Assembly: GCF_006345805.1 (NCBI RefSeq)
Contig: NW_021834598.1
Span: 1-47,082, forward strand
Direction of reading: 5' to 3'
Length of the DNA stretch: 47,082 nt
Origin: Octopus sinensis
Lineage: Eukaryota
Below the pieces are notes generated by a model. That model did not search any database. It was not told where the DNA came from and worked only from the letters and a program-made list of their open reading frames with translations. The translations under genes were made by a program, and so were the position numbers. Positions 1 through 47,082 of the stretch are shown here, in pieces (position 1 is the first letter of the stretch; every line of letters starts with the position of its first letter).

Positions 1-299
1 GGGTCGATAAATTAAGTACCAGTTACGCACTGGGGTCGATGTAATCGACTTAATACCTATGTCTGTCCTTGTTTGTCCCCTCTGTGTTTAGCCCCTTGCG
101 GGTAGTAAAGAAATAGGTATTTCGTCTGCGTTACGTTGTGAGTTCAAATTCCGCCGAGGTCGACTTAGCCTTTCATCCTTTCGGGGTCGATAAATTAAGT
201 ACCAGTTACGCACTGGGGTCGATGTAAATCGACTTAATACCTATGTCTGTCCTTGTTTGTCCCCTCTGCGTTTAGCCCCTTGTGGGTAATAAAGAAATA
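1..299 (+). mobile_element. SINE-A1 head-to-tail array (at least 2 units, cut by window start)
   Basis: Two ~184-bp units GGTATTTCG...GAGTTCAAATTCC (B box)...GGGTCGATAAATTAAGTACC...GTAAAGAAATA, junction 115|116. Confidence 0.85.
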
Positions 300-468
300 G
301 ATATCGGTGTGCTTGCCTCCCCGTAACCTAGTGGTTCGGCAAAAGACTCCGATAGAATAGATACCAGGCTTAAAAGAATAATCACATTGGTTTCGATTCA
401 TTCGAATTAAAAATTCCTCGTAACCGTGCCCCAGCATGACCGCGGTTCAATGACTGATACATGTAGAC
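300..468 (+). mobile_element. SINE-C 3' half (host of the A1 array)
   Basis: CCCCGTAACCTAGTGGTTCGGCAAAAG...GATAGAATA matches 985-1030; ends in CCCAGCATGACCGCGG..TGACTGA tail similar to the CR1-like 3' end at 22433-22475. Confidence 0.6.
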
Positions 469-756
469 GACGGACACCATACACATAGATACACAAATGG
501 ATTCACAATCACATCCCAAACGCGCCAACGACGAAGTTTCTGAGTTGTAGGTCAACATGCACCACCGCCAGAAATAGCAGCTATAATTCCCTCAAATGAT
601 ATCTTAGAGCATTAAAAACGGAAACGTTAGATATTGTGACCCTGGGTTCTTTGCATGTAGAAAATAATTAGAATGGTCACAGCTGGAGCGCCTTTAATCA
701 TGGGACTGTTTGATCTTGACTGATCTGGGCTAAACACAAAAAAAAAGTATAAAAAT

Positions 757-1045
757 ATGTATGGCTGTGTGGTTAAGAATCTCCCTTTGGAGCCAAGCGA
801 TTTCGGGTTCGGTCCCACCGCGTGGTGCCTTAAGTGTCTATAGCCCATGGATGACCGATGTCTTGAGACTCAATTTGGCAGATAGAAACTGTGTGGAAAC
901 TCATCATGCGCGCGCGTGTGTGTCTTCATGTCTGTACGTGTCACCCACATCTCTGCTTTACAATCGGTGTCAATTTGTTTACGTCACCGTGACTTAGCAG
1001 TTCGGCAAAAACAACCGATAGAATAAGTATCTAACTTACAAAAAA
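757..1045 (+). mobile_element. SINE-C, tRNA-derived head, diverged
   Basis: A-box-like TGGCTGTGTGGTTAAG, B-box-like GGGTTCGGTCCC, internal (CG)/(TG) run, 3' part homologous to 300-380. Confidence 0.6.
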
Positions 1046-1051
1046 CCTAAG

Positions 1052-1144
1052 TGTATATGTGAATGTGTTTTTATATACATACAGACACACACATACACAT
1101 ACATATACATACATGTATATACATATACTACATAATATATATAT

Positions 1145-1182
<38 letters not shown>

Positions 1183-1825
1183 TATATAATGTATATATAT
1201 ATGTATGTATATATGTATGCGTATATCATATTGTATATATATATATTTATATATGTATGTATGTATATATAAATATGTATATATGTACATACGTGTGTCT
1301 ATATATTTATATGTAACGTATCATGTATATATACACATAGACACACTCCCGAGTGCGCACACGCCTCGCAAAGACTAGCTATGGAATGGCTCTAAGGTGT
1401 ATGTGTGTGTGTGAGTGCGTGCGCGCCTGTGTGTGTGTATGTTTGAGTGTGTAGTATATGAACTTATGTACGTTTGCAACAACGAGATCTTCAAACTCTT
1501 CAGACACAATAAAACAAAGATATCAGATAATCAAATAATATTTAACTGAGAGGAGAATGAAGATAAAATAATATATTAAAATTAAAACAAACAAAACAGA
1601 TTACACACACACACACACACACACGCACACACACACACACATGTATGTATGCATGTATATATATGTATGTGTACATATATACACATATACATATGTATGT
1701 ATGTATGTATATATATATTTATAAATATTCATATATATATATATATATCTGTATGTATATATACACACATATATATGTATGTATGTATTATACACACACA
1801 CACATATATATGCATATATACATAC

Positions 1826-1870
<45 letters not shown>

Positions 1871-1932
1871 CATATATATTTATATATATGTATGCATGTA
1901 TATATATATATACATATATATATATATACACT

Positions 1933-1970
<38 letters not shown>

Positions 1971-2220
1971 ATACAATATATATATTATATATTATATAAT
2001 ATACACATATATATATATTTATATATAATTATGCATGTATATATATACTATATATCCATCTATATATATACACATACTTATATATATATCATATATATAT
2101 ATATTATACATATATATAGAGCTATACACATACATATATATTATATATATGTATGCATGTATATATATATATATACATATGATATATACACATATATATA
2201 TAATATATATATATATATAT

Positions 2221-2255
<35 letters not shown>

Positions 2256-2270
2256 GCATACACACATATA
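1052..2270. repeat. Compound (TA)/(CA)/(TACA) microsatellite block
   Basis: Visible dinucleotide runs; source of the YI/HT/CV-rich ORFs. Confidence 0.95.
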
Positions 2271-2679
2271 TGACTCCAAAAGCTAACGCTAAATTCAGCG
2301 AAGAATTCAAAGACCAATAAAATTAGAGTAATAAAGAAAAGAGAACATTTTTCTCTCGTTTCATTCTTGTAGACTTTATTATGTATTCCAGACAAAGTTT
2401 CCTTTCAGATTAAATATGTTCTTGTTCGTTTTCGTTTTTGCTTTTTATTCATGTATGAAATATGAAATAAATTCATTAAAGTTTTGTAATTAGTAAGTGT
2501 GAAATGTCTTACAATGTAGAACCGTTTTTCGTTTCTTCTTCTTTTAGTTCTGGTTTCCAATTCAGGAAGTAAGCCAGGATTTGAACTGAGCATGTAAAAG
2601 GTCGGAAGAAATACCACAAAGTTCTTCTTTTTTCTTTGTTTTGTTTTCCAACTGTTGAAGTGCAAGAATCTTTAAATAA

Positions 2680-3300
2680 AGGGGATTTGGTGGATAACAT
2701 TGCCCTCAGTATTTTACTGGGCTGCGAGCTGGCAGAAACGTTAGCACGCCGGGCGAAATGCTTTGTGGTATTTCGCCCGCCGCTGAGTTCTGGAGTTCAA
2801 ATTCCACTGAGGTCGACTTTGCCTTTCATCCTTTCGGGGTCGATAAATTAAGTACCAGTTACGCACTGGTGTCGATGTAATCGACTTAATACCTATGTCT
2901 GTCCTTGTTTGTCCCCTCTGTGTTTAGCCCCTTGTGGGTAATAAAGAAATAGGTATTTCGTCCGCCGCTGAGTTCTGGAGTTCAAATTCCACCGAGGTCG
3001 ACTTTGCCTTTCATCCTTTCGGGGTCGATAAATTAAGTACCGGTTATGCACTGGGGTCGATGTAATCGACTTAATCCGTGTTTCTGTCCTTGTTTGTCCT
3101 CTGTGTTTAGTCCCTTGTGGGTAGTAAAGAAATAAGTATTTTACTGGTACTTTATTGCATCGACATTGGTGGGTGGGATGGAATAAGATGTTGACGTTGT
3201 GGGAATTTGAACTCAGCATATAAAAAAGCTGGAATAACACAAAGCATTTCTTCCAACGCTCTCACTATTCAACCAGCTTCCTCTTTATCTTCAAGGACAA
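2680..3300 (-). mobile_element. Old diverged SINE-A copy interrupted by the A1 dimer
   Basis: 2680-2720 and 3135-3300 rejoin into the reverse complement of the SINE-A body (ACTGGTAC..ATCGAC..GGAATTTGAACTCAG). Confidence 0.6.
2721..3134 (+). mobile_element. SINE-A1 dimer with 13-bp TSD
   Basis: TSD AGTATTTTACTGG at 2708-2720 and 3135-3147; internal junction AAAGAAATA|GGTATTTCG at 2951|2952. Confidence 0.9.
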
Positions 3301-3424
3301 GACCAGAAATTTTTAAGGGGAGAGGTTTTAACAAATACCATTGATCCCTGGCTTTAGTAAAGTATTATGCAAACTGTTTACTTTAGTGAAGCTGGGGTCT
3401 TCAGCTACTGAAGGCAGTACATAG

Positions 3425-3600
3425 GTGGTGCATTATTTTGTAGGCCCTAGATGGACTGAAAAGCAAAACTGACTTCGGTGGGATTTGAGCTTAGAATATA
3501 AAGCGCTGGACCTGTAGTTTCCGGCTCGGAATTTCTGGAACCACCGTTGATACCGCTAAGCATTTCGTCCGGCGTGCTAACGATTCTGCCAGCTCGCCAC
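3425..3600 (-). mobile_element. SINE-A copy carrying a 39-bp mariner-derived insert
   Basis: GGATTTGAGCTTAGAA...TACCGCTAAGCATTTCGTCCGGCGTGCTAACGATTCTGCCAGCTCGCC = reverse complement of SINE-A head; 3512-3550 is foreign. Confidence 0.75.
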
Positions 3601-3604
3601 CAAT

Positions 3605-3960
3605 ATTTCAATTTCGAAAATCCACCCCGGAAAAATGAAAGGCAAAACATGGTCTCTGTAGGATACGAACTTGCATCGTAAAAAGCCAAAGAAGTGCCGT
3701 AAAGCAATTATTTCCTCCCGATGATTTAACGACACACCCAACACACCGCGCATGTAATCTTTTCTTGTTTAAACACAAGGCCAGAGATTTTAGAGAAAGA
3801 GATATTAGGATCTTTCATCGATAACACAAGATGCCGATAATTGATTGGTGTTTAATTTATTTTATCGATCTCAGGAAAATAAAAGACATGTTCGATCTCG
3901 GCGGAATTTTGAAATCAGAACATGAATCACCGGAGGAAATACCGCAAGACATTTTCGTCC
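3605..3960 (-). mobile_element. Two highly diverged SINE-A copies
   Basis: Residual ATGAAAGGCAAA, ATTTATTTTATCGA and GGCGGAATTTTGAA motifs. Confidence 0.45.
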
Positions 3961-3978
3961 GACTCTCTATCGATTCTA

Positions 3979-3992
3979 CGTATGTGTGTGTG

Positions 3993-4024
<32 letters not shown>

Positions 4025-4142
4025 TGTATGTATGTATGTATGTATGTATGTATGTGTATGTGTGTATGTGTGTGTATACATATATGAATCCAAACACATG
4101 CATATATATATATATATAACTGTATCTATATATAAACATACA

Positions 4143-4196
<54 letters not shown>

Positions 4197-4272
4197 CATA
4201 CACATGCATGTGTGTATATATGTACATATATATATATATATATATATACATACACATGCATGTGTGAATATA

Positions 4273-4322
<50 letters not shown>

Positions 4323-4460
4323 TTTGACTGAACGCTACGCATCCATTTCCAAGTATATGTGTGTGTGTGTATGTGTATAGAAGAAACATAAATTTCAAAC
4401 ACACACATATATGCATATATGTATACACACACACACACACACAGACGCCCACCACACAAA
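3979..4460. repeat. (TATG)/(TA)/(CA) microsatellite block
   Basis: Visible runs. Confidence 0.95.
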
Positions 4461-4718
4461 CACACACACTAGCAATGGTCTCCCTCTCTCTCCAATTATA
4501 AACTAGACGAATCAGTTGACCTACCAGCTGTTTTCTTGGTTCTTCCATTAAATCAATGTATTCCAAATTTTGTTTCTTTTTTTTGTTTACCCAATTTTCC
4601 TCGCAATTTTTTTTTGTTTTTTAAATTGCTTTTTGCTTACTTTCTCTCGAATTTCCTCATAGCTTTTGTTTTTGTTTTTGTCTTCGGTTTTGTCTTTGCA
4701 GCCTTTCTTTTCTTTTCG

Positions 4719-4990
4719 TCATCATCATCATCATCATCATCATCGTCTTCGTCGTCGTCTTCGTCGTCGTCTTCGTCGTCGTCTTCGTCGTCGTCTTCGT
4801 CGTCGTCTTCGTCGTCGTCTTCGTCGTCGTCTTCGTCGTCGTCTTCGTCGTCGTCTTCGTCGTCGTTGTAGTCGTCAGTCTCATAATCATCATCGTCATC
4901 ATCATCATCATCATCATCAATGACGACGACTACCACCACCGCCGACGCTCACACCACCACCACTACCACCACCATCATCATTATCATCAT
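4719..4990. repeat. (CAT)n flanking 10 perfect copies of a 12-bp GTCTTCGTCGTC unit
   Basis: TTC recurs every 12 bp from 4748 to 4856. Confidence 0.95.
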
Positions 4991-4991
4991 C

Positions 4992-5082
4992 GCTGCTTAG
5001 CGCGTCGGACAAAATGTTCAGCAGCATTTCTTCCTGCTGTTTGCATGTTAGTTCCGCCGAGGTTGACTTTGCCTTTTATCCT
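4992..5082 (+). mobile_element. SINE-A head fragment
   Basis: TTCCGCCGAGGTTGACTTTGCCTTTTATCC. Confidence 0.55.
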
Positions 5083-5231
5083 GTGTGTTGAGCATTCTTA
5101 GACCAAGCGGAACACATCTCTCTCCAGGTCCGACAGGTCCGATGACCACAGCCTATTTCTTCCGGAAGAGAAAATGACAGATAGATAAAAAAAAAAAGAG
5201 CAAAAAGAGAATGAGTGAAAGAGATGACTCG

Positions 5232-5392
5232 ATCCTACTACAGGACTGGTACTTTATTTAAGGACTCCAAAAAGATAAAAAAAAAACGAAGCTGATCATA
5301 GTAGGATTTGAACTCGAAGTGTAGAGAGCTGAATTGATTACTGAAAAGAAATCTATTCTACGCTATAACGACTCTGCCGATTGGCCGCTTAT
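5232..5392 (-). mobile_element. Diverged SINE-A
   Basis: ACTGGTACTTTATTT...GGATTTGAACTC...CTATAACGACTCTGCC. Confidence 0.5.
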
Positions 5393-5719
5393 TGTAGCTT
5401 ACATAAGGAAAAGAAAAAGAAAAGGAATTATTGAAAGGAGCTAGAAGAATAATTCGAAGAACTGGCTAAACCAAGAAAAGGAATTCAAAGAATTCAAAGA
5501 ATTATGGCATGTATCTACAGAAAAGTGAAGGACCGGCTATTGTAACAGTAGTCCAGTGTTAGGATTCGAACCATCTATATCTCTATTCGACATGCTATCA
5601 ACATAGCTAATTATAGTTCTTTGGTATATTTTTATATGGTCGAATAAGTATCTATGTTTGAATAAAGCGTTTTGTAATTGTATGCAACTATATCGTTGCC
5701 TATTTTTTTTTCCTGTGAG

Positions 5720-6717
5720 CACTGTAAAATGTTAGACCGAGAGTACAACCAACAACACTCCAACTTCTGGCGCACAAATTCACTGTCGCCTCTCTCTCCA
5801 CCTATTCGGTCACAACTGCAATTGCCTCGTCTCCTTTGAACTAACTAGTTGCATGCCATCTTCATCCAGACTTACTTCCTTAAGCCCTCCGCTCCCTATT
5901 GAGGCACTGTAAAATGTTAAACCGAAAAAATGTAACAAGCAACTTCTGGCTCACAAATTCACTGTCATCTCTCTCTACCTATTCGGTCACAATTGCAATT
6001 GCTTTATATCCTTTGTACTGACTAATTGCATGCCATCTCTATCCATACTTACTTCCTTAAGCCCTCTCTCTCTGTAGAGTAGAGACCACCGACAACTTTT
6101 TCTGCACGGTTCTCGATTCTGGGTCGTCTTTCCCGCTTCTCTTCAGTTTGATCCTTGCATTTCCAGCTGTCCCTCAATACCTTACCTCTTGCAATATTTA
6201 GGGTGTCTTCTCCTCCACCTCCATTGTTGGTTCCAAGGCAGTGCCTAACACAGTCATTTTGCAATTTAGGTGTTTCTGCTGATGGTCACAAGAGGATTCG
6301 ATCTTGCAACTTCCTTTCGGATTTTGCTGCACCGCATCCACTTTTTTTTCCCGAGAGTAGGCCTTCTCTCAGGTTTTGTTGGTTTCGACCTGTAACCGAT
6401 GCTTCTGCAACTTTGCCTTTTTCTAGTCAGAGGTGTTGACCTTACACTAACCAATTTTTACCCCTGGGAAGAGGTGGTGTAATTGTTAGGTCTCTATGCT
6501 TTGATATGGCTAACATGGAAGGTTCTGTCTGAAGCTTGCGCTCAACTGGCATAGCTGTCAGTGTCAGTGAAGCACATAAACCACCACACACCAACAAGGA
6601 TTCGGTCTTGTGGTGGACCTCCACCCAAACCCTCTCGTTCTTTCTCCTCTATCATGTATCGCCATCAGGAATTGGAAAGTAGAAATACAATTCTTCAGGC
6701 CTCTCCGTAGCTGCGTC
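5720..6717. mobile_element. Unclassified element: short (5720-5893) and long (5905-6717) copies sharing one terminus
   Basis: Both start CACTGTAAAATGTTA and are similar over ~165 bp; long copy flanked by CCCTATTGAGG at 5894-5904 and 6718-6728. Confidence 0.5.
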
Positions 6718-7689
6718 CCCTATTGAGGAGCCGCATAATCGAAATTATAGTCCTTATCGATCACCAATGGACGAACATAATTTCCAAACATTCCACCGCC
6801 CCCACCGCAATTTTTAAAAACAGCGCAACAGATGAAGTTTAGGGAAATAAAAAAAGCTTCTTTTTTTGGATATTTGTTTAAATCTCAAATTTAATGTTTA
6901 CATAATGTAATATTGCCTCGTCATATGACTCCGTATTTAATAAAAAGTTGACAAATTCACTGGGGAATACAGCGTAACATGATCGTGGGACATTTCTCAT
7001 GAATAGCAAAAATGTCAGTGAATACAATTGGTTTTATTTAATCAGCAACGTAAAGCGATTCATGGAAAAATCGAATCTTTGCCAAAATATCGAAGGAAAA
7101 CAAGAAAAAAACAAATGGTGGAATAAAAAAAAACAAGGGAGAGAGAGAGAAATTTCTGAGAAATTTCTTTCTTCGTCACATTTTGTTAAACCGTATTTTT
7201 AATAATGTGGATCTTGACGAAAAATCCGGAGGCTTATGTCTCTCATATCCTTTCTTTATTTCTATTCCATCAGATTATACAAAAGACAAAAAACCCCCAA
7301 AAAACGGGATTGTGAAGTGACTGTTAATGAAGCTTCTGGAACGAGAACGAGATCACACGTCATACAAATTATGGTCCGCCTGCAAAAGAAAAGACAACAT
7401 TCGCTGTTCTATGGAGAGTCATTTTTATTTCTTCAGTTGTAATAGCTAGCCATTTCTTCTTTCGGTTTTTCTGTAGAATTACAGAATGAAGCGGACTCCA
7501 ATAAGAAGAAGTAGTCAAGGAGGAAAAAAAAAGTAGGAATAGCAGAAGCAAAAGCAACAGAAAGAATTACTGAAAAAAAGTTAGAAGAATAATTCGAAGA
7601 CTTGGCAGGACCAAAAGCAGGAGTATTAAAGAAATGGAAGAATTTATTAGAAGAATTAAAGTCTGAAGAAAATTAGAGAAAAATGCAAA

Positions 7690-7983
7690 GATGAAGAAAA
7701 GTTTAACGGCAGAATATGAAGAAATGAAGAAGAAGAAGAAGAAGAGAAAAGAAAAGAAGAAGAAGAAGAAAAGAAGAAGAAGAAGAAGAAGAAAAAGATG
7801 AAGAAGAGGAAAGTGATGATGATGATGATGAGAAGGAGGAGGAGGATAAAGGAAAATAATGATGTTAATAATGGTAATAATAAGAAAGGGAAAAAGAAGA
7901 GGAAAGCAAAAAGGAAGAAGAAATGATGATGATGATGATGACGATGACAACGACGACGATGAAGAAGAAGAAGAAGAGAAGAA

Positions 7984-8016
<33 letters not shown>

Positions 8017-8152
8017 AAAGAAGAAGAAGAAGAAGAAGAAGAAGAAATGGAAGAAATGTAAGAAGTGGAAGAAATGTAAGAAGTGGAAGAAGTGGAAGAA
8101 GATGATGACGACGATGTTGATGATGATGATGATGAAAAATAAGAAAAAGAAG

Positions 8153-8197
<45 letters not shown>

Positions 8198-8222
8198 ATG
8201 AAGGAGGGGAGAAGGAGGGGGA
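7690..8222. repeat. Purine-rich (GAA)/(GAT)/(GCT) low-complexity block
   Basis: Visible runs, incl. 9/18-bp GAAGAAATG(G/T) units at 8041-8100. Confidence 0.9.
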
Positions 8223-8402
8223 GAAGTGGGAGTGTGGGGACGTCCGGTTTGCTGCAAACGTTGAGGAAATGAAATCGAGGTATTGTTTGTTATCGACAAA
8301 TCTCTGAATAAAACCTGATGAAAAGTACAGACTAGGAGGAAACGGTAGCGGATCAGTTAAGTGACGACCGACTAGCTTTTATTGACCACAATGAGAGCAA
8401 GA

Positions 8403-8444
8403 AACCACAAACGCCGGTCAGTGAGTCAGTGAGTCAGTGAGTCA
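8403..8444. promoter_or_regulatory. Candidate enhancer: three tandem AP-1 consensus sites next to a Runx-type motif
   Basis: TGAGTCA at 8422-8428, 8430-8436, 8438-8444; AACCACA at 8403-8409; motif match only. Confidence 0.25.
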
Positions 8445-8703
8445 GAGATTGCAAGCCTGCTAATTCGGTTGAAATTAAGACTAGAGTTGTTTATGAGGGA
8501 GTCACACATTCTTCAAAATCCTGAAACTTCTGATTAGTGGCCCCCTCCACTAGAAGCATACGTATATGCACAGATACACACGTGCATACGTACGTACCTA
8601 AAATATAGATATACATATGTACACACACATGTTTGTGTGCGTATAATCCCTTCCCTTCGAAATTCAGGCGTTGTGCCTTTAGTAGAAAAGATTATTATTA
8701 TTT

Positions 8704-8744
<41 letters not shown>

Positions 8745-8765
8745 TATTATTATTATTATTATTCC

Positions 8766-8829
<64 letters not shown>

Positions 8830-8836
8830 TATTATT

Positions 8837-9106
8837 CAGTAGTTTTATTTTTATAGCGTGCTTTCACTTCACTACCGAGCGCAGCTCTGTGTGCCTTGGG
8901 TATGTGCTGTGATTTGTTGTGATGCTCTGATGGTTTTGTATGGAAAGTGTTCTGCGTAGAATGTGTGCAGTGCCTAGTAGTGCAATTTTCTGTATGTTAT
9001 ATGTGTTTGTAAGTCCTGGTGTTTTTGTTATGTATTTGTCTGAATATTTTTTTATCATGCCTAATGCACCTACTATGATAGGAATTGTTTCTGTTTTCAG
9101 GTTCCA

Positions 9107-9109
<3 letters not shown>
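8837..9109 (-). mobile_element. R4/Dong-like non-LTR retrotransposon, 5'-truncated 3' end
   Basis: Encodes WNLKTETIPIIVGALGMI...IQKIALLGTAHILRRTL (REL-endonuclease C-terminus) plus short 3' UTR; (TAA)n on both sides. Confidence 0.8.
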
Positions 9110-9194
<85 letters not shown>

Positions 9195-9266
9195 TATCAT
9201 TATTATTATTATTATTATTATTATCACCATCATCATTATTATTATCATTATTATTATAACTATTAC

Positions 9267-9296
<30 letters not shown>

Positions 9297-9298
<2 letters not shown>

Positions 9299-9365
9299 GC
9301 TATCAAAGTGACACTGGGGTAAAATAAACGAAGCCCAGTATACCCATCGTGACTACCCATCGTGA
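9297..9365 (-). mobile_element. 3'-end fragment of the non-coding TAA-embedded family
   Basis: Reverse complement matches 11523-11580 (GATGGG.ATACTGGGCTTCGT.TATTTTAC.CCAGTG..ACTTTGAT.GCAT). Confidence 0.7.
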
Positions 9366-9411
9366 TAATTATTATTACTATTATAATTATTGTTACTATT
9401 ATTATTATCAC

Positions 9412-9463
<52 letters not shown>

Positions 9464-9593
9464 CATTATTATGATTATTATTATCATTATTATTATTACT
9501 ATTATTATTATTATCATTATCATTATTGTTATTATTATCATCATCATCATCATCATCATGATTATCATTATCATTCTTCTTCTTCTTCTTCTT

Positions 9594-9624
<31 letters not shown>

Positions 9625-9686
9625 TTATTATTGTTATTATTTCTTCTTATTGTTATTATTATTATTATTGTTATTATTTCTTCTTA

Positions 9687-9763
<77 letters not shown>

Positions 9764-9833
9764 TTGCTCATCCACATCATCACCATCATCATCATCGTCG
9801 ATGGTATTGTCGTCAACCCCAGTTTTATTTATA

Positions 9834-10725
9834 TTGAGTTATCCCATAAATAATGCGGTTTTTTATACATCTTTTATTTTTCAAAATTAAGATAACAAAC
9901 TTCTTTTTTAATCTAGAATGTACTCTCCTTCATTTTCTACAATGCTCTTCCATCTATCTGGTAGACTTGCAAGACCCCTCTTCCAAAATTCATTTCTCCG
10001 TGACGAAAATTGCTCCTCCAACACTGTTCTGACCTCTACTACAGAATGCATATGTTTTCCGTCCAAACGATTTTGAAGACTGCGGGATAAATGATAATCA
10101 AATGGGCAGTGTCCGGCGAATATGATGAGTGGGGCATCGTTTTCCTTTCAAAATGCTCCAGCCTTTGGAATGTCATCCTGGCTGTATGTGGCTGAGCATT
10201 ATCTTGATGGAAGAACACCTTTCGTCTTGAAACCAAAGATGGTCGTTTTTCTTCTAGCGTGACTGGTTGAATGACTAAATCCAAGCTTCTCTGCTAGTTC
10301 CTCAAGAGTTACGATGGAATTATGTTCCACCCGGGTTTGTAGGTTATCTTCCAGGATGAGGCTCGTCTTCTAGGCTGTAGTTTCCGGCTCGGAATTTCTG
10401 GAACCACCGTTGACACTGGCCTACGCTTATTGTCCGATTGCCATTTACTGTATTAATACTCCATGCACTTTCTGTTGCGTTGTTGCTTTTATAGAATTCA
10501 TAAAGTAAAATATGCCAATTATTCTCCTTTGTCACTTCCATTATAGCTTTGATAAAATAACTGTTAAAATTGAACTGCACTCTTCAAAACTTGCACTAAG
10601 AATAAGGACAAGGTAAATCTAAACTACCTGCTTTTATAGCAAGTTGATGCAGGTAGTTTATCCCGTCCCCTCCGACTTTTAGTTCGTGCAATTAAAAAAA
10701 TCGCAATAATTACGGGGTGGGCCAA
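9834..10725 (-). mobile_element. mariner (DD34D-type) transposon, internally deleted pseudogene
   Basis: Imperfect ~30-bp TIRs (9834-9863, 10696-10725), TA at 9832-33 and 10726-27; HTH region ...RWFQKFRAGNYSLEDEP and catalytic FHQDNAQPH...HSSYSPD. Confidence 0.9.
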
Positions 10726-10760
10726 TATGTTTCTCCTGAGCTACAAAGTACAACATTTTT

Positions 10761-11060
10761 GGGCCTTAGCTTAGTGGTTAAAGCTAGTAAGTTCGATTCA
10801 ACGACCGGGCTGCGTGTTGTGTTCTTAAGCAAGACACTTTATTTCACGTTGCTCCAGTTCACTCAGCTGTAGAAATAAGTTGCAGCATCAGTGGTGCCAA
10901 GCTGTATCGGCTTTTGCTTTTTCCTTGGATAACGTTGGTGGCACGGAGAGGGGGGGGCTGATATGCATGGGCGACTTCTGCTCTTACATAAACAACCTTG
11001 CCCAGGTTTGTGTTCCGGAGGGTAACTTTCTAAGCGCAATCCCATGGTCATTCATGACCG
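10761..11060 (+). mobile_element. SINE-B (tRNA head partly deleted)
   Basis: Colinear with reverse complement of 25313-25630 (GTTGTGTTCTT.AGCAAG.CACTTTATTTCACGTTGCTC.AGTTCACTCAGCTG). Confidence 0.75.
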
Positions 11061-11249
11061 ATGAGATCTTTACTCTCTCTAGTCACACACATTAGCACAC
11101 TTCTGTCCCAGCACATATTATGTATGGTTCTTGTGAAAACATTATTAAAATCTCAAACAGATGGAAAACTATCACAGTCCAACAATGCTGCGTTTTGTAG
11201 TTCAGTAGAAGCATAATATAAATATGATTAGAGTTGACGGCGACAACAA

Positions 11250-11426
11250 CGACGACGATGATGATGACGATGATGATGATAAAAGTGATTATGTGGATGG
11301 GCATGGTTAATGTAATAATAATAATTATAATGATAATGCTAATATTATTAATAATAATAATATATAATAATAATAATATAATATAATAATAATAATAATA
11401 AAATAATAATAATAATAATGATAATA

Positions 11427-11462
<36 letters not shown>

Positions 11463-11594
11463 TAATAATAATATAATAATAATAATAATAATAATAATAT
11501 AATATAATAATAATAATAATAACATGATGGGAATACTGGGCTTCGTATATTTTACGCCAGTGCAACTTTGATGGCATGCAATGCTCTCTCAGTC

Positions 11595-11658
<64 letters not shown>
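11250..11658. repeat. (GAT)/(TAA) microsatellite block
   Basis: Visible runs. Confidence 0.95.
11523..11594 (+). mobile_element. 72-bp 3'-end fragment of the non-coding TAA-embedded family
   Basis: Homologous to 12128-12198; ends CTCTCTCAGTC then (AAT)n. Confidence 0.7.
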
Positions 11659-11660
<2 letters not shown>

Positions 11661-12198
11661 TATGCCCTCATGCAGTACCAGGCAGTGGCTCTCATGGCTT
11701 CTGATTTTAACTGACTAGAAGTGTTATCATGTACATTGTTTTGTCTTGGTATAAATAATGGGCTACAGCAAATATTCTGCTCAATACCACAGGTTTGCTT
11801 GTCAGTTAGTTGAGCTTAATCAGCTGAGCATGTCTCTTGTGACTGACGATATGTTCATCTCTGATCACGAGCAGAAGTAGTGGTGAATTATTTGGGATTT
11901 GGATAATTCATCTCTGGAATTCTTTGTGGTTTGGATAATTCACCTCTGGAAACATGGATGCTACCTTCAATATATTTAATTAGGAATCTTTGAGCGGGAT
12001 AGGCTATTCGATCTGAAGAAAATTCTAACTGGGCCCCTACTGTAAGGTCATGCGCTGTTTATCTTGATGTCTTGTTACGCACATATGGCTGTGATGCATG
12101 TGCCTGGTGTACCTTTATTAGGTAGTCGTGATGGCACATTGGTCTTCGCGTATTTGTACCCTGGTGTCACCTGGATGGCATGCATTCCTCTCTCACTC
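11659..12198 (+). mobile_element. 540-bp copy of the non-coding TAA-embedded family (probable R4/Dong 3' UTR or non-autonomous partner)
   Basis: Shares 3' end with 11523-11594 and 9297-9365; flanked by (TAA)n and (GAT)n; no recognisable coding sequence. Confidence 0.6.
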
Positions 12199-12211
12199 AA
12201 TATGGATGATA

Positions 12212-12250
<39 letters not shown>

Positions 12251-12262
12251 GTGATGATGATT

Positions 12263-12361
<99 letters not shown>

Positions 12362-12369
12362 TAATAATA

Positions 12370-12818
12370 GTCATGCCTCCTCATTGATATGACTGTCCCA
12401 ATCGATATAAACGTATCTATCAAGACCTACCAAAAACTTAGCAAGTATAAAGATCTTGAAACAGAAATGTGGAACCTCAAGACCAAAACAATACCTGTTG
12501 TGATAGGTGCCCTAGGAATGATAGCAAAAGCGGCTGATTGCTACCTAGCTCAGAGACGAGGAAACCCCAAAATGGCAGAAATTCAAAAGATAGTGTTCAT
12601 GGGAACTGCCCGTATCCTACGTAAAATACTGTCTATGTAATCTCAAATTTTAAAACAAGCTTATAATTTTCTTATGTTTTATTAAACATTCTCTTGAACA
12701 ATTCTATGCGCAAAACCAAATATATGACACCAACATGAACTTCTAATTTGTTTCTCTTGAGGTCTCTTGGTGAGACTTGGGGGTCAACTTGTACAACTAC
12801 AACGCAAAGGTCAAACAT
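12370..12818 (+). mobile_element. R4/Dong-like 3' fragment
   Basis: IDMTVPIDINVSIKTYQKLSKYKDLE...WNLKTKTIPVVIGALG...IQKIVFMGTARILRKILS plus ~180-bp UTR, followed by (TAA)n. Confidence 0.8.
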
Positions 12819-12842
12819 ATAATAATAATAATAGTAAAAATA

Positions 12843-14397
12843 ATACCTCTAACACTGATTCTGAGGAAAGCAAAGGCTGGGTACGTACTCAAGAGCCGCC
12901 AAGAAAAAGTCAACAGCTTGTTATTCATGGATGACCTCAAACTTTATAATAAAGATGAATCCCAAGTCAGTTCCCTCATTGATACGGTGTATACTTTCAG
13001 TGCTGATATCAGAATGGAGTTCGGACTGAAAAAGTGTGGTGTGTTAGTCCTGAAGAGAGACAAAATCAAATGTATGGACGAGCTAGTTATAAGCAGATAG
13101 AAGAGACGGGTTATAAGTAACTGGGGATATTGGAAATGGATAAATTTATTGAGAAAGCAATGACAGAAAAATTTAAGGTGGAGTACTTGCACAGATTGAG
13201 ACTGATCCTTAAGTCGAAATTAAACAGACGGAATACGATTGAAGCTATCAACACCTGGGCGGTTTCACTCCTTAGATATTGAGCAGGGGTAATCGCGTGG
13301 ACAGTAGACGAACTAAACAGCTTAGAAGACAAGGAAGACAAGGAAGTTGCTGACTAGATATAGGATATTCCACCCAAAAAGTGACTGTATGTACCATGAA
13401 AAAGAGGGGGAAAAGGACTGATTGGATGCGAACACAGCATTAGAACAGAAGAAAACAATATAGCACGGTATGTAAAAAATGCCACAGAACCGCTCTTATA
13501 GGAAGTAAGAAGGTCAGGCTTGTGTAGGATGGAAGATTGCAAAGATAAAGCACTGTACAAGGACTTGAGAATGAATGTAGCTGAAAATAGGTGGATAAAG
13601 AAAAGAATGCATGGACAATTTCATAGGGACGTTGAAGATAAGACAGATAGAGAAAAAAGATGGCTATGGATGACTAAAAGTGATTTAAAACCAGAAACGG
13701 AGGCTCTAATCTGTGCTGTCTAAGATTAAGCATTAAGAACCAATGAAATCAAATACGGAATAGACGACATATCAGAAAGTGGTATGTGCAGAATTGTTGA
13801 CAAAACGGTGAAACCGTATGACATATTACCAATCAATGAATGCCACTAGCCCAGAAAGAATAAAAGAGACATCATCACAATATAGCAAGGATTGTCCATT
13901 TGACACTTTGCAACAAGTATGAACTTGACAGAGCAAAAAAGTAGTACGAACATCGAAAATGATAAAGCAAAGTTCCTATGGGATTTTATGATTCAATGCA
14001 ACCATGAGATAGAGAATAGGAAGCCAGACATAGTATTGATTGAGAAAGAAAGCTAACGATACTGGATCATATATATAGCATGCCCAGCTAACAATAAGGC
14101 ATGCTTAAGGAAGAAAGAAAAGTCGATGACAAGTTAGCTTGAAAGGTGGTCGATGAAAAAGGTGGTTATTGTACCAATAATTGTCGGAGCCCCGGGAACA
14201 GTGAGTAAAAATCTTGAGAAGTGCATGGAACAAATATGGGCTGCAATAAGGTGTAGCACTTGCAGAAAACAGCACTGCTTGGAACCGCTCGAATACTCCG
14301 GATGGTGCACGAAAAATAAGGGATGTTACCTTAGTTTACTGGTAGTGAGCAGCTGGCAACTGTAGTACATCTCCAGCGTTAGAACATGTGCAAAGGC
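12843..14397 (+). mobile_element. R4/Dong-like retrotransposon pseudogene (RT C-half to REL endonuclease)
   Basis: IPLTLILRKAKAGY, LLFMDDLKLY, MEFGLKKC, MHGQFHR, ETEALICA, RKPDIVLIEK, IVPIIVGAPG; many stops and frameshifts. Confidence 0.9.
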
Positions 14398-14415
14398 AAT
14401 GAATAATAAAAATAA

Positions 14416-14629
14416 GGGTTTCAAATTTTCCCACAAGGGCAGCAGTTTCGGGGGAGGAGATCAGTTGACTACATCGACCCCAGTGTTCAACTGGAACTTA
14501 TTTTATCGACCCCGAAAAGATGAAATGCAAAGTCGACCTCGGCGAAATTTGAACTCAGAACGTAGCGACGGGTGAAACATCAATAAGCATTTCGTCCAGT
14601 GCGCTAACGATTCTGCCAGCTCGCTGCCT
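14416..14629 (-). mobile_element. SINE-A, tail type 2, near full length
   Basis: Reverse-complement head plus tail ...CCCTTGTGGGAAAATTTGAAACC. Confidence 0.8.
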
Positions 14630-14754
14630 AATAATAATAATGATAATAATAATAATAATAATGATAATAATAATAATAATAATAATACTTTCTACTAATA
14701 ACATTTTCTACTTTCGACCCCGAAAGCATGAAAGACAAAGCCTACAGTAATAAT

Positions 14755-14971
14755 AATCCTTTGTACTATAGGTACAAGGCTTAAGATTTAGTGGGGAAGG
14801 GCATGGTCAGGTAGAACGATCCCAGTGTTCAACGAGTACTTTTTTCAACGACCTCAAATGGATAAAAGGCAAAGTCGATCTCGGTGAGATTTGAACTCAG
14901 AACATAAAAATGGACGAAATGCCGCTAACGGTTTCGTCCGGTGGGCTAAAGATTCTGCCAGCTCACCGCCT
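14755..14971 (-). mobile_element. SINE-A, tail type 3
   Basis: Reverse-complement head plus tail ...CCTTGTACCTATAGTACAAAGGATT. Confidence 0.75.
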
Positions 14972-15006
14972 CCATAGCAACAAAATCAACAACGACAACC
15001 ACAACA

Positions 15007-15200
15007 GTGGAAGCGCAATGGCCCAGTGGTTGGGGCAGCGGACTCGTGGTCGTAAGAACGCGCTTTCGATTCCCAGACCGGGCATTGTGAGTGTTTATTG
15101 AGCAAAAACACCTAAGCTCCATGAAGCTCCGGCGGGGTGGTGAACTCTGCTGTAATCTTTCGCCACAACTTTCTCTCACTCTTTCTTCCTACTTCTGCCA
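15007..15200 (+). mobile_element. SINE-D 5' half
   Basis: GTGGAAGCGCAATGGCCCAGTGGTT...TTCGATTCCCAGACCGGGC colinear with reverse complement of 28190-28393. Confidence 0.8.
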
Positions 15201-15481
15201 CAAAGCAGAAGAACCATGGTGTAACCACACTATGGTGTGGTAAAACTTTCAGACCCTAGTCTAGATTGCGAATCCTCTGTACCCCAGGATGGTTCAGCTC
15301 TCCACCCGTTAAAAACCACCGTTTACGGAATGAAGATAACAACGTAGCTTTCGCGCCCGTGTAACCGCCAGTCTATCGCGTGTGGTGGGTGGATCTTCAA
15401 GTAACCGCACGCACTCTTTGTAGCTTAGAGTAGGCTGAATTAGAGATTATTCTTTGTGGCTAATGGCGTGAGTCCTGATTG

Positions 15482-15568
15482 GAAGAAGAAGAAGAAGAAG
15501 AAGAAGAAGAAGAAGAAGAAGAAGAAGAAGAAGAAGAAGAAGAAGAAGAAGAAGAAGAAGAAGAAGAA
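15482..15568 (+). repeat. Pure (GAA)29
   Basis: Uninterrupted, counted from sequence. Confidence 0.95.
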
Positions 15569-16040
15569 AGAAGCAGTAACAGCAGCAGTAGTAGTAATAG
15601 TAGTAACAATAACAATAATAATCGCTTCTTTATTTACAATAAGGAGTGCGATTAAAAAGAGAAATGAGAAAAAGAAAAAACCCGAAAAACTCCCAACCAA
15701 AAAACAACAACAACTGTGGTTAATTTGCAAAGAATCTAAAAAGGGGAAAAAAACAAACAAACATAAAAAGCAAAATGTAAAGATAAAAGATAAAAGGAGG
15801 TATAAAGACAGATAGATGAAGATGAAAGCAATGTTTGACTGTGAAAATTAAGATAGTTATCAAACTTATTAGATCGATAGATCGATTGATAGGATACATT
15901 AATGAAATAACGATCAGTGAAATTAGGTTGGAAACACACTCATTCAGATACAGAGACACACAGACACACAGACACACACACAGAGAACACACACACTCCA
16001 ACACTAACAGATGCACGAAAAGTAAAGGGGTCTGAAGTGA

Positions 16041-16070
16041 GATATATATTTATATGTATATATATATATA

Positions 16071-16123
<53 letters not shown>

Positions 16124-16178
16124 TATATATACATACATATATATATGTATATATATGTATATATATATATATAATATA

Positions 16179-16216
<38 letters not shown>

Positions 16217-16237
16217 TATAATATATATATATATTCA

Positions 16238-16268
<31 letters not shown>

Positions 16269-16372
16269 ATATCTCTCTATATATACACACACCAAGATAT
16301 ATATATATATATTAATATATATATATATATACATATATATATACATATATATATACATATATATATATATAT

Positions 16373-16424
<52 letters not shown>

Positions 16425-16671
16425 ATACATATACATATATATATATATAGATATATATATATATATATATATATATACACGAATATGTATATATGAATAC
16501 ACACACACTAATATACATTTATATATGTATGAGTATGCGTAAATATATACACATGTTTATATACATACATATATATATATATATGCATGTATGTATATAT
16601 ATCATATATGTATGTATAAACGTATGCATGCATACATAAATATAGAATACATGTATGCGTGTACCTATCTG

Positions 16672-16746
<75 letters not shown>

Positions 16747-16750
16747 ATCC

Positions 16751-16788
<38 letters not shown>

Positions 16789-16830
16789 ATATATTACACA
16801 CACACACATATATATGTATAAATACATATA
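16041..16830. repeat. (TA)/(TATC)/(TGTC) microsatellite block
   Basis: Visible runs. Confidence 0.95.
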
Positions 16831-17588
16831 TATTCATACACACATGTAAGAAAGGTATTTAGACAAGTTCCTTTACTCTACTTACACATAACTTCGATCG
16901 ATTTTCCTTTATAATTGTGTATGTGTTCGTGCGTGTGTGTGTGTAGTGATAGAGACTGAATGAATGAGAAAGAGAGAAAGAAAGTGACAAGGAGAAAGAC
17001 ATTGAGAGAGAGAGAGAGAGGGGGAGAAAGTGAGAGAGAGAGTGAGAGGAAGATATACGGAAGTAGTGAGAAAGGGAAAAAAAGTAGTTCGAAGCAACTC
17101 GTCTAAACAGCGTCTTTCTTGTAATATTTGATTGATATTCAATAATAACGAACGGCCGATAATCGATACAAAAGTATTGTTGTCGATTTTTTCTCTTTCT
17201 TTTCTCTTTCTTTTCTTTTCTTTTCTTTTCTTTATCTTCGCTGTTTAATAAACCTTTTTGCAGATGTTGTCTATGAAATAGTTATTTAAATAAGATAAAA
17301 CGTAAAACAAATAAACCTGAATGAATATAGGTTAAGGGCGAAATGAATGAAGAAAACATTTTTTTTTCATAAGCAAAGTACGAAACAAAAAAAAAAAGAC
17401 ACAACAAAACCTGTAAAACAAAAGTCAACAAAAGTAAACAATTGCTGTTTTTAACGTAAATTAAAGTTGCTTTACATAATTTCGGTTCCATTAAAACGCT
17501 ATTGTTCAACAAAAGTCTCTGATCGTATCGATTCGGACACAAATTTTGAAAATAACCTAATTAAAGAAGAGAATCCGGTTGAGCAAGT

Positions 17589-17677
<89 letters not shown>

Positions 17678-17862
17678 CATCCATCTATGTATGTATGTAT
17701 GTATGTATGTATGTATCTTTCTTTCTTTCTATGTATGTATGTATGCATCTAGCTATCTATCTATTTATCTATGGACATGTATATATATATATATATATAT
17801 AATATATATATATATACCCATATATAGATACATATATATGTCTACGTACACACACACACATA
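17589..17862. repeat. (TATC)/(TATG)/(TA) block
   Basis: Visible runs. Confidence 0.95.
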
Positions 17863-18199
17863 TACACTTTTACTCGTTTCTGCCATGCGGCTGCGGTCAT
17901 GCTGGAGCACTACCGTGGTCTTTCTGATTTCCTGAGTTTGGTGTGTTTCACATCACCACTCCTGTATGTGCCTTTGCCCCCAGCTGTTGGCCCATTTGGT
18001 GCATAAGGTAGTTTGATTCCGTTGCCCTCGTCTGTACCTCATGTCATATATAATATGTATATATATATATTATATTAAATTAGAGACAAAACCACTATTA
18101 GGCAAATCAAACAATGAAAAACTTAATCCAATACATAATATTATTTAATTTATATTATTTAAATATATAAGAAAAATATTAAAAATATATAATTAATAT

Positions 18200-18241
18200 C
18201 ACACTACGATCGTTTCATGCCTGCTAACATCTTCAAATATA
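18200..18241 (-). ncRNA. Degenerate minimal type I hammerhead-like motif
   Basis: Minus strand TTGAAGA-TGTTAGCAGGCAT-GAAAC-GATC-GTA-GTGTG: palindromic stem III loop, GUA triplet, C3 mutated to T. Confidence 0.5.
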
Positions 18242-18311
18242 TATATATGTATGTGTATATATATATATATATATCTTAAAATATGAATCAGAAGCAGGTT
18301 GAGATATATCA

Positions 18312-18458
18312 ACAAAGTCGTTAGTTCGTCAACGGCTGCGTTTTTAGATATAAGGGTATATATTTTCAATGCCCCTAGAGTAAAAACACCTGAAAGCAAG
18401 TCATAGCCCTTTTTCGGAGTGATAGACATCGATGTTTTGCCAACTCTTTGGCATTTAA
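18312..18458 (-). mobile_element. Hammerhead-bearing short element, left inverted copy (3' half of ribozyme only)
   Basis: Homologous to reverse complement of 19925-20095; minus strand GCCAA-AGAG-TTGGC-AAAA-CA-TCGA-TGTC. Confidence 0.6.
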
Positions 18459-18460
18459 TA

Positions 18461-19857
18461 CAGGGTCTTGGAGATAAATTAAGGCAATTTTTAAGATGCA
18501 TGAAACTGGTTAAAAATACTAAAATAATGGTAGTAAACAGATATAATTTTAATGCAACATTTATTAAAACAAAAATATTTATCACTCAATATGGCTGCCC
18601 TTTTGGGCAACTACTGCCTCCACACGAGAAAGAAATGTTTTTGCATCTGTCGCAACCTCCGCCTTTTTAATTTTGTTTGTTGCATGCACGATGCAGGTCT
18701 TCAAACTGTTGACACTCGAACCTGGTGAAGCATTGGTCTTTGCTTAAAGTACACCTCATAAAAGTAATCGGGAATGTTGAGATTTAGGCTGTTACTGGGC
18801 CAACATGTTGGCCCTCACAAAAATGGCACCTTTCACCAAGGAAAGCCTATGTTGTTTTTGACTCATGGCATGGTGCAGTATCCTGGATAAGCACCACATT
18901 GTCAAGCCCAAACTTCTGCTCCATCGAAGGTAACAGTGAATTCTTCAGGATGTGCAGATACTCCTTTCTGCCGACCTTCAAGTCAGACTGAATGAAGTGT
19001 GGATCCATGACACTTCCATCGCTTCCCACAGCTCCATATACCATCACAGAGGCAGGATTCTTAGTCTCAAACAAGGGGAGACATCAAAAGGTTTGTATGC
19101 TATCACTCGAAAATTTCTGAAATTCACCTCAGCGTCCACTATCAAGTTCTCGTCCGCAAATACGAGAGTGTTTTCTGCACCTTGATACTTGATAAATGAC
19201 AAAAGCTTTGGGCATCTCTCGGCTCTGATTGCTTTGGCCTTGGCTGTTAGGAGGTGTCGGCGGCGGCGAACACAGCTAGTCATGCCTAGGTTCCTGTCCA
19301 CAGGACACCGTGGAAAGGGACACATTGCTTTTCTTTGCAAGCGTTTTCATGGACTGGCCTTGGCTGTTAGGAGGTGTCGGTGGCGGCGAACACAGCTAGT
19401 CATGCCTAGGTTCCTGTCCACAGGACACCGTGGAAAGGGACACATTGCTTTTCTTTGCAAGCGTTTTCATGGACGTGGATGAGATGAGTTGGTTTCAATC
19501 AAGCGTTTGAGGTCACCAAGAAACTTTGGATTGCGCTTGGAATCACTTCATATCTTGCGTTCTTTCCGATCAATCTTTCCCTCTTCTTTAAATTGCTTAT
19601 AAACACGATAAACTGTTGCTTTTAGAAGCTTCATCAACTTAACAATTTTGTAGGTAGTGTGCTCGGCGCGCGCCTAAACAACAACGGCGGAACGATTCTG
19701 CTGTTCTACCACTTTCTGTTGTCAAATTAGTTCGCTATTTACAAGAAAAGTAAAGAGGAGGACTAGATTTCTGGGGAAGCAAGCATTTGTCAAATGAAAT
19801 GTTGAACCCACAAAGTCAACTGCTTAAAATTGGTTTCAATTTATCTACATGACCCTG
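18461..19857 (-). mobile_element. maT-type (DD37D) Tc1/mariner transposon pseudogene
   Basis: TIRs CAGGGTCTTGGAGATAAATT / AATTTATCTACATGACCCTG, TA flanks; VFADE, IQDTAPCH and degenerate WPSNSxxLNxxDY with 37 residues between 2nd and 3rd D after correcting one frameshift. Confidence 0.88.
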
Positions 19858-19897
19858 ATAGGTGGTTAGATAGCTCATAGCAAACCGTGCTCCGTAT

Positions 19898-19944
19898 GTG
19901 GCACTGACAAGTCAAAAACATGACGAAACATCGGTGTCTGTCGC
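19898..19944 (+). ncRNA. Type I hammerhead ribozyme with one core substitution (G8A)
   Basis: GTGGCA-CTGACAA-GTCA(AAAACA)TGAC-GAA-ACA(TCGG)TGT-C-TGTCGC: stems I (6 bp, 2 GU), II (4 bp), III (3 bp), GUC triplet. Confidence 0.75.
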
Positions 19945-20096
19945 TCCGAAAAAAGTATTTTATATGAGTTGTCTCGTTTGACTGTGACTTGATTTCAGGT
20001 GCTTTTACACCAAGAGCATTGAGGATATATTGAAACACAGCCGTCCGATGAACTAACAACACATACATCTCGTGTATGTGTGTTCGACTTTGTTTA

Positions 20097-20098
20097 TA

Positions 20099-20171
<73 letters not shown>

Positions 20172-20182
20172 CTATCTATCTG

Positions 20183-20230
<48 letters not shown>

Positions 20231-20262
20231 CATACATACATACATACATACATACATACATG
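20097..20262. repeat. (TA)(TG)(TATC)(TACA) compound microsatellite
   Basis: Visible runs. Confidence 0.95.
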
Positions 20263-20497
20263 CACTTACACTTCAAGGCAGTGCCTCAGTACGGTCGCGG
20301 TCCGATAGATTGTTTCACCGATTCTTTGATACTTTTTGTGCTGGTTTTTCTCATTTTCTTAGATATTATTCTTTAATTTATTCCCACCAGTTGTCATTAA
20401 CCATGCGACTGAGTGAGGGTACGGGCCATTACCTTTATTCAGTTCTCATTGAGATGAAAGATAAAAGTACATTCACATAAAGTACTGTATTTAATTA

Positions 20498-20611
20498 GAG
20501 TATTAGACAAAATATCCCCAGGTCAAAAGCCCCCTAGAACAAAAGCCTCCTAGGACAAAAGTTCCTCGGACAAAAGCCCATAGTTAAAAAGTGAAAGTGA
20601 ACAAAATCCCC
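20498..20611 (+). repeat. About six degenerate 15-16-bp units (consensus near TAGGACAAAAGCCCC)
   Basis: Units start at 20504, 20520, 20535, 20551, 20566, 20597. Confidence 0.75.
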
Positions 20612-21059
20612 ACGGTTATAGTTTTCGATTATTATTTTTCATTTTCTCACCTTTTACTTGTTTCGGTCATTAGGCACCACCTTGAAGACTTTTTAGTTGA
20701 ACGTATCGACCCCAGAATTTTTTGTAACCCCCTCGGTTTTGATATTTTCTAAAAATCTTTATATTTGTTTCAGTCATTGGACTGCAGCCATGCTGGGGTA
20801 CCAGCTTGAAGAATGTTTGGTCGCAGAAAAATCAGCATTTTAAATATACACATTTAAAGTCTTTTGTTTTCTTCTCTCAGCATTTACGGATTAATGAGAT
20901 TAAGTTGACCTTTTGAACTTGCCCCGTACTTCAAACGTATTTCTTATCGTTTTTATGTTTCTACATATTTCTTGAAGTAAATGCTTTCCCTTTTGTTAGA
21001 ATTCTTACAATATGTAGATTTACAGATCGACCATCAAAGAAGCTGTTAAACTAATACAT

Positions 21060-21870
21060 AAAATTAAGAAAACACTACACTTAGAAAACAGGTCATTGCA
21101 TGTTGATGATAAACGTATTGATGACCAAGAATACCAAGTGCTAGTTTTAAAGAATGAAAGAAGTTAAGTTAGAAGCTCTCCGATTACCAAAGGGAAAAGC
21201 CGATACTGTTGTGAAAAGTATAACAGCTGTTTTAGAAGAGTACAAATTATGGAACTGTGTAAAGATGATTGTCGCTTGATACAATGAGTGTGAACACTAG
21301 GAAAAGAAATGGCATTGTCACTCAGTTTCAAAGACTGCTTGCTTAAAAGGGTTTGAACCGCAATTTATTGGTTGTCAGTATCATATTCTTGGTAGGAGAG
21401 AAAAGTCATCTCCTAATATTGGAAATACATTCAACAAGGGTGAAGGAAAGATTACTGAATCAGCAGGTTAGCGAGATGACATAAAATTTCTATTTCATTT
21501 GACCCGAGATTTTCGTTATTTTGAAGAAACCAGCAAATTTCCTATTCTAAAGTTTTGAAAAAATACCCAACTTAAGTAATGCAAGATGGAATTCTCGAGC
21601 AAAACTAGCTCTTTTGGCATTTATTCTTCTACCAGAGAAAAGAGTTTTGCTTCTCAATGTTTGTCGATTTATCTCTTACAGCTGGGCAGGTTTTTGGTTT
21701 ACTGCACATGATTTTCAGAAGTTGTATGGTAGCCTGCAAGTTCTTAAAGAAGCATTGAACTCTAAAAGAAATTTTGGAGTTGAGCAGCATCAAAACTAGA
21801 AATTTTCAGAACAAATTAGAGTGCAGAGCGAGCAATCAAGTGCCTCAAGATCTTTATGGTATTTGTAAAA
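21060..21870 (+). pseudogene. Degraded hAT-superfamily (hATm-like) transposase
   Basis: Manual translation across frameshifts: SLHVDDK, MIVADTMSVNT, FIGCQYHIL (CxxH), RDDIKFL, NARWNSRA, AERAIK. Confidence 0.7.
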
Positions 21871-22432
21871 AGAAGGAGAAACTTCAGCTTCGATTTATTG
21901 TATCTAACAAAACATTAATTCTTTGTTATGTTTAAAAATTTGCTAACATTCAGCACTTATTTTTAATACAGTTATTTAAAATTGGAATTAAACCTATAAA
22001 ATTAAAAATATGCATTGTTTAAAATTTTGTGTATTATAGAATGCTTGTAATAGCCTCTGTCTTAAAATAGCTTAGTTTCCAACCTTTGCATAGAGAAATC
22101 TCGATTCAGTAATCTTAGAAATGTATAAATACACTTTTATTCCACATCTCTCAAGGATTTAGGCAGCGGAAATACTGAAGTGAGAATCTAGTACCACCTA
22201 GTGATTATAGTTAAAAAAGTTCATAACTCTGAAACTAGAAAGCTGAAATTTCAGATATACTTTTTCTGCATTGTATTGAGTCAGCACACCAAGTTTTGTA
22301 AACCATTGAGCAGGCGTTATGGACCCTGCTAGAATTTTACATGATTTAGGTCAAAACTGGTGATCGATTTCTTAAGTTAGGGTGACGTTTTTTCAAATAA
22401 AGCAAAATAAATGTTATTTTTAATTTTTTCTG

Positions 22433-23385
22433 TAGTTTCAACTCAGAGCTATGGCCATGCTGGAGCACCGCCGTTTTGCTACATTGTTATTACTGAGAGC
22501 CTCCTCTAATATGTTGCCCTTGGTGAAGAACGGAGTTTGATGTAACGACCCTCATTTGCATCTCTTGCCGTGAGATAGGTTCATCTGGGACTCTCGACAG
22601 GAAGCTGTCCAGCCTTGATTTAAGAAAGCCTTCATCTACTTTGTGCAGGTTCCTCAGGCTCTTTGGGAGAATGTTAAAAAGCTGTAGGCCCTTGAAACCC
22701 AGGCAGTTACAGTAACTGGTCCTAAAGCGCGGTGGCATTGCTGGGATCTTTGGCACTATGCAATGTAGACCCATTCTGGCATTGGTGTAGCTTTCAATGC
22801 CAAAATTTGGCACACTTCCTTCCAGGGTCTTCCAGATGTATATTACTGCACACCTCTCCTGCCTTCGCTCCAGGGAGTAGAGTCTTAGCTGTGTCAGCCT
22901 AATAGCTGAGCTGTTGCAAAGAGACGATCTTTGTGAAGCTTCGCTGGATTGTTTCAAGGTCCGCTGTTAATTTTACACAGTTGGGTGACCATAGCAGGGA
23001 GCAGTAATCCAGCTGGCTGAGGACGAATGTCCTCCAGAGGACCACATGGTTTCCTTATATCTGGTTCTGAATGTTCTCAGGATCCAGCCAGCCAGTCGTC
23101 TGCACTTTGTCGCTATCCTGGTAATGTGCACTTGGAAAGAGGTATCATCATTCATGTCGATACACAGGTCCCTCACTGATCTAGGCTCTGGGATTGTAAT
23201 TCCCTGTGGATCAGTGCACCATGTAAGTTTCATATTCAGTTTTGGACGCTGGTAGCGCAGGGCTTGGATTTTTTCAGCATTAAACTGCATATTATTATCC
23301 TCAGCCCAACTCCTGCTGCAGATGTACAACATCGCTGGGGTTCTGTATTTTCTGCGAGACTTTCGTATCGTCGTCTGGAGGAGAT
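22433..23385 (-). mobile_element. CR1-like LINE, 5'-truncated
   Basis: DDTKVSQKI, WAEDNNMQFNAEK, GWILRTF, YSLERRQERC, LQLFNILPKSLRNL, LDSFLSRVPDEP; homologous to 45060-46008. Confidence 0.85.
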
Positions 23386-23413
23386 GTCTTCCTGGGGCTA
23401 TAAACTATATATA

Positions 23414-23603
23414 TTTAGCGGCATTTCGTCTGTCTTTATGTTCTGAGTTCAAATTCCGCCGAGGTCGACTTTGCCTTTCATTCCTTTGGGTTCGATAAAT
23501 AAAGTACCAGTTATGCACTGGGATCGACGTAATCGACTTAATCCCTTTGTCTGTCCTTGTTTGTCCCCTCTTTGTTTAGCCCCTTGTGGGCAATAAAGAA
23601 ATA
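23414..23603 (+). mobile_element. SINE-A1, 5'-truncated, abutting the head of another SINE-A
   Basis: Ends AAAGAAATA followed directly by AGAAACTTTAGCATGCCGGGCG. Confidence 0.8.
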
Positions 23604-24030
23604 AGAAACTTTAGCATGCCGGGCGAAATGCTTAGCGGTATTTCGTCTATTTAAGGCGGCGAGCTGGCAGTAACGTTAGTACGCCGGGCGAAATGCGTAG
23701 CCGTATTTGGTCTGCCGTTTCGTTCTGAGTTCAAATTTCGCCGAGGTCGACTTTGCCTTTCATGCTTTCGGAGTCGATAAATTAAGTACCAGTTACGCAC
23801 TGGGGTCAATGTAATCGACTTAATCCGTTTGTCTGTCCTTGTTTGTCTCCTCTGTTTATCCCCTTGTGGGTAGTAAAGAAATAGAAATAGGTATTTCGTC
23901 TGTCTTTACGTTCTGAGTACAAATTCCATCGAGGTCAACTTTGCTTTTCATCCTTTCGGGGTCGATAAATAAAGTACCAGTTGCTGGTCCCTCTCCCCAA
24001 ATTTCGGGCCTTGTGCCTAGAGTAGAAAAA
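23604..24030 (+). mobile_element. SINE-A (tail type 3) host split by a nested A1
   Basis: 23604-23648 and 23902-24030 rejoin into one copy. Confidence 0.85.
23649..23889 (+). mobile_element. Full-length SINE-A1 nested in a SINE-A head, 12-bp TSD
   Basis: GGTATTTCGTCT at 23637-23648 and 23890-23901; element runs ATTTAAGGCGGCGAGC...GTAAAGAAATAGAAATA. Confidence 0.92.
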
Positions 24031-24039
24031 GAATCTACA

Positions 24040-24170
24040 CGGTGGAGGCACGTGGCACAGTGGTGTTGGATTCATTATCGCGAGGTTGTGGTGTTAGTTC
24101 CAGGTGATGCTTTCTGTTCTTGAGCAAAACGCTTCATTTTATTTTGCCCCAGCCTACTCAGCTGGCAAAA
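24040..24170 (+). mobile_element. Diverged SINE-B-like 5' part
   Basis: GTGGAGGCACGTGGC..AGTGGT...GTTCTTGAGCAAAAC...ACTCAGCTG. Confidence 0.5.
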
Positions 24171-24343
24171 GAAAGAAAAGAAAAAAATTAGTATTTCTCT
24201 GACGGACTGACGTTGGAGCTTTATTCTCTTTTGTTGTTGTTGTGTGATGGCCGCAACGACGATGATTATGGTAACTGCTTCTAATGTTAGCCCGAGGTCA
24301 GCGATTTTAGTGAGCGGGTGAGAGTCTGTACCATTGACCTGAA

Positions 24344-24475
24344 GAATCAACTGGTACTTTTTATTTTATCGAACCTCAAATAAATTGACCCTAGTGAAAT
24401 TTGAAACTCGGACGTAAGGAACCGGAAGAAACGCTGCTAAGCATTTTGTCCAACGCACTAAAAATTCATTCGATT
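24344..24475 (-). mobile_element. Diverged SINE-A
   Basis: CAACTGGTACTTTTT..TTATCGA..GAAATTTGAA..GCTAAGCATTTTGTCC. Confidence 0.5.
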
Positions 24476-24522
24476 CACTGTCCTTAAATATTCCTAATGC
24501 AAGAGTAAGACTTCAGGTTGAA

Positions 24523-24710
24523 ACTCGCAGAATTGTTAGCTTTGGGGCATTTCAAACGTTTTAATGTTTGGAGTTCAAATTTCGCTGATATCGACTTTGG
24601 CTTTCGTTCAATCGGAGTCGATAAAATACGTATTATTTAGCACTGGGGTCGATGTAGTCGACTTGTCTCCTCCCTCAAAATTACTGGCTTTGAGTTAAAA
24701 TGTGACACCA
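24523..24710 (+). mobile_element. Diverged SINE-A
   Basis: GAGTTCAAATTT...GTCGATAAAAT...GCACTGGGGTCGATGTAGTCGAC. Confidence 0.6.
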
Positions 24711-24713
24711 ATA

Positions 24714-24950
24714 CAGTAATCCCTCGCCATATTGCGATTCACCTATCGCGCACTCACTACATCGCGGTTCAGCTTTGGAGCACTCACTACATCGCGGATT
24801 TTTCTGGCTAATATATGTAAATTTATATCGCGGACTCCTCAGTATATCGCGTGTCTCTGCGGCTGATAGGTATTTATATTTTTTTAAGATTTTAATTATT
24901 TCTGTGGGAGGTTTTGGAACGTAACACTCGCGATAGTCGAGGGATTTCTG
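24714..24950. mobile_element. Tigger/pogo-like MITE (237 bp)
   Basis: TA-CAGTAATCCCTCG...CGAGGGATTTCTG-TA; internal GCACTCACTACATCGCGG twice. Confidence 0.85.
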
Positions 24951-24952
24951 TA

Positions 24953-25163
24953 CAGGACTAAGACTTGATATTTGGAGGAAGGGGTTAGTTGACTATGTCG
25001 ACCCTAGTACTTGGCTGGGTCGTTAATTCATCAAACTCGAAAAGAACAAAGGCAAAGTTGACCTCGGCAGGATGTGAACTTTGAAGTAAAGAGTTGCGGA
25101 ATAAATACCGCTTAGTGTTTTGTCCGGTGCATTGACGAACGGTTCATCAATTCGCTGTCTAAG
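24953..25163 (-). mobile_element. Diverged SINE-A
   Basis: AAAGGCAAAGTTGACCTCGGCAGGATGTGAAC...ATACCGCTTAG. Confidence 0.6.
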
Positions 25164-25183
25164 TAATAATGATAATATTAATA

Positions 25184-25630
<447 letters not shown>

Positions 25631-25727
25631 CGCAATAACAACAACAACAACAACAACAACAATAACAACAACAACAACAACAACGATAATAATAATAAAA
25701 ATAATAATGATGATGATGATAAGAATA

Positions 25728-26115
25728 GTTTCAAATTTTGGTACTAGGCCAGAAGTTTTGAAGGCAGGGGCTACACTGGTACTTATTGTATCGAACCCCG
25801 AAAGTCGATCTCGGCGAAATTTGAACTCATAATGTAGAGACGGATTAAATGCCTCTAAGCGTTTTGTCCGGCGCGCTAACGATTCTGCCAATCTTTCACA
25901 TTTTAGCATAAGGCCAGAAGTTTCTCGGGAGGGGTAAAGTCAAATATATCGACTCCAGTGCGTAACTGGTACTTATTTTGTCGGTCATGAAAGGCAAAGT
26001 CAGGATGAAAGGCAAAGTCGACCTCGAGAGAATTCGAACTCAGAATTTAAAGAAGATCTAAATGCCGTTAAGGTGTGTGTCCGATGTGGAAAGGATTCTG
26101 TGAGTCAGCCATCTT
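25728..26115 (-). mobile_element. Two adjacent SINE-A copies
   Basis: Two runs of tail-body-head reverse complement (25728-25893; 25902-26115). Confidence 0.7.
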
Positions 26116-26629
26116 GATAATGATTATAATAATGACATTGACAATAACAATAATGATAATAACAATTGCAGGAGCAACAATAATAATTAACACCCTATTT
26201 CTTAGAAAAAAAAAAGTGTGGCGGAGGGGATCTTGTCTTGTGACAAGGCAAAGGAAATCAATAATTATTCGGCGCCATATCTACGAGCTAAATACGCAAT
26301 GGTCGATGTATCGAAACGAATCATAGCGAATCAATAGGAACACCATTGATTTCAGTTGCTTTTGATAAGAAGATATTTACACCTATTCTGCTGCATTATC
26401 CGGTCTAGAGATTTAACAGTGAAGCAAAAATTATTGAGCCGAACAATTGCTTCAATGGAAAACAAACAAAGCAAAACATAAACAAAATAACTAGAAAAAC
26501 AAAACACGACGAAAATAATACGAAAACAAGGTAAAAAAAAAACACAATACAATAAAGAAGAAAGAAAAGACAATAATTTTTTCCAATATGTCGCAAGTGA
26601 AGTACGACTAATAGAACGGTAGGAAGACG

Positions 26630-26635
26630 GAGAGA

Positions 26636-26675
<40 letters not shown>

Positions 26676-26869
26676 ACCAGAGAGAGAGAGATGGAAACAT
26701 TGACAGAGAAAGAGTGAGGGAGAGAGAGAGAAAGAGATGGAGACATTGACAGAGAAAGAGTGAGGGAGAGAGAGAGAGTGAGTGAGAGAGAAAAAGAACG
26801 AGAGAAATATATATATTTATATATACATTTATATACACACACATATATATATATTATTATATTATACAT

Positions 26870-26902
<33 letters not shown>

Positions 26903-27006
26903 GATACACACACTCATACACACACACATATATATATATATGCAGAGAGAGAGAGAGAGAGAGAAAGAAGAGAAAAAGAGAGGTATATATTGAAAGAAGA
27001 AAAACG

Positions 27007-27052
<46 letters not shown>

Positions 27053-27192
27053 TGAGAGAGAGAGAGAGAAAGAGAGAGAAAGAGGGAAAGAGAAAGAAAG
27101 AGAGGATATGTGTGTGTGAGTGTGTGTGTGTGTGTGTGTGTATGTGTGTGTGTGTGTGTTGTGTGTGTGTGTGTGTGGTGTGTGTGTGTGTA
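26630..27192. repeat. (GA)/(TA)/(TG) block with a 46-bp tandem duplication
   Basis: ATGGA.ACATTGACAGAGAAAGAGTGAGGG at 26691 and 26737. Confidence 0.9.
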
Positions 27193-27797
27193 TAAAGGAA
27201 CCAACTTCAAAAGGAAAGCGTCAAAATTTACATACATTTCCAGAAATGTAACCGTATGAAATGTCTCAGAGAAAATTATGTCTTTTTTTTTTTTCCAAGA
27301 CCAATGTTTTCATTTTTTTCCTTTTATTTAACGCTGCGAACACTCAAGCAATGGGAGGAAGTGCATGGAGTATCTTTTCTTGTATAGAAAGGTAATATGT
27401 ATGTTTTTTTTTTGGTATTTTCTGTGCGATTTTCCTTCTCTCTTCCCGAACGATAAAAAGTACTTTTAATATGATTAACTATTGAAAAGGACTAAAGAAG
27501 TTGAATGTAAAACAAGTGAAGAGTTGCACATGACTCTTCTTCATCTGAAGAAGATATAACTAACGATTGCAGTGACGGTGGCCGACGAAGGCGGCGATGA
27601 CGGCGACTACATGACACGGCACACGACACCGAAGACTTACGTAAAATGACGGAGGTGCCAGTTACTGTGTATGTATGTATTTGCGTTTTAAAATGGCTCC
27701 ATCGAGGTGTATCGTGTTGATAGCTTGTAAGACGTGCGGGTATATTTGAAGCACCCCGATTTTGAGTAGCGTTTATTCGGGCAAAAGGTATTTAGAG

Positions 27798-28768
27798 CAA
27801 GCATGTCAAACACTGTGGCCTTTTCGAAACACTAGTGGGACTCCGCGAGTGGCGTGGCTAAAGATTTGAAATTGGGGTAAACCAAAAAAATTTAATTTTT
27901 GAAATAATTAATGATAATTTGATTAATAAAAGTAGGATTTATTGATTAGCAAATAATATGTTTTAAAAGATTTTTACTTAATAATAGAGAATTGATATGA
28001 ATGAAGTATTGGAAGCACTCCGTCGGTTACGACGACGAGGGTTCCGGTTGATCCGATCAACGGAACAGCCTGCTCGTGAAATTAACATGTAAGTGGCTGA
28101 GCACTCCACAGACACGTGTACCCATAACGTAGTTCTCGGGGATATTCAGCGTGACACAGAGAGTGACAAGGCCGGCCCTTTGAAATACAGGTACAACAGA
28201 GACAGGAAGTAAGAGTGAGAGAAAGCTGTGGTGAAAGAGTACAGCAGGGATCACCACCATCCCCTGCCGGAGCCTCGTGGAGCTTTATGTGTTTTCGCTC
28301 AATAAACAATCACAACGCCCGGTCTGGGAATCGAAACCGCGATCCTATGACCGCGAGTCCGCTGCCCTAACCACTGGGCCATTGCGCCTCCACTATGAAT
28401 GAAGTATTTCTTGCAAAAGTGTATTCAACATGAAAATTGCAGCATGGCTGAGAGATAGCGCCGTCAGACATGGAACACAAACCATCATATAACTAGTTTT
28501 ATTTTTGTCTTCCGTTTTATTCTGATATGCGCATTGCGTTTTTATTCTTCTCTCCCGTTGCACGAATTGTGTGCACATGTACATTGCATGTTCATATTTC
28601 TCTTTCCAGTTCCTACTCAAAACTGTTTACAGATCACAACCATCTCAAGAAACTGCGTTCGTTATGAGTGCTAGCGCTCCGATGGCCATGAAAAGATATA
28701 TGCAGACCCCATGGCAAGAAGTATGTGAGCAATGCGGCCCATAGAGACTCAGCAGTTTAACGTGCCAG
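27798..28768 (-). mobile_element. hAT (Charlie-like) non-autonomous element
   Basis: TIRs CAAGCATGTCAAAC / GTTTAACGTGCCAG (10/14), 8-bp TSD ATTTAGAG / GTTTAGAG; weak minus-strand YMCTQF remnant resembling hAT C-terminal STYLCEQLF. Confidence 0.7.
28011..28393 (-). mobile_element. SINE-D, full length (383 bp), nested in the hAT element
   Basis: Perfect 15-bp TSD TATGAATGAAGTATT (27996-28010, 28394-28408); tRNA-like head with A and B boxes. Confidence 0.92.
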
Positions 28769-28782
28769 GTTTAGAGTATTAA

Positions 28783-29004
28783 CCCTTGAACTGCAAAAAT
28801 CAGATATTTCCACTCAAAATTTCATTACCCTTAACTGCAGAGAGCGTTTGTGTATGCCATCTTTTGGTGAAGAATGTCATGTTTGAAACTACCTTTTATT
28901 AAGACACGTTGTGACATGTTAAGTTTTTGGGGGCAACGTAGCTTACAGAAAATATCAATTGAAATTTTGGAATAACCACGAAATTTAATTTTGCCGTGAA
29001 AGGA
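28783..29004. mobile_element. piggyBac-like MITE
   Basis: TTAA-CCCTTGAACTGCAAAAAT...ATTTTGCCGTGAAAGGA-TTAA (about 13/17 inverted match). Confidence 0.55.
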
Positions 29005-29014
29005 TTAAATGTTG

Positions 29015-29235
29015 ATATGCTGGCCACATCTCGAGACTGAAGGACAGCTGATTGACAATCAAGGTGATGAATGGACACCAAGACAATGGACAAGACCAAG
29101 AGGCTGATCAAAGAAAAGATAGTGAGATGATTTCACTCGCTACCTGAGGCCTTCATGCCAAGACTGGCCAAAAGCAAAACATGGAAGGAATCTAGGGAGG
29201 TGTACCTCCTTCAGAAGTAATGAATCGCTGGTTGA
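29015..29235 (+). mobile_element. RTE-like LINE 3' fragment
   Basis: YAGHISRLKD...EWTPRQWTRPRG*SKKR**DD matches the RTE C-terminal pattern WAGHxxR...EWxPRxxKRxRGRPxxRWxDD. Confidence 0.7.
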
Positions 29236-29502
29236 GTTGAACTGAGTGAAAGGTAAAAGCATGTGATATTTAAAGCAAATTTGCTGATTTTTTAGAGACG
29301 TTAAAAAAAAATGTTAATCTTATATGCCATCGGTTACGGTATATCTTTCAGTCAAATCTGATCGCATATCTGTTCGTACAATGAAATAATTCCAAAACGG
29401 TTTGTGCTCGATGTGGAAATGAACTGAGATGTTTTCGTCAAGGTTTTAATGGATAAGTTTTGTTTTTCATCTTTCAGCATATAATTCATTTTGCATTTTA
29501 TT

Positions 29503-30482
29503 GATTAGCTATGGTAACATTTTATTGGATATCTACAGTAACATTTTAATGGCTATCAGTTGTAACATTTTAATTGCTACCATTTGTAACTTTTTAACGG
29601 GTATCCATTGAGAAATTCTAATAGCTGTAATTTGTAAATACACTTCGAGGTGATTTGTTAAGCATTTAAAACAAAACTAACGGAATAAATGTCTGTAGAA
29701 AATCCAGAAGGAAGGACCCTTAGGCTCATATGTATGGTTACATTTAGTCAATATTTGGCACCCCTTGTGGCCTCATGGATACTGTGAACGCATTGGCTTG
29801 TCATTTCTTCGTTGAGAGAAGTTAAGTGTATTTCGGGATAGGCTCTTGCTTCTGGAAACAACCGTGGTTGAAAAGCAAACTTCTAACCACACAGCCACGA
29901 CTTTTAAAATTTTAATAGCTATATTTGTAACATTTTATAACAATCTATCCTAGCATTTTAATATCTATTAATTATAGCATTAGCATTTTAATGGGATTCT
30001 ATTGTAAGATTCTAATCATCAACTTTAGTAACATTTTAATGAGAATCCATCGTAACATGTTAATGTTTTCCAATTTTAGCATTGTAATAGCTATCGTAGC
30101 ATTTTAATGGCAATACATTGTAACATTCTAATCTCCATCTATTGCAGCATTTTAATGGTAATCCATCGTAACATTTTAATGTCTATCAATAATAGCATTT
30201 TAAATTTTAATGGCAATCCATCTTAAATTTCGATTCGCCATATATTGTAGCATTTTAATGGCAATCCATCGTAACAGTCTAATGACCATCTATTGTAATA
30301 TTTTAATTGCTATGCAACGTAACATTCTAATGACTATCAATTGTAACATTGTAATCACTATCCATCATAACGTTTTAATAGTTATCAATTGCCGCATTTT
30401 AATTGCTATCTAAGGTAACAGTCGAATGGCTACATATCGCAAAATATTAATTGCTATCCATGGTAGCATTTAAATGATTATC
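29503..30482. repeat. Degenerate 24-bp minisatellite (consensus near TAATGGCTATCCATTGTAACATTT) interrupted at ~29640-29905
   Basis: Recurring GTAACATTTTAAT; 8-aa periodicity of ORF 30210-30413. Confidence 0.85.
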
Positions 30483-31608
30483 CCTTTCTTCTGTTGAGTT
30501 GCTGAAATAAAGATAAAAACCCATTACGTTCCTAATCCCCTGCTATCCAATAACGGAAAACAACGACGGAAAATCATTTGGTTCCATCCCTTATTCTCGT
30601 TAAACGTCAATTCTAACATAACCAATCATTTCTTAGGCTAATTAATATGCATTTCCTGATTAACCAACGTTATAGGAAATTATTTAATAGAAACAATTTG
30701 AGATTAAATTAAAATTGCTCATCAAACATGAAAATATAATTACAATAAATCCAACAAAACCACCAGGATTAAATTATTCCTGCAAAAGCAAATATTTATG
30801 CTCTCTCCAGCAGTCCTGCAATGCTAAAGCAATTATCTACGCGGTCGAGGTTATCTCCATGAAACGAAACTTAGATACTGTTAATAAATATTATGCCATA
30901 ACGGTGGAAAGTAAATCCAAATGCTACTATTTCAATCACACTTCCTTTAGAAATATAGTGAAGATATATGTCAACAAACAATCGAACTATATTTAGAAAT
31001 TTAAAAAACAAAAACTGAAATGGAATTAAATTTGACAACCGCTGGAAAAACTTTTCAAAGATATAAGTATTTTATAACTTAGAGCTTAGATTATATAACT
31101 CAGAAAGGAATTTACTCCAAAGTAATCTCAAACATCGAAATGTCTATTTAAAAGTCAGATACAAGTTTGTCAATAAATGCAGACATTTCAGAAAATATCT
31201 ATCACAAAGCTGAGAAACTACAAGATCGCATGACTAAAAGTGAATTCACAACGCCGATAAATATAATGTATTTATACGTGTATTTTCAGACAATATAAAG
31301 CATTAAGAAAATTGTAAACATAAACAGCTAAAGTAAAACTGATTCCATAGATACCAAATATTACACATTTTCCTATTATACGTTTTATGTGCATGTGTAA
31401 CCGGAGGTTGACTTTAGAAAACTGTATTACATGAGTCGAAGACGTATCATTTTCAAATTCATTTGGTGATTCCTATGCGCAAAGTTTTTGTAGTGGATGC
31501 AACACTTTAAGTCATGGACTGTTACATCAGCAGTAAGTAATCTACTACAATAACTATTCCACTTTACTCCGTGTATTGAGCACGCATATTTTAATAGTGA
31601 AACACATT

Positions 31609-31609
<1 letters not shown>

Positions 31610-31658
<49 letters not shown>

Positions 31659-31674
31659 ACGTGTATATATATAT

Positions 31675-31714
<40 letters not shown>

Positions 31715-32613
31715 ATAATATATGTATGTATATATGTATACGTGTATAATATATGTATATATATATATATATAAATATTATATATACATATATACATATA
31801 ATATATAATAGAATATGTATATGCATGTGAGTGTGTGTACGTGTATGTATAAATATATATATACCACACATACATACGTATATACACATCGATATATGTG
31901 TACATACACTCATTTACACAGGAACACACAAATATCGCATATATATAAAAAAAAGAAGGTTGTTAAGAATATCTAATGCATATTGAAATGCACATTTGCA
32001 TAAACTACAACGAAGTAAAAAAAATCGATAAGTTAAATAATAATAATAATGATGATAATAATAATAATAATAAATAATAATAATAATAATAATAGAAAAG
32101 AAGAAGAAGAAAAAAGAATGAAGAAGAAGAGAAGGAGGAGGAGATAAGAAGAAGGAAGAAGAAGAAAAGGTACAGAAGAAGAAGAAGAAGAAGAAGAAGA
32201 AGAAAAAAAAGATAAGAAGAAAGAAGAAAAAGGAAGAAGAAGAAGAAGAAGGAGAAGAAGAAGAAGAAAAAAATCCTAGCAATAACCACGACTGCAATAA
32301 CAATAACAACAGCAATAATAATAGCAACAACAGCAGCCACAAATATAATAATAATAATAGTAATATAATAGTAATAATAATAGTATAAAATATAATAATG
32401 ATAATAATGATAATAATAATTAATAATAATAATAGTAATAATTAATAATAATAATAATAAAATAATAATAATAATAATAATATAATAATAATAGTAATAA
32501 TAATAATAATAATGATAATAATGATAATAATAATAATATAATAGTAATAATAATAGCATCGATAGCAATAATATTAATAACAAGAATAATAACAACAACA
32601 ACAACACAACAAC

Positions 32614-32644
<31 letters not shown>

Positions 32645-32760
32645 TAATAATGATAGTAATAATAATAGCTACGATAGCAATAATATTAATAACAAGAATA
32701 ATAATAACAATAATAATAGCAATAATGATAACAATAATAACAGCGTTAATAACAAGAAAT
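31610..32760. repeat. (TA), (TAA), (GAA), (CAA) blocks
   Basis: Visible runs. Confidence 0.95.
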
Positions 32761-33409
32761 GATAACAACTAAATGGAAATAACTCTTCTATCTTTTCAAT
32801 GTTGCTTCAAATTGATATAAGTCGCTATCATAACTTGGCGATTATTCTTTATTTATTTATTTATTGTATCTGTTGTTGGTCTCCATTTTTTTTTTCCATC
32901 TTCCGTTCTTTACAACTTTTTAATCACGCTATAAAAATATTTTTTTTTGGAGGAAAAAAAAAAGAAAACAAAAAATGAATAAATGAACAGGACAAAAAAA
33001 TAAACAACAACAACAGCAACAAAATTGAATGTATTAATAAAAAAAACGGTTAAGAAGATAAAAGAACAAAAATGAAAACATGAAACAACAACAACAAAAA
33101 AAAAGTAAAGAAAACGAAATTTTTAATGTATTTTATTAAAATAAAATTTTAAAAAACGTAGAAAAAAAAACGACAAGCGGAAAAAGATAAAAAAAAGATG
33201 AATATAAACACGAGAAAATAAAACATGTTACATTAACTATAAAATTAACTGAAATTTCTTGTCCAACTTTCTCGAATATAATTTTTCTTTTATTTCTCCC
33301 TCAATTCTTGTTCTGAAATCAAATCATCTGTCATTTATTCAGACAACAACAACAACAATAATAATAATGTTGATTGATGATTGAAGATGATGATGATACT
33401 AATAATAAT

Positions 33410-33624
33410 GATTACAAATTATGCTACCAAGGGCAGCAATTTAGAGTGAGGGGATGAGTCGATTACATCGACCCCAGTGTCTCACTGGTACTTATTTTAT
33501 CGACCCCGAAAGGATGAAAGGTTAAAGTCGACCTCGGTGGGGATTTGAATTCAGAACGTAGTCACGGGCGAAATACAGCCAAGCATTTCGTCCTGCGAGC
33601 TAACGATTCTCCAGCTCCACCGCC
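33410..33624 (-). mobile_element. SINE-A, tail type 2
   Basis: Complete reverse-complement body and head. Confidence 0.8.
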
Positions 33625-33916
33625 ATATAAATAATAATAATACTATAATAATAATATAATAATATAATATAATAATAAGAATAGCAATAATAAAATAATA
33701 TGAATGATGATGACGATGATGATATAATAATAATAATAATAATAATAACAATAATAATAATAATAATATAGCAATAATAAAAATAACGATATGATGACGA
33801 TGATGATGATAATAATAATAATAATAAAATAATATAATAATAATCATAATAATAATAAATAATAAGCAATAATAAAAATAATGATGACGATGATGATGAT
33901 GATAATATATAATATA

Positions 33917-33953
<37 letters not shown>

Positions 33954-34290
33954 TAATAATAATATTATAATAAATAATCGCATTTTGGGTCTGCTCATTT
34001 TCCATCACATTGGCCGGGTAGTTCCGGGTTAATAGCTTTGATCTGAGCAGCCAGGATACACCTCGCTCTCTACCTTCGCTCTCTGTTTTAGCCTTGCTCC
34101 GTAGCCACTGATGGGTTTGCTTCTGGTCAACATCTTTGCCTAGGAGTGGGAAGACACTCGGCAAGAAATGGAAGCAAATTGAAAGAAGAAAAAAAAAGTA
34201 ATAATAATAATAATAATAATAATAGCAATAATAAAAATAATGATGATGATGATGACGATGATGATGATAATGATAATAATAATAATAATA

Positions 34291-34330
<40 letters not shown>

Positions 34331-34385
34331 TACAACAACAACGACGACAACAACAACAACAACAACAACAATAATAATAATAGCG
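33625..34385. repeat. (TAA)/(GAT)/(CAA) block
   Basis: Visible runs either side of the R4 fragment. Confidence 0.95.
33979..34165 (-). mobile_element. Internal R4/Dong-like fragment
   Basis: DVDQKQTHQWLRS...TESEG...LLTRNYPANVMEN...ADPKC, region just upstream of the CCHC motif. Confidence 0.7.
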
Positions 34386-34595
34386 ACGAAAGTAATAAAC
34401 GGCAGAAGGCAAACAGCTGTCCGAGTCGTTAAAGTAACTTCATTTCTATTCAAGTTCTCAGTTTTTGTGGCTTGAACATATATTTTACATGTTGGTCTGA
34501 TTATTAGTTACCACCGCCATCAATGAAAAAGAATTGTTTTATCTGTGCAGAGTTCATTGGGTATATTTGTGTGCCTGATGAAGAGAAAAGCCTTT

Positions 34596-36353
34596 GAACT
34601 TAGAATCTCTACTCAGGTGGCATACTCTTGGGGAAAGTTAATATCTATTTCTTTACTACCCACAAGGGGCTAAACACAGAGCGAGGAAACAAGGACAGAC
34701 AAACAGATTAAGTCGATTACATCGATCCCAGTGTGTAACTGGTACTTAATTTATCGACCCCGAAAGGATGAAAGGCAAAGTTGACCTCGGCGGAATTTGA
34801 ACTCAGAACGTAACGGCAGACGAAATACCGCTAAGCATTTCGCCTGGCGTGCTAACGTTTCTGCCAGGGAAAGTTAATATCAAAAGAGGAATTTTCCAAA
34901 TGGACTCGTTGTCCTTTTTAATATTTGTTTAACGTTTGATACCCGCCTCAGTTTAGTATTAAGGAAGGCAAAGACAAGGTATCAGTTATGAAATAGTAAG
35001 GGAAAAATTAACCATTTGCTCTACATGGATGGTCTGAACCTTTTTAGTGAAAAAGAGATAGATTCCTTTCTACAGACTGTAAAACTCTTCAGCAAAGACA
35101 TAAGAATGGAATTTGGTATAGATAAGTGTGCAATATTAGTCATGAGAAGGAGACAGGTAGACAATAGTGAAGGTATCCAATTACAAGATGACCAGACATT
35201 AAAATCATTGAAAGGAAGAGAGAGTTATAAGTATCTAGGAGTATTAGAATCTGACAGGGTCCTAACTACAGAAATGAAAACGAATATTAAGAAGAGGTAC
35301 ATCAGAAGGGTGAGGAAGCTAATGAAGTCAAAGCTAAATGGTCCGAATCTAATGAAGGCTGTAAATACTCGGGCAATATCATTACTTAGATACTTTGCAG
35401 CTTTTGTAGATTGGAGAAAAAGTGAATTGGCAAAGCTAAACAGAAGAACTAGGAAGGAATTCAGGTGAATGGAGGACTCCACCCAAGGGTAGGAGTAGCA
35501 AGATTATATTTACCTAGAAAGGAAGGCGGAAGAGGGTTAATATCAGTTGAAGACTGCCTGGAGTTAGCTTGAGTAGATATAGACTCCTATGTAGGTAATA
35601 GTGAACAAAGTTTATTAGCAGCTGCTAGAGTCACAGCAAGACATAGGGAAACCACAAACCCAAACGATCTTAAAAACAAGAAAAAAGAAAAGAAATTATT
35701 TGACTGGCATGAGAAGGCGTTGCATAGTAGATTCCCAAAGATAGTTGCAGCTAATAGTAGCAGTGAGACATTGTTATGGTTGCAGAAAGGACAAATGAGA
35801 AAGGAAACAGAACGTTTGTTAGTAGCTGGACAAGATCAAGCATTAAGGACTAATTGAATAAACGCCAAGATAGACAAAGACCAAGAATATTCCCAATGTA
35901 TGTTATGCAAATGAAAAAAGGAAAGCGTTTCTCATAGAAAGAATACAAGACATGACAATCTAGGGAGAGTAATCCACTGGGAGCTATGTAGAAACCTAGG
36001 ATTTGAACACACTGAACATGAACCTAGCAAAGTACTAGAAGGTAAGAAATCTAAGATGTTATGAGACTAACATTCAGACTGACAGAGTAATAGAGGCTAG
36101 AAGGCCTGACTTGGTAGTAGTAAAGAGAATAGAAAGTGCCAGATAATTGACTTTACAGTCCAAAATGAGGAAAGCATTTGTATGAGAAGTATAGAAAATA
36201 ATTGAAAATAACCAGGACCTAGCTATTGAATTACAGAGACTATGGAAAGTGCGTTTAAAATGTATCCCAGTAGTTATAGGTGCATTGGGAACTATACCTA
36301 AAGATCTGAACAAATGGATAGAGGAAATAGGCATAAAACCCAGTATAGAGCAA
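34596..36353 (+). mobile_element. R4/Dong-like pseudogene, interrupted by SINE-A1, lacking its own 3' end
   Basis: TLGKVNIKRGIFQ.DSLS, LYMDGL, MEFGIDKC, YKYLGVLE, RLYLPRKEGGRGL, ARRPDLVVVK, IPVVIGALGTI. Confidence 0.9.
34646..34866 (-). mobile_element. SINE-A1 monomer with 15-bp TSD
   Basis: GGGAAAGTTAATATC at 34631-34645 and 34867-34881. Confidence 0.92.
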
Positions 36354-37025
36354 GTGCCTCCGCTAAACCGCATCTACAATAGTGTCGATGAAACCATTGT
36401 CCACATCACGAACAAATGCCCTACACGTGTCCCAAACCATTACAAGTTGTGGCGACACGATCAGGTAGTGAAAGTGCTACATTGGAAACTATGCGAAAAG
36501 TGGGGACTAGAGAGAGGCAAGACCTGCTTTGAGCACAAACCACAGGGAGTGGCAGAGTCGGAGACTATCAGAATACTCTGGAATTTCCTAATCCAAACAG
36601 ATCAGGTGTTAGAGCATAACAGATCGGACCTGGTGGTGATGGACAAGATGCACAACATATGCTATATAGTTGATGTTGCATGCCCCTTTGACCCAAGAAT
36701 AGTCAAGAAGAAAGGTGAAAAGATAGATAGATATAACCCACTTAAGTATGAAATAGCCTGGCTATAGAAAATGAAGAAGGTGAAGATAGTGCCAAGTATT
36801 GTTGGGTCGTTGGAGACAGTATCAGAAAGCATCAAGATGAATACGAAAGCAATTGGAATAGAGTGCTCAGCAGAACTGTTATAAAAGGTTTGCCTTCTTG
36901 GCAAGGCCAGAATAATCAGGAAAGTATTAGATAGCTGAAATGAACGAATAGCATGGTACCGTAGGCTGCAGGTAGTAAGCCTGCTTTGCATGCAAGACTC
37001 TATGAATTCCAACAAAATCTGTGAT
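36354..37025 (+). mobile_element. Second R4/Dong-like 3' part (CCHC remnant to 3' UTR)
   Basis: ETIVHITNKC, RHDQVVKVLHWKLC, ILWNFLIQTD, HNRSDLVV, IVDVACPFD, KYEIA, VPSIVGSL. Confidence 0.88.
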
Positions 37026-37051
37026 AAAAAGAAAAAAGAAAAATATATAAT

Positions 37052-37265
37052 GGTCTCAAATTTTGCCAAAATGTCACAATTTTGGCGGAGGTGACTAGTC
37101 GATTACACTGACCCCTGTGTTCAACTGGTACTTAATTTATCGACCTCGAATGGATGAGAGGCAAAGTTCACCTTGGCGGAATTTGAACTGAGAACGTAGC
37201 GACGGGAGAAATAGAGTTATGCATTTCGTCCAGCGTGCTAACGATTCTGCTAGCGCACCGTCTTA
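37052..37265 (-). mobile_element. SINE-A, tail type 2
   Basis: Reverse-complement body and head. Confidence 0.75.
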
Positions 37266-37286
37266 AATGGAAATATTAATAATAAT

Positions 37287-38037
37287 GGTTTCAAATTTTG
37301 CCACAAGGGCGGCCATTTTGGGGTAGGGGATGAGTCGATTACATCGACTCCATTGTCTCACTGGTACTTAATTTGTCGACCCCGAAAGGATGAAAGGCAA
37401 AGTCGACATCGGCATAAGTTAAACTCAGAACGTAGCGACGGGTGAAAAACCTATTTCTTTACTATGCACAAGGGGTTAAACACAGAGGGGACAAACAAGG
37501 ACAGACAAACGGATTAAGTCGATTATATCGACCCCATTGCGTAACTGGTAATTATTTAATCGACCCCGAAAGGATGAAAGGCAAAGTCGACCTCGTCGGA
37601 ATTTGAACTCAGAACGTAGCGGCAGACGAAATACCTATTTCTTTACTACCCACGAGGGGCTAAACACATAGGGGACGAACAAGGACAGACAAACGGATTA
37701 AATCGATTGCATCGACCCCAGTGCGTAACTGGTACTTATTTAATCGACCCCGAAAAGATGAAAGGCAAATTTGAACTTAGAACGTAGGGGCAGACGAAAT
37801 ACCTATTTCTTTATTACCCACAAGGGACTAAACATACAGTGGACAAACAAGGACGGACATAGGTATTAAGTCGATTACATCGACCCCCAGTGCGTAACTG
37901 GTCCTTAATTTATCGACCCCGAAAGGATGAAAGGCAAAGTCGACCTCGGCGGAATTTGAACTCAGAACGTAATGGCAGACGAAATACGGCTACGCATTTC
38001 GCCCGGCGTGCTAACGCTTCTAACAGCTCACCGCCTT
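37287..38037 (-). mobile_element. Four-unit SINE-A array (three A1 tails, one type-2 tail)
   Basis: Junctions at 37803|04, 37635|36, 37451|52; only the 5'-most unit has the full head. Confidence 0.9.
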
Positions 38038-38059
38038 AATAACACAACAACAACAACAG

Positions 38060-38262
38060 CAAATTTTGGCACAGGGCCAGCGATTTTGAGGGAGTGGGTA
38101 AATTGATAAAATCGACCACCTGTGCTCAACAGCTAGTTATTTTATCGATCCCAAAAAATGAAAAGCAAAGTCAACTTCGGCGAAATCTTAATTCACAACG
38201 TAATAAATCGGAAGAAACGCCGCTCAACATTTTGTCCGATATGCTAATGATTCTGTCAGCGG
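38060..38262 (-). mobile_element. Diverged SINE-A
   Basis: CAAATTTTGGCACAGGGCC tail; AAAGCAAAGTCAACTTCGGCGAAAT body. Confidence 0.6.
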
Positions 38263-38609
38263 GTTAATAATAATGAGAAGAAGAATCAGAAGACTAATCA
38301 AAATAATACCAGTATGCACCCACGCGAACAATACTGAGTCAGAGTTTAACAAGACATGGGTTGACGAAGTTAGTTATCATGGTTACAAAGAGGTAAAGAT
38401 ACAGTTTATTTAGAAATATTCTATACAGACGAAATAATGGTAATTCAAGATTATTGAAAAGGTTGCAAGACGCAACGAAAGTTTTAGGAAAATAAAAATA
38501 AGAAATAAGTGGAAATTTTACTTGTGTGTATGTTAAATTATAAGGCACAAAAAGAAAATGGCTCTCCCCAGACACAACAGAATGGTAATGATATGATATA
38601 TAGATACAC

Positions 38610-38726
38610 ACATACATACGTAGACACACACACCATACAACACACTCATACACACATACACACACACGTGCATATTTACATGTGTTCTGAGTGTCTGTAT
38701 GTGTGTGCACATGCATATATATATAT

Positions 38727-38825
<99 letters not shown>

Positions 38826-38881
38826 ATATATAGATATATATATATATTATATATATATATATATCTATATATATATATATA

Positions 38882-38928
<47 letters not shown>

Positions 38929-39120
38929 TATATATATATAATATATGTATATATATATGTATAAATACATGGATTCATGTGTACATAATCCCCATCCACA
39001 CACACAAATTCACGAACACACACATATACACAGAAATACACGGACACACATACACATGTTTACTTGTGTTCTGATTGTGCGTGTATGTACGCGTGTGTGT
39101 ATGTGTAATGCATATATACA

Positions 39121-39153
<33 letters not shown>

Positions 39154-39400
39154 ATCTATCTATCTATATATCTATCTATCTATCTATCTATTTATCTATC
39201 TATCTATCTGTATATATATACATACACACACACACGCACACACATATATATATATATATATACACATACATACATATATATATATATAATAACAATATAA
39301 TAAATAAAACATATGCATACATACGTACATACATATATGTACATACCTACATCTATATGTATGTATATATACATGCATATATGAGTACAGAACACCACAA
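38610..39400. repeat. (CA)/(TA)/(TATC)/(TACA) block
   Basis: Visible runs. Confidence 0.95.
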
Positions 39401-40277
39401 ATAAACGTAGAACACAAGGAGAAACGAAAACATAAAACCAAACAAGGAAACGGACTTTTTTTAACAACGAAAAAAACAGAGTATAAGACATACAACACAA
39501 GGAACATTCCCCTTCTTCAGCTGCCCCTGTTTCGACTCAATGCGTGTTTCGAAGGTAAGGGCAGAACACGATTCGGCCGAAGCAATCCTTCCCGCAAAAT
39601 GAAATTAAATAAAATATTTTTGCGGAGGAGTAAAAAAAGGGAAAAGAACAGGACGTAAAAGCAATACAAATGAAGAAAGAAAACAGTACAAATAAAGAAT
39701 AAAAACAGTAAAAGATAGGACAAGGAAACCAACAATAAGGGCTTTTTTTAAGCCTAGACGATGGAAAAATTCGTTAGAACGAATTCTGAAGATCGGCTTG
39801 CGGAAGACAGAAGAAAGCCGATGTTGACTTGTTGAAGGAACAGTGGGCAGAAAGAAAGTTAGGAGCCCTCCGGTCAGCGGCCAGAGAGAGGAGGAGGAGT
39901 GAGAGAGAGAGAGAGGAGGAGGAGGAGGAGTGAGAGAGAGAGGAAAAGAAACCAGAAAGGGTGAAAAATAAAAAGGAGAGAGACAGGTAGAGAGGAAGAC
40001 AGACAGGCAGGGAGGAAAGGTCAAGTAAAGAGTTAAGAGTGCGCGTCATAATTATTGAAAAAAACTTACTTGGAAGAAGAAAAACAACGCGTGCGTTCGA
40101 TCATAAAATAACAATATAATAAATAAAACATATGCATACATACATACATATATGTACATACCTACATCTATATGTATATATATATATATGCATGTATGAG
40201 TACAGGACACCACAAATAAACGTAGAACACAACGAGAAACGAAAACATAAAACCAAACAAGGAAACGGACTTTTTTT
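39288..40277. repeat. ~170-bp direct repeat pair (39288-39462, 40107-40277) around a 644-bp spacer
   Basis: AATAACAATATAATAAATAAAACATATGC...AAACCAAACAAGGAAACGGACTTTTTTT in both, few differences. Confidence 0.85.
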
Positions 40278-40841
40278 ATGGTTGCATATGTTCATAAACA
40301 TCCGCACACAAACTTACAGTTTATTCGTTTGTACAGACAATCTTTCGAAGCGTCAAGGGTGCGGCCGCCGTACAACTAACAACTGAAAACAAACCTTAGT
40401 TCTAGACTGCAGATCCTCCAAATAGCTTCTCTTATTCATTAAGTTGCATCGCTAAAGGTTACATCTCCGCTTATAGTTCAGAAGCCATTTGCAAAGCACT
40501 ATCAAATATTTGTTTGCATCTTCGCATACACACACATGCGCGCGCGCGCACACACACACCACACACACACAGACACACACTCACACACACACAGAGGCAT
40601 GTACACACGCGAGCGCGCGCACACACTCACACACACAAGAAAGCACGCACACACACATACACAAATTCGTGTTTGATCGTATCTCACTCTTTACATACAT
40701 ACATATATACATACATACATACACACACACATACACACACATATATATATATATATACTACATACATACATACATACATACATGTATACATATATACAAA
40801 CACATACACAGATAGATAGGTAGATAGGTAGACGTCCATGT

Positions 40842-41190
40842 CTACACGTTGCAGATCCCTGATGTTCTGTGGTAGGGCATTAAAAAGTTGTGGTCTCTTA
40901 TAATATTGGGTTCACATCCTCAATGGAGAAGATGGGAACTTTGCTACTGTGCAGTGCCGTCCAGTTCGGAGATTGTTGTAAGTCTCGATTCCGAAATTTG
41001 GAGTTAGACCCTCCATTATTTTCCATATGTATGGCACTGCATATCTCTCACGCCTCCTCTCCAGGGAGTAGGGTCCCAGTTCCTTCAACCACTCCCAGTA
41101 GCCCATATGTATTACTGAGTCTACGTTCTTTGTTTAGTGGCGCTGGATCGCCTCTAGTCCCGCAATTAGTTTTACAATATGTGGGGTTCA
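40842..41190 (-). mobile_element. CR1-like LINE fragment
   Basis: YSLERRRERY, WKIMEGLTPNFGI, PQLFNALP. Confidence 0.8.
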
Positions 41191-41249
41191 CAACAGTATA
41201 TGATCAAAAGCATTTATATTTATACGTAAACACGTAGACACACACATCG

Positions 41250-41307
41250 CACATTATCATATATATATATATATTATATACGCATATATGTGTATAAAGA
41301 TGTATGC

Positions 41308-41384
<77 letters not shown>

Positions 41385-41554
41385 ATGTCCCTTTCTGTAG
41401 AAGAGCGTAGAAGACTTTTTCTATTACTGAACGTTATACTTATACATCTGTTTGTTTTGTACACCACCTGTCCTCGTCTTTTGTTTCTTCGTAAACTCTC
41501 CCTATATATGTATGTATATATGTATAAATGTACGTATATATATAAATGTATATA

Positions 41555-41592
<38 letters not shown>

Positions 41593-41728
41593 ATACAAAC
41601 ACACGCACAAACACATAATAACACATGCAAACACATTTATGTGAGCGAGTATCTGTAAGACATGCATATTCCATAGTGTACAACACAATTAGTATTACCA
41701 ACTAATACATATTCATATAAATTAAAAT

Positions 41729-41769
<41 letters not shown>

Positions 41770-41773
41770 GTGT

Positions 41774-41819
<46 letters not shown>

Positions 41820-41979
41820 TTTATATATATATGTATGTCTGTATACATGTATTGTTATGCAACTATTTCCTATTTATGATTCTACTTTTACGCTGCTTTA
41901 TTTAGCTGGAAAATAAGATTATTGAAGTGCAATAATATTTATAATTTTTGTATAGGAACTTTCACTGATCTCGGTCCTT

Positions 41980-42067
<88 letters not shown>

Positions 42068-42194
42068 TATATATATATCGACATATATATATATATATTG
42101 ACATATACATATGTATACAAAGAAATATGTACCTATATACTTATATAATTCTGTATGCGCGCATGAGTGTGTATACATATGTGTGTAAATATAT

Positions 42195-42238
<44 letters not shown>

Positions 42239-42357
42239 ACACACACACAAACAAACACTCTCTCACACACATAGACACACACAGACATGCTCTCACCAGA
42301 CGTACATACAACGTATATATATTTCCTTTTCGGTTTTATATTGCGTATAGCCGCCTC

Positions 42358-42420
<63 letters not shown>

Positions 42421-42458
42421 CATCATCATCATCATCATTATTATTATTATTATTATTA

Positions 42459-42490
<32 letters not shown>

Positions 42491-42559
42491 CATCATCATC
42501 ATTATTATTATTATTATTATTAGTTTTATTATTATTATTAATTATTATTTTTATTATCA

Positions 42560-42606
<47 letters not shown>

Positions 42607-43012
42607 GTTATTATTATTATATACACACACATACATACATACGTACATGGTCTTATGTAAGCATGTATGTATGTACGTACGTATGTATCTATGTATGCAT
42701 GTATGTATGTATGTATGTATGTATGTATGTATGTATGTATGTATGTATGTGTGAATGTAGGTATGGAGATGTGTGTGTATCTGTACGTGTATCACATATC
42801 TCTAACTACAATAGAACACTGAAATTCTGTTCTCTTGCTGATAAAGGGTTTAAGAAGAAAATTTAATAGATGGCAACTTAACGCCAAAAGCGAAAAGATT
42901 GATTTCTGAAATCCAATGGAATTGTCTTGGCAGCATCTAAGGGATAATTTTGACACCCAATATCTCCATATCTCCATATATCCATCCTTCTATCTATCTA
43001 TCTATCTATCTC

Positions 43013-43079
<67 letters not shown>

Positions 43080-43080
43080 G

Positions 43081-43118
<38 letters not shown>

Positions 43119-43590
43119 ACTAGTTCTTTCTTCGTCACTGTTTCTTATTCCATTGCTCATTCTCTCCACACTTTCTCTCTCTGTCTCACCCACTCTCTCT
43201 TTCTCTCTCTGGATATATGTATACTGTACACACACGCACACACAAATGTATGTATGTATGTGTGTGTATATGTATGTATGTTTGTATGTATGTATGTATG
43301 TATGTATGTATGATGTATCTATCTATCTATCGATATACATATATTATTTGTATGTACATATATATGTCTTTGTATGTATATACACTTATTTATAGGCGTG
43401 TTCGTATTTATGCACGAGTTAGTGCATATGTGCATATGTATGCATGTATGTATGTATGAATATATATATGCATATATATATACATATACATATAATATGT
43501 ATATCTATATACATATACATACATACACACACATGCACACACACATACATACACGCATGCATAAACACACTTACATACATACACACACAC
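41250..43590. repeat. Series of (TA),(CA),(TAT),(TATG),(TATC) blocks
   Basis: Visible runs with short unique spacers. Confidence 0.9.
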
Positions 43591-43989
43591 GTCACATATT
43601 GAACGCTGCTATCGACATATCACTCACATCTTGATCTATCATCCGAAATCAGTATATCATACATTACGCCGCCCGCCTTTTGCATTAGCCAAAAGTCATG
43701 CGACTTATTCCTGATTCTGTCTAATGATATTCAATAATAACCTTTGACCAGATTTTCCTCCCTACACAACACCCAGCAACGACTTTTAGACAGTAACGAA
43801 GCATGCCACATTTCGACACGTATTTCCTGCTATAGAGCAAGTGCTGCTCAATATCTTGAAAATCAGGAGAAGCATTTTGGACAAATTCCATCATGGCGGA
43901 AAAAACAAATCCAATTTGATGAATGTCCATCAAATGTTTTATGGACATTCTACGCTTCCTAAACTGTTTCTGTGTTCGTTATTAAGTAA

Positions 43990-44187
43990 TAAATGATAAA
44001 TGATATATATATATATATGTTTATGAATGCATGTATGTATATATATGCATCTACACACACACACATATATATATATATGTATACATCTTTATACACACGT
44101 ATGCGTATATAATTATATCTATATATATATATATATATATATATATGTAATTCATATATACATATATATATATATACATATATATAT

Positions 44188-44232
<45 letters not shown>

Positions 44233-44340
44233 TACGTATATATTATATATAACACACACACCACACACATATATATATCTGTATATATGTATGCATATAT
44301 TTGCGTGAGAGAGATAGAGAGCGAGAGAGAAAGAGAGAAG
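43990..44340. repeat. (TA)/(CA)/(GA) block
   Basis: Visible runs. Confidence 0.95.
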
Positions 44341-44382
44341 GTGTTCGGGCTAAATTTGACGATTTTTTCGTCTTTTATTTAT

Positions 44383-46007
44383 CAGGAACAGCTTGATGAA
44401 ATGAATCTATTAGAAAAAGAAGCAACCATCGATTACATCAACATAACAGAAGAGGATGTAATATTGTTCATTGATGTAATGAGATCAAACTTAGTATCGG
44501 CTCCAGATAGACTCCTGGCTGTTCGTTTAAAGACATGTAAAAAGTCTCTTGCAAAGCCACTGCAGATACTCTTTCAGTTGCATGTGGTAAACTTCCTAAC
44601 ATGATAAAAGAGGGGGCAATATGCCCTGTTCATAAAGGAGGGAGCAGAGCAGATGCTAAAAACTACAGGCCCATCTCTCTGACTTCATATTTTAGAAGAA
44701 AACAACCTTCTCACAAACACGCAACATGGCTTCCGTCCAGGGAGGAGCTGCTTCACCCAACTGTTGTATCCCTTTAACTGGATACTGAAACGTCTGTAGG
44801 CGTGATTTACCTCGACTTTGCCAAGGCCTTCGACAAGATTCATCATGGCATGATATGTCACAAGCTGCGAAACCTTGGTGTTACTGGGAAACTGGGAGTG
44901 TGGCTGCAGGAATTTCTGAAAGGCAGGAATCAGACAGCTGTAGCCAATTGTGCTCACTCTGAAGAGACACCTATTCTCAGCGGAGTTCCACAGGAAACTG
45001 TACTGGGGCTATTTCTATTCGTGATGGCCCTCTCTGCCGTACAGCCAACCAATCTGACCAGTTATGCTGACGATACAAAAGTATCGCAGGCAGTTTGGAA
45101 CCCAGAGGAGATCATAAAACTGCAGAAAGACATGAATGAAATCTACAAATGGGCTAACAAAAATAGCATACAGTTCAATGCTATGAAATATCAGGCACTC
45201 CACTATCGGTCCGACACCAGGATAAAATCGGAATACACTGGACCAGAAGGTAATACGATCCTAGAGTCAGAGTCAGTGCGTGACCTGGGGTTCACATGAG
45301 CAATGATGCAACATTCCATGTGCATATTCCCAATATGGCAACACTGTGCAGGCGAGTGGGCTGGCTGGATTCTGAGGACATTCAGAACCAGGTAAAGGAG
45401 TTTTGTTACTCCTAGGGAGGACTTTCGTTCTCAGCCGCTTGGACTACTGCGCCTAACTATGGTCTCCAGAGAGTGTGAAACAAACTGTGGAATTCAAAGC
45501 AATCCAGCGCCAGTACACAAAGAAGATTGATTTGATGCAAAAGATGGGCTACATGGAGAGCTAAAGGAGCTGGGTCTCTATTCCCTGGAGAGAAGACGAG
45601 AGAAATATGTGGTGATATATATTTGGAAGGTCTTGGAGGGTTTAGCTCCCACTTTTGGAATTGACAGCTATACCAATCCTTGAACTGGACGGTACTGCAT
45701 CATACCAAATATCCCGTCTTCCCCATCTAGAATAAGGACACAGTACTGCAATAGTCTGGGTTTCAAGGGACCGCAATTGTTCAACACCCTGCCAGGCAAC
45801 CTTAGATATTTAGATGGTGTTGATGTGGAAGGACCGTCTGGACAGGTTTCTGTCTGAGATACCAGATGAACCAACATCACGACAGGAAACACAAAGAAGA
45901 GCAGCTCCGTCCAACTCGCTACTTCGCCAAAAGCAATACCGGAAGCAAAACCGAGTAACTACAGGTGGTGCGCCAGCTTGACCTCAGCCGTGGGAATGAA
46001 ACCAGTA

Positions 46008-46008
<1 letters not shown>
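44383..46008 (+). mobile_element. CR1-like LINE pseudogene (RT domain to 3' end)
   Basis: KNYRPISLTS, QHGFRPGRSC, YLDFAKAFD, SGVPQ, YADDTKV, SLERR, PQLFNTLP; frameshifts and stops. Confidence 0.92.

Positions 46009-46010
<2 letters not shown>

Positions 46011-46072
<62 letters not shown>
46011..46072. repeat. Pure (TA)n between CR1 3' end and Penelope-like 3' end
   Basis: Visible run. Confidence 0.95.
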
Positions 46073-46075
<3 letters not shown>

Positions 46076-46084
46076 ATATATTGT

Positions 46085-46900
46085 ATAAAGGATCGTGGAT
46101 AAGGCCAAAACAATGCGAAGTTAGTAAATTGTAAATCACAAGAAAAGAAATATATGAATTAATGTAGACTTATATTCAATATTTCAGGGTTATGACCCTA
46201 TTTTCAAGAAAATAAATGTTGCGATGTGCGTGTGTGTGAGCGTGTATGGAATGGACATGCGCAGAAAGGTGTTGCTATAGCAACCAATTAGTTTCCTGTA
46301 ACTCACTTCTGTTGTTGATCTTAGGTTTCTTTTGGTGTATAAGGAAGGCCTCAGAGATTCTAAGGTTGCCCCTGTTCCGCTGTATTGCCTTGATGTGCAC
46401 TGTGAATTCCCGGGTCTGGCATTTCCGCAGATGTTTCTTCGCAGAAGTGTCTGCTGCACGTGTTCCTTAATGCGTACGTGCAGCTTTCTTGTCGTGCTTC
46501 CTATGTAGGATGTGCCACATTTTGTCACAGATGATATCATATAAACATGGGCCATCTGGCACCATTCATGGCATTGATGAGGCAGTTCGATAATGTGCAC
46601 GGTTCGGAGTAGTGAGAGGTGTTGTTCGTCAACAGAGCTTTTCTCAGGGAAGGACGGTGTGTGCACTATTTGTATGTCGAGTCTTCCCTGCGGACTGCAT
46701 GTTGTATCACTGCAGTAGTTCTGTTGTCAAAGAGTGGCAGCTTTAGGAAGCACGTGCCGGACTTGGGAGTATGATGGTTCTTCCAGGGTTTACTGACTTT
46801 GATGTTCATCAGGCGCCGTTGTTTAGCTAAAGATGGTGGGTGGCCATTCAGGGTTAGATCTCTGAGGAACTGATGGTGTTGATGTGCTTTGTCGGTCACG
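46085..46900 (-). mobile_element. Penelope-like element remnant (RT C-terminus, GIY-YIG endonuclease, 3' repeat region)
   Basis: LNGHP and LKLP motifs, then VYMI..KCGTSYIGSTTRKLHVRIKEH (GIY-YIG-type). Confidence 0.8.
46175..46208 (-). ncRNA. Decayed hammerhead-like motif in Penelope-like 3' region
   Basis: Minus strand TTGAAAA-T-AGGGT(CATA)ACCCT-GAAA: perfect stem II, two core substitutions, stem III unclear. Confidence 0.35.
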
Positions 46901-47082
46901 TTGCTGCAATTATTTATTTATACGTTCAATCTCGTTTTCACGTATGTGGGTTTGGCTCTGGTGGGTAAGACCTGATTGGTAAGGCTTTTCTGTATTGTAA
47001 TATATACCCAACCATTTTCGTTCATCAGCATGGGAAACGCGCGTACTGGGTAACCAGATATGGATTGATTTTCGTTATTTTT

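What the first reader, a model, noticed from the sequence alone, without database searches (positions are those of the whole stretch)
23637..23901. A SINE inserted into the head of its own family, with a clean TSD
Seen: a full-length A1 copy (23649-23889) sits inside another SINE-A head, flanked by GGTATTTCGTCT on both sides. The cut point TTAGC|GGTATT lies in the loop of the head's long hairpin (GGGCGAAATGC-TTAGCG-GTATTTCGTCT, 11 bp incl. 3 GU), at the anticodon-arm position. The same AAAGAAATA|GGT junction occurs 6 times at 4 separate loci (115, 2951, 23889, 37451, 37635, 37803). Of 10 A1 3' ends in the window, 7 abut a SINE-A head and 1 more lies inside an antisense SINE-A. Established: TSDs of this length indicate target-primed reverse transcription. 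Inference: A1 is a self-targeting SINE using older family members as landing pads; I do not know of this being described for this family.
Basis: partly seen in the sequence, partly recalled or inferred. Interest (0 to 1): 0.82.

Follow-up and report, generated by a model that had tools for sequence, protein, structure and literature searches.

The report
Octopus SINE nested in SINE head
A short octopus retroposon really has inserted into the head of an older relative with a clean 12-bp duplication, but the other copies of the same joint are internal seams of two- to four-unit composite elements, so "self-targeting" is only partly shown.

Summary
A full-length A1 SINE (23649-23889) sits between two perfect copies of GGTATTTCGTCT. 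Removing it and one repeat restores an intact older "A3-type" SINE-A, so this is a real nested target-primed insertion.

The joint AAAGAAATA|GGTATT recurs five more times in the window and once in an Octopus vulgaris locus I fetched. That is far above what the abundance of the RRTATY motif predicts.

- Only this one joint has the orphan head and duplication that a local landing leaves.
- The dimer at 2721-3134 and the O. vulgaris A1-A3 composite each carry a single duplication around the whole composite.
- The four-unit array at 38045-37277 has no orphan heads.

These other joints are therefore seams inside composite elements. The two A1 insertions outside SINE heads with both repeats readable start at |RRTATY, a third flank fits and a fourth fits 5 of 6. 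The head hairpin's 3' arm carries a perfect match. Only A1 tails join there.

Best reading: one nick site in the head. Composites then arise by read-through retroposition of nested copies, or by homology-assisted loss of the redundant head. A reverse-transcriptase template jump remains a live rival.

This is a new variant of known SINE behaviour and is moderately interesting. It needs genome-wide and cross-species tests that these tools could not run.

The parts
23604..23648 (+). Orphan head fragment (positions about 21-65) of the older, outer A3-type SINE-A. It ends with the left TSD copy.
   Evidence: nhmmer hit covering hmm 23-68. Collinear with A3 copies once the insert is removed.
23637..23648 (+). 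Left target-site duplication, GGTATTTCGTCT. It equals G54 plus the 3' arm of the head hairpin.
   Evidence: Exact match positions; hairpin fold.
23649..23889 (+). Full-length inner A1 SINE of the beta subtype, with tail AAAGAAATAGAAATA.
   Evidence: It differs from the A1 consensus by 6.0% substitutions.
23890..23901 (+). Right target-site duplication, GGTATTTCGTCT.
23890..24033 (+). Remainder of the outer A3-type SINE-A, from position 54 to its tail ...GGGCCTTGTGCCTAGAGTAGAAAAAGAA. It carries a 24-bp internal deletion.
   Evidence: Alignment with O. bimaculoides and O. vulgaris A3 copies.
23414..23605 (+). Older 5'-truncated A1 copy (starts at about position 50). Its tail AAAGAAATA abuts the outer A3 at head position about 21. 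The A3 probably inserted into this tail.
   Evidence: It is the most diverged of the window's A1 units (7.6%).
2708..2720 (+). Left TSD, AGTATTTTACTGG, of the whole A1 dimer.
2721..2951 (+). Dimer unit a: a near-full-length A1 (alpha 3' part) ending AAAGAAATA.
2952..3134 (+). Dimer unit b: A1 positions 54-236 (beta 3' part), beginning GGTATTTCG.
   Evidence: TRF reports period 185 and 2.0 copies.
3135..3147 (+). Right TSD, AGTATTTTACTGG, of the whole dimer. The target is an antisense SINE-A relative.
1..299 (+). A1-A1 array cut by the window edge. Unit 1-115 ends AAAGAAATA. Unit 116-299 covers positions 54-236 and is followed by GATATC.
   Evidence: The two units are 97.4% identical.
37277..38045 (-). 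Four-unit array: A1-alpha full length (38045-37803), A1-beta 54-236 (37802-37635, with a 16-bp deletion), A1-beta 54-236 (37634-37451), then an A2-type unit from 54 to its end with an (ATT)n tail (37450-37277). There is no orphan head upstream.
34631..34881 (-). Solitary A1 (34866-34646, 5'-truncated at about position 16) between 15-bp TSDs, GATATTAACTTTCCC in element orientation.

Best explanation
The window comes from an Octopus genome rich in one SINE family, which I call SINE-A. All members share a head and body. Three tail types occur: A1 ends ...CCTTGTGGGTARTAAAGAAATA, and A2 and A3 end in other tails followed by (ATT)n.

Shown:
- 23649-23889 is a full-length A1 that entered an older A3-type copy by target-primed reverse transcription. 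The first nick fell at TTAGC|GGTATT and the second 12 bp downstream, which produced the GGTATTTCGTCT duplication.
- A1 copies integrate at sites reading |RRTA(T)Y on the element strand. The TSDs start GATATT, AGTATT, GGTATT and AATA(A/C)T. One flank without a checkable TSD starts GATATC.
- The 3' arm of the SINE-A head hairpin is a perfect instance of this motif.
- Only A1 tails are joined at this head site. A2 and A3 tails are followed by the next copy's 5' end instead.
- The other joints lie inside composites of the form [full A1][54-236]n[54-end of A1, A2 or A3]. These composites have no orphan heads. Where the flanks can be read, a single TSD surrounds the whole composite.

Inferred: all joints stem from the same nick in the head. 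A classical nested copy like 23637-23901 is the primary product. Composites then arise in one of two ways.
- (a) Transcription starts at the inner copy's promoter and reads through its terminator-free tail into the outer copy. The chimeric RNA then retroposes as one unit.
- (b) The redundant outer head is lost on the spot. This could happen by annealing of the new cDNA's head to the resident head during integration, or by later deletion between the two adjacent 65-bp head repeats. Either route leaves the resident's own TSD around the composite.

Unequal exchange then adds or homogenises units. This would explain the shared variants of 37802-37635 and 37634-37451, and of the two units at 2721-3134. 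I cannot separate (a) from (b) with the data available here.
For: Nested insertion:
- Perfect 12-bp repeats lie exactly at the ends of the insert.
- The insert's 5' end, ATTTAAGG, matches other full-length copies.
- The reconstructed empty site is collinear with the A3 consensus.

Target motif:
- RRTATY has a frequency of 0.0026 per position and strand.
- Both TSD-verified A1 sites outside heads match it (P about 7e-6).
- The O. bimaculoides copy has a 16-bp TSD, AATA[C/A]TATAAGGCCTA, which matches 5 of 6.

Composites are units:
- TSD AGTATTTTACTGG surrounds the dimer.
- TSD CATCAACCT surrounds the O. vulgaris A1-A3 composite.
- No orphan heads lie upstream of 38045 or 2708.

Not plain DNA duplication:
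- The phase is always the exact 3' end of the element.
- The downstream unit can be A1-alpha, A1-beta, A2 or A3.

The joint depends on tail type:
- A1 tails join head site 54 seven times and another head position once.
- A2 and A3 tails join site 54 zero times and other positions at least nine times (Fisher P = 4e-4, or 2e-3 on a conservative count).

Other points:
- No copy that starts at position 54 has anything other than an A1 tail upstream.
- The order of divergence in the arrays fits younger units lying 5': 4.9% for the first unit at 38045, then 7.8% and 6.6%; 5.4% then 6.6% at 2721-3134.
- I read no run of four or more T in the A1 units shown, so Pol III read-through is plausible.
Against: - The sample is small: 47 kb of window plus 96 kb from two other species. 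It holds 13 A1 3' ends, and only one is a proven nested copy.
- Joints within an array are not independent events.
- No LINE partner with the A1 tail was found, so it is unknown whether the endonuclease or the priming step sets the target motif.
- Neither read-through transcripts nor homology-assisted resolution has been observed.
- The shared 35-bp variant block in both units of the 2721-3134 dimer needs an extra step, such as gene conversion.
- The outer TSD of the four-unit array cannot be read because it lies in microsatellite sequence.
- A template jump that requires the same primer end would give identical structures.
Confidence: 0.55

Rival explanations
1. Reverse-transcriptase template jump. 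During one TPRT event the cDNA copying a SINE-A RNA ends at G54. This could happen because the RNA is cut in the exposed hairpin loop, or because only a cDNA end reading ...AATACC-3' mimics the preferred nicked target. Synthesis then continues on the 3' end of an A1 RNA. Composites would form in a single event with one outer TSD.
For: - One TSD surrounds each whole composite and there are no orphan heads.
- Units of different subfamilies are joined end to end with a complete A1 tail.
- The break point lies at the boundary between the loop and the 3' arm of a stable hairpin.
- One solitary A1 copy starts in the same loop, at about position 50 (23414).
- Template switching is the explanation usually offered in the literature for exchange of SINE modules (PMC4758252; PMC3272025).
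Against: - It cannot produce the 23637-23901 structure, so a second mechanism would have to hit the same phosphodiester bond.
- The joint matches the DNA target motif of solitary A1 insertions. Under a pure RNA-break model that is a coincidence (motif frequency 0.0026).
- The acceptor is always A1 and never the commoner A2 or A3.
- No copy starting at position 54 lacks an upstream A1 tail.
Confidence: 0.25
2. Every AAAGAAATA|GGTATT joint marks an independent A1 insertion into an older copy at that locus, each resolved in the classical way with a TSD.
For: - One clear case exists, at 23637-23901.
- The site is strongly over-represented among A1 3' ends.
Against: - Classical nesting leaves one orphan head (positions 1-65) per downstream unit. 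None is present at 2708, at 38045, or at the O. vulgaris locus.
- TSDs surround whole composites.
- Counting TSD-proven events only, 1 of 4 lies in a head (P = 0.18).
Confidence: 0.07
3. Purely DNA-level tandem duplication or unequal crossing-over of a 183-bp segment: a SINE-derived mini-satellite, with no retroposition involved in making the joint.
For: - TRF finds arrays with period 184-185.
- Neighbouring units share private variants: GATTAAATAA in 37802-37635 and 37634-37451, and GCCGCTGAGTTCTGGAG in both units at 2721-3134.
Against: - The duplication phase coincides exactly with the element's 3' end at every locus.
- A1 tails are joined to A2 and A3 units, which no duplication of a single element can produce.
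- The first and second units of the 38045 array belong to different subtypes and are 88% identical.
- Duplication probably contributes to array growth but not to the origin of the joint.
Confidence: 0.06

Closest known systems
Nested SINE-in-SINE insertions at preferred internal sites, for example Alu into the A-rich linker or tail of older Alus (own knowledge)
   Same: A retroposon's target preference is matched by a motif inside older family members. Insertions therefore pile up at a fixed internal position, with ordinary TSDs.
   Different: Here the motif is RRTA(T)Y in a hairpin arm of the head rather than an A-rich tract. Most instances lack the orphan 5' part, so they are composites rather than simple nests.
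Dimeric, trimeric and composite SINEs built by insertion or by RT template switching (reviewed in the introduction of PMC4758252; an example is proposed in PMC3272025)
   Same: Units from different SINE lineages are joined head to tail and move, or are bounded, as one element with a single TSD.
   Different: The repeated unit is a 5'-truncated copy starting at one exact nucleotide. The same joint links A1 to A1, A2 and A3 partners, which implies recurrent formation rather than one founding dimer.
Site-specific non-LTR retrotransposons of the R2/R4/Dong type (own knowledge); Dong-R4 elements are listed among recently active O. vulgaris LINEs in PMC13282606
   Same: The same phosphodiester bond is used recurrently. 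Read-through RNA carrying downstream target sequence could in principle help priming. The A2 and A3 relatives sit in (ATT)n/(TAA)n repeats.
   Different: The two A1 insertions outside heads with readable TSDs match the motif only over six bases (a third TSD, in O. bimaculoides, matches 5 of 6), so specificity is loose. No partner LINE or endonuclease type was identified.
Octopus tRNA-derived SINEs OK, OR1 and OR2 (Ohshima and Okada 1994, cited in PMC4824008 and PMC4758252)
   Same: The host genus is the same. There is a B-box-like GAGTTCAAATTCC and a body that, from memory, resembles CORE-SINEs.
   Different: I had no reference sequences to compare. ARAGORN and Rfam detect no tRNA in the head.

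Membership tests
LINE-dependent (TPRT) retroposon / SINE | Variable-length target-site duplications directly flanking individual copies | tested here: met
   TSDs of 12, 13, 15 and 16 bp at 23637/23890, 2708/3135, 34631/34867 and in L001.
LINE-dependent (TPRT) retroposon / SINE | A fixed 3' end with variable 5' truncation | tested here: met
   Tail AAAGAAATA in 9 of 10 window copies. 5' starts fall at positions 1, 9, 16 and 50.
LINE-dependent (TPRT) retroposon / SINE | A partner LINE sharing the 3' tail | tested here: inconclusive
   No occurrence of the A1 tail outside SINE copies in 143 kb. LINE RT fragments are present but unrelated at their 3' ends.
tRNA-derived SINE | A head recognisable as a tRNA, with A and B boxes | tested here: inconclusive
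   ARAGORN found no tRNA and Rfam gave no tRNA match at E<=1. Only a B-box-like GAGTTCAAATTCC is visible. The head folds as a long hairpin, not a cloverleaf.
Nested TE insertion | A TSD at the inner element's borders, and a host element restored when the insert and one TSD copy are removed | tested here: met
   for 23637-23901 only.
Nested TE insertion | The same criteria applied to the other five AAAGAAATA|GGT joints | tested here: not met
   No orphan head and no inner TSD at 2952, 37803, 37635 or 37451. The joint at 116 cannot be tested because the window edge cuts it.
Composite / dimeric SINE | One TSD around the whole multi-unit element | tested here: met
   Window 2708-3147 and O. vulgaris L002 17198-17579. 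Unreadable for the 38045 array, which lies in microsatellite sequence.
Composite / dimeric SINE | Many genomic copies of the same composite, forming a family with shared diagnostic changes | not testable with these tools
   No octopus genome could be searched by DNA. The composites seen differ in make-up: alpha-alpha, alpha-beta, alpha-beta-beta-A2, A1-A3.
Site-specific non-LTR system (R2/R4/Dong-like) | The great majority of insertions lie at one defined target sequence | tested here: not met
   Of four TSD-proven A1 insertions, three are at unrelated loci. Two share only RRTATY, and the third (the O. bimaculoides L001 copy) only 5 of its 6 bases.
SINE-derived satellite (DNA-level tandem repeat) | Homogeneous units with arbitrary phase, and neighbours more alike than copies at different loci | tested here: not met
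   The phase is the exact 3' end of the element. Units are heterologous (A1/A2/A3). Identity within arrays is 88-97%, against 89-97% between loci.
CORE-SINE superfamily / octopus OR1-OR2 | Sequence identity to the CORE domain or to the published OR consensus | not tested
   No reference sequence was available. The resemblance is from memory only.

The most novel reading that the evidence does not exclude
A1 may be, in effect, a site-specific SINE whose preferred target is the hairpin site in its own family's head. Copies sitting at that site would be transcribed through into GGUAUUUCGUCU..., and that downstream target sequence would then anneal to a freshly nicked head elsewhere, much as R2 uses downstream 28S sequence. 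Landing in a head would therefore create the next source gene. The fixed-phase multi-unit arrays and the looser RRTATY off-target sites would be by-products. This self-reinforcing 'SINE parasitising its own family' would also help explain the hundreds of unclassified composite SINE families reported for O. vulgaris (PMC13282606).
Probability: 0.2. Interest if true: 0.7.

Novelty: new variant of a known kind. Interest (0 to 1): 0.42.

Why it matters
SINEs make up about 11.6% of the O. vulgaris genome, and most of its recently active SINE families are unclassified (PMC13282606). A fixed-phase joint that strings A1, A2 and A3 units together would be a simple generator of that diversity. It is also a trap for automated repeat annotation. 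Dimers and trimers can be read as new families or as tandem repeats, and in the O. bimaculoides locus assembly gaps fall inside SINE-A copies.

Mechanistically, the locus offers a natural test of how a non-L1 LINE/SINE pair chooses its target and resolves the 5' junction. The choices are classical second-strand nicking, homology-assisted joining, or template jumping. It does not change any larger picture. Nested insertion, target motifs and composite SINEs are all established phenomena.

Tried and rejected
- **Genome-wide tabulation of A1 3' ends.** Exact-pattern scans of metagenome contigs and viral contigs found nothing.
- **Sampling more octopus DNA through proteins.**
  - An antisense SINE ORF hit only one O. 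bimaculoides protein, which gave L001 (76 kb).
  - A LINE C-terminal ORF hit one O. vulgaris protein, which gave L002 (20 kb).
  - An RT ORF gave only ENA contigs. An exact pattern scan found no SINE-A core in the two fetched (L003, L004), and BLAST with A1 found nothing in L003. I take them to be from other organisms.
  - A look-up of a window ORF was not on record. The source record and the orthologous loci were therefore not obtained.
- **tRNA origin of the head.** ARAGORN found none and Rfam gave no tRNA match.
- **Partner LINE tail.** Not found in any held sequence.
- **Microhomology between the A1 tail and the target.** The tail end GAAATA matches RRTATY at only 4 of 6 positions, with the same two mismatches each time. 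Simple tail-to-target annealing does not explain the motif.
- **Structural RT pausing as the cause of the position-54 joint.** I rejected this. A pause would be expected at the 3' base of the hairpin (about position 66), not after the stem has been copied.
- **The O. bimaculoides '[7-106][52-235]' arrangement.** This is an artefact of an assembly gap (a run of N), not a joint.
- **Literature.** Searches found no description of this joint or of self-nesting in octopus SINEs. The library lacks the 1994 paper that defined the octopus SINEs.

Full report
**What the window is**

The sequence is AT-rich, full of microsatellites and carries LINE reverse-transcriptase and Penelope-like fragments. ORFs from it hit Octopus bimaculoides and Octopus vulgaris proteins. 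The same SINE occurs in loci fetched from both genomes (L001 and L002). The window is therefore from an Octopus genome.

A1 copies are denser in the window and in the O. vulgaris sample than in O. bimaculoides. The counts are 10 in 47 kb, 2 in 20 kb and 1 in 76 kb. This fits the O. vulgaris-lineage SINE burst reported in PMC13282606. That link is my inference.

**The family**

An nhmmer model built from eleven long copies finds about 30 copies in the window, covering 8.8% of it. All copies share a head and body of about 175 bp. Three tail types occur.
- A1 ends ...CCTTGTGGGTARTAAAGAAATA.
- A2 ends ...CCTTGTGGCAAAATTTGAAACC(ATT)n.
- A3 ends ...CCTTGTGCCTAGAGTAGAAAAGA.

The consensus head contains a 13-bp hairpin, CGGGCGAAAUGCU-UAGC-GGUAUUUCGUCUG (-16 kcal/mol, z = -3.15). 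Neither ARAGORN nor Rfam recognises a tRNA.

**Checking the observation**

- GGTATTTCGTCT lies at 23637-23648 and 23890-23901, exactly bracketing 23649-23889.
- The insert begins ATTTAAGG, as does the full-length copy at 37268, and ends AAAGAAATAGAAATA.
- The flanks are two pieces of one older A3-type copy: 23604-23648 (positions about 21-65) and 23890-24033 (position 54 to the end).
- Joined through a single repeat copy, they align collinearly with A3 copies from both other species.

This is a textbook filled site and a real nested insertion.

The motif AAAGAAATAGGT occurs 5 times against 0.05 expected. With the variant at 23889 that makes six joints at four loci.

Classical nesting gives outer[1-65] inner[1-236] outer[54-end]. 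An array with m downstream units would need m orphan heads upstream. That is not what the other loci show.
- At 2708-3147, the structure [A1 9-236][A1 54-235] is flanked as a whole by a 13-bp duplication, AGTATTTTACTGG. Antisense SINE sequence, not an orphan head, lies upstream.
- At 38045-37277 (minus strand), the array reads A1 full length, A1 54-236, A1 54-236, then A2 from 54 to its end. It is preceded by the tail of an unrelated A2 copy plus a microsatellite.
- In O. vulgaris (L002 17570-17207, minus strand), an A1 is joined at AAAGAAATA|GGTATTTCA to an A3 unit running from 54 to its end. The whole is flanked by CATCAACCT at 17198-17206 and 17571-17579.
- The locus at 1-299 is cut by the window edge.

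Five of the six joints in the window, and the O. vulgaris one, are therefore seams inside composite elements. They are not local landings of the classical kind.

**They are not plain DNA duplications either**

- The phase is always the exact 3' end of A1.
- The downstream partner may be A1-alpha, A1-beta, A2 or A3.
- The first and second units of the 38045 array are only 88% identical.

Some exchange between neighbours has happened. Units 37802-37635 and 37634-37451 share GATTAAATAA. The two units at 2721-3134 share a 35-bp block of private variants while differing at the alpha/beta diagnostic sites further 3'.

**What ties the joints together**

First, A1 has a target motif. The TSDs start:
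- GATATT at 34631/34867;
- AGTATT at 2708/3135;
- GGTATT in the nested case;
- AATA[C/A]T in the O. bimaculoides copy.

The uncheckable flank at 300 starts GATATC. RRTATY occurs at 0.0026 per position and strand. Two verified non-head sites matching by chance has P about 7e-6.

Second, RRTATY occurs at one recurrent position in SINE-A, the start of the hairpin's 3' arm. Only a few degenerate copies carry a site elsewhere.

Third, the joint depends on the tail type. A1 tails meet the next unit at position 54 seven times and at about position 21 once. A2 and A3 tails meet the next copy at positions 1-23 (once at 101) at least nine times, and never at 54 (Fisher P = 4e-4, or 2e-3 on a conservative count).

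Fourth, no copy that starts at position 54 has anything other than an A1 tail upstream.

Head sites make up about 4.9% of RRTATY sites in the window but take 6 of 10 A1 3' ends (P about 2e-6, or 3e-4 conservatively). These events are not independent. Counting only TSD-proven insertions gives 1 of 4 in a head (P = 0.18).

**Mechanism**

The simplest account uses one lesion: the A1 integration nick at TTAGC|GGTATT in a SINE-A head. The classical outcome is 23637-23901. Composites can follow in two ways.
- **(a) Read-through retroposition.** The inner copy's promoter drives transcription through its own tail, which I read as free of T-runs, into the outer copy. The chimeric RNA then retroposes using whichever tail lies at its 3' end. 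This predicts A1-type target sites around A1-ended composites (AGTATT at 2708, GATATC at 300) and A3-type or (ATT)n sites around the others, as observed.
- **(b) Loss of the redundant head in place.** The new cDNA's head could anneal to the resident head during integration. Alternatively, a later deletion could occur between the two adjacent 65-bp direct repeats. Either leaves the resident's TSD around [1-236][54-end].

Both routes place younger units 5'. That agrees weakly with the divergences: 4.9%, then 7.8% and 6.6%; and 5.4%, then 6.6%. I cannot separate (a) from (b) here.

The main rival is a template jump from a cDNA ending at G54 to the 3' end of an A1 RNA. It gives the same composites and is the mechanism usually invoked in the literature. 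It has three weaknesses.
- It cannot make the nested locus.
- It must treat the match to the DNA target motif as a coincidence, or add a primer-end requirement.
- It does not explain why the acceptor is always A1.

I rejected structural RT pausing, because a pause would be expected before the stem and not after it.

**Local history at the finding**

The likely order is:
1. an A1 truncated at about position 50 inserted (23414-23605; the most diverged of the window's A1 units at 7.6%);
2. an A3 truncated at about position 21 inserted into or next to its tail, consistent with the tail-targeting seen elsewhere for A2 and A3;
3. the full-length A1 inserted into the A3 head.

**Comparison and novelty**

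Nested insertions at preferred internal motifs, composite or dimeric SINEs, and site-biased non-LTR integration are all known. What appears undescribed, within the limits of the searchable library, is a fixed-phase joint in octopus SINEs that links one tail type to a hairpin site in the family's own head and builds arrays of two to four units. I rate this a new variant of a known kind, of moderate interest.

The more novel reading is a self-reinforcing, R2-like site-specific SINE that targets its own family. It is not excluded, but it rests on one proven nested copy.

**Limits**

- Only 143 kb of octopus sequence was available.
- No partner LINE was identified.
- No population or orthologous-site data could be obtained.

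Noticed in passing
window 14629-14687, 25164-25314, 33630-33978, 37277-37286; L001 75260-75296, 66212-66236: A2- and A3-type copies end in (ATT)n and sit in or beside long (ATT)n/(TAA)n microsatellites. New copies start directly after older tails, for example L001 66212 with a probable TSD AAGAATATA. This suggests tail or microsatellite targeting by a TAA-repeat-specific LINE. A Dong/R4-like partner is my guess and was not tested.
   Followed up: partly
window 3410-3603 (-): A SINE-A copy carries a 45-bp foreign block (CAACGGTGGTTCC...GGTCCA) immediately after GGTAT. This is the same hairpin site used by A1.
   Followed up: no
L001 40786-40795 and 68700-68935: Assembly gaps (runs of N) in the O. 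bimaculoides chromosome fall inside SINE-A copies. One of them creates a false partial duplication of an A1 copy.
   Followed up: yes
window 22490-23332 (-), 44802-45299 (+), 12777-13100 (+), 35016-35468 (+), 46190-46666 (-): The window holds degenerate LINE reverse-transcriptase ORFs (RVT_1) and one ORF with a weak, below-threshold match to the GIY-YIG domain (possibly Penelope-like; my guess). The LINE fragment at 22490-23332 lies just upstream of the nested SINE cluster but does not share its tail.
   Followed up: partly
window 19235-19474: A 120-bp unit is duplicated in tandem at 99% identity, in otherwise unique-looking GC-richer sequence.
   Followed up: no
window 29494-30482: A degenerate satellite with a 24/48-bp period (GTAACATTTTAATG...) spans about 1 kb.
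   Followed up: no
window 24040-24160: A different repeat with box-A-like TGGCACAGTGG starts right after the outer A3 tail. It may belong to a second SINE family.
   Followed up: no
window 2577-2707 and 3148-3278: The A1 dimer is inserted into an antisense, diverged SINE-A relative. The insertion point corresponds to ...AAGTACCAGT|AAAATACT in that element's own orientation.
   Followed up: partly
window units 2766-2951, 37803-37987, 1-299 versus 2952-3134, 37451-37802, 23702-23889, 34646-34829: There are two A1 subtypes: alpha (ACCTATG, mostly GGGTAAT) and beta (CCGTTTG, GGGTAGT). In the two complete arrays (2721-3134 and 38045-37277) the 5'-most, full-length unit is alpha and the downstream A1 units are beta.
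   Followed up: partly
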